Source: Cyanophora paradoxa CCMP329
Taxonomy: Eukaryota; Plantae; Glaucophyta
DNA length: 64,000 bases
Direction: 5' to 3'
NCBI GenBank assembly: GCA_004431415.1
Contig: QPMI01000186.1
Location: forward strand, 62,001-126,000
The notes under the pieces: model-generated
Databases searched by the model: none
What the model was told of the DNA's origin: nothing
Seen by the model: only the letters and a program-made list of their open reading frames with translations
Part shown: positions 1 to 64,000 of the stretch, in pieces
Layout: each line of letters begins with the position of its first letter
Position numbering within the stretch: position 1 is the first letter of the stretch
Position numbers and translations under genes: made by a program

Positions 1-3000
1 CGGGGAGGGGCCCCGGAGCGGCTCGGGCGGGGGCGGGTTGCCCGGGTTGGCGGAGGCGTCGGCAGCGAGGGCGGCGGCGGCGGCCCAGTCGGCGGCGGCG
101 GCGGCGCAGCGGGCGCGGGCGAGGGCGAGGGCGCCGGACTTGCCGCGCTCGGCCTCGTGGCGGAGGAGGAGCTGCTCGGCGAGGGGCGCGAGGCGCAGCT
201 CCAGGAGGTACTCCGCCGCCGCCATCTCCATCGACTCCGACGCGCTCGACGCCCCTGCCCCGTCCGCCCGGCCCCCCGCGCCTCAGCGCCCCCGGGGCCG
301 CGGCGGGCGCCGCCCCGGGCGGGCGCACCGTGGCGCTCCTTGTAGGCGGCGTAGGCGGCGTCGAGGGCGTTCGCGGCGTCGTCGGGGCGCTCGGCGGCCT
401 CGAAGAGGAGGCCCTGCGGGGGGGGCGGGGCTCGGGGGCGGGCGGGGGCGGCTGCGGGGGCGGGGCGGGCGCACGAGGAGGACGAGGGCGACGGGGTCCC
501 CCAGGTCCCCCTCCATCGCCCCCTGCCCCGCGCCCCCGTCAGCGACCCCGCCGCCGGGGCGTGCGGGCGGGGAGGGCCTCGGGCGGGGCGGGGCGGGCCT
601 GGAGGAAGGAGTCGGCGAGGTCGAGGCGGCCCTGGGAGAGGAGGAGGGCCCCGTAGCAGAGGAGCGCCCCCCGGTGCTCCGGCTCCAGGGCCAGCGCCTC
701 CCGCAGCGCCTCCTCCGCCCGCCCCGCCTCCCCCGCCCGCAGCAGGAACCGGCCGTAGTCGTGCCAGAACCCCGCGTTCGTGTTCCCCTTCACGATCCGG
801 TCCTTGTGGTACCGGTCCGCCGCCGCCAGCTGCCCCGCGCCCCCGCCCCCTCAGCCCGGCGCGGGGCGATCACGGGGGGCGGGGCGCGGGGGCACCTGGC
901 CGTTCATCTCCGCCTCGTTGGCGAGGGCGAGGATGGCGTCGGGGAGCCCCGCCTCGCCCACGAAGGGCGGCACCGGCGGGCCCCGCTTGCCCCCCTCCTC
1001 CGGCTTCGGCGAGAAGGTCTGCGGGGCGTGAGGGGCGCCGGCGCGTGCACGGGGCGGGGCGGGGCGGGCCTTGTTGAGGGCGCGGTGCATCTCCTCGACG
1101 AGGTAGACGTAGAGGTCGGAGACGAGGGCCTCCATCTCCGCCGGCTCGCCCGCCCCCTGCCGGTGGAACTTCTCCTTGACGACCCGCACCACCGACTTCT
1201 TCAGCTTCTCCTTGAACGCGAAGTACTTCCCGCTGCTGTTCAGCTCGAAGACGAGCTTCCGCCGCCGCTCCTCTGCCTCCGCCGGCGCCCCCGCCAGCTT
1301 CTCCACCGGCGAGAAGAGGCGCCGGTACTGGTCGCACAGCTCCCCCACCATCGCCTGCCGGGCGGGCGGCGCGCGTCAGAGGCCGGGGCGCCGGGCCGAG
1401 CGCCGAGCGGGCGGGCCTGGATCTCCTTGTGGAACTCCTCGGCGGCGTCCCGCGGGGCCTGGAACTTCTTCACGCGGGGCCGCGGCGGGATGATGTCCCG
1501 CGGCCGCAGCGCCGGCTTGGGGGGCGGCTTGGGCACGAGGGCGCGCAGGAGGGCGACGTCGAGCTTGAGGAAGGTGCCGGCGGTCTGGTACGGCGAGAGG
1601 CCCGACGGGTCCTCCTCCTCCTTCTCGATCGTCGTCGCCTTCTCCTTCTTCGCCGCCGCGGGGGCCGCCCCGCCCTTCTTGTCCGCCGGCGCCCCGCCGG
1701 CCTTGCTCGCCGCCCGCGGCCCCCCGGCGACCGTCGCGGCCAAGCTCACCGTCGACGGGTCCTCCTCCATCCCCTGGAAGGCCTGGATGCTGCGCGGCGC
1801 GTCAGCGTCGGGGCCGCCGGCGCGCCGCCGGGGCCCGGGGGCTCACGTGAAGGTGCCCGTGGTGGCGAGGCACCCGGGGGCCAGCAGCTCGTCCAGCGGC
1901 ACGCTGAACACCCCGTGGTACTGCGCGGCAGCCTGTGAGCGCGAGTGCTGGCGCCGCGAGACCGGCGAGGGGCGGGGCCGGCGCCGCACCTTGCTCGCGT
2001 TCGGGTCGTTGAGGGACCCCGCCAGCGCCGGCTTGACCTTGCGCCGGATCTGGGGCAGGGGAGTCGGGGCACGGGAGGGGAGGGGAGGGGGAGGGGCGGG
2101 GCGGACGTGGGCGGTGCAAGGCTGGCGGGCGGCGAGGGCGTCGCGAAACCGGGCGACGACCTCCCGCCCCAGGTACGCCATCGCCGTCAGCGAGAACGAG
2201 ACCCGCTGCGCAGCGCCGGCGCCTTCGTTAGCCGGCGCCCCGGGGCGGAGCGGGGCGGGGCGGGGGCCACCTGTCCCTCCCGCTCCGCCTTCTCCCGCTT
2301 CTCCTCCTCCGTGAGGGGCGGCGGCGGGGGCGACTCGGCCGGCGGCGGCGTCGCCTCGACCGGCGCGGCGGCGACGGCGGCGGCGGCGCCCTTCGCCGCC
2401 TTCGGGTCCGCCTTGGCCGGCGCCCCGCCCTTCTTCGCGTCCGCCGCCGGCGCGCCCTTCCCCGTCTTGACTGCGGCGCGCGGGCGCTCAGAGCGGAGCG
2501 GGAAGGAAGCAGCGGGGCCGGGGCCGGGGCGGCAGCACCCTCTTCGACGGGCCAGGCGTAGCCCTCGGGGACGACGATGGCGCCGCCGGGCAGCGCGACG
2601 CGCAGCGGCTTCTCGCCGTACGACGGGATCTCCAGAGTGATCTCGTACGAGAAGGGATCTGCCGCCCGATAAGGAGCGGAAAGGAGGGGCGGCGCGGGCG
2701 AGGGGCCGGCGGGGCGCGCACAGGCGTCGCCCTCGCCCTGCTTGGTGTGGCAGCGCTCCGGGAGGGAGAAGATGCCGGCGCAGGCGAGCTGGACGACGTT
2801 GCCCTCCCTCACCTCCTCGGGCGTGAGGAGCGCCTCCGAGACCGACGCCGTCACCTGCACTTCCGGGATGAACTCCTCCCCGGGGCTCTTCGCCCCCTGC
2901 AGCGTCAGCCTGCGCGCCCCGCCGTCGGCCCCGGCCACGCCCATCGCCCCGGCGGGCCGCCGCGCGGCGCGGACCACTCCGTGAACTCGGTCTTGTTCTG

Positions 3001-3584
3001 CAGGAAGACCGTGAAGTCGTAGTACGCCGTGCCGAGCACGATCGGCTCCGCCGGCGTTCCTTCGCAGACTTGCACGACCACGGGCAGGTTCAGGGAGCGG
3101 TTGATGCTCTCCTGCGCACCCGGTGCCGCGCGGCGGCATCAGGCGCCGGTGGGAGCGCGGCCAGCTTAGCTGTGCGAGCGGGACGCACGATCTCCTTCAC
3201 TAGAGTGTAAGTGCGCGTCACATTGTACAGCGGGGAGTTGTTGTCCGGCACTATATCCGACTGCGCGGGCCGGCGTCAGCAGCGAACCCCGCTTAGCGCC
3301 TGCAGCGCTGCTTACGACGGCCTCTTCCTCCAGGCCGAACTTGAACTTCACAAAGGAGGAGACAGAGAGAGGATTCGCGCCCTCCTTGCTTGTGGCGAGG
3401 TTGCGGGCTTGCACCACCGAGATGGCTGTCGCGCGCCGCAATGTAAGCCGCGGGCCGCAGACGCGGGCCGCAGAGGACGACAAGGTTGGCGCGTACTGAG
3501 CTCGAACTTCGGCGCGGACTCGTTCAGCAGGTCAGCATCCAGGTGCTCCGCCGGAACCTGCGCTACCGACGGCCGCCGCGCCAT
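1..3584 (-). CDS. CFAP70: Cilia- and flagella-associated protein 70 (TTC18), multi-exon, 3' end runs off the window
   Basis: Spliced peptides RRKLVFELNSSGKYFAFKEKLKKSVVRVVKEKF...LVSDLYVYLVEEMHRALNK and YQTAGTFLKLDVALLRALVPKP match the CFAP70 core as I recall it. N-terminal C2-like exons and C-terminal TPRs (FWHDYGRFLLRAGEAGRAEEALREALALEP). ATG at 3584 (MARRPSVAQ). Confidence 0.88.
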
Positions 3585-3756
3585 CCCTGCCACCTGTTGC
3601 TGTAGCCTCCGGCTGCTCCTACCGATGTGGTGTGCTGCGCTGTGGCTGGCCTCAGGGCTGTGTGCTCGTTTAGACTGCCGAGGCTAGGCTGTACCCCCCT
3701 TCTGGCTCAAACGCTGCAAAGCACCACGCTGAAAGGCGGCAGCGGACAGCGGCACG

Positions 3757-6328
3757 ATGAGGCCGCAGATGGGGAGGTCGCGCATCGGGACGCGCGTGGG
3801 CGTTCTGATCTTCCTAGCCGCGGGCGTCGTGTTGTACAGTGTTGCGACCTCGCGGCTCAACCTCGGGGCCCTGGAGCGGCTGGTGAGCGCCTACGCCGCC
3901 GCGCACTCGCCCGTCGATGCATGTTTCGCCCGCTCACTGTGCCTTGCTTTCAGAGGAGACGCGCGCGGCCAGCGTCGGCCTTCGCGGGCGGTCCCGAGGA
4001 ATCGCCGATCGTTGAAACAGAAAGTAGCAGTAGCTCAGCGCAGGCAGGCGTCTCTGGCCTTTTCGAGGAGGCCGCAGCAGCGAGCGAGGCGGCTGAGGTG
4101 GATCCCGGCGAGTCCGCAACAGCTCAGAGCGGTGACGAAGCGCCGGCGAAACCAGGCTCGACGGAGAAGGGCGAGCCTGCGTCGGGACACGCGGCAGCGA
4201 AGCCCGTCAAGCACGCGTCGGCCAAGAACCAAATTGTTGCGGGGACGAAGCCGATTGCCCTGGCGATGGCCTTCAACCTGAAGCCCAAGCCGCACCTCAT
4301 CCCGATAGCGCAGCGCTCCGTGCAGAACAAGGAGGTGCGCCGCGCCGCGCCGCGCCTTGCCGCGGGCGCCACCCGCTTCACGCGCCCCGCCAGCTGTACG
4401 CGCGGCTGCACGGGTACTCGTTCATCCTCGACCCGCCCGACGAGATCGACATGAAGCGGTGCGGGGGGGGAGGGGCCTCCGCCAGCGCGTCTCCGTCTGA
4501 AGGCGCGCCCGCCCCGGGGGGCGCCCTCGCAGGCCCCCGGCCTGGCACAAGGTGCTGGAGGTCAGGAGGTGAGCAAGGGGCGCCCCCGTCGCCTCCTACC
4601 CCCCTGCTCACTTCCCTCCGCCTCTCCAGAAACCTCGACCACTTCGAGTGGGTCTGCTGGTTCGACGGTGCGCGTGGGTCCCCTCCACTCCCCCCTCCCC
4701 CCCTGCTCTCCATCCCCCTCCCCCTCCTCCCCCTATCCAGATCCCTCTCTGACGCGCTCGGCCAGTGGACACGGTGATCGCCAACCTCGAGATCAAGATC
4801 GAGGACCTGGGCGAGCCCCCCCGCGCCCCCTCCTCCCCCCTTGCCCTCCCCCTCCTCCCTGCCTCCCCTCCCTGATTCCCGCTCGCTGCAGTCGGGGACG
4901 GGACGCGGGAGCTGGTCGTGGCGAAGACGTTCGAGTTCTTTGACATCGGCGAGGAGAGTGCGCGCCCCTCCCCACGAGTCCCGACCCCCAAGGCCCCGCG
5001 CCCCGTGCCCCCTGCCTCGGCGCGCTCTAGAGCCTTCGGCGGCGCCCCCAGCGCCGGCAGGCGACGCCGGGGCGAGCGCCGGGAGACATCAGAGCTAGAT
5101 CGCACAGCCCGGGCCCCTCCCGCCTGCAGCCTTCGCCCGCTCCGCGCCGGCGCCCGCGTCCGACGCTGGCCGCCGCGCAGCCAAGCAGCAGGAGCACCGC
5201 CTCAACAGCGGTGCCGGCCCCCGCCGCGCCCCTGCGGGGCGGCGCGGGCTGAGGGGCGGCCGGGGGCAGGGGTCTACTGCATGCGGAACTCGAGCTGGTC
5301 GCGCATGTTCCTCGACCGCGTCTACGCCGAGGTCCGCCCGCTCCGCCCGCTCCGCCCGCCCCGCCCCGGCCCCGCCCGGCCCCCGGCCCCCCTCGCCCCA
5401 CCGCCCTCGCCCGCGCGGCCTGAGCCGGCCCCTCTCGCGCGGCGCGCAGGAGAAGCTGATCAACCACGCGAACTGGGAGCAGCGCGCCATGCAGGTCCTC
5501 CTGCGGTGCGCCCCGCGCGGGGCCGGGCAGCGCCACCGCCGGGGGGCTCGGCTGAGGGCCGGTCGGGGGCGGGGCAGGGACAACCCGGAGTGGCTGGAGC
5601 ACGTGCTCTACCGCGACGAGCACGAGATGAACGTCCACAACTGTGCGCAGCGCCTCGGGGGCCCCTCGCGCCTGCCCGGCTCGGCTGATTGGCGGGCGGG
5701 GGCGCAGGGCAGTACAAGCCGGGCGACTTCGTGGTGCACTTCTACGGCTGGGTGCGCCCCCGCCCCGCCTCGCGCCCCGCGCCCCGCCCCGCGCGCCCCG
5801 GGGCGCGGGCCAAGGTGGGGGGCGGGGGCGCAGAACTGCCAGCCGAAGAAGTGCGAGGTGGACATTCGCGAGCGCCTCGACGCCCTCCTCGAGCAGGCCC
5901 GCACCCGGCCCCGGCCCCGGCCCCGGCCCCGGCCCCCTCAGCGGCCCCGCAGGAGCGCAAGGGGCACCCCGAGGAGGTCGCCGCCTCCGTCGCCGGCCTC
6001 AACCTCATCGCCGCCGTGCCCGGCCCCGCCCCCTCCCCCTTCTCCCGCCCGCCCCGCGCCGCCCCCTGACGGCGGGGCAGACGTACCCCGAGCTGACGAT
6101 CGAGGAGCTGCGGAAGGAGGCGGAGGCGCGGGACCGGGCCGAGCGCGAGCGCAAGGAGGCCCGCCCCCCCGGCGCCGCCCCCGGGGCCGGGGCCGCCCCC
6201 TCCTCACCCGCCCCGCGCAGGCCGAGGAGCGGGCCAAGGCGGAGAAGGAGGGGAAGGAGAAGGAGGGGAAGCAGGGGAGGAGGCGGGCCCTCGCGCTGCC
6301 CCCCGACGACCACAGCGTCTGCTTCTAG
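3757..6328 (+). CDS. GT34 (GMA12/MNN10-like) galactosyl/xylosyl-transferase, type II membrane protein, multi-exon
   Basis: N-terminal TM segment (VGVLIFLAAGVVLYSV) and stem, then NKELYARLHGY, PAWHKV, FEWVCWFDVDTVIAN (DxD), LNSGVYCMRNSSWSRMFLDRV, WEQRAM and YKPGDFVVHFYG. Confidence 0.85.
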
Positions 6329-6578
6329 CTGTAGCCAGGTAGTAGTAGGCTTGGTTGAAGAAGAATCGCGTATCACATGACTCGGTAACGGTGCCGCTTG
6401 GCGTGAGCTCTGAGGGAAGAGGCGCGCACGCGCTCGTGAGACCGTCGGACCCTGAGGCCTCAGAAGTGCGAAGGTACTGCGGCACAGGCGGCCTTCGCGC
6501 CCCCGACACTCGATGCTCCGCAGCCGGCCCTGCGGCGGCCCGGCCCCCGGCGGCGGCCAACTGGCAAGCTTAAGTGAC

Positions 6579-6730
6579 TCATGATCATCGGATCCGACCG
6601 TCGGACTCCGAAGTTCAACGGTTCCGAAGTTCGGAAACCTTGAAGCCCTTGAAGCTTACTGCTACTAGCTACCGTAGTACAGGCTACTAGGCTAGGCGAA
6701 GTCAACTTTGGCAAGCCTTCAAAGGCTTTT
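6579..6730. repeat. Dispersed intergenic repeat remnant (TCATGATCA / TTCCGAAGTTCGG / CCTTGAAG / CTTCAAAGGCTT motifs)
   Basis: The same motifs recur at ~23272-23325, ~31934-31950 and ~38915-39095 (partly inverted). Confidence 0.4.
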
Positions 6731-7083
6731 GGAAAGAATTCCGAGTTCTGAAACTCGAGCTGCCAGGCCCTGAGGCCCTGATCATGATTGCAAGGCCGGC
6801 CCGGCCGCAGGCTGTGACTCAGGGCATGTTATCGATCACACATGCCCATGCCGGCGCCATGATGCCACATGGATTTGTTCCTAGCACGGCCGCTCCTGCC
6901 CGGGCTCGCGATCGGGGCGGGGTGTACATCGACATCGAAACGGTTGGGGATCCGGACCGGAGGGGGCCGCCGGGCAGCAAGGGGGTAAGAAGCCGGAGAG
7001 CCTGGAGGCGGCCGGGGGTACGGGGGTCGGAGAGATGGGGCCGGCCTGCAGCCTCCACGGGTGCGGGGCGGCGGGCGGGGGCG

Positions 7084-9113
7084 CTACGCGAAGCAGAAGA
7101 AGTCGACGCCGGGGCGCCAGCCCATGGAGGCGAGGTTCGCCTCGAAGGCGCCCCCCGTGAGCCCGCCCTTCACGCACGTCACCACCGGCGGCCGCGCCGC
7201 GCTGAAGTGCACGATCGGGATGTGCCGCCGCTCCGCCGCGTCCCAGTACGGCTGCCGCGTACGAATCTTAAGGGCAGAGGGGGGGAAGAGCAAGCGTGAG
7301 GGGGGCGGGGGGCGGGGCGGGCTGGACCTGGCGGATCTTCTTCTCGTCGACGTCGCAGAAGGCGACCACCTGCCGCACGCAGGGCGCGGGGCGCGCTGAG
7401 CCGGGCCCGAGGGTCCGAGCAGGGTCGAGGGCCTCGCGCGGGGCACCTTGGCGCGGTTTTCGGGGCTCAGGGAGCGGTAGAAGAGGCCGCCCTCCTTCGG
7501 AGTCCGAAGCGAGGGGGCGCCGTCAGTGCGAGCCTAAGGGGGAGGGGTGGCGCGGGGGGGCAGGGACCTTCCCCGCGTTCCAGATGGTGAAGCCGTCGCT
7601 CCACGGCGGCCTCGCCAGCACCCGCCGCTGCCGAGGAGGCCCCTCAGCTCTGCGCCCTGCCGCCAGTGTACATGTCTAGAGGCAGCAGCCGCCTAGACAT
7701 GCACATGCTTGGTCTTCGGCCTTGGGCTTGGCTTCGGCGCCGGGGGCGGCGGCTGCGTGGGCCCGGGCCGAGGCGGCGGACCTGGAAGGCGGCGGCGCGG
7801 ACGGCGAAGATCGACGCCGCCGGCACGCTGCCCGCCCCGTCGCCCGGCGCCCACCCGGCCCGGGGCGGGGCGGGGGGCGCGCCTGAAGGAGGCGGCGGCG
7901 GGGTGGTACCGGTACAGCAGCAGCACCTGCGGCCGACCGGCGGTGAAGGGGGTACGGGCACGGGGGATGGCGCGCGCACCCTGTCGACCCGACGGAGCGT
8001 GCCGCCGAGATCGAGGTGCCGGTGAAAGAAGATCAGGTCCTCGGGGGTACCTGCAGCTGGGATCAGGGGGGTTCGGGACAGGCGTCGAGAATGCGGGGGG
8101 GGGGGGGGGGGGGGGGGGGGGTGGGCAGCGCGCCGGTGGGATGGTCTTCCTCGTACCCCCCTTGGCGCTCGAAGACATCCCTGTGCATGAGCCACGTGGG
8201 CTGCCGGGGGATGTCAGGGGTACAGGGGTGGAGAAAGAAGGGGTTGCTACCTGAATAAGCGTGTTCTCGCGATACTGTGCGGCGCCGGCCCGGCCGCGGG
8301 GGCGTCAGGGCGATGCGGGGGGGCGGAAGAGGAGGGCCGGGGCGGCGGGGCCGGTACCTGCTCGGTGTAGAGCTCCTCGTGGGAGAGACCGTTCGCCCAG
8401 TCCGCGTACCGCAGCTGCGCGCCGCCCGGATCGAAACCGGGTCGCATCGAACGCGGTGGGGGGCGTGACCGTGGCGTTGAGGGGGATGCGGAGGAAGAGA
8501 GAGCCGACGAGGGCGTTCCTGTCGGCGGCCGCCTCGCGCACCTGCAGCTCCACCCGCCCCGGCATCATCACGTCGTCTGCGGTCGCCGCGCCGCACGCCG
8601 CGCGCCGGTCAGACGCAGCCAGCCGCAGCGGCGCGCGGCAAGGGCGGCGGCGCGCCGGCGTCGAAGAAGCAGAGGAACTCCCCGCTGGCGGCTTCCACGG
8701 CCCGGTTGCGGGCGTAGCCCACGCCGCCGCGGGCGCGCGGCACGGGCCGCTCCGCGGCGCCGGCGGCCGGCGCACGGGTCCTGTACGTGACGCCGCGGCC
8801 GGCCTCCTGGATCACGAGGTCGATGCCAGCGCCCTCGAAGCGCGGCACGAACTCCTGGACGATCGCAGCGCTGTCATCCTGCGCCCGCGGAGTTCGAAGC
8901 GCTCTGCTTGAAGCGCTCCGCACGGGCACGCGGCTCGAGCGCGCACCGTGGACCCGTCGTTGTAGACGGAGAGCTCGAGCGGGCGGTAGGTCTGGGCCAG
9001 CACGCTCTCGAGCGCCTCGGCCAGGAATGCGCTCGCATTGTAAACGGGCAGGATCACAGAGGCGACCCCGCCGGCGCTAGAGGCGACCCCGCCGGTCCCT
9101 CGCGCGTCCCCGG
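7084..9113 (-). CDS. B3GNTL1: GT2 glycosyltransferase, B3GNTL1 / queuosine-tRNA galactosyltransferase (QTGAL) orthologue; start codon not located
   Basis: [104 protein letters not shown], and C-terminal [38 protein letters not shown]. The C-terminal half is characteristic of B3GNTL1. Confidence 0.85.
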
Positions 9114-9282
9114 CTTGCGCCAGAGTCACTGAGTGGGGAGCTAAAACGAGTGCTAAACCGACTGCGGCGCGCTCGACCGGCGGCCCACTGCTAGCCAAAC
9201 AGCTACTAGGGCTAGTCCAGATGTCGTTGGTCGTGTCTGAAATGCAAGCTGGCGTCGCACCGTACCCGGAAGGCAAAACAAA

Positions 9283-10559
9283 ATGGCGGTGCAGGCGCGG
9301 CTGAACGTAGGCGGACAGGTGTTCGAGACGCTACTAAAGACGCTGGAAGTGGTGCGCTTGGCGCGCTCGGCGCTCCCCCGCATGCTCATTACACGCGCCC
9401 CAGCCGGGTTCGCGCTTCGAGGAGGACAACGTGTCGAGCTTCGTGCAGAGCGCTGGAGTCCCGTTTTATGACAGGGATCCGCGGTCGGTAGCCCGCGCTC
9501 GGCCGCCCACGAGTGCCTTCGCTCAATGAAGCGCAGCTACTTCCAGTTCGTGCTGAATTACCTGCGCACAAAGAAGGTCATCGTGGAGGACAGCATGCTG
9601 CTTGAAGGCGTTCTGGAGGAGGCTGAGTTTTTCAAGCTTCCCGTTCGTAACCTGGCGGCCTTGCGGGGCCCCGCCTGGCGCTAGGCTCATCGCCCCGCCC
9701 CGCCTGAGGCGTCTCGCAGGAGCTGGCGGAAGCGGTTCGGGCAAGGATTGCGGCGCGGGACGGCCGCGGGCGGTCCGGCCCGAGCTCCGTCAAGCAGGCG
9801 CACCCGGCACCGTCGGCCAGCACGAGCGCCACGGACCTCACGCGGGATCAGGCGCGAGGCGGCGGCTCCCGTCCACGGGCCTGCGCTGACGCCCGTCCCC
9901 CGGCAGATCGTGTGGATCTGCAGCAGCTCCGACAGGCGCTCGTTCCGCGGCCTGCGGCTCGACGGCGTCGACCTGACCAAGATGGACCTCGTCGGCGCCA
10001 ACTTCTGCAAGTGCAGCCTGCGGGTCCGCCCGCGCCGCGGCCTCGAGCTGCGCCCGCGCCGCCCTCGCCAACACACCTCCGCGCAGGGCGCCAAGTTCGC
10101 GGACGCGGATTTGATCCACGCGCGCTTCAACGACGCGGACCTGACCGGCGCCGACTTTACGGGCGCGAACATGCCCTTCGTCGTCTTCCAGGCGCGGGGC
10201 CCCGTCCCCCTCCTCCGCCGATGCGCCCTCGGCCGCGCTCACGCTGGCGTGCAGGACGCGTGCCTGCGGGGCGCGGTGCTGTCGAGGACGAACGTGCACG
10301 GGGCGCGCTTCGACCGCGCGGACTGCGAGGGGGCCGTCTTCGAAGGGTCGACACTCCACAAGGCGAAGGCGCGTCCCCCGCCGGCCCCCGGCCCCCCGCG
10401 CTGGCGCGTTGCGAGCCGGCGCAGTTCAACGATGCGAATCTAAAGGGCGCCGACATCAAGGTCATCGACACGGGCGTGGGCCGCCCGGACTACACGGGCG
10501 CCATCCCCGCCCCGCTCATCTCCGTGACCGACGACGACCCGGGCTACCTCACCGACTAG
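9283..10559 (+). CDS. BTB/POZ (KCTD-type) plus pentapeptide-repeat protein, KCTD9/FIP2-like
   Basis: [17 protein letters not shown]...[17 protein letters not shown]...[10 protein letters not shown], followed by pentapeptide repeats ([25 protein letters not shown]; [26 protein letters not shown]). Confidence 0.88.
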
Positions 10560-10599
10560 ACGCCAGCGCCGGCGCGCGCGGCGGATAGAGGCGCACGCT

Positions 10600-11290
10600 G
10601 TCGCTCTGTCAACACGACAGTATCGGAATGCGAGGTCGCGTTGCGGCGCCCGCGTTGCAACTGCAAGCGAAGAACGAAGGTCATGCGCGGCAGCGGCGGG
10701 CGCATTGCGAGCGCTTTGAGGCATCCGGATACGTGCGTACCAAGCCGTTCGCGGTCAGCTGCAGCCAGCTGCAGAGCTCGTGGTTCGCCCGGAAGTTGCA
10801 ATGGAGGGGTACGGGAGTGTTGCATACTGTCCTGAGCACAACGTCCTTCGTCCTTCAGTCCGATACGGAACTTGGCGGCCTCCGGCGACGCCTGCAAGAC
10901 ATCAACAACACTTTACTGATCCCCTTCTACGCAAGGTGCGGCCCGAAATCCGCGAAACGACGAAGAGAGCCCTCCCCGAACGCGAACGGATCCAACGCAA
11001 CCCACAGGCACAACACCAGCCGGGGGGGTTTAGGAGGCGGATGGAGTCTGGAGCAACCCTGAGGACGCGCGGCGCGGCCTCGCAGACTGGTGCGTCGGCA
11101 CGGGCGAGCAGGCCACGGGCCCGCAGGCTCCGATCCGCCCGCCGGCTACTGACCAGGGCACTTCCTTGATCCACAGAGACTCTTGGTAGCGGTTCTTCCC
11201 AGAACGCTGTCCGGAGGAGTAAGCGGAGCCGGGCCGAAGGTGCGCTCTCACATACGCGCTCTCTTCAGACGCACTCCTGAACCGCCCCAT
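10600..11290 (-). CDS. Possible small hypothetical multi-exon gene
   Basis: ATG near 11290 (MGRFRSASEESAY) followed by plausible GT..AG introns giving RSGKNRYQESLWIKEVPW..VAPDSIRLLNPPGW. No family recognised; 3' end uncertain. Confidence 0.3.
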
Positions 11291-11429
11291 GCTCTTCCGC
11301 AGACACCGAAACAACCTCGAACGTTGCGGAGTGCACCCCCAAGAAGTCTGCGGAGGACGGTGCGGCAACTAGCTGGCCTCGAAGCCGCGCTCGCCGGCGC
11401 TGACGGTTCTTTCCGACGGTTGCGTAGAC

Positions 11430-12388
11430 ATGTCTGACAACTGCCCCATCTGTTTGGATCCTTTCCCCGGCAAGGCTTGCTTTATCACTGAATGCGGTTC
11501 GTGCGAAGCGACGGCAATGACGATATGCAAGTCCGGTCGGCTGACGGCGCATCTCGCAGGCCACAAGTTTCATTTCAACTGCATCAAGAAGTCGTTAGAG
11601 GCAGCGAACGCGCACTGCCCGATGTGCCGCAAGAGCTTCAAGGAGATGACACCGCCCGGGCCGATCGCCGAGCGGCGACATGTGCACCCAGACAACCTTC
11701 AGATGTACGTGCCCGTGAGGTGCGCTACAGCGCGCCACCTGTTTGTTCCTATCCGCTACTAACAGTTTCTCAGCGCACGCTTTGCTTCTTTCTTGCGGAA
11801 CGTGGCGAACGGTGGCTCCGTCGTTGGGAGGAGTAGACCTCGTGGAGAGGCTGGCGCTGGCTCTGTTGTCTCTGCGCCAGGCGGTCCTGCTCCAGCGCGT
11901 AGCGTCATCGGCAGCGCAGGGACTGCGGTATCAGCGCCGGCAGCAGCGGCAGCAGCAGCAGCGCCAGCAGCAGCGGCAGCACCGACTCGCGCTGGCTCTG
12001 CAGCTGCGAACGGCCGACCGCGGATTATCAACAACTGGCATCTGGTCCCGGAGACGAAGGTCATCAAGGGCCTCGTCTACAACTACCCCGGTCCATCCTC
12101 TCCCCATCCCTCCTTCCTCTTTCTTTCTCGCGCCACGCTCACCAGCCGGTGCGCCGTAGGCCTTAACGACGGCGAGCCGATCTCGACCTCGCCCGTGATC
12201 CGAGTGGAGGGCCGCACCGTGACCACCTGGTCGGGGAACCAGTACCAGCTCGGTGCGCCGCGCCGGTCGCACTCCGCGGTCGGACGGCCGGGCGCTTACG
12301 GGGCGCGGCAGGGACGATTGACCCGACCTTCCTCGCTACCATCGACGTCTTTGACGAGGCGAGCCCCCTCGCCGGCTTCCAGTTCTGA
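11430..12388 (+). CDS. RING-H2 zinc-finger protein with a small C-terminal beta domain (SANTA/DUF6634-like)
   Basis: CPICLDPF..ITECGHKFHFNCIKKSL..CPMCR, Ala-rich linker, then IINNWHLVPETKVIKGLVYNYPGLNDGEPISTSPVIRVEGRTVTTWSGNQYQLG; TGA at 12386-12388. Confidence 0.8.
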
Positions 12389-12660
12389 TTCCGATCCAGA
12401 GGCGCGCGCCACCGCCGGGGGGCTACTTTTTTTCCCCTGTCGCGTGCGCGCGCCGCCCCTTCGGGGGGTCCGCCCCACGACCCCCAGGATAGCTCCCCTC
12501 CACTGCACAGGAGCCCCTAGTCTAGAGATATCCTTCCAGAGAGGTGAGGTATTGAGCGCAGAACTCTTCTACAACTACATGGCAGCTAATGTACAATCCC
12601 ACGGTCGTCCGGTCCGAACCCCGGCCGATTCCAGCCCCGCGCGGGGGGGGAGAGCACGGG

Positions 12661-14538
12661 CTAGTCGCGCTTGCCGCGCCAGTGGGCGCAGGTACGGCCG
12701 ACGGCCTCCTCAAAGGAGTACGTCTTGACGTAGCCGAGCTCGTCGCGGGCAGCGGAGAGGTCGAAGGTGTAGTTCCGCTGCGTGATGCTGCCGGCCCGGC
12801 GGCGCCGGGGCGAGGCTCGAGCTCGGCGGGGCGGCGGTGGCGGGCGGGAGGGGCGGCGCACGTGAGGGCGTCGAAGTTGAGGCGGAGGAAGTCGAGGGGC
12901 AGGCTGCGGGGGCGTCAGCGGCGGCCGCCGGCGAGGGAGGGGCTGGCAGGGCAGGGGCCGGCCTCCCGCGGGTGAGGAAGTTGAGGACCTCGACGAGGGC
13001 GGCGACGGGCCGCAGGAGGGCGCCCGGCACGCGCCGCGCCCGGGCCCGCGGGCCCCGCAGCTCCCGGCACAGCGCGTCCGAGATCTCCCCGTACGTCGTC
13101 CTGGCCCCGGCTTGCAAGTGCGCGCGTTGCGGGGCCGGCGGGCGGGGCGCACGTCCCGTCGCTGATGAAGTAGGCCTTGCCGGCGATGGGCGAGGCGGGG
13201 CCCTCCCGCAGCAGCCGCTCCGCAGCCAGAATGTGCGCGTCCGCCAGGTTCTGCCCGCGGCGCACGGCTGGGACGCGGGTACAGGAGCGGTCGCGAGGGG
13301 GGTACCTCGACGTAGACGGCGTCGCAGAGGTGTGTGCCGGGCCCCAGGATGGTCCCGTGGGAGAGCACCGAGGTCGTGAAGTTGTGGTCGCGTATCCCCC
13401 AGAGCACCTGCGGGGTACGGCGTCAGAGGCGAGGTGGAGGCGGGGAGGAGGCAGGCCGGGCGCACGAGGGGCCGCAGGGCGACGGTCCGGAGGGGAGAGT
13501 ACCGCCCGCCGGCCGCCTCGACAGCGCCCGGCCTGCGGGGCCCGACGTCGGCGGGGGGTACGTTCGCGGCTCAATCAGGGGGGCGGCCGCACTTGGTGGA
13601 GGCGTCGCGGACGAGCTCCTCGGCCACGGCCTTGGTGTACCCGTACTGGGTCGCGTTTGGGACCTTGGAGGGCCTGCGCCGGGCCTCAGAAGAAGGGGGT
13701 ACACGGTTTCATCGAAGAAGAAAGGGGGCCCGGCGGGCCTGAGCGAGTCGGCCTCTCGCTTCTTGAGGACGTCGCCGCCGTTCATGACGGTGGCCGCCGA
13801 CGACGTGTACACGAGCGCGGGGACGGCCGCCCGAACGCACGCGGCGACCACGTTCGCCGTGCCTGCGCGCGCCCGGTCGGGCCCGTCAGCGCGGGCGCGC
13901 TGCGATCGCGAGGAGGCTTCCGCGCGCGCCGATGACGTTCGTCTCCCACAGCTTTCGGAGGTCGGCGCGCAGGCTGATGAGCGACGCGGCGTGAATGACG
14001 ACGTCGGCCCCTGCGCGAGCCGCGGCGGCCGCGGGCGTCGGGGTCGAGTGCCGCGCAGGGAGGCGAGCGCCGCGCGCACCGATGCAGACCTGCAGCACGT
14101 CCGAGGGGTTAACCAGGTCGCCGCAAACGAACTTGACGCGCGTGTCGTCCGTGTGCCACGACTTCCGCAGGTCGAACGCTCGAATGAGGCACTGCTTGCC
14201 TTGCTGGCCCGACAGCAGACGCTCGACGATGTGGCGGCCAAGGCAACCGCTCGCGCCGGTCACGACGTACACTGTCGGCCCGCTGCCGGCAGGTCGTCGC
14301 GTCTGCGTTGCGTCGCGCGCGCGTGAGCCCGTGCGCTCTGCATCGCGCGTGCTGCGCTTTCACCTTGAGCAAGCCTTCATCTGGACGGTCTGGACAAGGC
14401 GGCACTGCGGGCACTGCGAGAGCGCGGTTCGGAGCTGCGGCGGGAGGAGCGCGCGATCCATTACGAACCCGTGAGGCGACGGTAGGCCCATGTGAGCGCG
14501 AGCAGGGCCACCCAAGCGGCCAGAGCGGCCCACAGCAT
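12661..14538 (-). CDS. 3-beta-hydroxysteroid dehydrogenase / NSDHL-like extended SDR with N-terminal membrane anchor
   Basis: MLWAALAAWVALLALTW anchor; YVVTGASGCLGRHIVERLL (GxxGxxG); VIHAAS; NVIGTANVVAAC..LVYTSSA; YGYTKAVAE (YxxxK); VYVENLADAHILAAERL..IAGKAYFISDG. Confidence 0.85.
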
Positions 14539-14583
14539 GGCTAGGCCCGCTGGGGGGGATACTGGCGTCTGGTTCACTGAGCG

Positions 14584-16289
14584 ATGGCCGTCCCTGCTGC
14601 CTTCGGCGGCGCATACCGGCGGGAACTGCATGCGGCGATCGATGGTGAGGCCCGCACGCCCAGCCCCCGCCAGGCCCCTCACCGCACCGCACGCAGCCGT
14701 GCGCAAGGCCGCGCGCCTCTCGTCGGCGATCCAGAGCAGGCTGGGCCGCGATGAGCAGGTCTCGAAGGTAGACGAGAGCCCTGTGACGATCGCAGGTCGG
14801 CGCCAGCGCAGCCCGCGCCAGTCGGTCAGCCGATGTGCCTCGCAGACTTCGGCGTTCAGGCGGTGTGCACGCTGCTGCTCAAGAAGGCCTTCCCTGATTA
14901 CGGCTGGGTGGCGGAAGAGGACAGCGCCTTCCTGCGGAAGCCCGTGCGTCGATCGGTTTGTCGGGGGCGACTGCGCACGCGAGCGAGCCGGGGCGTGCAG
15001 GAGGGCGCGAGCAACCTGAGGAAGATCGCGGAGGCGGTGAACGCAGCGACGGAGGGCTCGTACAGCGAGGCCGAGGTCCTGGACGCCCTCGACGTGGGCC
15101 TCGGCCCGGGCGGCGCCACGGGCCGCCACTGGGTCCTCGACCCCGTGGACGGCACGAAGGGTTTCATCCGCGGGGACCAGTACGCGATCGCGCTGGGCCT
15201 GCTGGACGCCGGCAAGGTCGTCCTGGGCATCCTCGGGTGCCCCAACCTGCCTTGGAACCTCGAGGAGCCGGTGCGCCCCGCCGCGCTCCTCCGCCTCGCG
15301 CCCCGCGGAGCGAGCGAGCGAGGCGGCGCGCGGACGCAGAGCGCGCCGCGGGGGTGCCTCCTGTACGGCGTCCGCGGGGAGGGCTCCTACCAGGTCTCCT
15401 TCGACGGCGCCCGCGGGCCCGTCAAGTGCGCCGTCTCAAAGGCCCGCCCCCCGCCCCGCCCCGCCCCGCCCCGCCCCGGCCAGGCGCGCGGGGTCTGACG
15501 GGCGGGCAGGTGAGCGATACCGCGTGGGCGCGGGTTGCCGAGAGCTACGAGAGCGCGCACTCGTCGCACGACACGACGGGGGCCATCGGGGCGACCCTCG
15601 GGACGTCCATAGCGCCCCTGCGCATGGACTCCCAGGCCAAGTACGGTGATTGACGCACCCCGCCCGCCCGTTTCGCCCTTAGGCCGCGCGGGGCGGGGAC
15701 GCCTGTTTCGCGGAGTCGTATGAGACGAGCCATTCCCCCCACGAGACGACGGCGGCGATAGCGGCCCGCCTCGAGATCGCCCGGCCGCCCATCCGCATGG
15801 ACTCGCAGGCGAAATACGGTACCCGGGCAGACGTCGCCTCTAGCCGTGCCGGGGCGGGCCCGCCGCGGGGCGCCGGCCCCGCTCTGAGGCGGCTCCGCGC
15901 AGGGGTGCTGGCGCGGGGCGAGGCGGACGTGTACCTGCGCTTCCCGAAGAAGGGGTACAAGGAGAACATCTGGGACCACTGCGGGGGCGCCCTCATCATC
16001 GAGGAGGCCGGTGCGCGGCTCGCCCCTCCGCGGCCCCTCCCGCCGGGGCCGCCGCAGCCGAACGCGGCGCAGGGGGCTCGGTCACGGACGAGGAGGGCAA
16101 GCCACTCGACTTCTCCCAGGTGCGCCAGCGCCCCCCCTCCGCCTGCCCCCCTTCCTCCCCCCGCCAGGCGGGCCGACGGGCGGGGGCCAGGGGCGGAAGC
16201 TGTCGACGGTGGGGATCATGGCGAGCAACGGGCAGCTGCACCCGCTCGTCGTCGCCGCCGTCCGCCACGTCCTCGCCGGCCAGCCCTAG
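14584..16289 (+). CDS. SAL1: 3'(2'),5'-bisphosphate nucleotidase (SAL1/HAL2/MET22 family), with a duplicated internal exon
   Basis: MAVPAAFGGAYRRELHAAIDAVRKAARLS; KVDESPVTIADFGVQA; VAEEDSAFL; WVLDPVDGTKGFIRGDQYAIALGL; GCPNLP; RMDSQAKYG; YKENIWDHCGGALIIEEAGG. Confidence 0.92.
15510..15645 (+). other. SAL1 alternative exon A (136 nt)
   Basis: ctgac..ggcag|GTGAGC...AAGTACG|gtgatt, encoding VSDTAWARVAESYESAHSSHDTTGAIGATLGTSIAPLRMDSQAKY(G). Confidence 0.85.
15683..15818 (+). other. SAL1 alternative exon B (136 nt)
   Basis: cccttag|GCCGCG...AAATACG|gtaccc, encoding AARGGDACFAESYETSHSPHETTAAIAARLEIARPPIRMDSQAKY(G). Confidence 0.85.
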
Positions 16290-16370
16290 CGCCCCGCCGC
16301 CCCCGGCGCGGCTTCGCGAGGCCGAGCCTTCTTCTTTTAAGCGTGACTCTGCCGAGAAGCGAAGCTGCCG

Positions 16371-17745
16371 CTACTGCGGGCCGCGGGGCTTGCGGAGGGG
16401 GTACGCCTTCTCGGCGGGGTCCCCGCGGAAGGGGAGGAACTGGGCGAGGAGCTCGAGGGGCGGGCGGTCCCACCAGCTGCGCGCCCGTCGGCGAGCTCGC
16501 CCCGTGAGACAGAATCAAAGCTCAGGGCCGGGGCGGCGCTGCGCGCACTCCTCGTGGTCGTAGACGAGGCCGGCCTCGTTGAGCTTGTACGTGCTCTGCG
16601 GCGCCGGCTCGGCGAGGGGCCGGGGGCGCGCCGCGGCCGGCCCTGCGGGGGGCGCGGGGGGGCCCGCACCTCCCCGTTGAAGAAGAACTTGGGCTTCCAG
16701 GGCAGCAGGAGGGTCCCCTGCGTCCCCCGCCTTCAGCGCGGCGCCGGCCCGCGGGGCGGGGGCGCGGGGGAGGGGGCGGGGGGGCGGGGGGCGGGCCTGG
16801 AGGGTCCAGGTGGCGAGGACGGTGTCTGGGGCGGGGCTCTCGAGCTCGCGCAGCTCGAAGCCGAGCTCCGTGAAGTACTTCGCGTGGTACCTGCCGCCCG
16901 GCTCGCCCTCGCGGCGCCCCCGCCGGGGAGCGCCCTCCCTCACCTCAACGTCCACCAGACCGTCTGCGGGGCGGGGCCTCGGGGCGTCAGCACTCGCAGC
17001 CGATGCGATGGGCCCGACTCGAGCGCGAAAGCGCACGCGGTACCCTTCCATGCCCGAGAACTTGTTGACGGGGTCCCTGCGTGTGCACAGCGGCCCGTCT
17101 AGGCCGGCGCACGCGATCCACCAATCTCAGAACTTCGGAACGGCGCACCTAAACTCGATGGACTCGTCATAGATGCTGCGCGACGCGGCAAACTCAGGCG
17201 CCGTGCCGAGCGGCCTGCGCGTCGCGTGGGCGCCGGCGCCGGGGCGGACCTGTAGTCGACGTCGCGCTCGAACATCGCGGGCAAGTCCTGCGCGCGCCTC
17301 CGTGAGCGGCCGATACACAGAGGACGAGGGGGAAAAGAAAGAAGAGCGCGCCCTCCGCAGTACGTCGAAGATATGCTGGATGCGCTCCGGCGTGCGGAGG
17401 TCGCCTGCAGCTGCGCGCGTGCGCCGGGCCGGGCCGCGGGCTCAGCGAGCAGCCGAACGGAATCGGAGGCCGGCTCAGCCGCGCCGGACCTTGGCCGGGC
17501 GCCTCGGCGCTGCACGTCCACGTGCGCCAGGAGCGCGGCAGGCGCCTCAGCGGGTCCCCGGCGATCCACGTGCTCTGCGGCGGCCCAGCCACCTGGAAGG
17601 TGGAACGAGCGGCGCGACTTGCCCGAGACATCCCGGCCGGCGCCAGCGCGGCGCAGGTCGGGGCCGCCACGGGCCGCCAGGTGGGGCGGCCGACGCTGGT
17701 CGGGCCCGCAGGAGCGCCAAGCACGAACGCCGTTGGCTGCGTCAT
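16371..17745 (-). CDS. DUF2358 (SnoaL/NTF2-like) protein, probably plastid-targeted
   Basis: Presequence MTQPTAFVLGAP..; DLPAMFERDVDYSIYDESIEFRDPVNKFSGMEGYR; VLATWTLQGTLLLPWKPKFFFNGESTYKLNEAGLVYDHEDWWD. Confidence 0.82.
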
Positions 17746-17844
17746 GGTAGCCGGCGTGCTTTAGCTGCTCGAAATGAACTCCCTGGGCCGTGTGTGCTCC
17801 ACCCACCCGGGTTCGGATCCGGCTAGGGTAGCTTTTGCGGCGCG

Positions 17845-19863
17845 ATGTCGCCGGGCGGCCAGGCTGACTACAATGCGCTCGTGAGCCCCGCTGAAGCAAG
17901 CGGTCGCGCGCCGATCGACGCTGACGCGCCCGCAGTTCGAGGCGAAGAAGAACCTGCCGCTCCGCGTCCGGCACATCCTGATCCGCGGGCTGAACAAGCT
18001 CGACAAGAAGGTCGTCGAGCGCGAGCTGGTGGATGTCAGGGACTCGGAAACACTAGACGATCTCCGTGACCGGCTCGCCGACTTCCAGGACGTGCGCCCG
18101 CCCAACCGGCATCTCCGCGCGCCGCCTCGCAGGCCTGACAGCGGCGGCGGCAGGGCATCCGCTCGCTTCGAGTTTTCAAGCGGTGCAACGTCGAGCTGAT
18201 CAAGCCCAAGAACGGGGCGGCTGACCAGGTCGACATCGTCATCCTGATCCAGGAGAGGACGTACAGCGCCGCGCTCGAGGCGAATGCCTCGCGCGGCGAG
18301 ATGAACGCAGTAAGTGCCACGCGCGTCAATCGGCCGGCTCCCGGCGCCGTCTGACCGGCACCGCCCGCTGCCGGGCCGCAGGGCATGAATGGAAACCTGT
18401 ACAACCTGCTGGGGCGACCGAACATCCTGTCCGCCGAAATACAGCGCGGCTCCCTGTCGAGCGTCGTTGGCCGGGTGCGCGCCACCGCCGCGGCGTCCGC
18501 GACCGGGCCCCGCGGCTCAACCGAGCCGCGCCGCAGGCCCGCTTGAGCTTCCCGAACATGCTCCGCATCCGGGACTCGCTGCTGTCGCTGGAGGGCTTCC
18601 AGTCGCACATGCTGCGGGTGTCGAGCGCGCACACGGAGACGACGCGCGGCGTCAGCCTCTCGTTCTTCACGGTCCGCCCGCCCCCGCGCCCGAGCGCAGC
18701 GCGGCCCCGAACGGCGCGCAGGGCGGCGCACACACGCTCGCGCTCGACGGGCACTGGCGCGAGATCGTACCCGACGTCAATGAGGCGTCCCTTGCGTGCC
18801 CACGACCCCGCTCTCCTGCTCTCGCTGCCCCCGACCGCCGCGCAGCATCCGGGAGTTCGCGGGCCACTCGCTGAAGACCTCGGTGGGCCCGCTTTGCGCC
18901 TGTACCCCCGGCGCCGCTCACGCGCCGCTTTCCACCTCAGATCCGGCACGAGTACCGGATTGACACGCGGGACCACCCGTTCGTGCCCACCAGCGGCTTC
19001 CTCTTCCACAACAAGGCGGTACCCACTCCCGGCGGGGCGGCCGCTGTACCCCGCTCAATCAACTCCCCCGCAGGAGTACGCGGGGCTGCACGGGGACGTG
19101 CGCTTCTGCAGGAACGAAACGCACGGGCAGCTGAACTTCCCCCTGCCCCTCGGCATGGCGCGCACGCCTCCGTGCAGCGCTCCCCCCAGGAAGCCTCACC
19201 GCGCGCCCCCCAGGCGGCGCACCTGGCGTGCATGGCGGGGATCCTGCACACGCCCAAGGGCATCGCGCGGAGCTGCATATCGGACCGCTTCTTCCTCGGC
19301 GGCTCGAAGTGCGCCGAGCCGCCTCCCCCGCGTCGGGCCGTACCCCGGCCGACTCGGGGCGCGCGGCAGCTCGCTGCGGGGCTTCCGGACGCACGCGGTG
19401 GGCCCGGAGATGAACGGGCAGGCGCTGGGCGGGGAGCTGATGGGCGCCGCGAGCGCGCGCCTGAGCACGGGCTTCGGGTTCCTGCCCGAGGGGAACCTGC
19501 TGGAGGCCCTCGGCATGCGCGCCTTCGCCTTCGCCAACGCCGGCAACACCATGCTCCGCCGCCACGGTGCCCCCCGCCGGCCCCGCCCCTCCTGCGCGGT
19601 CCGGCGCGAGGGGCGCGGCAGGGGCGCCCCGGAAAGAGGAGGCGGAGCGCTTCTGGGGGGGCGTGGAGGCGAGCCTCGGGGTCGGGCTCGCGGTACCCTT
19701 CCCCGTCGGCCGCGTCGAGCTCAACTTCTGCCGGCCCCTCCGCACCGTCCGCCCGCCCCTGTCCCCCTGGCCCCGCGGCCGCCGGCCCCCGACAGCCCCG
19801 CAGATGGACGGCGCGGACGGGCGCGTGCAGAACTTCCAGATCGGCCTCGGTATCGTCCTGTAG
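17845..19863 (+). CDS. SAM50: Mitochondrial sorting and assembly machinery Omp85 protein Sam50
   Basis: Single POTRA (LRVRHILIRGLNKL..), NLLGRP, ISDRFFLGG..SLRGF..VGP, ALGG, AFAFANAGN, ASLGVGLAVPFPVGRVELNFCRPL, C-terminal FQIGLGIVL. Confidence 0.88.
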
Positions 19864-20252
19864 CCCCCGGGGCGGGCCCCCGCTCGTGCCCCTCCTCTCT
19901 CCCCTCCCGCCCGCTGCACCCTCTCGGCAGCCCTTGATCCCCTCTGTCTCCCTCCCCGCCCGGCGGCCGGCCGGTTCGCCGGCCGAACGACGAACGTAGC
20001 CCGGATCCGGAAACCTGTCGCACAGAGAAGCACCCGGCCGGGCAGCAAGAGGCGAGTTGACTGCATTTCAAAAGCGGAATTTGCAAACATGGAGATGCTT
20101 GAAAATACTACCTAGCTAAGCTGACGCGGCGTCGGGCGAGGCGCCCGGCTCGCTCGCAAGGTTTGAGACAGGATGGTGCGGGGAAGAAGGGGACCGACGA
20201 AGGTGAACGGCAAGCGGCGAGGAGAAGCATCCGTGTACGGGGGGGCGCTCGA

Positions 20253-22950
20253 CTAGGCGCACGTCCCCGCCGCAGCCGGCAGCGGTGCTTGAGGCGACGC
20301 CGCGGAGGCGGTGGGTGCGGGGGCAAGGGCGGGAGCCGCGTGCGCGGGAGCGGGGGCAGGTGCGGGTGAGGGTGCGGGGGCAGAGGCGGGGGCTGGGGCG
20401 GGGGCTGGGGCGGCGCCGGGCTCCCGCGGGCTGGTGAGCGCGGCGCGGCCGGCGGCGGCGGCGGCATTCTTGGCAGCCTCCTCCTCGGCGAGTATTCCCG
20501 CCCAGTAGTCGCGGTTGGTGGAGTAGTGCTTGAGGAAGTCCTGCGGGGCGGGCGGGCTCGGCGGGGGCCCCGGGGGCGGGGCGGGGCGGCGGGGGCGGGG
20601 GCGGGGACCTGCTCCTGGAGGAACTCGGCGAGGGCGAAGAAGAGGTTCTTGCAGATGTAGTCGAGGAAGCCGAACTGGCACTGCGCCACCGACTGCTTCG
20701 TCCGGTCGCAGAAGGCCGAGATCGGCAGCTGCTGCGCCCGCTCCTTGTCCCCCTGCTGGTAGAACTCCTCCATGATGAGCTCGCTCCACTTGCGCGCGCT
20801 CCCCGGCTCCTTCATCGCGTTGCAGATGTCCGCGCACTTGAGCGTGATCTGCAGCAGGATCGTCCGGTCGTCCGCCTTGGCGAGGTCCATGCCGCCCGGG
20901 GCCCCCACTTTGTTCCGGAAGTTGCCCACCAGCTCGAAGTGCTGCGCGGCGCGCGTGAGAAGGGAAGGAGGTGCGGTGGGGGCGGGGGCGGGGCGGGCCT
21001 GGGCCATGTCGGTGCCGAGGATCATGGAGATGATGATGGCGCGGACCTCCTTGAACTCCTCCTCGCGCAGGCCCCGGAAGATGTTCGACTCCTCCTGGCT
21101 CGCCAGCCGGAACAGCTGGCTGCAGTGGTGGTTCTCCAGCACCGCCCTGCCCCGCCCCGCCCCTCACGCCCCGCAGGGGAAGAAAGAGGGGCGCCGAGGA
21201 GGCGCCGAGGCTCGCCTGTCGTTGTAGAGCAGGGCGTACTCCGAGAGCGTCTTCGACTGGTACGCGTTGTTCGTGCCCTGCGGAACGGCCGGGCCGCCGG
21301 CGCGTCAGGGGCAGGGGGCGGCGGGACGGGGGCGGGCCCCGCGGACCGGGTGGCCGAGGTCGTGGCAGGCGGCGGCGATGAGGGCGGCGAAGAAGGCGAG
21401 CTCGCCGAGCGCTTCGTACGAGCGGCAGCGCCGGAAGAAGTAGTAGGTCGCGTGCACCACCGCCGCCGCTGCGGCGCGCGGCTCGGGCTCCCCTCGGGCG
21501 GGCCCCGCGGCGGGCCTGTGCGAAAGGGGCGGACCGTGGATGCGGTTGTGGAAGGGGTGGTCCCCGTAGGTGGCCTCGGCGTGCTTGAGGAAGTTGCGGA
21601 GGTGCCGCTCCTTGACCCGGAACTTCTTCATGAGGTCGTGCTTGAGGAAGAGCATGTACATCAGCGCGAAGAGCGGCCGCCCTGCGCGCGAGCAGGCGTG
21701 CGTGAGGCGCGCCGCCTCCCGGAGGGAACGGCGGCCCCGCACCGTTCGTCAGGTCGTTCAGCGCGAACTGAGAGGAGGGGGCGCGGGTGAGGCGGGCGTG
21801 GATCGCGGCACCGGGCGCGGACGGCAGATCGCGCACCACGTCGAAGTCCCAATCGTCGACCGTGTCGAACAGCTGCGTCAGCTGCTGCTGCGAGCTGCCG
21901 CGGCCGGTGAGGGGGGACGGGAGGGACGGAGCGTCCGGTGGGCTGGCGGACCTATTGCTGAGAACCAAGGCTACCGCGAACTGCACCGCCAATCCTTTTT
22001 GCTGCTGCTCGTGAATCCTTCTGGGCGGCGACGGCGGGGCCTGTAAGCAACCCTGCGGACAAATATGGAGATCTAGAACATGGGAGCTAGAAGCGCACGA
22101 CGCAGATCCAGAGGAGTCGCAGCTGTTCCTCCTCGCGAGCATGCTGCCGTTACTGGACAAACTGTCGCTCCGCTTCATGGTCGCTTGGAACGCCGCCAGC
22201 TGCGCCGCCCGGAGCCCTTCCGAAGCAGCCCCGTCCGGCATGCTTTTCCTCCTTAGCTTGGTCAACAGCGCCTCGTCTTGTACTGCGTACTGACTGTACA
22301 GCCACATCTCGATCTCGTCCACAGCTGAGCGAACCGCGACGAAGCATGTAAGCTCCCCGGGCAGCGCACGAACAGCGCTGAGAAACCAGCTACATGTAAA
22401 AGACTCACAGTCTTCGGTCTGGGATGGATCCCTGCTCGGCTGGGGCTTGTCTGGTGGCTCTTCTGGTACCGTTTCGCCAGACACCCGCTCCAGCTTCGGC
22501 GCTAGCGCATTTCCTCCCGTAAGGAGCCAGTACGCGCGCTGAAGCATCACCCGATCGCCGGGATTCAGCTCTGCGTACACACAAACCGATCAGCGCTGCC
22601 AGGCGGATGGGCCAGAGGAACTTTTCGGTCGGGGCTTTGGTGACACACTGCGTGCGAGCTCGTCGATAATACTCTTCGCTTCATCGGCTGCGAGAAAAAG
22701 GAACGAAGTCAGGGGCCAAAGAGCAAGGCTTCCACACTTCGGGCTGACCGACGGAAGCGATCCGAATGGAGCGCCTTCTCGAGCCAGTGACTTGCTTTGG
22801 AGAGATACCACGAAGCGGCTGAGTTTCATCCAGGCTTCGGACCCTTCCTCGAGGGAATCGCTCGTCATCGGAAGACTCGCCGGCTGGCATCGTAGCCAGT
22901 CCCGTTGGGCCTGGGGCTGCGGTCGCTTCTAAACGTTGCTGCTGTTCCAT
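20253..22950 (-). CDS. Class I 3',5'-cyclic nucleotide phosphodiesterase (5' end uncertain)
   Basis: HPFHNRIH, AAACHDLGHPGTNN, ALLYNDRAVLENHHCS, ILGTDMAQH, LKCADICN, WSELIMEEFYQQGDKER, QFGFLDYI. Confidence 0.9.
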
Positions 22951-23504
22951 AGCTGGGTTGCTGGAGCTCGAGGCCTGAGCCGGCGCAGCAGAGTCCGCTA
23001 GATCTCCGGCTCCGCACGAGCGCCTCCTCACACTACGTCGATCACTTGGACTTTCCGGTCTGGAGCGAGTTCAGACTCGGAAAGGCTCGGGGAGCGAGGG
23101 CATTGAGCATGGCTCACTCGGATCTCTTCTTTTCTCGCGGGGAAGATTGGGAGGGGGGTTGTAGCATCACACTGATGCCTCGGCCTGCTTCCGATCCTCC
23201 GCCGGTCGCCCGTGGGGGGTACTGTCTCTCGTCGTCGGCGGGGGGTAGGGGGCTACAACCTTGGCGCACACCTCCGAACTTCGGAAGCCTTGAAGTGTCT
23301 TGAGCTGCTGAAAGCTGCCTTGAAGTAAACTGAGTGCCCGCTGCCGTTCCTTAGCGAGAGTTCAAAGTTTCCTCTGTTGCGGACTGATAAGGACGAGCGT
23401 ACCCCTCAGCTGGTGAGGTCCACTGCAGGACTATCGTACTGCAGCTGCAGGTCACTCCAGGAGGCAGCCCGCGACCGGCGGCTCTCCCAAGCTCTCTAGG
23501 CGGG

Positions 23505-25026
23505 ATGGGTGGAGGGCAGAGTAATGTCGACATTCGGTGAGCGAATCGCATAGCCGCCGTTTCTGCGCTCCGCGACTTCCGCTGGCCATGGACGACGGCC
23601 GGTTCACGAGTCTTGTGCAGCTATCAATGCTTTCAAGACCGCTACTGCCTGGGCGAGCCGCTCGGCGAGGTGCTCGCAGTCGGCCGCCGAGCCGGACGCG
23701 CCAGCGGGGCCGCGCGAGCGTGTCGCTCCGGCCACTGATCGCATTGAACTAACCATTCGGGTGAACAGGCGGCGCGGTACGAGGCGGTCGACGCGCTTAT
23801 CGACTCGCCGCAAGCACAGGACTGGTTTGAGAAGTGCGCTGTGTGCCGGTGCACGTGGGCTGTGTGCCGAACGCGTGGCGAGCGCCCGGATCTCCCTCAC
23901 AAGCTCTAGAGGAAACTCAGGGCCTCCAGGCCGCGGGCCCCCGTGTCCAGCAACCCAGGACCAGCACCATGGCCAGCTTCCGTCCGGGGCTAAGCCTCAC
24001 CATTATCCCGGACCCGGCGCCGCGGCGTCCAGTGTCCGCCGCCAGCTTCCGTCCTCGGCCCAGCGGCTCAGTTTTAGGCACTCATCTCCGCTCCCCGACG
24101 CGCTCGGGGCCCTTGCGCTCAGCCGCGCCCTTTCCCCCTGACGCCGAGCGGCGCGCGCAGAACATGCAAAGGAGACCTGAAGGGCAAAGCGTTCTCGAGA
24201 ATGTGCTCTCCCGTCTGCACTCTTGGAGGATTTGCCCGGCCCCTCTGATCGCTCCCACCGTAGATTCCTCAACGGGCCACACGAGGCGGGGACGGGCGGC
24301 TGCTACACTGTGCCCATGACGGGGACTGGCAGCAACGGGACGGGCGTACTGACGCGGCACATCGGCTGGAACGGCGCCGACCGGCCCGTGTGGGACCAGC
24401 AGAAGTAGGCGGCCGCGCCGCGCCGCGCCTTGTGGCGGGCGGGGCATTAATTGCCGCCCCCCGCCCGCGCGCCCGCGCAGGATTGGCATCCACAAGTTCG
24501 CGAACGAGATCCAGCTGCCGTACGAGCGGCTCCTGCCCGAGTTCAAGAAGATGCTGCCCGAGGTCAAGGCCGCCGCCGCCGTCGCCAAGCCGGCCCCGCC
24601 GCCCCTCGCGCCCGTCCCCGTCGCCGTCACCCCCGCCCCCGCCGCGGCACCGGCCCCGGCGGCCCCGCTCGCGGCCCCCCAGATCTTCCACGCGCACGTG
24701 ACCGTCAAGTCGCTCCTGGACGAGGCCTCCCAGGTGGGCGACCCTCCTGTACCCCCCCCCCCCCCCGGCTCGCCTGAGCCGGGCGGCGGCAGGCGGCGCC
24801 GGAGGCGTCGGCCGCGGAGCCGTACACGCCGTACGCGTTCGACGCGGCGGCGGCGGACTCGTCGCTGGCCGGCGCCGGCCTCGCCGGAGCCGCCGGCGAG
24901 GCCGGGGCGGAGGCGGCGGCCGAGGCGGACGTGGACGTCGAGTCCGGCCACGAGGTCTCCTGCGAGGCGACGGATGGCGACTCGCCGGCGGCCTCGGCAG
25001 AGACCGCCCACCCCGCCCTCGTGTAG
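23505..25026 (+). CDS. Hypothetical multi-exon protein with an N-myristoylation motif
   Basis: MGGGQSNVDIR|YQCFQDRYCLGEPLGE|AARYEAVDALIDSPQAQDWFE..; later exons LNGPHEAGTGGCYTVP.., IGIHKFANEIQLPYERLLPEFKK; acidic tail. Canonical splice sites; middle exons uncertain. Confidence 0.55.
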
Positions 25027-25187
25027 CTGTAGGGCCCTAGCCTTTCTGAGTTCCACCCGCGTCTTGGCTGTTGTGCTCTTCTTCTTCATCAAAGGATTCC
25101 GGCATCTATCGCTGCTGAGATCATTACACAGGGAAGCCGGCCGGCGGCCCGCGCTGCGACGCGAGCTGCAGCGAGGGCCAGAGCGGG

Positions 25188-28100
25188 CTAGTGGCGCTGG
25201 ACGAGGGGGAGGAGGGGGTTCCGGGAGGCCATCAGGTGGGCGCTGACGGCCGCCACCGAGGCCCCGTGCACCGAGCTGTACACCCCGGCCCCGGCCCCGC
25301 CCTGGCCCTGGGGCTCCTCCTTGGGCAGGGGCACGGAGCGGCGCGCGGGGGCGGCGGGGCGGGCGGGCCCGGAGGCCTGGTGGAGGAGGTAGGCCTCGCG
25401 GGTGCCGGGGAGGCGCCGCAGGAGGGCCGACGCGCCGCCCGCCGCCTCGGGCCCTCCCGGTAGCGGGCGGCGGGGGCCGCCCCCGGCTCCTCCTCCCGCC
25501 CCGCCCCGAACAGCTCCGGGAGCGAGTGCGGCTGGCCCCGGGCCACCTGCGCCGGCGCCTGGGCCCACGCCTGCGAGGCCGGCGCGGGGCGGGGGCGGGG
25601 CGGGCGGGGGCGGGGGCTGCGGGGCGGGGGCAGGGGGCGGCGAAGAGGGTGGGGCCGATGACGGAGAGCTCCTGGGGGCGGAGGAGTGGCGGCGGAGGGC
25701 GGGGATGGCGGGGCTCGAGTGGTACAGCGGCGCCCGCTCGGGCGAGCGGCGCGCGTGCTGCGGCGACCCCGCCCGCGAGCCCTTCTCGAACGCGAAGCCG
25801 CCCCCGTCCGGTACCCCTTCAGCGAGCGCGGCGAGCGCGCGGGCTCACGGACTGGGCCGGGCGGGGCGCCCCCGCCGCGGGGCGGCGCGGACGGGCGGCA
25901 GGGGCGCGGCAGGTGCGGCGGGAGGCGGCTGCGTCTGCCTGCGGGGGAGTGAGCGCGGCGGGGAGTAGAGCGGGGGGTAAAGGAGGGACCAGGGACGGAG
26001 TGACTCGAGGGGTACGCTGGGCGGCCGGGGCGGGGCGGGGGCCGGCGGCGGCTCGGGCCCTGGGGAAGGATCCGCCCGAGGGGGGGAGGAAGGAGGGGCC
26101 GGCGCGGGCGGGGCCGGCGCCGCTGTGGCCGGCCGCAAGAGCTCGAGACCTGCGGCGCCGGTCGGGGGTACAAGATGCGCAGCGTGGGGTACAGCTCACG
26201 CGCGGCGGTCCAGCGGAGGAAGGCGCTCAGTCCGTCGCGGACCCCTGGAAGGGGATTAGAGCAGGCGGGGTACGATGCCAAAAAGCGGCGTACGCTCCGC
26301 GGCGGTGCGCCGGGCGTCGCCGGGAGCCTGCGGTGGGCGTCACGGAGCACCGAGGGAACCGCATCGCCGTGGCGCGCACGGAGCTGAGGGCGCGCGACGG
26401 GGGGCGGAACGGGCGCGGCCCCGGGCCGAACCGGTGGTCCAGCGCGGCCAGCGCCTGCAGGGGCGCAGGCGCAACGTGAGGCGCGGGGGCGATGGCGACA
26501 AGGAAGAGCCGCGTACCCCCCGGAGGGCCGCGGCGGAGTCGACGAGGTCGTCGCGCGCGGACGGGGCCTGCGGGGGTACGGCGCTCGGATCGGGGCAGGA
26601 ACATCTTGGAAGGGGTACTGGGAACCTCGTCGGAATCGGGGTACCCGTCCTCGTCCTCGCCCGCGAGGGCGCCCACGGCGCCCAGCAGCGAGCGGAGCCC
26701 CGCGTCGGCCGCGTACCCCCCCGCGGGCTCCTCCGCCTCCGTTTGGGCCGCGGCGTCGACGAGGGCGCGGGCTGTGCCGGGCTCCGCGTCCTGCACCCCC
26801 TCCTCCGCCGGGGCCTCCTCCCCGCCCTCCGCCGGGGCCTGCGCCTCGCCGACCTCCTCCGCGGGGGGCGGCTCGGGGGGCGCCCCCTCCACCTCCCCCG
26901 ACGGGAGCCTGCACGGCGCGCGCCGTGAGTGGGCGCCCGCGCTCGCGCGGCCGCCGCGGCCGGCGCACGGCTCCGGCGGCAGCGGGGGCCTCCTCTCCAG
27001 CTCTGCGGTCGGGCGGGCGGGCCGGTCGCCCCTCGCCCCGCTGGGCGCCCCGGCGAGCGCCGCGCTCCCCGGGGGCACCGTCGCGGGCGTCGCGGAGGTC
27101 GGCGTGGGCGGCGTCGAGGGCGACCTCGGCCTTGCGCTTCTGCACGAGGGCGCCCACCACTCCTTCCACAGCGCGTCGTACCGCCGCTGCAGCCGCCCCA
27201 GCTGCCCCCGCCTCAGCTGCTGCGCGGGGCCGGCGCGGGCGGCCGGGGCGGGCTCGCCTGGGCGGAGGTGGCGCGGAGGTCGGCGCGGAGCTCCTTCTCG
27301 ACGGCGGCGCCCCACTCGCCCAGGCCCTCCACGTCGCTGCCCCGCCCCAGTGGGCGGGGCCCGCATCAGAGGGCCTCCTCCCAGCGAAGGTCTCTGGGCC
27401 GGGGCCGGGGCGGGGCGGGGGGCGGACCAGGCGACGTCGTGGCGGGCGCCGCCGTCCCAGGCGCGGAGGCTCTGGTGCGGGGGCCGGGCCGTCGGGGGCG
27501 GGGCCCAGTCGCGGGAGGCCGGCGTCTCCTCCTCCTCGGCGGCCTGGTCCTCGCGGAGCAGCTCGGGGGGCATCTCGGCGGCGATCTCCCGCAGCTCCGC
27601 TTCCAGCGCCCGCGCCGCCGCCTTCTCCTCGTCCTCCTCCCGCTCCGCCCGCGCCGACCGCTGCCCGCCCCCGCCTCAGCCAGCCGCCCCGCCAGCCCCG
27701 CCGCCCGCCCGGCGAGGGCCGCGCACCCGCAGGAGGAGCCACCGCACTTCCTGCGCAAGTGCGCGGCGCCCTGTTAGCTTCCTTGAATCTGCGCATACTA
27801 AAATATAAGCCGGCGCGCCTTGAACGTGTCCTCGAGCTCGACGCGCGGCTTGTGCTTGTGCTGGGCGTCGAAGATGTCCTCTGCGGGGGCGCGTCAAACA
27901 TCATGTACAGATCGGTGCCTTTGCAGCACTTGCTCACCGAGTGCGTCCTCCACGGCGGCGAGCGTCGCGACGCTGTGGCACCGCGAAACCAGCCGCTGCA
28001 CCCCCCCGTCGGCTCGTTGCACGAAGGGCGGCGGGGAAAGAGGGGCGGCGGATAGCTGGGGACCGCTTGAATCGCTGCCCGCTCTAAATGCAGTGCTCGC

Positions 28101-28216
28101 ACGCCCCCTGCAGCGGCGGGAGCTACCGCTGTCACCTTGGCCAGGAAGAGACCTCGCTCGGTCATCGTCAGATCGCCCCGCCATCCCTCCAGCACCTCGC
28201 GCTCAATGACTGCCAT
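25188..28216 (-). CDS. Hypothetical coiled-coil / low-complexity protein
   Basis: Exons with splice signals and coding codon bias (EDIFDAQHKHKPRVELEDTFK; ALAQEVRWLLLR; GQLGRLQRRYDALWKE). No family recognised; start uncertain. Confidence 0.5.
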
Positions 28217-28567
28217 CCGCTGCGCGCTTGCCTGCTATCTCTGACCGCAGGACGTGCCGGATTCACCGAACCCGGAACGATGAGGTCTGCGCTGTCGCTG
28301 GCAGCTGCGTGCAAATGCGCGCCTCACCTGCCCAGATCAGCCGTCGCAGAAGCATGCGCTCACACGGAGCTCGCGGCTGGCGGAGTCGGAGCTCTAAACC
28401 ACCCCCATCCGGAGCCGACCCAGCGTCTTCCACTCATTCGTGGTGACGGTTACTCGCTCGCTCGGAAGCCAGAACCAGCATCCCTCGGCCGCAGCTAGCA
28501 CTGCGGCACTGTAAGAGCTAGCCAGCTAGCGAGTCCCGAAGCCAGCTAGCCGATCAACTCGCGGCCG

Positions 28568-30422
28568 ATGGACGCGAGGCATCGTGGCTGGATCGAGGGA
28601 GTAGCGATCGCGGCGGCAGTCTCGCTGTTCCTGTGGCGCAAGTTCAGGGCGCAGCCGACGATGACCCGCGCGAGGACGATGCAGAAGCTCAAGACGGCGC
28701 CCTCGCAGAAGCTGCTGAAGACCGACGACATCACCAACGCGAACTTTCCGCTCGACAAGGAGGGCCGGACCTAGTGCGCGGCCCCGAGCCCTCGCCGCCC
28801 GCCCCCGGGCGCTCACGCGGCCGCCGGCAGCCACGTCGGCTGCAAGAAGGGCGAGATCGCGAACAGGTGCGGGGGCGGGGCGGCGGGAGGCGGCGCAAAG
28901 TCGCACGAGGCCAGCGGCGCGCGGCTCGGGGTGCACCTGACGGCGGACCGCCCGGCGCAGGATCCTCACCACGGGGTGCCCCACCCGGGCGGCGAGCCTC
29001 GCCAAGTACCTCGACTCGCCCTTCGTCCGCGCCTCCTCCCGCGGCTTCACCGTATTCACCGGCGCGCCCCGCGCCCCGTGCGGCCCATCCCGCACCCCTT
29101 AAGCTCACGCGCGCGCAGGGCTGTTCCGCGGCACGCCCGTCAGCATCATTGCTTCTGGGTGCGCGGTTTTCTAGTTTCGGGGGCGGGCCAAGCACGCAAA
29201 CCCGCCCCTTGACCTCGCCCGCGCGCAGGATGGCACGCCCCGCCCCGCCCCTCCCCCCTCCCGCTCCCGCTCCGTGTCGAACCGTGGCGCCGCAGGGCCT
29301 CGCTATGATGGACTTCTGCGTGCGGGAGGTGCGGTGCCCGGCGGCCCGGGCCGCCGCGCCCCTGACGCCGCCCCCAGGTGCGCGCCGTGACGGAGGGCCC
29401 GCTCGCAATCGTGCGGCTCGGCTCCTGCGGCGGTGTGAACGTCGACGCCGGCGCCATCTGCATCGCCGACGAGGTGACCCCTCGGGCCCTGTACCCCCTC
29501 GTTCCTTGAACGTACCCCCTCGGCGGCAGTCGATGGTGATCCAGCGCGAGCTGGACGCGTTCCTGGGGGAGGAGTCGGAGAAGAAGGCGGGGTACCGCTT
29601 CTCGGCGCCAATCCCCGCGGACCCCATCCTCACGGAGCACGTGCGCGGCGCTCGCCCCGCCTAGGTCGGGGCCGGTGCCGACGCCGCCCCCCCCCCCCCC
29701 CCCCCCCCCCGCAGATCGTGGCGATGATGCAGCGGGAGCTGGGGGCCGCCAGGGTGCACCCCCTCCCCTCCCCCGCCCCGCGCCCCTCGCTTCTTCGAGC
29801 GCGTCGCGCCCCCCTGCCCCGCAGATCCACGTGGGCCTGAACGTGACGGCGGACAGCTTCTACGCGTCGCAGGGGCGGCAGGACCCGAACTTCGACGACC
29901 GGAACGGGGCGCTGCTGGAGGGGATGCCCGAGGGGGCGCTGACGCTGGAGATGGAGACGGGCCAGCTGCTGCACCTCGCCGCCTGCTCCCGCGAGTCCAT
30001 CATCGCCTCCGCCATCCACATGGCCCGCCCTCCTCTTCCCCCTTCCCTCTCGCCCCTCGCCGCCCTGACGGCCCGCCGCGCCCGCAGGTCTTCGCCAACC
30101 GCCGCACCAACTACTTCCTCCCCGTGCGCCCCTCCTCCCCCCGCCCCCTCCCGCCAGGGCCCGCCGGGCGGGCGCCGCTGACCGGCCCTCCGCCCCCAGA
30201 ACCACGACATCGCGGAGCTGGAGCACAGCACGGGCCGCGCCGCCCTCGTCGCCCTCTGCAGGCGCCCCCGCACCGCCCCTCCTGCTCGATCCGCCCTCGC
30301 CCATCGTCTAACTGCGGGCGCGCAGCTTCCCGATGCCGTCGCCGGGGAACGGGGGCGTCTGGAGCCGCGAGCACCGCCGCATGTCCGCCTCGAGCCCCGC
30401 CACGGCCTTCGCCGCCCACTAG
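28568..30422 (+). CDS. Uridine/purine nucleoside phosphorylase family protein with N-terminal hydrophobic anchor
   Basis: NANFPLDKEGRTYHVGCKKGEIANRILT; SSRGFTVFTG; VSIIASGMGLAMMDFCVRE; IVRLGSCGG; GLNVTADSFYASQGRQDPNFDD; LEMETGQLLHLA; VFANR. Confidence 0.88.
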
Positions 30423-30694
30423 CCGCCGCGCGCCGGCTCGCCCTCGCTGCCCGTCCTGTACATGCATTGAAACTAGACAACCCAGCTGTGGACACATCAG
30501 AGAGCGGCTGTACATACCCAAGAAACTAGAAAAAGCGTGCCGCAGACGCGAGTACGTGAAACCATCACGTCACGTGCACGGAAACCTCTCGCTGAACTGC
30601 AGGCATACGGATCCCGTCCGACGTCCGAGGACGCCCGGCCGGCGGCCAGGCCGGCTGCAAAACGTGCGGCCGCCGCTTGGGCGGGTGGTCGCGC

Positions 30695-31505
30695 TCAAAG
30701 GCTCTCCTCCATCATCTCGGCTGAGGGTCGAGGGGATCGAGAGAGTCAGGCCCGGGCCGGCTATGCTTAGGGGGAGGTGTGGGGCGCACCGTCGGTGTCG
30801 AGGATGAAGGACTCGGCCTTGACGAGCTCCCGCCGGATGCTCTCCGCCCGCTGCCCGCCCCCGCCCGTGAGCGCGGCTCGCGGCGGCGGCGGTGGGAGGG
30901 GCGAGGGGCCCGGGCGCACGGCAAGGAGGCGGGAGGAGATGCGGCTCGGCTGGCGCTCGAGCTTGGCGTGCGTCGGTATGATCAGCTCCAGCTGCGCCCG
31001 CAGCTTCGCCGCGCGCTGCGGGCGGCCGTCAGTTCGATCGTCGGGCGATCGCCCTCGGGGCGTGCGCGCCTCGATGGCCTCCTGGCGGAGTCCGAGGTTC
31101 TTGGACGTCTTGAAGGTGTTCGCCACGATCGCGAGGCGCCCCGCCTTCTTGAAGCGCTCCAGCGCGCTCGGCTTCTTGGCTATCGCCGGCACGGGCGCGG
31201 GGGACTTCTTCTTCTCGTCCTTCTTGAACGAGACGGACTTGCGCGAGGAGCGCGCCTGCTCGCGTCCCCCGGTCAAATCTTCGAAACGAGGCAGGAAAGC
31301 GGAAATCGCAGGAGACGCACGCTGGAGACGACGGAGCCCTCGGCGTCGCTGCCGCCGCGCGGGGACTCGAGCCGAGCGAGGTCTCTCTGCGGGGCACACG
31401 CCCGAACCGGCCGGCCGACGTCAGGGCGGCGCAGGGACGTCGGCAGACTCTGGCAGATGAGCATCGCACCCGCTTGCCAGAGCCAGAGGAGCGGGCGTTC
31501 ACCAT
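30695..31505 (-). CDS. Small basic hypothetical protein
   Basis: Exons MVNARSSGSG.., RKSVSFKKDEKKK..ALERFKKAGRLAIVANTF.., RAAKLRAQLELIIPTHAKLE; canonical introns. Confidence 0.55.
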
Positions 31506-32028
31506 GGTCGGTTGGGGAAGCGGACCGGATAAGCCTAGGAATCGGCGCGGTTGCGAGATCCGGGCGCTGTTCGGGGTTCGCTGCGCTAGCTGGACAAGTC
31601 CTAGAGTTTTGCTTGCTTTGAGCAGACGACTCGTACGCGTGCGAGGGCGTTGAGGGCTCGGCGGCTGATGAGAGCGTACACGTACTACGGTAGATCTAGA
31701 GGGCAAGTTGCCAAGTTGGTTCGCAACTCCTGGTGACGCAGGCCCGTCACAACGGCCACACGTGTACCCCATACTTCCCCCCCCCCCCAATCAAAGCTCA
31801 GCGCGCAGCTAGCGCGCGGGCTTGGGATGCGGAGCCCACAAGTTCAACGCTAGCGGCGCGCAGCATCGGCTAAATCAGCTCCGCGGGTCCAGATCCGGCG
31901 CCAGTTCAACTTGGCCATGCGCATGCGGAATTGCAAGCTTCAAAGGCTTCGCAAGGTGCGGCCGGCGCCCACCGGCACACGTGCGCGTCGCCGTAGTTAC
32001 AACCGAATGCGCGTGTGCACGCGCAGGA

Positions 32029-35000
32029 TCAGATCTCCAGGACGGTAGCGCCCCCCGTGACGCCGTTGTAGAGCAGCGTGTTGTTCATCGGCGTGAACTG
32101 CCGCGTCACCACCTGCCGCCGGCTCGATTGGGGGGTACGGGGAAATGTGAGGGGGGTACCTTGATGGCCTCCTGGGAGGCGATGCCGCCGAGAACGGCGG
32201 CGACGCAGTGCAGCTCCGAGGCGCCGAAGCGGACCCTGGGGCGGCGCCTCAGCGGGGGCCGGGTCCGGGGCCGGCGGCGGGGGCTACGCGCGTCTCGAGG
32301 GCGTAGTCGTCGAGGGTGGAGGAGGGGGGTACGCCGAGCCGCGCCGCCGTCGCGTTGAGCGCCGAGCTGCTCGCCCCGAGCGGGGCCTCAGGGGGGCGGG
32401 GGCGGGGCGGGTGCGCGGGCGGCACCGGAAGAGGCCCGTCTCGGACTCGAGGTCGCCCTCCAGCTGCCCGGGGTACCTGCCGTCCGGGGCCCGGCCTCGG
32501 CGCGGGCGGGCGGAGGGCGGGGCGGGCTGGGGCGGACCGGCCGTGCTGGGTGTAGAAGCGGTCGACGGCGCGGAGGAGGACGTAAAGGTGCCCGTTGTGC
32601 CCCGGCAGGTCCGTGTAGAGCCCTGGGGCCCCATTGGCGGGAGGGGGGGGGGGGGGGGGGGAAGGAGAGGAGACGCGTACCCAGCTGGTCGAAGGAGCCG
32701 GCGGGGAGCGCGTGCTCCGCCTCCAGGCTGCGCCGGGGACCCTCGGGGCGGGCGGGCGGGGCGGGGGAGGGGCGGGCGGGCGGGCCTGCGGTAGCGGAGG
32801 AGGCGGATGTAGGGGGCGTTGCGGCAGAAGGCCTTCGCCTCCTGCGGGGGGCCCTCGCCGGCCGCCCAGCGGAGGGCAGCGCGGGGCGGGAGAGGGCGCC
32901 GCACCTCAGCGGAGACCGTGTCCGCCGGCCTGCGCGGCGAGCGCGCTCAGGCACGTTGAGTAAACGGGGCGGGGGCGGGGGCGGGCCGGCCGAGGCGGGA
33001 GAGGGTCGCCTGCAAGCGCGCCTGCACCGCCGCCACGTCCTTCGCCGCCTTCTCCTGGAACCTGCCGCCGCGCCCCCGCCCCGCCTCAGACCACTCCCTC
33101 CAGCACGCTGCCCCGGCCACTCGCCGCCCTCGTTTTACGAAGGGCCGGCAGGCCTTCCGAGACGCGCCCCGCCCGGCCCCCGCCCCGCCCTCGCCCGAAA
33201 AGCGCGGGCGGGGGGGGCGCACACGCGCTGGAGCTCGATGTAGCTCTCCGTGGTGGCCGTCATGTCGGGGAGGGAGCCCATGAGGGGCAGCCGCCCCTCC
33301 CCTGCCCCGCCCTCAGCACGAGGGGGGTGGGGTGGGGGCGGGGTGCTGAGCGGACCCTCGTTGGCGACGAACTCGCGGACGGCGTCGGCCAGGATCCAGA
33401 AGGCCGGCGAGTCCTGCCCCCGCGCCCCGGGCTCAGGCGGGGGGCGGGGGGGGCGAGGGGCCCTGGAGCGGGCGCGCCTTGGTGAGGGTCCTCGCGCACT
33501 CGTCCTCCAGCACCTTCCGCACCTCCGACGGGATCTGGCGCCCCCCGGGCCCGCCTCGCGCGCCGCGAGAGGGGATGCCGGAGGAGGGGAAGAAGGGCCG
33601 GGCCGCACGGAGTACGGGTTGAGATGCTTGTTCGCCGCCTTGGCCGCCTCGTGAAAGTTCTCCTCCTGGCGAGAGGGGTAAGGCGGGGGGGAGGGCGGGG
33701 CGGCGGGGGGGCGGGGGCGCGCGTGGCTGGAGCGGGCGGCGGCCTGCACGGCGGCCTTGAAGGCGTCCTTCTCCTTCCGGTTGGAGGGCAGCTTCCCCTC
33801 GTGCTGCGCCCCGCCCCAGCTCAGCAGCCGCCGCCGACGGCGCCGCCCCTCCCCCTCACCTCCGCCTTCCACTTGTCCAGCAGCTGCGCGGCGGGCGTCG
33901 GCCTGGGGCGGGCGGAGGCAGGCCCGGGGGAGGGGTAGGCACCTTCATGAGGATGACGATGTAGGGGACGTGGGAGTGCTGGGGGGGCGAGTGAGGCGGG
34001 GGCGGGGGCGGCGGGGGCGGCGGGGGAACGGGACCTGGCGGGAGTCAAGGCCGGCGAGGTCGAAGCGCTTCGCGTACTCCACGAGGCCGGGGAAGGGCGA
34101 GCTGGGTGGGGGGCACGTGAGGGGGTAAGAGGATGGGGAGGAGGGGAGGGGGTACGGCCGCACGTGACGCGGAGGTCCTCGATGACGACCTCGGGGCGGG
34201 ACTCGACAACTGAGGGCGGGACGGGGCGGCGCGGACGGTCGGGGGGTACGCCTGCGCCTCGCCCGGGACGGGGCGTGGGGGGGGGCGCACCGCGGTGCTC
34301 GGGGACGACGAGGCGGATGTAGCCGAGCATGCCGTAGGAGCGGGCGGCGAGGAGGGGGATGTTGCGGGGGTAGAGGTGCGTGGCGAGGGCGAGGAGCGGC
34401 GCCTCCGGGAGCTGCGTGGCGATGACGAACGTGAAGCCGTCGAAGATGGACGGGTTCTCCGCGATCAGCCGCACGGGGTCCTGCCCCGCCCCGCCCCGCC
34501 CCGCCCCGCTGAGCGCGCCGCCGAGGGCCGCGGGCCGCGCGGCGCGGGGCGGACCTCCTCAATGTAGCTGCCCTGCACGTACTCGTTGAGCTCCTTCAGC
34601 AGCTCCGTCACGCACTTCGCGCGCGACTGGCCCACGCTCTTCGCGTCCACGAAGAAGTTGCTCCCGAGGTCCTTCCCCTCCACCTTGCCCCCGTCGATGA
34701 TCGTGAACGAGCCGATGCCTGCCGCCGGTCAGCCCCCGCGCCGTCGCATCGCGTCGCGTCGCGGTGCTGCTGCTGCGGCGGCGGCGGCACCGGGCAGGAC
34801 GAGGTTCTTGAGGATCTCGGAGCCCGTCGCGCCGCAGTTTATAAGGCAGATCTTCGCGTTCTCCAGCGCCGCCTGCCCATGCTCGCCCCAGAGCCTGCAC
34901 CGCCGCCGCGGCGCGTACAGGTCATTTGCGCGGTCGAGCACGCGCGCGCCGCGCAATTCCAAAAGACCACGGCAGAGCGCACCGGAGCTGCCTGTCATAC

Positions 35001-35044
35001 TTCTGGGTCTTCGCTGCCTGGCCCTTGGCGTCCGGTGAGGCCAT
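32029..35044 (-). CDS. NAE1: NEDD8-activating enzyme E1 regulatory subunit (APPBP1/AXR1/ULA1)
   Basis: [50 protein letters not shown]; DLGSNFF; EENFHEA; [21 protein letters not shown]; [24 protein letters not shown]. Confidence 0.95.
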
Positions 35045-35199
35045 TCGCGGCGGCAGGCGGCTGCCGCGGTTGTAATAGACTGCTTAGAATCACTCGGACC
35101 GGACGCGCAGCTGCCCTGCGAACTTCGTCCTTTCGACGGGTACACAAACTCAACTTTCGACCATTCGACCAGCTCAGTCAGCCTCAGTGACGGCGGCGA

Positions 35200-37972
35200 T
35201 GTGCGGCCTGTTCGTCAGCGCCGCGGTGGCGTGCAGGCCACATGCAGCACCCTGCATCGCGCCGATCGTGGCTGGCGGGATCGCGCCCGCCGATGCGGTT
35301 CAAAGCCCGGCGAGGAGGAGGGAGAGGAGGGTCGGCGTGCCGGCCAAGTCCTTCTTTGGAGAGCCTTGCAGGCCAGCGCGGGAGTGCCAGTCTTGGTCTT
35401 TCAGCAGCGCGGCTGTTTGCGAGCCGGCCGGCGTTGTCGCGCTCTCGGGCAACAGTTTCTCATTGACAAGTGAGCCGATCCCAGTGACGCCGACCTTCCC
35501 GCCACATGCTCGCTCTCCTTTGCGCCAGTACAGCGCCACCGCGCCACCTCTCCGGACGCGGCCGGCGGCCATTAGCGCCTAGCGGCGTTCAACACGTTTA
35601 ATCCGAGCTTGCCATCCGACTCACTTCCCCCCGTTCGACGCCGTCCCGGCCTCTCCCGCTACCGCTTCCGCTTTCCGCCAGCCGCCTGCTGACGCGACTC
35701 CGCATCAGCAACCACGGAGGAGGATTGGAAGTACAAGCCGGTCATCACCCAAGTTCTCAGCGAGGAGGACCGGGCGAAGGGTGATCTTGTCCCCGATCCG
35801 GAGTTCTGGTCCATGCGGGCGAACTTTGACAAGCAGGGTTCGCCGGCTCATCAGCCTGGGTCTGCATGCGCATCTCTAATGGCCGCCGGCGCAGCCGACG
35901 ATTTCTTCATCCAAGCCCTCTCGAAAATCTACGAGAACTATTTAGTCAGCGGCATGCGCGTCTTCGACATGTGAGCCGGCGCCCGTCTCCGTCCCCGCGC
36001 CCCCGGCGGGGCCGACGGGCGAGCAGGATGTCCTCGGCGCACTCGTACCTGCCGGAGGGGGCGGCCTTCGAGTACGTGGAGGGGCTGGGCCTGGTGGAGG
36101 CCGAGCTCCGCGCCAACCCCCGCCTCAACTCCTACTCCGTCAAAGACCTCAACGCCCTCCCCGTCAAGGCCCGTCTCAACCCTGCTCCTCCTCCTGGCCG
36201 ACCCCCTTGCCGTCCTCCCTCCTGACTCGGCGGCGCAGCTCCCCGTGCCGGACCAGTACTTCGACGCCGTCCTCAACGTCTGCTCGGTCCAGTACCTCCA
36301 GTACCCCGAGCTCGCCCTCGCCGAGGTCTACCGCATCCTCAAGCCCGGCGGCATCGTCATCTTCTCCTTCTCCAACCGCATGTACTTCGACAAGGCGCGC
36401 CCCGCCTGTACCCCCGCTCCAACCCGCGCCCCCCACTTCGGCCCCTGACGCCCCGTGACCCTGCAGTCGATTGTCGCGTGGCAGAAGCGGTCGGAGTCGA
36501 GCCGCGTGGACTACGTTCGCTCCCTCTTCCGCTCGGTCCTGGTGCGGTACCCCTCCGTTTTCTTTTTTCGTTTTTCGCGCGTTTTTCCGTATTTTTTTCG
36601 CCCGTCGGTCACCCCGCGGCGGCTCGCCAGTCGGCCGCCCCGGGGATCTTTCTCTCCTCGAAAGAGGCGGGCAGAGGAATCGCGTGCCGTACTCAGGGGC
36701 CGACCCAGCGTGGGGCGCCCCCCCTTTTCTGGCCCGCACACTCTTTCCCACTTCGCATTCGTTCGCATAAGGTGTTCTCGCGCCCGTCGGTCACCCCGCG
36801 GCGGCTCGCCAGTCGGCCGCCCCGGGGATCTTTCTCTCCTCGAAAGAGGCGGGCAGAGGAATCGCGTGCCGTACTCAGGGGCCGACCCAGCGTGGGGCGG
36901 CCCCCCTTTTCTGGCCCGCACACTCTTTCCCACTTCGCATTCGTTCGCATAAGGTGTTCTCGCGCCCGTCGGTCACCCCGCGGCGACTCGCCAGTCGGCC
37001 GCCCCGGGGATCTTTCTCTCCTCGAAAGAGGCGGGCAGAGGAATCGCGTGCCGTACTCAGGGGCAGCCCCAGCGTGGGGCGGCCCCCCTTTTCTGGCCCG
37101 CACACTCCTACAGCCGCTACCCCCCCTTTCTCGTCCCTCCCCCGCCGCGTGGAATGCGAGCGGGCGGGGCGGGGTCGTGCGCAGGTGCGGGACCGGCCCG
37201 ACGAGCTCGCCGAGGCCGCCGAGGAGGCCTCCCCGCCCTCCCCATCCTCCTCCCGGGGCCCCCGGCCCCCCAGCCCCAGCCCCAAGTACACCCAGCAGGC
37301 CCGCCCCGCCCCTCCTTCCCGCGCCCCCGCCCCAGCCGGGGTCGAGCCCTTGCCGCGCAGATGCTGCTCCGCGACTGGGCGAAGCTGACGCGCTACAGCC
37401 ACCCCGAGTTCGACGGCGCCGACGCCGATGCGGTGCGCCCGCGCGCCCCGTGTCCCGTGACGCGCCGAGCTCGACGCTGGCCTGGGGCTAGGCGAGAGGC
37501 GACTAAGAAGGACCAGCGGGGGCGCCGAGAGCTGCGCCTGGCCCTCGGGGGCCCCGCTGACCGCGTCGGGGGGCAGGAGCGGGGGGAGCTGGTGCGGCGG
37601 CTGGTGGCGTCGCTGACGCCGCCGCCCTCGCCGGACATGCAGCGCGCCCGCGACTCCAAGGGCCTCCGCTACGGCTTTTTGGAGGCCCGCCCGCCCCGCC
37701 CTCCGCACCCCCGCCCCCCGCCCCTCTCACGGGCGCGCAGCTGGAGGTGGTCTCGCTGCCGGCGCCCACCTCGGGGGTCGTCATCCACAGGGAGATCGAG
37801 GTCCGCCCCGCCCCGCGCCCCCTCCCCGCGCCCCTCGCCAAGCGCCGACGCCCCGCGCAGCGCCTCCGGAAGCTCGGCCTCGTGCGGCCCCCACCTGCCT
37901 CTCATCTGATCTGATCTGACCGTCTCGCAGGACCACGACCCCCTCTACGCGGTCATCTGCCAGCGCATCTGA
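35200..37972 (+). CDS. SAM-dependent methyltransferase type 11 (cyanobacterial/plant plastid family), probably plastid-targeted
   Basis: MCGLFVSAA.. presequence; [15 protein letters not shown]; [15 protein letters not shown]; DLNA; [17 protein letters not shown]; [19 protein letters not shown]; terminal [11 protein letters not shown]. Confidence 0.85.
36599..37106. repeat. Intronic tandem repeat, 182-bp unit, ~2.8 near-identical copies
   Basis: CGCCCGTCGGTCACCCCGCGGCG.. begins at 36599, 36781 and 36963; only a few substitutions between copies. Confidence 0.95.
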
Positions 37973-38399
37973 GCGCGCCCGCTCCGAGCGCCTTCTGTAC
38001 AGCGTAGCACGTGTAAATCTCCTGTAACATAGGGCAGTGCTGAACAGTGTTCCTCTTGTGGCTATTCTAGATTCGCTTTGCTTTCCTAGTTCTCTATTCT
38101 TTGGCCGTTTAGTGCAGAAACTTGCAGTCTGGGATCTGGCGAGCTGCAGTCCCTGCCCCGTCGACGTCGACGTCGGTGTGCCCGAGGTGCTCCCTGCTCC
38201 CTGTTTCATTTGATCGTGACACGTGATGTTCGCTAGCTGTTGACTAGCAGCACATATGTCATCTGTTGTATCTCTTTCTGTTGTATCAACAGTTGTACTC
38301 GTGCCCGAGGGCCACATGTTGCAGGGGGAGGTCAGCCCTGCAGGCCAGGGGCGGGCACCTACTGACAGGCCTGACTGTCAGGCCCCTGAGGCAGGCTGA

Positions 38400-38785
38400 A
38401 CTCGCGATCGAGGGCCCGGCCCGCCGCCGCTCCGCTGCGGCCGCGGGCCCGCCGCCCGGCGGCCCCCCGCGGCGGCCGTTGGGCCACTGGGCCTCGAGGA
38501 AGGCGGCGGGGGGCGATGGGGACCACTGAGGCTGCAACTGCAGCTGCCAGGCTGGCAGACTCTGAGAATCATCGAGCCTCGGAGGGTGAGCTCGCGATCG
38601 AGGGCCCGGCCGGGCCCGCCGCCGCTCCGCTGCGGCGCCGCGCCCGCCGCGGGCCCGCCTCCGCGGGGCCCGGGGGGCCGTCGGACCACTGGGCCTCGAG
38701 GAAGGCGGCGGGGGGCGATATCGATGGGGACCACTGATCATGAGGCTGCAGATGCAGCTGGCAGAATGAGACTGAGCCTCGGAGA
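38400..38785. repeat. Degenerate intergenic direct repeat, 2 copies of ~190 bp
   Basis: CTCGCGATCGAGGGCCCGGCC...CCACTGGGCCTCGAGGAAGGCGGCGGGGGGCGAT...GGGGACCACTGA...GAGCCTCGGAG at ~38401 and ~38591. Confidence 0.8.
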
Positions 38786-39133
38786 GCCATCAGATGATCG
38801 TGGCATGCCATGATGGGCAAACCTTGAAGGTTTTCAATTTGCAAATCTTGGACCGTGACTCGCAATTCAATGATTTGTTGTTGCAAGTTGATTGTTTGCA
38901 AATCATGCCATGATGAAGCCTTGAAGCCTCGGCTTCCCGAACTCGGAATTCAAGGCCGGGCCGCGGGTTTTCGAAGTTCAGGCTTCAAAAAATTCAGGCT
39001 TGCAAATTCTAACTTTCGCATGCACATGGCATTCAAAACCCTGGAACTTCGGAATGGCAGAAAACCGTCGGACACTGTTACTCGTGATCATGACAAGTTT
39101 GACAGCTCGAGGCGACGGGAAACTTGGAGCCCG

Positions 39134-41202
39134 CTAGTGCTCCTGCTTATACGTGTACACGACGAACTCGAAGCTTAGGGAGTGGGGAACGGAGGCGGCG
39201 GGGAGGACGGCGGCGAGGGCGCCCCGGACGCGGGCGGCGAGGGCGCCGGCGCGCTGCGCGGCGCGCTGCGGCTCCGCGGCCGCCCGCTCCGCGAGGCGCA
39301 CGGCGAGCTCCAGGCGGAGGCTGGCGCCGCTGGGGCGGGGCGGGAGGGCCCGCAGCGGGGCCAGGCTGGCGGCGAGGCGGTCGAGGCCGGCGCCGCCGGC
39401 CACGCACGCCTCGCTGACGCGGAGGACCAGCCGCTCGAGGCGCTGGCAGGCGGCGAGGGCCGCGGCGAGGGCGGGCGAGAGCGCCGTCACTTCGGAGCAC
39501 GGGGGGAAGTCGAGCTCGAGGCGGCGGAGGAGGGGCCCCGCCGCGGAGGCGAGCGCCGGCAGCAACGACTCGAAGTGGACGGCGACGCGGAGGTCGAGGG
39601 CGCGGAGGGAGGGCGGCGGCGGGGCGGCCTCGAGGGAGCAGGCGAGGGCCACGAGGTCGTTGGGGGCGCGCAGGGCCAGCTGCAGGGCGGCGAGGCGCGG
39701 CGCCCGCAGCAGGCGCGAGAGCGGGGGCCACGGTGCATGAGGGATGGCAACCTGCACGCGCACGGCCGCGGGGGAGGCGGGGGCTCTGAGAGGCCGCGGA
39801 CACGACGGGAGGGGGCCGCCAGAAGGCGCACGGCGGGGTAGCCCGTGAGGCGCTCCAGCCGCGGCATGCGCGCCAGGGCGGCGACGTCGCTCGAGTCGAG
39901 CCACGATGGCGAGCCCGGGGGGCGGCCGTGCACCGGTGCCCTGTGCGAGCCGTTGCCGCAAGCACCGGCCCGAGTAAGGAAGGAGGGAGGAGGCGGGGGG
40001 AGGAGGAAGGGGGCGGAAGAGGGGGGGGGGGGGGGGGGGGGGGGCAGGGGAGGGGTGCAATGGAAGGGGTGCAGGGGAAGGGGGCGAATGAAGGAAGGAG
40101 ATGATCATGAGGGGGCGGGTACGGCTGCCCACGCACTCGAGGTGGAGCTCGCGAAGGGAATCTCCCAAGGGGGTCCCGGGGAGCGCGGCGAGGCCCACGG
40201 AGGAGCTGCGAGACTGCAAGCCGTCAAGCTGGGAAATCAAAGGGCAAGCTCCATGCGATGATCTATCGCGGACGAGAGTGCCCCATACCCCGTAGAGGAC
40301 GAGCCGTTGCAGGCGAAGAGGGCCGAGACGGCTGATAGTGTTCAAGGCCGACGCGCTCGGCAGGCCCGTGTCACAGAGGAGCTGCAGGCAGCGCAGCGCG
40401 GGGAGGCGGGCCGCGATGGCTGCCGCCGCGCCGACGCTCGGGCACGCGGCGCGCGGAAGGCGGAGTTCCTGCAGCCCCGAGAACGGCGCGAGGCGTTCTT
40501 CCGGTATGTCGAAAAGAGGAGGGCGATAGAAAAGGTCCGCCCGACTAGGATTCGGGCCGCTGAGCAGCTCGAGCTCCTGCAGCGGCCCGGCCGCCCCGCC
40601 CGGCGCCAGCGCGTCGAGCACCTCGACGACATGCTGCCGGAATACGGTCTCCGCCGACTTCGAAAATTCGATTTCGACGCGCACGCTCCTGCAGCGCCCC
40701 GCCAGAGCCGCGAGAAGGCGGACCGGCTGCGCGCCACTGCTGGAGAGCGGCCCCTCGCACTGGACGCGGACGTCGAGCTCGCTGCCCTTGAGACGGCCGT
40801 CGCGCACCAGCCGCTCCAGGCTGTCGAGCGGCACGCACCACTGCTCCCCCGCCCGACACAGCACCTCGAGCTTCCCGCCATCGAAGGTCGCTCCCTCCAC
40901 GGCGTCGCGGAGCGCGCGGCTCACGCGCCGAGCGCGGAACGCGTCCCGCAACGGCAAGAGCTGCAGGATCCTGCGAGGAGCGTGAGCGCGAGCGCGTGCG
41001 CGGATCCGCGCCGGCGCCCGCACCTTGACAGGAGGTCACCGGGAAGCCCCTCGAGGAATGGAGCGCGCGGTGCACGCTTGCGATGAGCCTGCGGAGCTGC
41101 GGGGGACGCGTACGGCGAGCCTGCGGTGCGATCAGAACACACGGGCGCAGCGAGCTACGCGTGCGCTTGCGCCGCACCAGGGGGTTGTGAGCTCACATCC
41201 AT
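39134..41202 (-). CDS. F-box / leucine-rich-repeat protein
   Basis: MDVSSQPPG|SPY..FLEGLPGDLLSR|ILQLLPLRDAFRARRVSRALRDAV (F-box), then LxxLxL repeats (LQELEL, LQELRL, LRCLQL, LRELHL, LRALDL, LRRLEL). Confidence 0.8.
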
Positions 41203-41345
41203 TCCGCCGCGAGTCGCTGATCGAGCTTGCAGCGCTCCAGCTCCGCTGCGCTCCGAAGCGCAGCAGTTCAAGCACCCTCTGGACGGGTACCGATACCGAG
41301 ACGAGAGCGAACGATTGTGCGCCTCTTGCACATTCGCGGAGGAGG

Positions 41346-43347
41346 ATGGACGCCGCGCGCGTGTTGGCGATGGCGACGAGTTCGCTCCGCTCGTGGCTCC
41401 TTCCGTCGGGCGCCGCGCTCGAGGCCTCTGGCGCAGAACTCGACGAGGTGCCGGGTCTGAATCAGGAGCGCGTACTCCAAGTCGCTCGCGAGGCGGCGGC
41501 CGAGCTCCAGAAGCTGCTCGAGGCAGCGCGAGCGGCCTGCCGAGAGCCCGACGGGGCCGTCCTACTCGTAGCGTGCGTGCGGACTCACGGTGTACCGTGT
41601 ATACGTACGTGCTCGCCTCGACTGAGCGGCGCGGGCAGGGGCCTCCGGGAAGTTGCCGAGCACGAGGCGGCCAAGTCCCCGTCCCTCCGAACGCTCGCGC
41701 ACCTCGTCGGCGCGCTCGAGCGGCTCGTTTCGCTCGCGTCGCCGCCGCGCGCCGGCGCCGCCGCGCCGGCCCTCCTCGAGACGATCGCGTTCTACCTCCT
41801 GACGGGCGCGCTCCCGCCGCTGGAGCGGGGCGAGGCGGCGGCGGCGGCCTCGCGCGGGGCCGCGGAGCTGTGCGAGGAGGCGGCGCAGCGGTTCAAGCGC
41901 CTCCTCCTCTCCTGCCGCCTCGCGGCGCTCGCGCCTGGGGGCCCCGAGCTCCTCGCCGACGGCCTCGGGGAGGCGCTGCGCGGGGCGATGCCGCCGGCCC
42001 CGGAGCTCGGCGCCCGCATCGACGCCGCCCTCCGCGAGATCGCCCGCCACCGCACGCCCCCTTCTCTGCCCCCTCCACACGAAGCGGGAGCCGACTCATT
42101 GAATGAACCCTCGGGCCGCGGGGCGCGCAGGGCGCTCCCTCGGGGACGAGGCGGCCCTCGCGGGGGCCCTCGAGGCCGTCTGCCACGCCGAGGCGCCCCC
42201 GCACCGAACTCGCACCCGGGGCGCCCCTGCGTCTTCGCTGAGAGCCGCGCAGGGGTACGAGGAGCGCCGCTCCGCCCTCTCCACTGTGGTCGGGTTCCTC
42301 GCGAAGGGTGCGGCAACGCCCCCGCCCGGCCGTCCAGCCGCGCGGCGCGCGTTGAGCCCCGCGCAGGGCTGGACCCCGTCACCCTGCGCTCCTCCCCCCT
42401 TGGAGATGGGTACTCCAAAGCCGTCCCTCGGCTCGCGCGACGCGCCCGAGTGATCCCCTGATCGCAGCCTCGCAAAACTGCTCTCGATACTCATGGTGCG
42501 CGCGCCGTACCCCCCGCGCTGCCCTTGCTCGCGCGTGCCCCGCCCGCAGGTCTCGGACGACCCCTTCTTCGCTTCGCTCGCCGCCGAGTGCGCCGCCCGC
42601 CTTGCCGAGAACGGTGCGCGTACCCCCTCCCGCTTCCCCCCCGCCCCACCCCAACGACCGGGGAGGGGGGTACGCGTGTCTCAGAGACGCTGGGGGACCT
42701 GCTGGCGGAGGGCGGCGTGGCGGGGCCCCTCCTCGCCCTCCTCGGGCACCCCGTCCCCGAGGCCCCCGCCCCGCCCCCCGTTCCCCGTACCCCGCCCCCC
42801 GCCCGGGCGCCGACGGAGCCGCAGGTCCGCGACGCGGCGGCCGGGGGGGTACGGGTTCTCGCCCTCGGCAGCGGTGCGCGCGCCGGCGGCTCCTGCCCGC
42901 GCGGCGGTCTCTGAGCCCGGGCGCCGCAGAGCGCTTCGAGGCGGAGCTGCGGGGCCGGTGCGCGTGGCGCCCCCTCGTGCACGCCGCCGAGGGCCGCTGG
43001 CACGCCCCGCCTGCGTCGTCCCGCCCTGCGCCGCCGGGGCCGAGGCCGGCGGGGCCCGGGCCCTCGAGGCCTTCGCAGGCGCCTGCCGCGAGGCCGCCGA
43101 CGCCCTCGCCAGCCGCCGTTCGCCCGCCCCCGCCCCGCTCCCCGCATCACGGCGTGGCCGCCTGCTGAGCTCCCACGGCAGCGCTGGCGGGGCCGATCCT
43201 TCGGGCCGCCATGGGCGCGGGGTCGGGCGCGTCTCGCCGGCCTCCGGCGGCGGCGAGGGGCCCAGCGGCAGCGGCAGCGGCGCGCAGCCGGCAGCAGTCG
43301 CGAAGCAACGCCCGCTCGGCGAGGCAGGGGGCGCTGGCGAGGAATAG
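41346..43347 (+). CDS. Hypothetical alpha-helical protein
   Basis: MDAARVLAMATSSLRSWLL..; Ala/Leu-rich helical exons with canonical introns. No family recognised; 3' end uncertain. Confidence 0.5.
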
Positions 43348-43400
43348 CTCTAGCTCTGTCGATGTCCTGTATATAAAACACTGTCACTTGCAACGCCAGT

Positions 43401-44178
43401 TCAGGCGGTGGACTGGGGGCGGGCGGCGGCGTTGAGGGCGGAGGCGCGCGCGTCGGGCTCGATGCCGGGGGCGGCGGTGGCGGCGCGGGGGCCGGGGCGG
43501 TAGAGGTGGCTCCCCCGCCGCGCCCCCGACCCCGGCGCCACGATCCGCTTGACCGACTTGACGAGGGGGCCCGAGGGCGTCCGCACCGGCCGCCCCTCGT
43601 ACCCGGGCCGGTCCTCCTCCCGCAGCACGACGTACCCGCCGGGCCCGGACCCGGGCCCGGGCCCTTGCGAGGGGGACGGGGAGCGGGGCGGGGACTGGGG
43701 CGGGGAGGGGGCGGAGGGGAGGAAGCTGAGGGTGGTGGTCTCGAGGAGGGCGGGCGAGGCGGACTCGAGGAGGCGGCGGGCCCCCGCGGGGGCCGAGGCC
43801 GCCTCGCGCCCCGCGCCGGGCCCGGCGAGGCCGGCGAGGGGCCCCAGAGGCCGGCGAAGCCGAGGGGCGGGGCGGCGCCGAGGCTCGTCCAGGGGCGCCG
43901 CTCGGGGCCGTCCTCGGCGACGGAGCCGAGGGCCGTGTAGGGCCGCTCCCAGTTGTTGAAGCAGAAGGCCTCCACGGAGGCCGCCGAGGCCAGCGCCCGC
44001 GCCTCCAGCCGCGTCAGCGGCCGCCCGTCCGCGCCCCGCTGCGGCAGGCCCCCGCCGCTCCTCGACGGCCGCCGCGGGGCGCCGGCGGCGGGGTCGCCGG
44101 GGGCAGGCGCGGCGGCCACTCGCCCGAGGCGGAGAGGAGGACGCCGGAGTCGGTCAGCGCGAAGGGCGACGCGGCGCG

Positions 44179-44210
<32 letters not shown>

Positions 44211-47200
44211 ACGCCGCCTGCGGCGAATGCGGGAGCCCCGCCAGCTGCCCCTGCCCCGCCCCGAACGAGGAGGCGAGGCGGCTGCGAGGCGGGCGGCGTC
44301 AGCGGCGCCGCAACCCGAGGCGGGGCGGGGCGGGGGAGGGGCAGGCCTGGAGCCGCGGCTGTTGAGGCTGGAGCGGTGCGAGGGGGCGAACGAGGACGAC
44401 GTCCGCGGCCTGTCCCGCCGGGCGTGAGGGGAGGCGGGGCACGGAGGGCGCGCGGGGGGTACCGGTCGAGGCCGGACTTGAGGCGGAACTCGAGGAAGAC
44501 GTCCGCCGCCACCCGCTGCGCCCTGCAGCCCCGCCGGGCTCGCGAAGGAGGGGGAAGAAGGGGACAAGGGGATAGGCGCACCGCTTCTCGGCCTCGGCGG
44601 GGGAGCTGCCCAGGAGGGACGGCTCCCCGCTGTACCCCTCCAGCCTCTCCCGCACGAGCTGCGGGCGAGGGCGCACGGGTGAGACGCAGCGGGGCGCGCC
44701 GAGGTGGGAGGGGCACCGCGAGGTCCGTCTTCTGGCGGGAGCGGCGCTGCTCGCGGACCTCGCGGCGCATCTCCTCGAGCTTCTTGGCGGCAAGCTTGCT
44801 GAGGCCCGTGGGCTTGCTGGGGCGCATGTAGTGGGGCAGCTTCCCCCGCTGGCCCCCCTCGCTGCCGCTGCTGCTCGAGCTCCCGTCGCTCTCCGGCCCG
44901 CCCCGCGGCGCCGGCGAGGCGGCGCCCCGTCGGGCGGCGGCGGCGGCGGCGCCGAAGGAGGAGAGGTTGCGGTTGGCGATGGAGGAGGAGAGCGTCGTCG
45001 GCTTCCTCCCCTCCGGGTCGCTCGGGTCGTACCCCTCGATCTGCCCGACCCCCACCGCCGTCGGCCCCGCGCGGGCGGGGCGGGGCGGGCGGGCGGGCAG
45101 GGCGCACCCCGTAGATGTTGCAGGGGAGGGTGGCAGAGCGGCGGAGGCCGGGCGGGGGCGGCTCCGGGGGCGGGAGGCGGGACTTGTGGGAGGTGAGGAA
45201 TGGGGGCGGGGCCTTGCGGGACTTGTGCGTGGGGAGGCCGAGGGCGGCGGGGCGGCCGCCCCCCGGGGCCCGAGGGCCGGGGCGCCCGGGGCGGGGGAGG
45301 CGGCGCGGGTGGCGGGGAGGGAGGAGGCGGGGCCGGGGCGGAGGGCGGGGCCGGGGCGGCGTCGGAGGGGAGGAGGCCCGGGCGGTGGGGTTCCGGAAGA
45401 GCGAGCCGGCGACTGCGCGGGGTCGGCCGGGAACGAGCGGGAAGGGCGGGCGCGGGGAGGAGGGGCGGGGGGCGCACCGCGGGAGACGACGGCGAGGGTG
45501 AAGGAGGCCTCCGCCCAGCGCGCCGGCGGGCCCGCCGCCCCCGCCCCGCCCCGCCCACGCCGCCTCGGGCCCCCGCAGCGCGATCCCCTCCTCCGCGAAG
45601 CGCAGCCCGTCCCGCTCCCCCGCCTGCTTTTGCTGCGCACGCCCCCCCGGGGGCCTCAGGCGGGGCCCCGAGGGCCCCCAGGGGGAGGGAGGGGGACCAT
45701 GGCGCGGAGGCGGTCGAGGATGGCGAGGCTGCGGCGGTAGCTCGCGGAGCCGAGCGCCTCCCGCGCCCGTTCGTCCATCACTGCCCCGCCATGCCCGTCG
45801 GCTCGCAGCGCGGGCGGTGGCGGCGCGCGGGGGCGGACGCTTGGCGGCGTTGCGGGCGGTGAGCTCGAGGAGCTTCGTCCCGTGGCTCGCGGCGACGACA
45901 CTGCAGGCGCGGCGGCCCCCGGCGCCCCCGCCGGCGGCGCGGTCGTCGCAGAGGAAGGCGGGGTCGCCGAAGAGCTCGGCGGGCCCCAGGAGCGCCACCT
46001 CGAAGACCCGCCGCTGCGTCACCTGCGCGCCGCGCGGGGGCCGGCGCGTGAGCCCCGCGTGCCGCCCCCCTCGCTCGGCTCGGCTCAGCTCGCGCGCCTC
46101 GAGGGCGGGGGCGGTCGGCTTGGCGTCGGCGGGGCGGGGCCGCGGGCGGGAGCCGAGGGAGGCGCGCTGCACGGAGCAGGCGCCCTCGAGCACGATGAAG
46201 AGGCTCGCGTCCGTCACGGGGTCCCCCTGCCGGATAACCACTGCCGCGGCCTCAGCGCGCCGGCCCTCGAGGCGCCGCCGGGGCGGCCGCGGCGCTCACC
46301 GTCGCCGCGCTCGAAGGTGCGGGGGCGGAGGACACGGGCGAGCTTGACGAGGCGGGAGCGGGGCCAGGTTCGCAGCGGCGCCAGCGCGCTCAGGAAGGCC
46401 ATGTCGTCCCGCGCCTTCCGCTCCACCTCCGCCTGCGCCGCCCCGCCCGGCCTCGGCGCCCCCCTCCCCGGGGCGGGAGGGCGGGGCGCACGAGGGAGCG
46501 GCGCTGGAACTCGTCGCGCTCGACGCGGATGACCTCCACGGGCCCCACGCACCGCGCGCTCGTCAGCCTGCGCCCGCCCCCTCAGCCCCCCGCCCCCACC
46601 GGGCGGCGCGGGGCCCGCCTGGGGAAAGAGCGGGCGACGGCGACGAGGCCGAAGGCGCCGCCCGGGGCCAGCTGCGCGCCCGGCGCCCCGCTGGCCACCT
46701 GCCGCCGGCGTCAGGGCGGGAGGGGAGGGGCGGGGCGAGGGGCGCGGGCGCGCCATCTCGACGCGGCCGGAGAGGACGACGAAGGCGCACTCCGCGCTGT
46801 CCCCCGCCCGGTACACTGCCACCGGGTCAGAGCAGGCCGGACCGGATCGCATCCAGAGCGCGATCCGAGTCCAGCGCGCACCGAACTCGCCGTCGCCGTG
46901 CGCCTCGTGCGTCGCGGTCTTGCTCAGGTCCACCACCACCTGGGGCCGCGCTCGACTCCGGCGAGAGCAGCTGCAGGCCCCGGGGGGCGCGCACGGCGGG
47001 GGGCAGCGTCGCGAAGACCGCGACGGGCTGCAGCCAGGACGCGACGAGCACGCCGTCCGAGTGCACCCGCTTCTCCAGCCTGCGCCGGCGCCTCGGCGGC
47101 GGCGGAACCCTCCGAAGGCGGAGGAACGGGGGTTCCGGCGCACGGCTTCCTGATGGAGTCGCGGCAGAGGTCGACGAGGGCGGCGCTGCGGGGAGCAAGG

Positions 47201-47900
47201 CACTCCTGCCAGTCTTTCGCGTGGCTGTGCCTCAGGAACCTGCGCGAGGGCTGTGTGGGGAGGGGCGACGCCCGGGGCGCGAAAACAGACGGAGTCTCCG
47301 CACTTCTCGCCGGACTGCCGCCGGATCTTGAACAAGAAGTAAGCTGCGATCAAAACGCCCCTCCAGCGGAGCCGCGGACTGCCGAAGCGTGTGGGCGCCG
47401 CGTGGGAGGCAGGGAGGGTGGTGGCGGAGGGCGCACTGCTTCCCCTTCCTGCGAGTCTTGCTCCGCGACGTCAGGGCGCCAGAGCGCGAGTTGCTGCGCG
47501 CGGTCGTCGCGCCGCGCTGTGTCGCGCCGCCGTTGCGCGACGTCTGCGAGCCCGAGCGCATGCGCGCCGTCCGGTTACCCGCCTCCGATCGGTGCGTCCC
47601 TATCGAGTCCCTCCGCGCGGATCTCAGCGACGACTCCTTCCCGTGTGATCGCATTGAGTTGCTGTTGCCGCTGTCTTCCTTGTGCTCCAGCTTGCCCATT
47701 TCGAGGCCGAGCATCCTAATCCTGCTCGGGCTGCGCTTCGTCGGGCTGGGGGGCGTCTCCGAAATCCCTATCGCTGCTAAGCCGGCGGTCGCCGGCCTCT
47801 CCTCGTGCGCTTCCTCGCTGGGCTCCGCAGGACCGCCGAACGCGACATGCGAGGCGTGCGAATTCCGTCGCATTGACTTGGACGCCAGCTTGAGGGACAT
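43401..47900 (-). CDS. Cyclic-nucleotide-binding domain protein (two cNMP domains, long low-complexity C-terminus)
   Basis: VYRAGDSAECAFVVLSGRVEM..QLAPGGAFG; FLSALAPLRTWPRSRLVKLARVLRPRTFERGD|VVIRQGDPVTDASLFIVLEGACSV; VALLGPAELFGD..RACSVVAAS..TKLLEL. Confidence 0.78.
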
Positions 47901-48289
47901 TGGCGCTGCTTATGCGGAGCGCCAGGAGCTGCTACCTGACAGCTACTCGGATGACAGCTTAAGCGGCATGTGCGCTAACTTGGCATGGCCAGCTGCGGCA
48001 CGCTCGCGCAAGCCTTGGGGGCGGTCGGCCCTGCGCGTATGCTTAGCTCTGGCGCTTTATCTGCGACGCTGCTCGCCCGCGCCGCTTACCTCGGCCGCCG
48101 TAGCTTTGCCGTCGAGAGGGCCACGCAGGCGTGCTGAATAGCGCACAAATGCTAGCTCGGACACAAAGACATCATTGCTCGCGGACACGGCCGCGAGGCT
48201 GCTTCGGCCGTTCTGGCTTCCCGCACCTCGTACCCCACACAGGTGTTTTTCAACTGGCATTAGCGAGCAACGACGCTGCAACGTCGCAG

Positions 48290-49582
48290 ATGGCAGCGCG
48301 CACATCCCAGAGCGAGCCTGCGGGGGGCGAGAGCGCGTCCGCGGCCTGCGATGTCTGCCCCGTGTCTGCGAACGCCGCAGCCGCCGAACGCGCGTCCGCT
48401 CCCGTTGCACGCTTCATTAGATTGTCGAACGGAGCTCGCGCAGCGGAATTCTTCCCAAAGAGCGTACGATCTGCGCTCATCGGGGTGCGTACTTTACCGG
48501 CGCTATGCCGATCTAGCTGCTTCTTGACAGCTGACAGCTTCTTCTTCTTCTGATCATGCGCAGGTCGCTGGGGCGGGCGGAGGTCCGGGGCCGCTTTCGC
48601 TTGCGACGCCGCGCCGCGCCACCTGACCCGCGCTCACATGCGCAGGAATCTCTGGCCCGTGTGCTGTTTCATTCTGCGCTTCAGATAATTCGCATCAGAA
48701 TTCCGTCGCTAACGCGTGCCCGGAGCAGGGGCGGCCTCTATCACACGCTTGCAACCAGCCTTTTCCATCGCGGAGTTGGCAGCCTGCTCGTTGACTACCG
48801 AAAGCCCAACAATACACCGGAGTGCGTCCAGGACGTGTACGCCGGCATCGAGTACCTTCAGTCGAAAGGCGTGCGCAAGGTGCATATGCATACATGCGTT
48901 GGCGGCTGTTCCTCGACTTCTCGTTCTCAGGTAATCGTATGCGGCTGGTCCTTTGGGGGCGCCGTAGCGATAACTTCGGCCGCCGCACGCCCGGAAAGTG
49001 CGCCTTGAATCCGTGTTGCTTCTCATTGAAGTGGCGCTCACAAACTCGCAGTCGCCGGAGCCATCACGATCGCCTCGCAAACAGCGCACTGCGATGCCGT
49101 CTCCTCGATCAGTTCGCATCCCAGCGCCCAATCCGGATACAGCGCACCATCTCATGGCCACACAGAAAAACCCATCCTCTTCGTCCATGGTCAGCGCGAC
49201 ACGTGCCTTTCCTATCGCTGCTCAGTGGTGCGCCCGCGCTGCGGATTGAAGACCCACACCTCAGGCTCACATTCCTCTTTCTTGCAGTCCCTGCACGATC
49301 GGGCCCCGGGGCCGAAGGTCGGCCCCGTGCCAGGCCGCCCCTGCAAGCCGCCCCGGTCCGATGACTGCCCCTAACTTCATGGCAGGAGCTGCTGCTGTTG
49401 GAGGGGGACGGCCACTGCATCGAGCGCAGCGGCGGCGTCGTGCGCGACCGCATCGTCGACTTCGTGACGAAGGTCCGCCTGGGGTCCGGCGCCCGCGGTC
49501 CGTGGTGCATATGTGCTTGCAAAAGTTTGACCGAAGGCGCGCATCGCGCGCGCAGACTGTACAGGCACTTCCGGAGGCGTAG
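48290..49582 (+). CDS. Alpha/beta hydrolase (dienelactone hydrolase-like)
   Basis: LYHTLATSLFHRGVGSLLVDYRKPNNTPECVQDV; VCGWSFGGAVAI (GxSxG); PILFVHGQRDT (Asp); LEGDGHC (His). Confidence 0.82.
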
Positions 49583-50410
49583 AGAGCTCGAGGCCGCCCA
49601 ATACAGGACAATACAGGCAGCAGAAGTCGACTAGAGCTAAAATGCAGATAACACGGGCAGCCAGCTAGCTAGCTGCGGTCGGCGGCCGCGGTCGTACGCG
49701 TGTAGCAAGCTTGAGCTAGTTGCAAATTTGCCGCCGTGCGCACACTACCCCCGTTGTGTTGCAAACTTGTACTCAAGCTCGCAATCTCGAGATCCGGCGC
49801 CGACCTGATCCTCAGCGTGACTAGCGGAGATCTACACGGCCTCCAGCTGGGCGGGCCCTTCATGATCATCCAGCTGATAGCTTGCTGTAGAGCACGCTAG
49901 AAGATGTCGCTACATGGCCGCTGCTGCTGCTGCCAAGCCAGCTGAGACCCTCTAGGAGCGCTAGGTAGCGCCGAGTCGCCGACGCGATCTACAGCTGACG
50001 TTTTCGTTTCTGTCGTCAACATCGGCAGTGTCGTACATGTGCTAAAGCATCGTCGGACCGACAATATCGCTGCACCCAGTGGATCATTGTGCTGCGCTGG
50101 AAAGGTCTAGGCGTGTACAGCGTCTCCCGCACCACCTTGGCCCCATCATCATTCCGCCGAGCAAGTCATCGAAGTCATCATCGCGCTGGCTAGGCCATTG
50201 AGGAAGGCACAACTTGGTGCCAGTCAGGAAGCAGCAGCCGAACTTCAGCTGCAGCTCGGGGGTGACCCGAGCAACTTGCATCCGCTTCATGCCGACGGAT
50301 CTCTGTTGGGATGGCTTGCAGCCAGGAGCTCTTCGGTCGGCGGCTTTCTACCGGGGTGGCCGTGAGCCTTTGTTGTTCCCGCGTCGTCCCTCGGCTCCCC
50401 CACTGATCCC

Positions 50411-51559
50411 TTGGCTCCCCCAGGCTGCGGACTCGCCTACGACAGTCCTGAAAGCCGTAAGACCGCATCGCCCGCCGACCAGTGTCATTTCTTGTGCGAT
50501 GACGAGGACGTCGACGCAATGCCGTCCGCGGCGCCCTCCTCCCTGAGCTCGGAAGACGGCGAGACCAGCACCGCGGACGCCGCCCCGTGCGCGGAGCCGC
50601 AGCCGGCGGACGGAGAGACGGGCGCCGCCGCCGACGTCCAGAGCCGGGAGCAGGAGCCGCTTGTCGTGCAGCGGGACTCTTTGCCAGCACCGCGTTCCTC
50701 GTGTATCCTCGCCGGCGCTCTGGACTCGCCCTTGCCGGCGGGCATGCGCCGGGGGCGGCGGAGGAGCCTCCCCAACATCGGCGACGTTCCGATCATCAAG
50801 CCGCTCACCTCCTCGCGCCCCTCGTCGCCGTCGCCGCCGCCGGACGCGCGCCTCTCGGGCCCCGCGGGCACCCGCCACGTCCCCCTGCCCTCCAGCGCCG
50901 GGGCCGGGGCCGCCAATCCGGCCCTCTGCGAGTGCAGCTTCCGCATCCTCGTCGGTGCGGCGGGCGCCCCCCCGCCGCGCCTCTCCCTCGTCTGAGCCCT
51001 CTTCCTCGCGCAGCGGACGACCACCAGATGAACCGGATGCTGGCGTCGCGCGTGTTCGCGCGCTACTGCCCCCTCTCCGCCGTGGACGTCATGTCCGACG
51101 GGCAGTCCGCCCTCGACGCCTTCCTCCGCGCCGCCGCCGACCGCCCCTACGACGCCCTCATCCTCGACATTGAGTCCGCCCTCTCTCACACATTCACGCC
51201 CCGCCGCCTCTGACGCGGGGCCTCGCAGGATGCCGCTGCTGGACGGCCTGGGGTCGGCGCGGGCGATGCGGGGGGCGGAGAGGCAGATGCGGGGGCGGCG
51301 GGCGCGGCTGCTGGCGTGGAGCACGACGGTGGGGGACGTGGAGGGCCAGCGGGAGGCGTGCGACGAGGCCGGCTTCGACGCCTCGCTCCCGAAGCCGTGC
51401 CCCCCGCACGCCCTCCTCAACGCCGCCCTCGCCGACCTGCCGCACGGCCCCTGCTGCTCCTACCGGCGCCGCAGCTCCGGCCCCAGTCCCGCCCTCGACT
51501 CCGACGCCCTCGCCTCCGCCCTCGCCGCCGCCGCCTCCCTCTCCGAGCCCCGCCCCTGA
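50411..51559 (+). CDS. Response-regulator receiver (REC) protein; N-terminus probably extends upstream
   Basis: FRILVADDHQMNRMLA..DGQSAL..YDALILDIEMPLLDGLGSARAMR..LLAWST..CDEAGFDASLPKP; acidic pair, phospho-Asp, Ser/Thr and Lys are all present. Confidence 0.82.
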
Positions 51560-52145
51560 CCCAGCGCCGCGCCCCCCGCCCGGCCCAAACCTCCTGTAAG
51601 TGTGTAGTACCTGCATCGTCCCCTCATTTTCTACTACGTGCAGCTTCCCCACCCGCTGATTTTCTCGACACTTTTCAAATTTCAAGCGCGTGGGAATGCT
51701 TTGAATCTTTCCTATACCGTAGGCAGCCTGACTGCGAGTGACCGTAGAGATAGGCGTGCGTTTCTTGGGCTGAGTCGGAAGCTAGCTGTAGGCGGACCCC
51801 TCAGGTTGCATCTGCGGCAATGTCTGCTGCAGAGTTTTGGCATATGAGCAGTGTTTCGATCTCGTTTCTTGGTGTACATGTATTGGCAGCATCGTCTGAC
51901 GTGTATAGTCTGTAGATCTAGATTTAGAAGATGCGCTTGTGAGCCATCACCGAGTTACTACTTCTACAGTCAAAGCGTTGAATCGTTGAATATGAGGCAC
52001 GTTGTCGACAGAAACCCGCGTCGATCACCTGCGCATCATGCATGTCCGGCTGCACAAGCTTAGGCGTTGCGTCGACGTCGTACAATATTCCTTGCAGGGG
52101 AACAACGTCGACTAGACTATAGATAGCCAGTAGTGACATGGGAGG

Positions 52146-53528
52146 CTAAACAGGCGAATCGCGATCGGGCGCGGCCGCGGCCGGCTGCGGCTGCGGGTGC
52201 GGGTGCGGCTGGAGCGGGCCGGGGCCGGGGCCGGGGCCGGGGCGGGGCGCCTTGGCGAGGGCGGCCTCCTCCTGGAACTCCTCGTGCGCCATGATGTGCC
52301 ACCCGTCGTCCTCCACGTCCTGCACCCCGCTGAGGCGCCGGCGCCAGGGGAGGAGGGCGGGCGCCGCGCACCGAGAAATCGGCCTCCTCGGCCTCTCTCG
52401 TCGCTCCGCTGTACCGGGGGCCCTGCCGCGCCCTCGGGGGTCGGGCGGACAGGACGGGCACGGGGAGGGGCGGCGGGGCGCACGACGGGGCGCGGGGCGA
52501 GGCCCTCGGGCTCGCCGAAGTGGGACCGGTTCGAGTCGCAGCGGAGCCCGGGGAGCTCGTCCATCTCCTTCCCGCTCTGCAGCGCGGGCCTCAGCGCGCG
52601 CCGCACCGAGGGAGAGGGATGGACGAGGGGGCGAGCCCGGGAGCAGAGGAGGAGGTTAAATCTGGCCTTCCACATCTCGTTGCGCTCAACGTGCCCGTGC
52701 GCCGGCTTGAAGACGAGGATCGCCCGCTCGCAGTCGTGCACCCGGTTGTCCCGAATCTGCGCCGCCGCAGTGAGGCGGGCGAGGCAGGGGGGAAAGCCTG
52801 CGGCGCACGTCGATGTGGCAGTCGACACTGTCGCCGCAGCGAATCCCACTCCGGCACGTCGAGATTTCGCAGCCGACGACCTTGAGGGAGCTGCTCTGGC
52901 CCTTGAAGATGACCGCGTCGCGCCGCCCGGAGCCCAGGAGGTGGCAGCGCGCCAGCGAGAGCCGGCTCGCATCGCAGTTGCTGAACCCCAGGACGCCCCA
53001 GTGGCCCTTCCCGTCGATCTTGCAGTCCCGTATGCTCCAGTGGCAGTGCTTGCCGTGAAAGCTGCGGGGCGCCGTCAGCGGCGGCGGCGGGGCGGCGGCG
53101 TGGGGGCAAGGCGCCGGCTCGCCTTACGTTCCCCTCGATGGTGAGGTCCCGCAGCGAGGCCTAGCTAAGGGTTAGCAGAGCGGGGGGAAGCTTAAGGGGG
53201 CGGGGGGAGGAGCGGCCCGCGCCTTTCCGTGGTCGCCGTTGATCACCATGACCTCCAGTGAAAGCGGCCTTGGACTCCTGAGTACGGCGCAGCCTTCGCC
53301 CCGGATGCAGACCTCCCGCCCGCCGATTTCAAGGTCGATCCAGTGGGACGCCGTGTAGATGCCCTCCCGCACCGTCATCTTAATGCGCTTCGCGCCGGCC
53401 GCGAGGGCCGCTCGGTATGCCGCCTCGATCCCCCGAAACGTCCCCGGCCCACGCTTGGCTACGATAACATCTGCCGAGCCTTCGCTGTCGACGCGCACGG
53501 CCTCGGCAGCGGAGGAGCCCGCGCCCAT
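52146..53528 (-). CDS. Right-handed parallel beta-helix (CASH/pectin-lyase-like) protein with N-myristoylation motif
   Basis: MGAGSS; GTFRGIEAAYRAA..MTVREGIY; LRDLTIEG; IDGKGHWGVL; IRDNRVHDCERAILV..GHVERNEMW. Confidence 0.7.
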
Positions 53529-53834
53529 CAGCCAGCTCGCGGATTGCGATCCTCTCTGATGAACGTAGCGCCTAGGGCCTGCGCGTGCTCGAGCTCGCGG
53601 CTGGCGACCGCCGCGGTTGAGGCTGGTGCTGGCAGGCGGGTATCGCTTGCGCAACCGGTGACCGTGCTCTGTAACGATCGGACGCTGTTCAGCGCCTGCC
53701 TGCGCGGCCGATGACGGGTGCGCTGCTGGAGTACAGGCTACTTTGGACTCTCTCGAGTCGCGACTCTACGCCGGCCTTGCGGACTGAGAGGGGTAGAGCC
53801 TCGTTTGTGCCTTCAAATTCGGCTACGCCTAGCG

Positions 53835-55950
53835 CTACTCCGCAGGAAGCTGTGCCTCGTAGAGGGCGGGCGGGCTGGCGCGCGAGAGCGCCTTGCTGTA
53901 CTCCTGTTGCATGAAGGGCGTGGAGTAAGACGCGCGGATCTGCTCGTGCGCAAAAAGCGGCGCCCTCGGACCTTGAGGAACGGGGAGAGGGCGTGCTCGA
54001 TGGGGGGCCGGAAGGGCGCGGCGGCCTGGGCGCCGCCCCGAAGGTAGGCCTCCTTGCCGGGGATGACGTGCCCGTGCCAGAAGTCGTCCAGCAGGGCCTG
54101 CCGGCCCTCAGAAAAGGGCACGTCTCTTGCCAGGCTGGCGCGCACGAAGCAGGCGGCCCAGTAGGCCCGGTCCCGGGGTACGCGGTAGAGGGCGAGGCCC
54201 CGGGGGGTCCAGCACACGACGTCGCACCTGCCGCCGGTGAGCGAAGAAGGGGCGCTCCAGGTCCGCCGAGGGGGGCGGGCGGGGGGGCACCAGCTCCGCT
54301 GTGCGACCTCCATGACGCCCTGGACCTGCGCGGGGCGGGCTCGGCCCCCGCGAAAGCACATGAAAGACGCCGCCGACGCGGCCGCGCACCTGGGCCATGT
54401 AGTAGATGGGGACCTCGGGGTAGGGCTTGCCCTCCTCGGGGCGCCCCCGGTTGAACGGGCACTTGATCTCCACGGAGCCCTCCTCGCCTACCAGGCCGTC
54501 CGGCGACGCCCCGATCCAGCTGTACCTGCTCGCACAGAGTGAGAGGGGCGTGGGGGAAGAGTGCCGTGAGGAGGGGGCGCGCCTGGCGTCGTTGGGGCGG
54601 TAGAGGGCGAAGGAGACCTTTTGGAGGGGCCGCCCCGTGATCTGCTCGTACGCGGCGGCCGCCGCCGCCTCGTGCGCCTCGCCCCACCGCATCGCCTCGT
54701 TGCTCTCGAAGGGCGCGCCCAGCCCCACCTGCGCGCAAAGCTCTGAGACGGGGGCCCCGCGCGCGCGCGCGCCGGGGCCGGGGCCGGCGGGCGGGCCTTC
54801 TGCTCCCAGAGGTCGAGGCGGCTCCTGTCGAAGAAGCCGATGGCCGAGCCGAAGCTGCTCGCCGTCAGCCGCCCCGCCCGCAGCGTGAACCACTCCGCCG
54901 TCCGCTGCTCCCCCTGCGCCCCCGCTTCGCCAAACGGGGGCGGGGCAGGCGGCACGCGGGCGGCTTGCCTCGGTGACGAGCATGGGGGCGTGCTGCGCCG
55001 TCCGCTCCGCCTCGAGCGCGACCTCGCGAAGGCGCTCCAGCGACGGGCTGCGTGCGGCCTCTCTCGGGCGGCCTCCGGGCGGGCCGGAGGGGGGCAGCGC
55101 ACCACTCCAGGTCGATGAGGTACCCCCGCGCCCGCCACGCGTCGGCCGCCTCGTCGACCAGCGCCGTGACGGCCTCCGCCGCTTCGTCCATCTCCTTCCG
55201 CAGGCTCTTCACGCTCGCGCGGGCCTCGGGCTCCGCCGGCGCGGGGGCCGCGGCCGGCGCAGGCGTCACGGCCTCCGGCGTACCCTTCAGGTGCCTGGGC
55301 AGGCTCTCCACGAGCTGCAGGGCAGCCTCTACCGCCGCCTGCCGCGCCCCGTTCTCGAGCTCGCCGTACCTGCGACAGCCCGCGTCCGGCAGGCAGTCAG
55401 GCGGGGCTGAATGCGTGCAGCGGGCGGCGCAGGGCACCGCGCGAACTGCTCCGCGAGGCGCATGGCGTCCCCCGCCGCCTTCGCGTCCAGCAGCGCTGCC
55501 TTCGTCCGCAGCTGCGATGCGTCAGCGGTGGGCGCCTGGCGTGCTAAGCGCCGCACCGAGGAGAGAGACAGCCTGGCGTGCTCGGCGAAGACGCGCTTGG
55601 TCCCCTTCACATTGCCGAAGCCGCGTTGCGCCTGCGGCGGTGTCAGAGCGGTTAAACTCGCGACGGCGGGGGCGTGCCTCGTAGCGCAGCGAGCGGGCGA
55701 GGTTGTCCGCGTCGAACTCGACCGCCTCCGCGCGGGCGGCTGCGGGGCGCTGCGGTGGGGCGGGAAGCGCTTCTCTCGGCGGGGGCATCGGCTGCAGAGA
55801 GGGAATCGTGCTGCCGGCAGGATCAGGCGCTTCGAATGCCGGACGCACGCGCGGCGCACCCCACGAGACGCCTGCCAAGGCGTACGTGCGTGATCATCGG
55901 GCGGAGGAAGCAGCAGTGGGGGAAGAAGCAGCGACGCCTCCTTTCCATCG
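53835..55950 (-). CDS. YqaJ-like (lambda-exonuclease / PD-(D/E)XK) domain protein; 5' end uncertain
   Basis: EQRTAEWFTLRAGRLTASSFGSAIG; AMRWGEAHEAAA; WIGASPDGLVG..VEIKCPFN; YYMAQVQGVMEV..CDVVCWTP. Confidence 0.88.
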
Positions 55951-56039
55951 TTCGAGCTCGAACGACTGTACCCAGCCAAACTGCAAATTCGTTTGGCGTC
56001 CACCTGAGGGGTCTTGGCGCAGCAGCACCAACACCTGTG

Positions 56040-58189
56040 ATGCCGGCGCAGAGCAGCTCCGGCCCGCGGGCCGGCCGCCAGTCGAGGAGCAACAGCTCGG
56101 TCACAGGGGCCACCGCAACGCTTGTAGCGGCGCCAACTGCATCAGAGATAGAGGAGTTTGGGTCATATATTGGCGCGCCTTGCAGCCCACGCCGCGCTTG
56201 TGAGCTCCTTTTGACCCGCAGGCGGCGGCGCAGGCGTCGACCCCGAGCGCGAGAAGCACCTGCTTTGGATCTGTGTGGCCTCCTACTACGCTCCCCTGCC
56301 GCGTGCGTGGCGCCGGCGGCGCACGGCTCCGGTGCCGCAGCGCTCCCGTCTTAGCTGCGGCGCAGCGGGCTGGGAGGAGCACGTGGACGAGGGCGGGGAG
56401 GGCTTCTACTACAACGTGGCGACGGACACAAGCCAGAGGGAGCACCCGCTTGACGAGTACTTCAGGAGCCTCTACAGGCGGGAGCGCGACTTCTACGCCA
56501 GCGGCCGCAGCGACGACCCCTCCGACCCCACGTGCCCACCACCCCCGCCCCCGCAGCGCCCCGTGCGGCCGCCCCTGAGCGCGCCGTGTCCCAGCGAGGT
56601 CCTCGTGGAGGCGCCGGTGGGCGGGTCGACCATCGTGCGGCGGACGTGCACCCCCGACGAGGTGCGCGCCCCGCCGCCCCGCGGTCGCCTGCTTTTCGAT
56701 CGGGGCGGATCCCAGGTGCGGAGAATCGCGCGCTCGTGGGGGGTGGACACGGCGGCGGAGGTTCAGCTGCTTCGGATCGCCCGCGCCGCGGCGGACGACC
56801 TCCCCCCGGGCTGGCAGCACGTCGTGGACGCGGGGGGCGTGGCGGGGTACAGGCACCGCCGCACGGGCGTCGTCATGCGGCAGCACCCGCGCCTCGTCGA
56901 GTACTTCCGCGCCGTGCGCTGTACCCCCCTTCCCCCCGCCCCCCTCCTCAAGCCTTTGTCGGCCCTCAGATCGAGGCGGCGCGGGCGGGCGGCGCGCTGC
57001 GGGCGGACCTGGCGCCCGAGACATACGCGTGCTGCGTCCTGAACCCCGCGGACCCCTCCAAGGGCGAGCCGCCTTCATCCCGTGCCCGCCCGCCCCGCGG
57101 CCGCTTACGCGGGGCCGCAGTGGACGAGATGTGGCTCCACTTCAGGGACGCGGAGGGGGCCCAGTACTACTTCGACTTCGTCTCGGGGGGCCGCTCCTCG
57201 CAGGACCCCCGCAACCGATTCACCGTGCCCGCCCCCCTCCTCCCGCCCCCGCCGCCCTCCTCGCGCCCGACGCCGCCCCCGCCCGCAGTGGCCGTCGGCC
57301 CCGCCGGCAAGCCGGGGCGCGGCCCTCGAGACCGGGGCGGGGCCGGGACCGGGACCGGGGGCGGGGGCGGGGGCGGGGCGGACGGGGAGGAGGCGGGGCG
57401 GGAGGCGGCGGAGGCGGGGCGGTGCGGGCGCTGGACCAGAAGGCGGCGATCGGGAGCGCGCTGGGCCCGGTGGGGCCCTCGCTGGAGGCCCAGGTGGAGG
57501 CGCGGCGGGAGGAGGCGCGGAGGAACGCGGAGGCCGTCGTCGCCGAGCGCCAGCGCGTCGCCACCGAGCACCTGTCCGCCCCCGCCCCCCGCGCCCCCGC
57601 CCGCCCCGCCTCGAGCCGGGGCCGGGGCGCAGGAAGGAGGAGCGGGAGCGGCTCGAGTCGATCGAGTCGCTGAGCGAGAAGGAGCGGCAGGCCCTCGCCG
57701 CCATCGAGGCCAAGCTCGAGGCGAGCGCGCCGGGCCGCCCCGGCGGGCGCCCCCTCGGCCTGACGAGGCCTTTCCTCGGCTCGGGCAGGGCGGGCTGGCG
57801 GCGCTGGAGGTGGAGCTGGCGGCGGGGGTGGAGCGGAGGAAGCTGGAGCTGGAGCAGCAGCTGCGCCGCCACGAGGCCGAGGTCGACGCCTCCATCGCCC
57901 GCATCCGCGACGAGCGCGTCCCCCGCGCTCGCGCCTCCCTCCCCCGCCCTCCCCCTCACCCGCCCCGCAGGTTCGCCTCCCGCCTCTCCAAGCAGGTCTT
58001 CGAGTTCGAGTGCCTCCTCGCCGGTCAGTCGCCGCGATTCTGCGCCGCCTGCTCTGTCGGCGCGGTTGATCGACGCGGTGCGCCGCAGGCATCACGAACG
58101 GGCCCGGCTCTGCCGTGGCGTTCGGGCCTGGGACGGGCCCGCCGCCCACTCTCCCGCCTCCCCCCGACCTCTCGAGCATCAAGTTGTGA
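56040..58189 (+). CDS. WW-domain protein with tandem CEP164 N-terminal-like modules and a C-terminal coiled coil
   Basis: PTASEIEEFGSYIGVDPEREKHLLWI..APLPPGWEEHVDEGGEGFYYNVATDTSQREHPLDEYFRSLY; second module TPDEVRRIARSWGVD..LPPGW..HP; third WW-like WLHFRDAEGAQYYFDFVSG. Confidence 0.78.
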
Positions 58190-58375
58190 GCTTCGAGGCT
58201 GTACAGCGATTTGGATATCTAATAGAGGACATCGACGGCCGCGGCCGTGCGGCCCTGCGGAGGGTTCAGGTCTGTTAGGGGCGGAAGAGGGGGGTACCTT
58301 AGTCAGAGGGTTGACTGGACTTCAAGGCCGGCTTGCCCAGGAGCACCGCAGCGAGCGGCGCCTGAGCGGATCTAG

Positions 58376-60098
58376 ATGTCGAATCCAATTGTGGTGCGCA
58401 TGCGCGCCGGCGCGGCTCGGTTCGCCTCTCAAGTGCTGATGCGCCTCGCAGTGGTACCGCCACCTGAAGAATGCGAAGCTCACGAAGGCTGACGTCGGGC
58501 TGGACGGCGTAGAGGACTGGAAGGTGCGGCCGCCGAAGCTTGCGCGCGCGCTTGCTGATCTCTCCCAGCTCTGGCTCGGCGCCGCCACCGCCGCGGGAGT
58601 CACGATCGGTGCGGCCTACGGCAGCTTCGCGGCTCTGAGGGGCCTGTTCCGGTTGCTCAGTCGGCGCGGCACTGTCGTCGGCGAGGTCACGGAACTGCAT
58701 TGTACGCGCCCTCGAAGCCGCGCCGGCTTGGCTCGCAGCCCGCCGACGCGCGCGCAGGCTACCCTATCAAGAGCTGCGCGGGCCTCCCGATGAGGGAGGC
58801 CGTGCTAGGCCCGCGCGGCTTTCTGAACGACCGGTTGTACATGTGGGTTGACCACGTGCGCGGGCACCGCTCTGGCATGGCGCCTCGCGCGCGCTGAGGC
58901 GGCGCCGCCGCGCAGGCCGGCTCGTTCATCACGGCCCGGACGTTCCCGGCGCTCACGCTGGTCGGGGTGATCGTCTTCCCGCGGCCGGGCGGGGGCGAGG
59001 AGATCGAGCTCTCCGTCCCGTCGCTCAGCGAGCAGGGCGGCCCGAAGACGATCCGCGTCCCCGTCGTCGAGCGCGGGCCCACGACGAGCGTCCGCGTGTG
59101 GAAGGACCTGTGCGAGGCCGGTGCGCCCCGCCCCGCCCGCTTCCCCCGCCCCCGCTGAGCCCCCCTCAGTCGACCAGGGCGACGCCGCCGCGCGCTGGAT
59201 CCAGGTGCCCCGCCCCTGCCCCGCCCCGCCGCCCGCCGGGGCTGGCTGAGCGCGGCGCGGCAGTCCTTCCTGAAGGTGCCGGGCCTGCGGCTGGTGCGCA
59301 TGGCGGAGGGCCACGTGCGCCCCGTCGACAAGGAGCGCAAGCACCTCGCCGCGCCCCCCGGCGCCATCTACCAGGTCGCCCCTTCCCCCTCCCCGCTCCC
59401 CCCCGCTTCTGAGCGGGGCGGCAGACGGGCTTCAGCGACGCGTACCCCGTGCTGCTGGCGGCGGAGGAGAGCCTGGCGAGCCTGAACGCGCGGCTGCCGA
59501 AGCCGGTGCCGATGAACCGCTTCCGCCCGAACATCGTCGTCCGTGGCTCGCGGGCCTTCGCCGAGGACCGCTGGCGCCGCATCCGCATCGGCGGCACCGA
59601 GTTCCAGGTGCCCATCGCCCGCCCCGCGACGCGCCGGGCCCGGGGCGGCGGCGGCTCTCCCCTCGAAGCCCGCCCGTCTGAGCTTGCGCCCCGGCGCAGG
59701 TCTCGAAGCCATGCGACCGGTGCAAGATGACGACGGTGGACCAGGTGCGCCGCGCCTCGTCTCTTCGGTTTGGTAGTCTAGCCGCGCCGCCCTGGGCGGG
59801 GGCGCGCCCCGGGCCGCGGGGGCGCTCTGCCGGCGGCCTCACGGGGGGCGGGGCGGGGCGGCAGGAGCGGGGCGTCTTCGACGGGGAGCAGCCCCTCAAG
59901 GAGCTCGCCGCCTTCCGCAAGGTGCTGCACCCCTCCTCCTCCTCCCCCACCCCTCCCTCCAGGTGTTCGAACGCCTACCCCCCGGCCCCGCAGCTGGACC
60001 CGTCGACGCCGGATAAGGTCTACTTCGCGATGAACCTGGTGCACGAGCGGGCCGGCGGGCGCATCCGCGTCGGCGACAAAGTCGTCCTCCTCGAGTAG
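58376..60098 (+). CDS. MOSC-domain protein (mARC-like, MOSC_N + MOSC)
   Basis: TM segment, then VTELHCYPIKSCAG; NDRLYMWVD; GFSDAYPVLL; MNRFRPNIVVRG..FAEDRW; KPCDRCKMTTVDQ; YFAMNL..IRVGDKV. Confidence 0.9.
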
Positions 60099-60350
60099 TC
60101 CTGTCAGCCGCACGGCCCCTTGTAGTAGTTTACGCGCGGCGTAGATGTAATAGTGCATTGCAATTGCGTCTTTTGCGTGTCGATATAGTCCAATTTCCGT
60201 TCTGCTGCCCCTCGAGCTCCACCGCCTGCTGCGGCTGGCGGTCAAGACCCTCGGCCCTCCCACCTCCGCCCCGCGGGCGCCAGCTCTTCATGATAATGCC
60301 CGGCATACGTTACGAGGCGCGCGGGGCGGCTGCTGGCTAGGGGCTACAGG

Positions 60351-62186
60351 CTATACAAAGAGCTCGGGGGTCTCGTTCTCGAGGAAGAGGAGCGTCTGCT
60401 TGACGCCCGCCGACCACTGCTCTAACCGCGTCTTCAGGTGCGAGATCTGCGGTGCGGGCGGCGATGAGGAAGGGCAAAGGAGGGGCGGGAGGGGGTAGGG
60501 GGCGGGCCTGGTCCGAGTCCAGCACGCGGGGCTGTACCCAGTCCACGCGGAACACCTTCTCGACCTGCGCGCCGGCCGGTGTCAGGCGCGCGCGGTGGGC
60601 GAAGAGGGGAGCGGTGGAGGCGCGCCTCGTCGATGGAGCCGCGGAGGAGCTTGAGGGAGAGGGCCCGCATGAAGAGCATCTCGACCTGCGCAGGCGGGCT
60701 CGCCGCGGCGCGGGGCAGGCGGGGCGCCAGCGCGGGCGACTTGCCTCGTTGAGCGGGATGCGCGCCGCGTCGGCGACGACCTTCGCCGCGGAGGCGCGCG
60801 CTCAGAGGGGGGTGCACGCATGGGCGAGGGGGGACTGGGGGGGGGGGGGGGGTACCTTGAAGGGGACGTTCCGGTCCTCGGCGCCCCTCCTGAAGATGAG
60901 CTCCATGAGGCACAGGATCGTGATCTTCTCCGTGAGCAGCGCCTGGTTCGCCACGAGGGCGGGCTGCGAGGGCAGCGGTCATCCGGCGCCGATCGGTGCG
61001 AGGCCGGCGGCGGCGGCGGTGGCGAGGCACCTGGGCGTTCATCTGCTGCGCGTGCGCCTGTTTGATGCGGTCGTACTCGGGAATGTTGCCGGCGTTGAAG
61101 GCCTTCAGCAGGCGGGCGAGCCACTCCTCCGGGGTCCCGGTCAGGAGCTGAAAGATCGGGTGGCCGAGCTGCGCGGGCACGAACGCGCGACTCAAGCCGA
61201 TGCGCGGACGAGCGCGTCGCCGAGGTGCGCACCAGCTCGCCGAAGTTGTAGATGCCCTCGCCCACGAGCGCCGCAATGCCGAGGTCGAACGCGAGCTCCT
61301 GCTTCTCTTTTTGCGGGATCGACTCGAGCGGCGTGTAAGAAAGGAAGAGGAGCGCGTTCTTGTAGAAGTCTGCAGGAGGCCCGACCACCTGTCGTCCGTC
61401 TCAAAGAGGACGGCCCATTCGTTTTTCCCGGGCCGCGGCGGGGCCGCACCTTGTGGTAATCGGACACGAGCCTGTAGAATGCTGCGCTGACCGCCACCTC
61501 GGGACCAGCAATGGAGTCCAGCACCTTCTGCGTCTCCTCGATGATGGACTTGGTCTCTCCCATGATTCCCGCCTTCCGCTTTAGCTGCGCGAGCTCCACG
61601 CGGCACAGGACCAAGGCCTCCTTGTTCGCAGAGACCTTGTCGGCCAGCTGCACGAAGAAAGCGACCGCGGAATCGCTGTCTGCGGGCCGAGGAGCGTACG
61701 CGGTCATGCCAGGTCGGGCGGGGCGCCTCGAGCGAGCGCCGAGCGCGCGCGTACCAGGAAGCTGGCGCGAGATGATGGTGAGGATCTGCACGAGCCGGAC
61801 GGGGTTTATCTTGCCCTCGAACTCTTTAATGAACTTGTAGTACAGGTCAACCAGGTTCTCGCCCGGCTGCGCCGGCAGCTGTACGAACTCCAGCAGGGAG
61901 TCTGTGAGCTGATGCCATAGCCTGTACGCGAGGGGTGCAACCCGCAGACGTCAGCGGCGCGTGGAATGGCTCGGGAGAATGGGAGGGTGCGGGAGCGCTT
62001 GGCGTCATGCACGGCGGCTCGCCGCCGTCGCGGACGCTAGAGGTGCTAGCCCGCCGATATAGCGGCGAGCGGCAGGAAGGGAAGGCTGAGCGGTGCTCAC
62101 TTGCGTCTGTGCAGGTCCGCCAACTTCGAATACGCCTCTCCCTTCGCGGGATACGACATGCGCTGTGATTCCGCCCAGTCCGCCAT
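60351..62186 (-). CDS. PSMD13: 26S proteasome lid subunit RPN9 / PSMD13
   Basis: LADLHRRKLWHQLT; FEGKINPVRLV; FYKNALLFLSY; AFDLGIAALVGEGIYNFGEL; VEMLFMRALSLKLLRGSIDE; VDWVQPRVLD. Confidence 0.95.
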
Positions 62187-62417
62187 TCTTCCGACAGCTT
62201 GCTGCAGACAGCCCTATACCCCCTCCCCAGCTCTACCCCCAAGCCAAACAGGGCGGCCGAGAACGAGCTAGCAGGACATCAGTCGACAGCTTCAAACCGC
62301 GGCATAGCACGCACTGCAGCAACTGGCGTAGCCGCGCTGCTTGAAGCTAGCGGGTTGGCCGGGCGTGAGGCGTGGCGGATCTGGACTGAGTAGGAGAGCT
62401 CAGCGGCGGCTGCGAGC

Positions 62418-64000
62418 ATGGTGCCGCCTCCAGTGAGCATACCGGATGATGCAGAGCCCGCGCCGCCGCCCATCAAGACGACGCGCGAGCCGCCCTCGGG
62501 CATTGAGCCGCTCTTCTTCACCTCGACAAGCCAGGAGCTATTCCACATAGTCACGGGCAAGGTATGCAATCGCCTGCTTGGAGCAACGACAGGCTCTGGG
62601 CCTGCCTGGCTTAGCTCTGCCCTCGCACCCGCGCTCAAACGCGAGACCGACGCCGGGGCCCGCGTACAGGATGTGACGAAGGAGAACCCGCATAAAAACA
62701 TTCCGAAGAAGGATATCCTGGACGATATCCAGTTCCGAGGCGTGATTTCCGACTTCCACCCCGTCAAGGAAAAAGTCAAGGTCCGCGCCCCGCAGCTAAC
62801 GCGCCCCCGCTGCCCCCAGCGCCGAACGCGCCGTCCAATCGCAGGACTATCCGGGGGACGACTTGCTCATCGTGTTCGATGACGAGGGGCTGTACGATCA
62901 GAACTTTTACCTCTGCGTAACTCCGGAGGCCCGCGAGAAGGAGATATGGGTGCGCGGGGCCGCCCGCTGGGCCGCCCGCTGGGTCGCCCGTCCTTGTGTA
63001 CGCAACGAATCTGCCGACGCTGACGCGGCCGCCAGCGGCTGGAGGAGCAAAGGAGAGCTGCCCTGGAGGGCCCGAAGGAGAAGCCCGAGAAGAAGGAGCG
63101 GACGAAGGGCTGGGTCTCGCTGGGCAGCGAGAAGGAGATCGAGGAGGAGCGCGTGGTGAACAACCGCGACCTGGTGCGCATCCGGCGCTTTCCGGCCCCG
63201 CCCCGCCAGAGCGGAGCCGGGGGAGGGAGCGAGCGAGCGGGCGAGCGGGGCGCGGCAGATCGTGGTGCTGGTCACACGGAAGCGGCGGGACTTCGGCGCC
63301 TCGCACAAGTTCCAGGACCGCGACGCCAACGACGCCTTCTACGAGCAGGTGCCCCGCCGCCCGGCCTGGGGGATCGCGCCCCGCCCGCCCCCCGACGCCC
63401 GGCGCCCCCGCCCGCAGCGCCCCTTCAAGGACCCGAACTTCGAGCTGCGGCGCATGGAGCACGACATGGCGGTGCAGGTGCAGGCCTCCGTCAGCGAGAG
63501 CGCCACCCAGACGACCTGGTGCGCGCGTGCCCCCCGCGCCCCGCGCCCCGGCAGCGGCGGGGAGTCGAGGGGCGGACCCCCCGCAGGAACCGCAAGGTGA
63601 ACAAGATCATACAGTACTCGAGCCTGGACGCCGAGCGCGTGGACAAGAACAAGGTAGCGCCCGCCCGCCCCCGCTCCGCGGTCCGCCTCAGATCGCCGGC
63701 CCCCGCCCCTCCCCGCCCCGCAGGTCCTGCAGTCGGACCCTCTGACCGAGTTCCTGCACACGGTGGCGAACCGGTGCGTGGGGCGAGGCGGCGCCCTGCG
63801 CGCGTGTCAAGCGGGGCGGGGGCGGCAGGGCGGAGGAGGCGCTGCAGCAGAACGAGACGATGAACATCTACGAGGACGACTTCGAGGTGCTCGCCGAGGA
63901 GGACACGACCATCGGCAACAAGAACGACAACCACATCAAGGCAGGGCCCCCCGCTCCTCCTCGCGCGCCGGCGGCGGGCGGGCGGGGGCTGACGGGGGGC
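62418..64000 (+). CDS. DNAI3: Dynein axonemal intermediate chain WDR63/DNAI3 (IC140-like), 5' part only
   Basis: IEPLFFTSTSQELF..DVTKENPHKNIPKKDILDDIQFRGVISDFHPVKEKVKDYPGDDLLIVFD..NFYL; WVSLGSEKEI; RKRRDFG..KFQDRD; EEALQQNETMNIYEDDF. Confidence 0.88.

Follow-up and report, generated by a model that had tools for sequence, protein, structure and literature searches.

The 64-kb window (the whole stretch of Cyanophora paradoxa DNA that was analysed) has a G+C content of 72% and contains a HAL2/SAL1-type 3′(2′),5′-bisphosphate nucleotidase gene, in which two homologous exons, here called exon A and exon B, lie side by side between a common upstream exon (exon 5) and a common downstream exon (exon 7). 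The published genome of C. paradoxa has 67.6% GC, 9.2 introns per gene, and a mean intron length of 86 bp, and its gene models were described as needing curation (PMC6704402). The features of the locus and the evidence for each are listed below, P0290 being the annotated model of this gene and P0151 a homologue from Gloeochaete wittrockiana.

14584..16289, + strand: whole coding span of the HAL2/SAL1-type 3′(2′),5′-bisphosphate nucleotidase gene (RNA contig joints; tblastn of P0290 and P0151 on the window)
15340..15441, + strand: exon 5, the common upstream exon, ending in phase 0 (...CAVSK); joint 15270>15340 in four runs
15442..15509, + strand: intron between exon 5 and exon A, 68 nt, with a GC donor (gcccgc) and a (CCCCG)n repeat; RNA depth zero over 15465-15507
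15510..15645, + strand: exon A, 136 nt, phase 0 to 1, the minor alternative; motifs ESYESAHSSH and PLRMDSQAKY; RNA contigs X1 record 2 and X2 record 7
15646..15682, + strand: spacer, 37 nt, with the exon A donor gtgatt, TTGAC at 15650-15654, an in-frame TGA at 15651-15653, a C/T-rich tract, and the exon B acceptor cccttag
15683..15818, + strand: exon B, 136 nt, phase 0 to 1, the default alternative; motifs ESYETSHSPH and PIRMDSQAKY; joints 15441>15683 and 15818>15903
15819..15902, + strand: intron after exon B, 84 nt, GT..AG, with CTGAG 15 nt from the acceptor; RNA depth zero; joint in four runs
15903..16010, + strand: exon 7, the common downstream exon (G|GG GTG CTG...), carrying the metal-site motif IWDHCGG; RNA joints and tblastn

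Each mRNA comprises nine coding exons with a total length of 1020 nt, and the product has 339 amino acids with exon A or exon B alike. As a whole protein, P0290 scored 374.7 bits against the NCBIfam model TIGR01330 (cut-off 267.05), and two Gloeochaete proteins, P0151 and P0404, scored 379.0 and 380.6 bits, respectively, against the same model; the Pfam family PF00459 was precomputed for all three. The metal-binding motifs of the Li+-sensitive phosphatase superfamily (DPxDGT and WDxxxG) were found in the translations, as WVLDPVDGTKGF in exon 4 and IWDHCGG in exon 7, and their columns are invariant in alignments A3 and A4. Judged by these protein comparisons, the Cyanophora gene belongs to TIGR01330, i.e., the HAL2/SAL1 3′(2′),5′-bisphosphate nucleotidases.

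The public model P0290 (EukProt EP00741_Cyanophora_paradoxa_P004406, gene tig00000802_g4277.t1), whose exons are identical to the window, joins exon A onto the last 19 codons of exon B, so that the motif RMDSQAKY is present twice. No RNA joint backing this junction was found in the contigs of the four runs described below. The public model at this locus is wrong, being a chimera of A and part of B, and is corrected by the analysis of the exon pair.

A previous reading made from the DNA letters alone (the sequence-only reading) had pointed to two homologous, open 136-nt exons at these positions, both running from phase 0 to phase 1 and both containing a segment with HSxH and RMDSQAKY, and all of this is borne out. 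Exons A and B are neighbouring homologous exons of equal length and the same phase; each has 45 open codons and one further base, and a stretch of 37 nt lies between them. They are identical at 82 of 136 nucleotides and at 24 of 45 amino acids. With regard to codon positions 1, 2, and 3, identity was found at 31, 30, and 20 of 45, respectively, the third being the most diverged, and the likeness is concentrated in codons 10-45 (68% at the nucleotide level), the first 27 nt being only about 30% identical. In tblastn searches of the 64-kb window, the two peptides matched each other reciprocally (E=5e-12), and neither gave a third copy or paralogue of the exon above noise; thus, exactly two copies are present, and their likeness is far beyond chance. 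Both peptides align to residues 224-263 of SAL1 and 228-268 of HAL2 in PDB, and the nucleotide-site motifs HSxH and DSQxKY are carried by exon A and by exon B. The GC3 of exon A is 0.93, like that of the gene's other exons. A dN/dS comparison of the two exons, which had been suggested as a check, gave 0.39 (0.29 over codons 10-45) and is one of the signs of coding constraint on both exons that are described below.

Exon usage in Cyanophora RNA

RNA data were taken from the Logan contigs of four runs from four studies (X1, X2, X8, and X17), which were placed on positions 14400-16500 and which show the presence of isoforms, not their ratios. Splicing is evident in all four runs, in which eight introns of 50-84 nt are removed at GT..AG joints. 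The path from exon 5 through exon B to exon 7 was found in 4/4 runs, including the joint 15818>15903 in each of them, and in X17 it is carried whole by a 1373-nt contig (record 5). That 15441 stands directly before 15683 is read from the coordinates of this contig and from a loose end in X8, AGTGCGCCGTCTCAA, which directly abuts 15681 and for which a GC..AG intron of 15442-15682 is the sole canonical reading. One detail of the sequence-only reading is corrected by these joints, as the downstream exon, placed there at about 15904, actually starts at 15903; furthermore, the exon 5 donor at 15442 is GC rather than GT.

Coverage of exon A is limited to X1 and X2; X17 and X8 have none. The introns flanking the pair are at zero depth (15465-15507 before A and 15820-15890 after B), and the exon A signal therefore comes from neither DNA nor unspliced precursor. 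Productive use of exon A is seen as the joint 15645>15903 in X2 only, i.e., one contig joint with 27 letters on its short side. On the upstream side, record 2 of X1 is a 230-nt contig that begins with 27 letters without an adjacent placement and continues over 15508-15710 without difference, a stretch that takes in exon A, all of the spacer, and the first part of exon B. Since 27+2 letters are what is expected from a 31-mer graph at the fork between exon 5→A and exon 5→B, they probably represent the junction of exon 5 to exon A (15441>15510), a reading that uses the geometry of the contig and the zero intron depth. With this junction, each exon would be joined alone to the same two flanks.

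The claim that one gene yields two isoforms thus holds in so far as exon B is used in four runs, exon A is joined to exon 7 in X2, and a full-length pair occurs in Gloeochaete (see below); it has to be qualified in that exon usage is very unequal, B being the default and A a minority form that is absent from two of the four runs.

A splice from exon A to exon B (15645>15683) was not found in the contigs of any of the four runs, in which rare variants are dropped and from which a rare A-B splice may therefore escape. X1 and X2 do contain RNA in which both exons are included, the spacer between them being retained and introducing a premature stop; in X1, the exon A contig runs through the spacer into B, and the contig from B to exon 7 is unbranched. 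By local translation, the frame of the spacer-retained form ends in ...KYGD* at the TGA of 15651-15653, 6 nt past exon A. As 136 equals 3n+1, a transcript lacking both exons would be out of frame. The frame is thus disrupted when both exons or neither is included, as had been predicted from an exon length that is not divisible by three. A large share of the A-containing RNA in Cyanophora is the both-included, premature-stop form, and the exclusivity is leaky.

Several of these observations could also be read as the mark of an exon that is mainly a 'poison' or regulatory one in Cyanophora, lowering SAL1 output, with a negligible amount of isoform A protein. The X1 contig that reads from A through the spacer into B, the unbranched B→7 contig in the same run, the absence of exon A from X17 and X8, and the stop just past A would all suit such a role, but the 15645>15903 joint in X2 would not, and the coding constraint described below also bears on this point.

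The low usage of exon A is the only observation in favour of a different view, namely that one copy is a decaying, unused duplicate or that the duplication is an assembly artefact. Both copies occur, however, in spliced RNA contigs from independent studies, and one contig spans A, the spacer, and B. In addition, 94-97% of the sampled words, among them words from introns, are contained in two runs from 2012 whose kind is given as '?' (presumably DNA). Moreover, collapse or expansion of the copies by an assembler is impossible because they are only 60% identical, and coding constraint is seen on both of them. The check for an artefact that had been proposed earlier is consequently negative, and a dead or spurious copy is extremely improbable.

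The spacer and a putative steric mechanism

The spacer (15646-15682) starts with gtgaTTGAC and ends with cccttag. The presence of TTGAC near the exon A donor and the unusual shortness of the spacer had both been noticed in the sequence, and both are confirmed: TTGAC lies at 15650-15654, and the length of 37 nt is below that of all eight RNA-confirmed introns of the gene (50-84 nt). The minimum for a splicing-competent intron in Cyanophora was judged from these eight introns of the SAL1 gene (at least 50 nt) and from the published mean of 86 bp (PMC6704402). In the literature on mutually exclusive exons, a distance from donor to branch point of under about 50 nt is used as the steric criterion, and 57 human clusters fall within it (PMC5740500); in the SAL1 pair, the whole spacer is 37 nt long. 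Adenosines occur in the spacer only at +4, +8 (in TTGAC), +12, and +36, and any branch point within the spacer for the exon B acceptor would therefore lie within 12 nt of the exon A donor. It appears that the spacer is too short for splicing, with candidate branch adenosines near the A donor, which would make the cause of exclusion a steric one.

The interpretation put forward in the sequence-only reading is thus supported, and the steric architecture agrees with the RNA data. The lack of a 15645>15683 joint in the four runs, the retention of the spacer instead, and the position of the adenosines are consistent with it, although RNA including both exons is seen.

The acceptor tract of exon B is C/T-rich, whereas the acceptor region of exon A is purine-rich, with a branch-like CTGAC at 15495-15499, 11 nt upstream of the acceptor, in the intron of 15442..15509. 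This difference fits the use of exon B as the default. Competing RNA structures were also considered as a mechanism of exclusivity but are not supported, the fold of 15430-15915 being no better than those of shuffled sequences (z=-0.59).

Many G/C-rich inverted repeats are found, in a number that corresponds to the chance expectation for a region of 72% GC.

A general scheme can be proposed as follows. An old tandem duplication of one 136-nt SAL1/HAL2 coding exon would have created a mutually exclusive pair, the duplicated exon encoding a strand, the HSxH loop, a helix, and the DSQxKY motif at the site of the nucleotide 5′-phosphate and adenine. The GC donor of exon 5 would serve both A and B. 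Exon B, with its pyrimidine-rich acceptor, would be the default, and exon A, with its purine-rich acceptor region, would, in some samples, be used by a minority of the transcripts. When A has been picked, its donor would be restricted to the exon 7 acceptor, the 37-nt spacer not being removable. Under a regime of intron definition, the short intron from B to exon 7 may often be out before the A donor finds the exon 7 acceptor, in which case the spacer would stay; the TGA past A would then end the frame, giving a dead-end transcript that is probably degraded. The gene would thereby yield two enzymes, both of full length and distinct from each other only in the 45 residues around the substrate pocket.

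The Gloeochaete pair and coding constraint

The closest homologue cluster is that of Gloeochaete wittrockiana (MMETSP0308), which belongs to the order Gloeochaetales, Cyanophora being a member of the Cyanophorales. The Gloeochaete proteins P0151 (A-type) and P0404 (B-type) are identical save for 45 residues, which stand at the same place as in the Cyanophora pair; P0151 carries ESYESAHSSH and PLR like exon A, and P0404 carries ESYETSHSPH and PIR like exon B. At the transcript level, a single sample contains L001 and L003, each with a length of 1910 nt; all of their 54 differences fall within nt 703-837, and their flanks of 702 and 1072 nt are identical. The B-type transcript was also found in a second sample (L002). 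The possibility that the two forms are paralogues is ruled out by the flanks, which are identical over 1774 nt. As judged from their transcripts, the Gloeochaete forms are produced from one gene by alternative splicing of a mutually exclusive block of 136 nt.

Between the two genera, the A blocks are 60% identical (27/45), the B blocks 53% (24/45), and the rest of the protein 63%; within species, A and B share 24/45 residues in Cyanophora and 26/45 in Gloeochaete. The site patterns among the four segments comprise four type-specific, three species-specific, and zero crossed sites. The string ETSHSPH (the TS..P state around the HSxH loop) was found only in the B forms of Cyanophora and Gloeochaete when 411 homologues were fetched. 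In an ML tree of the 45 columns with 70 outgroup segments, A-A/B-B orthology was not separated; the A and B segments of Gloeochaete (GwA and GwB) were weakly joined (75/41), and a grouping of the two A segments (CpA and GwA) was neither shown nor rejected (p-AU 0.31).

Such a pattern might result from independent duplications in the Cyanophora and Gloeochaete lineages, or from gene conversion homogenising the copies. The identity of A and B within a species, which is as high as that of the same type between species, the three species-specific sites, and the weak pairing of GwA with GwB in the tree agree with an origin of this kind. However, the same exon, with the same 136-nt length and boundaries, is involved in both species, and the four type-specific sites include a derived motif of three residues (TS..P) that is absent from all others of the 411 homologues, with no crossed sites. 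Species-specific sites, on the other hand, would be expected if the segment co-evolved with the remaining protein. Separate origins or conversion are thus unlikely, and the comparison of the four segments makes it probable that there was a single ancestral duplication of the exon in glaucophytes.

Beyond these two genera, a search with P0404:205-270 for exon-sized fragments gave no further glaucophyte sequences, and a metagenome scan with P0404 yielded 80 loci with ≤48% identity, none of them from glaucophytes. Nor was a genomic sequence from a glaucophyte other than Cyanophora found. No duplication was found at the loci examined outside glaucophytes, i.e., those of Klebsormidium, Apatococcus, Marchantia, and Closterium, at each of which the segment is single-copy and the exon boundaries differ.

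With regard to constraint, 47 of 94 homologues across the tree score better with exon A and 45 with exon B. All family-invariant columns of the segment are retained by both the A and the B forms, and E225, S226, E228, H231, R252, D254, S255, Q256, K258, and Y259 are intact in the two isoforms of Gloeochaete. Structure prediction by AlphaFold was applied to the two natural Gloeochaete isoforms, and the models are equally confident (pLDDT 93.6 and 93.7); in both, the segment is predicted to form a short helix, a strand, a loop, a helix, and a strand. The identity between the genera, the homologue scores, the dN/dS ratio, the invariant columns, and the models together indicate that both exons are maintained as coding sequence. 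A neutral or mere 'poison' exon would not show such coding constraint, for which it has no need: exon A is open, has the GC3 of a coding exon of this gene, keeps all invariant family residues, and, across an order-level divergence, has about the same identity to the A block of Gloeochaete (60%) as is found for the remainder of the protein (63%), and Gloeochaete has a full-length A-type mRNA. A mainly regulatory role of exon A in Cyanophora is therefore quite unlikely. Instead, it is most probable that an old tandem duplication of the 136-nt exon gave rise to a mutually exclusive pair, which has been kept in glaucophytes and which provides two full-length versions of the enzyme.

The alternative segment lies at the nucleotide site. 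In Hal2p, we take His241, Ser264, and Lys267 of the HSxH and DSQAKY motifs to contact the nucleotide. The changes that distinguish the types lie on either side of the first histidine of HSxH (SAHSSH in A and TSHSPH in B). In addition, the A type has lost the family-consensus cysteine before ESxE, and the B type has a cysteine nearby; the redox cysteines of plant SAL1 (Cys119, Cys167, and Cys190) fall outside the alternative segment. From these residues, a difference between the isoforms in substrate, cation, or redox behaviour is plausible; the differences in substrate or Li+/Na+ sensitivity suggested in the sequence-only reading are speculative. A more tentative proposal, and one in considerable doubt, is that the pair predates crown glaucophytes and encodes catalytically or regulatorily distinct PAP phosphatases. 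The change from SAHSSH to TSHSPH and the loss of the cysteine in the A type might then alter substrate preference or the sensitivity to cations or redox state, and a regulated splice choice might tune PAP (possibly inositol phosphate) signalling, the stop-containing form with the retained spacer serving as an additional off-switch.

Significance and comparison with known systems

In plants, SAL1 controls the PAP retrograde stress signal. To our knowledge, validated mutually exclusive exons come largely from animals and have rarely been documented in algae. A full-text literature search gave no report of mutually exclusive exons in any SAL1/HAL2 gene, in Cyanophora, or in glaucophytes, which agrees with the earlier statement that no such arrangement had been described for SAL1. 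The pair is conserved across two glaucophyte orders and is located on the substrate pocket of a PAP phosphatase, and its putative steric architecture takes an extreme form. The locus may serve as a natural test of the minimum length of spliceosomal introns in the glaucophyte lineage and as a case for asking if mutually exclusive splicing arose independently in Archaeplastida, and it offers a natural pair of enzyme variants for structure-function work on PAP phosphatases. If the tentative proposal of a pre-crown pair with distinct PAP phosphatases is true, it would imply that sterically enforced mutually exclusive splicing also arose outside animals, independently and long ago.

Among known systems, exons 2 and 3 of alpha-tropomyosin represent the 'steric hindrance' type of mutually exclusive exons in animals. 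The SAL1 pair has in common with this type the adjacent homologous exons that stem from tandem duplication, an intervening intron that is apparently too short or whose branch point is apparently too near the upstream donor, and a 3n+1 exon length as a second safeguard. In contrast to the alpha-tropomyosin type, it is found in a glaucophyte alga that is unicellular and whose introns are very short (intron definition), and its spacer is only 37 nt; its failure product is a spacer-retained composite exon and not a doubly spliced mRNA, and its branch point is a candidate one. Exons 4a and 4b of OGDH resemble the SAL1 pair in that they provide alternative versions of a regulatory or ligand site in a metabolic enzyme, but they belong to vertebrates and to another enzyme, and the Ca2+ sensitivity of their isoforms was measured, whereas the SAL1 pair is known from sequence and RNA (PMC7969005). 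Arabidopsis SAL1/FRY1 and yeast Hal2p (PDB 8f9y and 1ka1) are of the same family as the Cyanophora enzyme, and the alternative exon corresponds to residues 219-263 of SAL1 and about 224-268 of Hal2p; unlike the Cyanophora gene, the four Viridiplantae loci checked have a single copy of this segment. Mechanistically, the SAL1 pair is of a known type (putatively steric, by tandem exon duplication), and it is the lineage and the enzyme that are unusual.

The public gene model at SAL1

The public model tig00000802_g4277.t1 (EukProt EP00741_P004406, 358 aa) of SAL1, the HAL2/SAL1-type 3'(2'),5'-bisphosphate nucleotidase gene, is chimeric at window positions 15510-15818, where two homologous 136-nt alternative exons, A (15510-15645) and B (15683-15818), are located. 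It joins exon A to just the final 19 codons of exon B, so that RMDSQAKY is present twice. No RNA joint supports the junction between exons A and B in this model, and the SAL1 products backed by RNA are 339 aa in length, versus 358 aa in the public model.

The exon 5 donor and repeats around exon B

The sequence elements in this region are as follows:

15442-15443, GC donor (AAG/gcccgc) of exon 5, the common upstream exon, shared by the exon 5-A and exon 5-B introns
about 15445-15480, (CCCCG)n repeat downstream of this donor
15673-15703 and 15834-15864, 31-nt direct repeat with 71% identity

This non-GT donor looks weak. Exon B's opening 17 nt (15682-15698) are 88% complementary to the (CCCCG)n repeat, which may be due to chance in a sequence with 72% GC. 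With regard to the direct repeat, the end of the spacer and the start of exon B (15673-15703) resemble a stretch 16 nt inside the intron following exon B, and this could be either a remnant of the border of the duplicated segment or a chance similarity. Exon B cannot be aligned with exon A over its initial 27 nt, whereas the 136-nt alternative A and B blocks in Gloeochaete wittrockiana transcripts are alignable across the matching region.

Transcripts at both ends of SAL1

Two introns lie at the ends of the gene:

14481-14543, 63-nt GT..AG intron in the SAL1 5' leader, seen in RNA run X17 and not seen in the other runs
16477-16548, implied 72-nt intron, CT..AC on the plus strand and GT..AG on the minus strand

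The observations at the 5' end concern the interval 14413-14469 as well. In another run, X1, a 3171-nt contig extends about 2.4 kb upstream past the SAL1 start and thus bridges the upstream gene and SAL1 within a single contig, which could reflect dense packing or read-through. At the 3' end, the loose ends of RNA contigs at 16476 resume at 16549, implying the 72-nt intron, whose minus-strand GT..AG borders indicate that a convergent minus-strand gene overlaps or abuts SAL1 in the same contigs. This matches the overlapping untranslated regions reported for the Cyanophora genome (PMC6704402).

The SAL1 locus of Closterium

The Closterium sp. NIES-68 SAL1 locus (L087) contains the following element:

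5059-5165, diverged second copy of a partial exon

It repeats, at 72-75% aa identity, the 3' portion of the exon that precedes it (P0369 residues 265-297) and is located in an intron, immediately upstream of the next exon. Here, in a further SAL1 gene, part of an exon has been duplicated in tandem, and the exon involved is different from that of the Cyanophora exon A/B pair.
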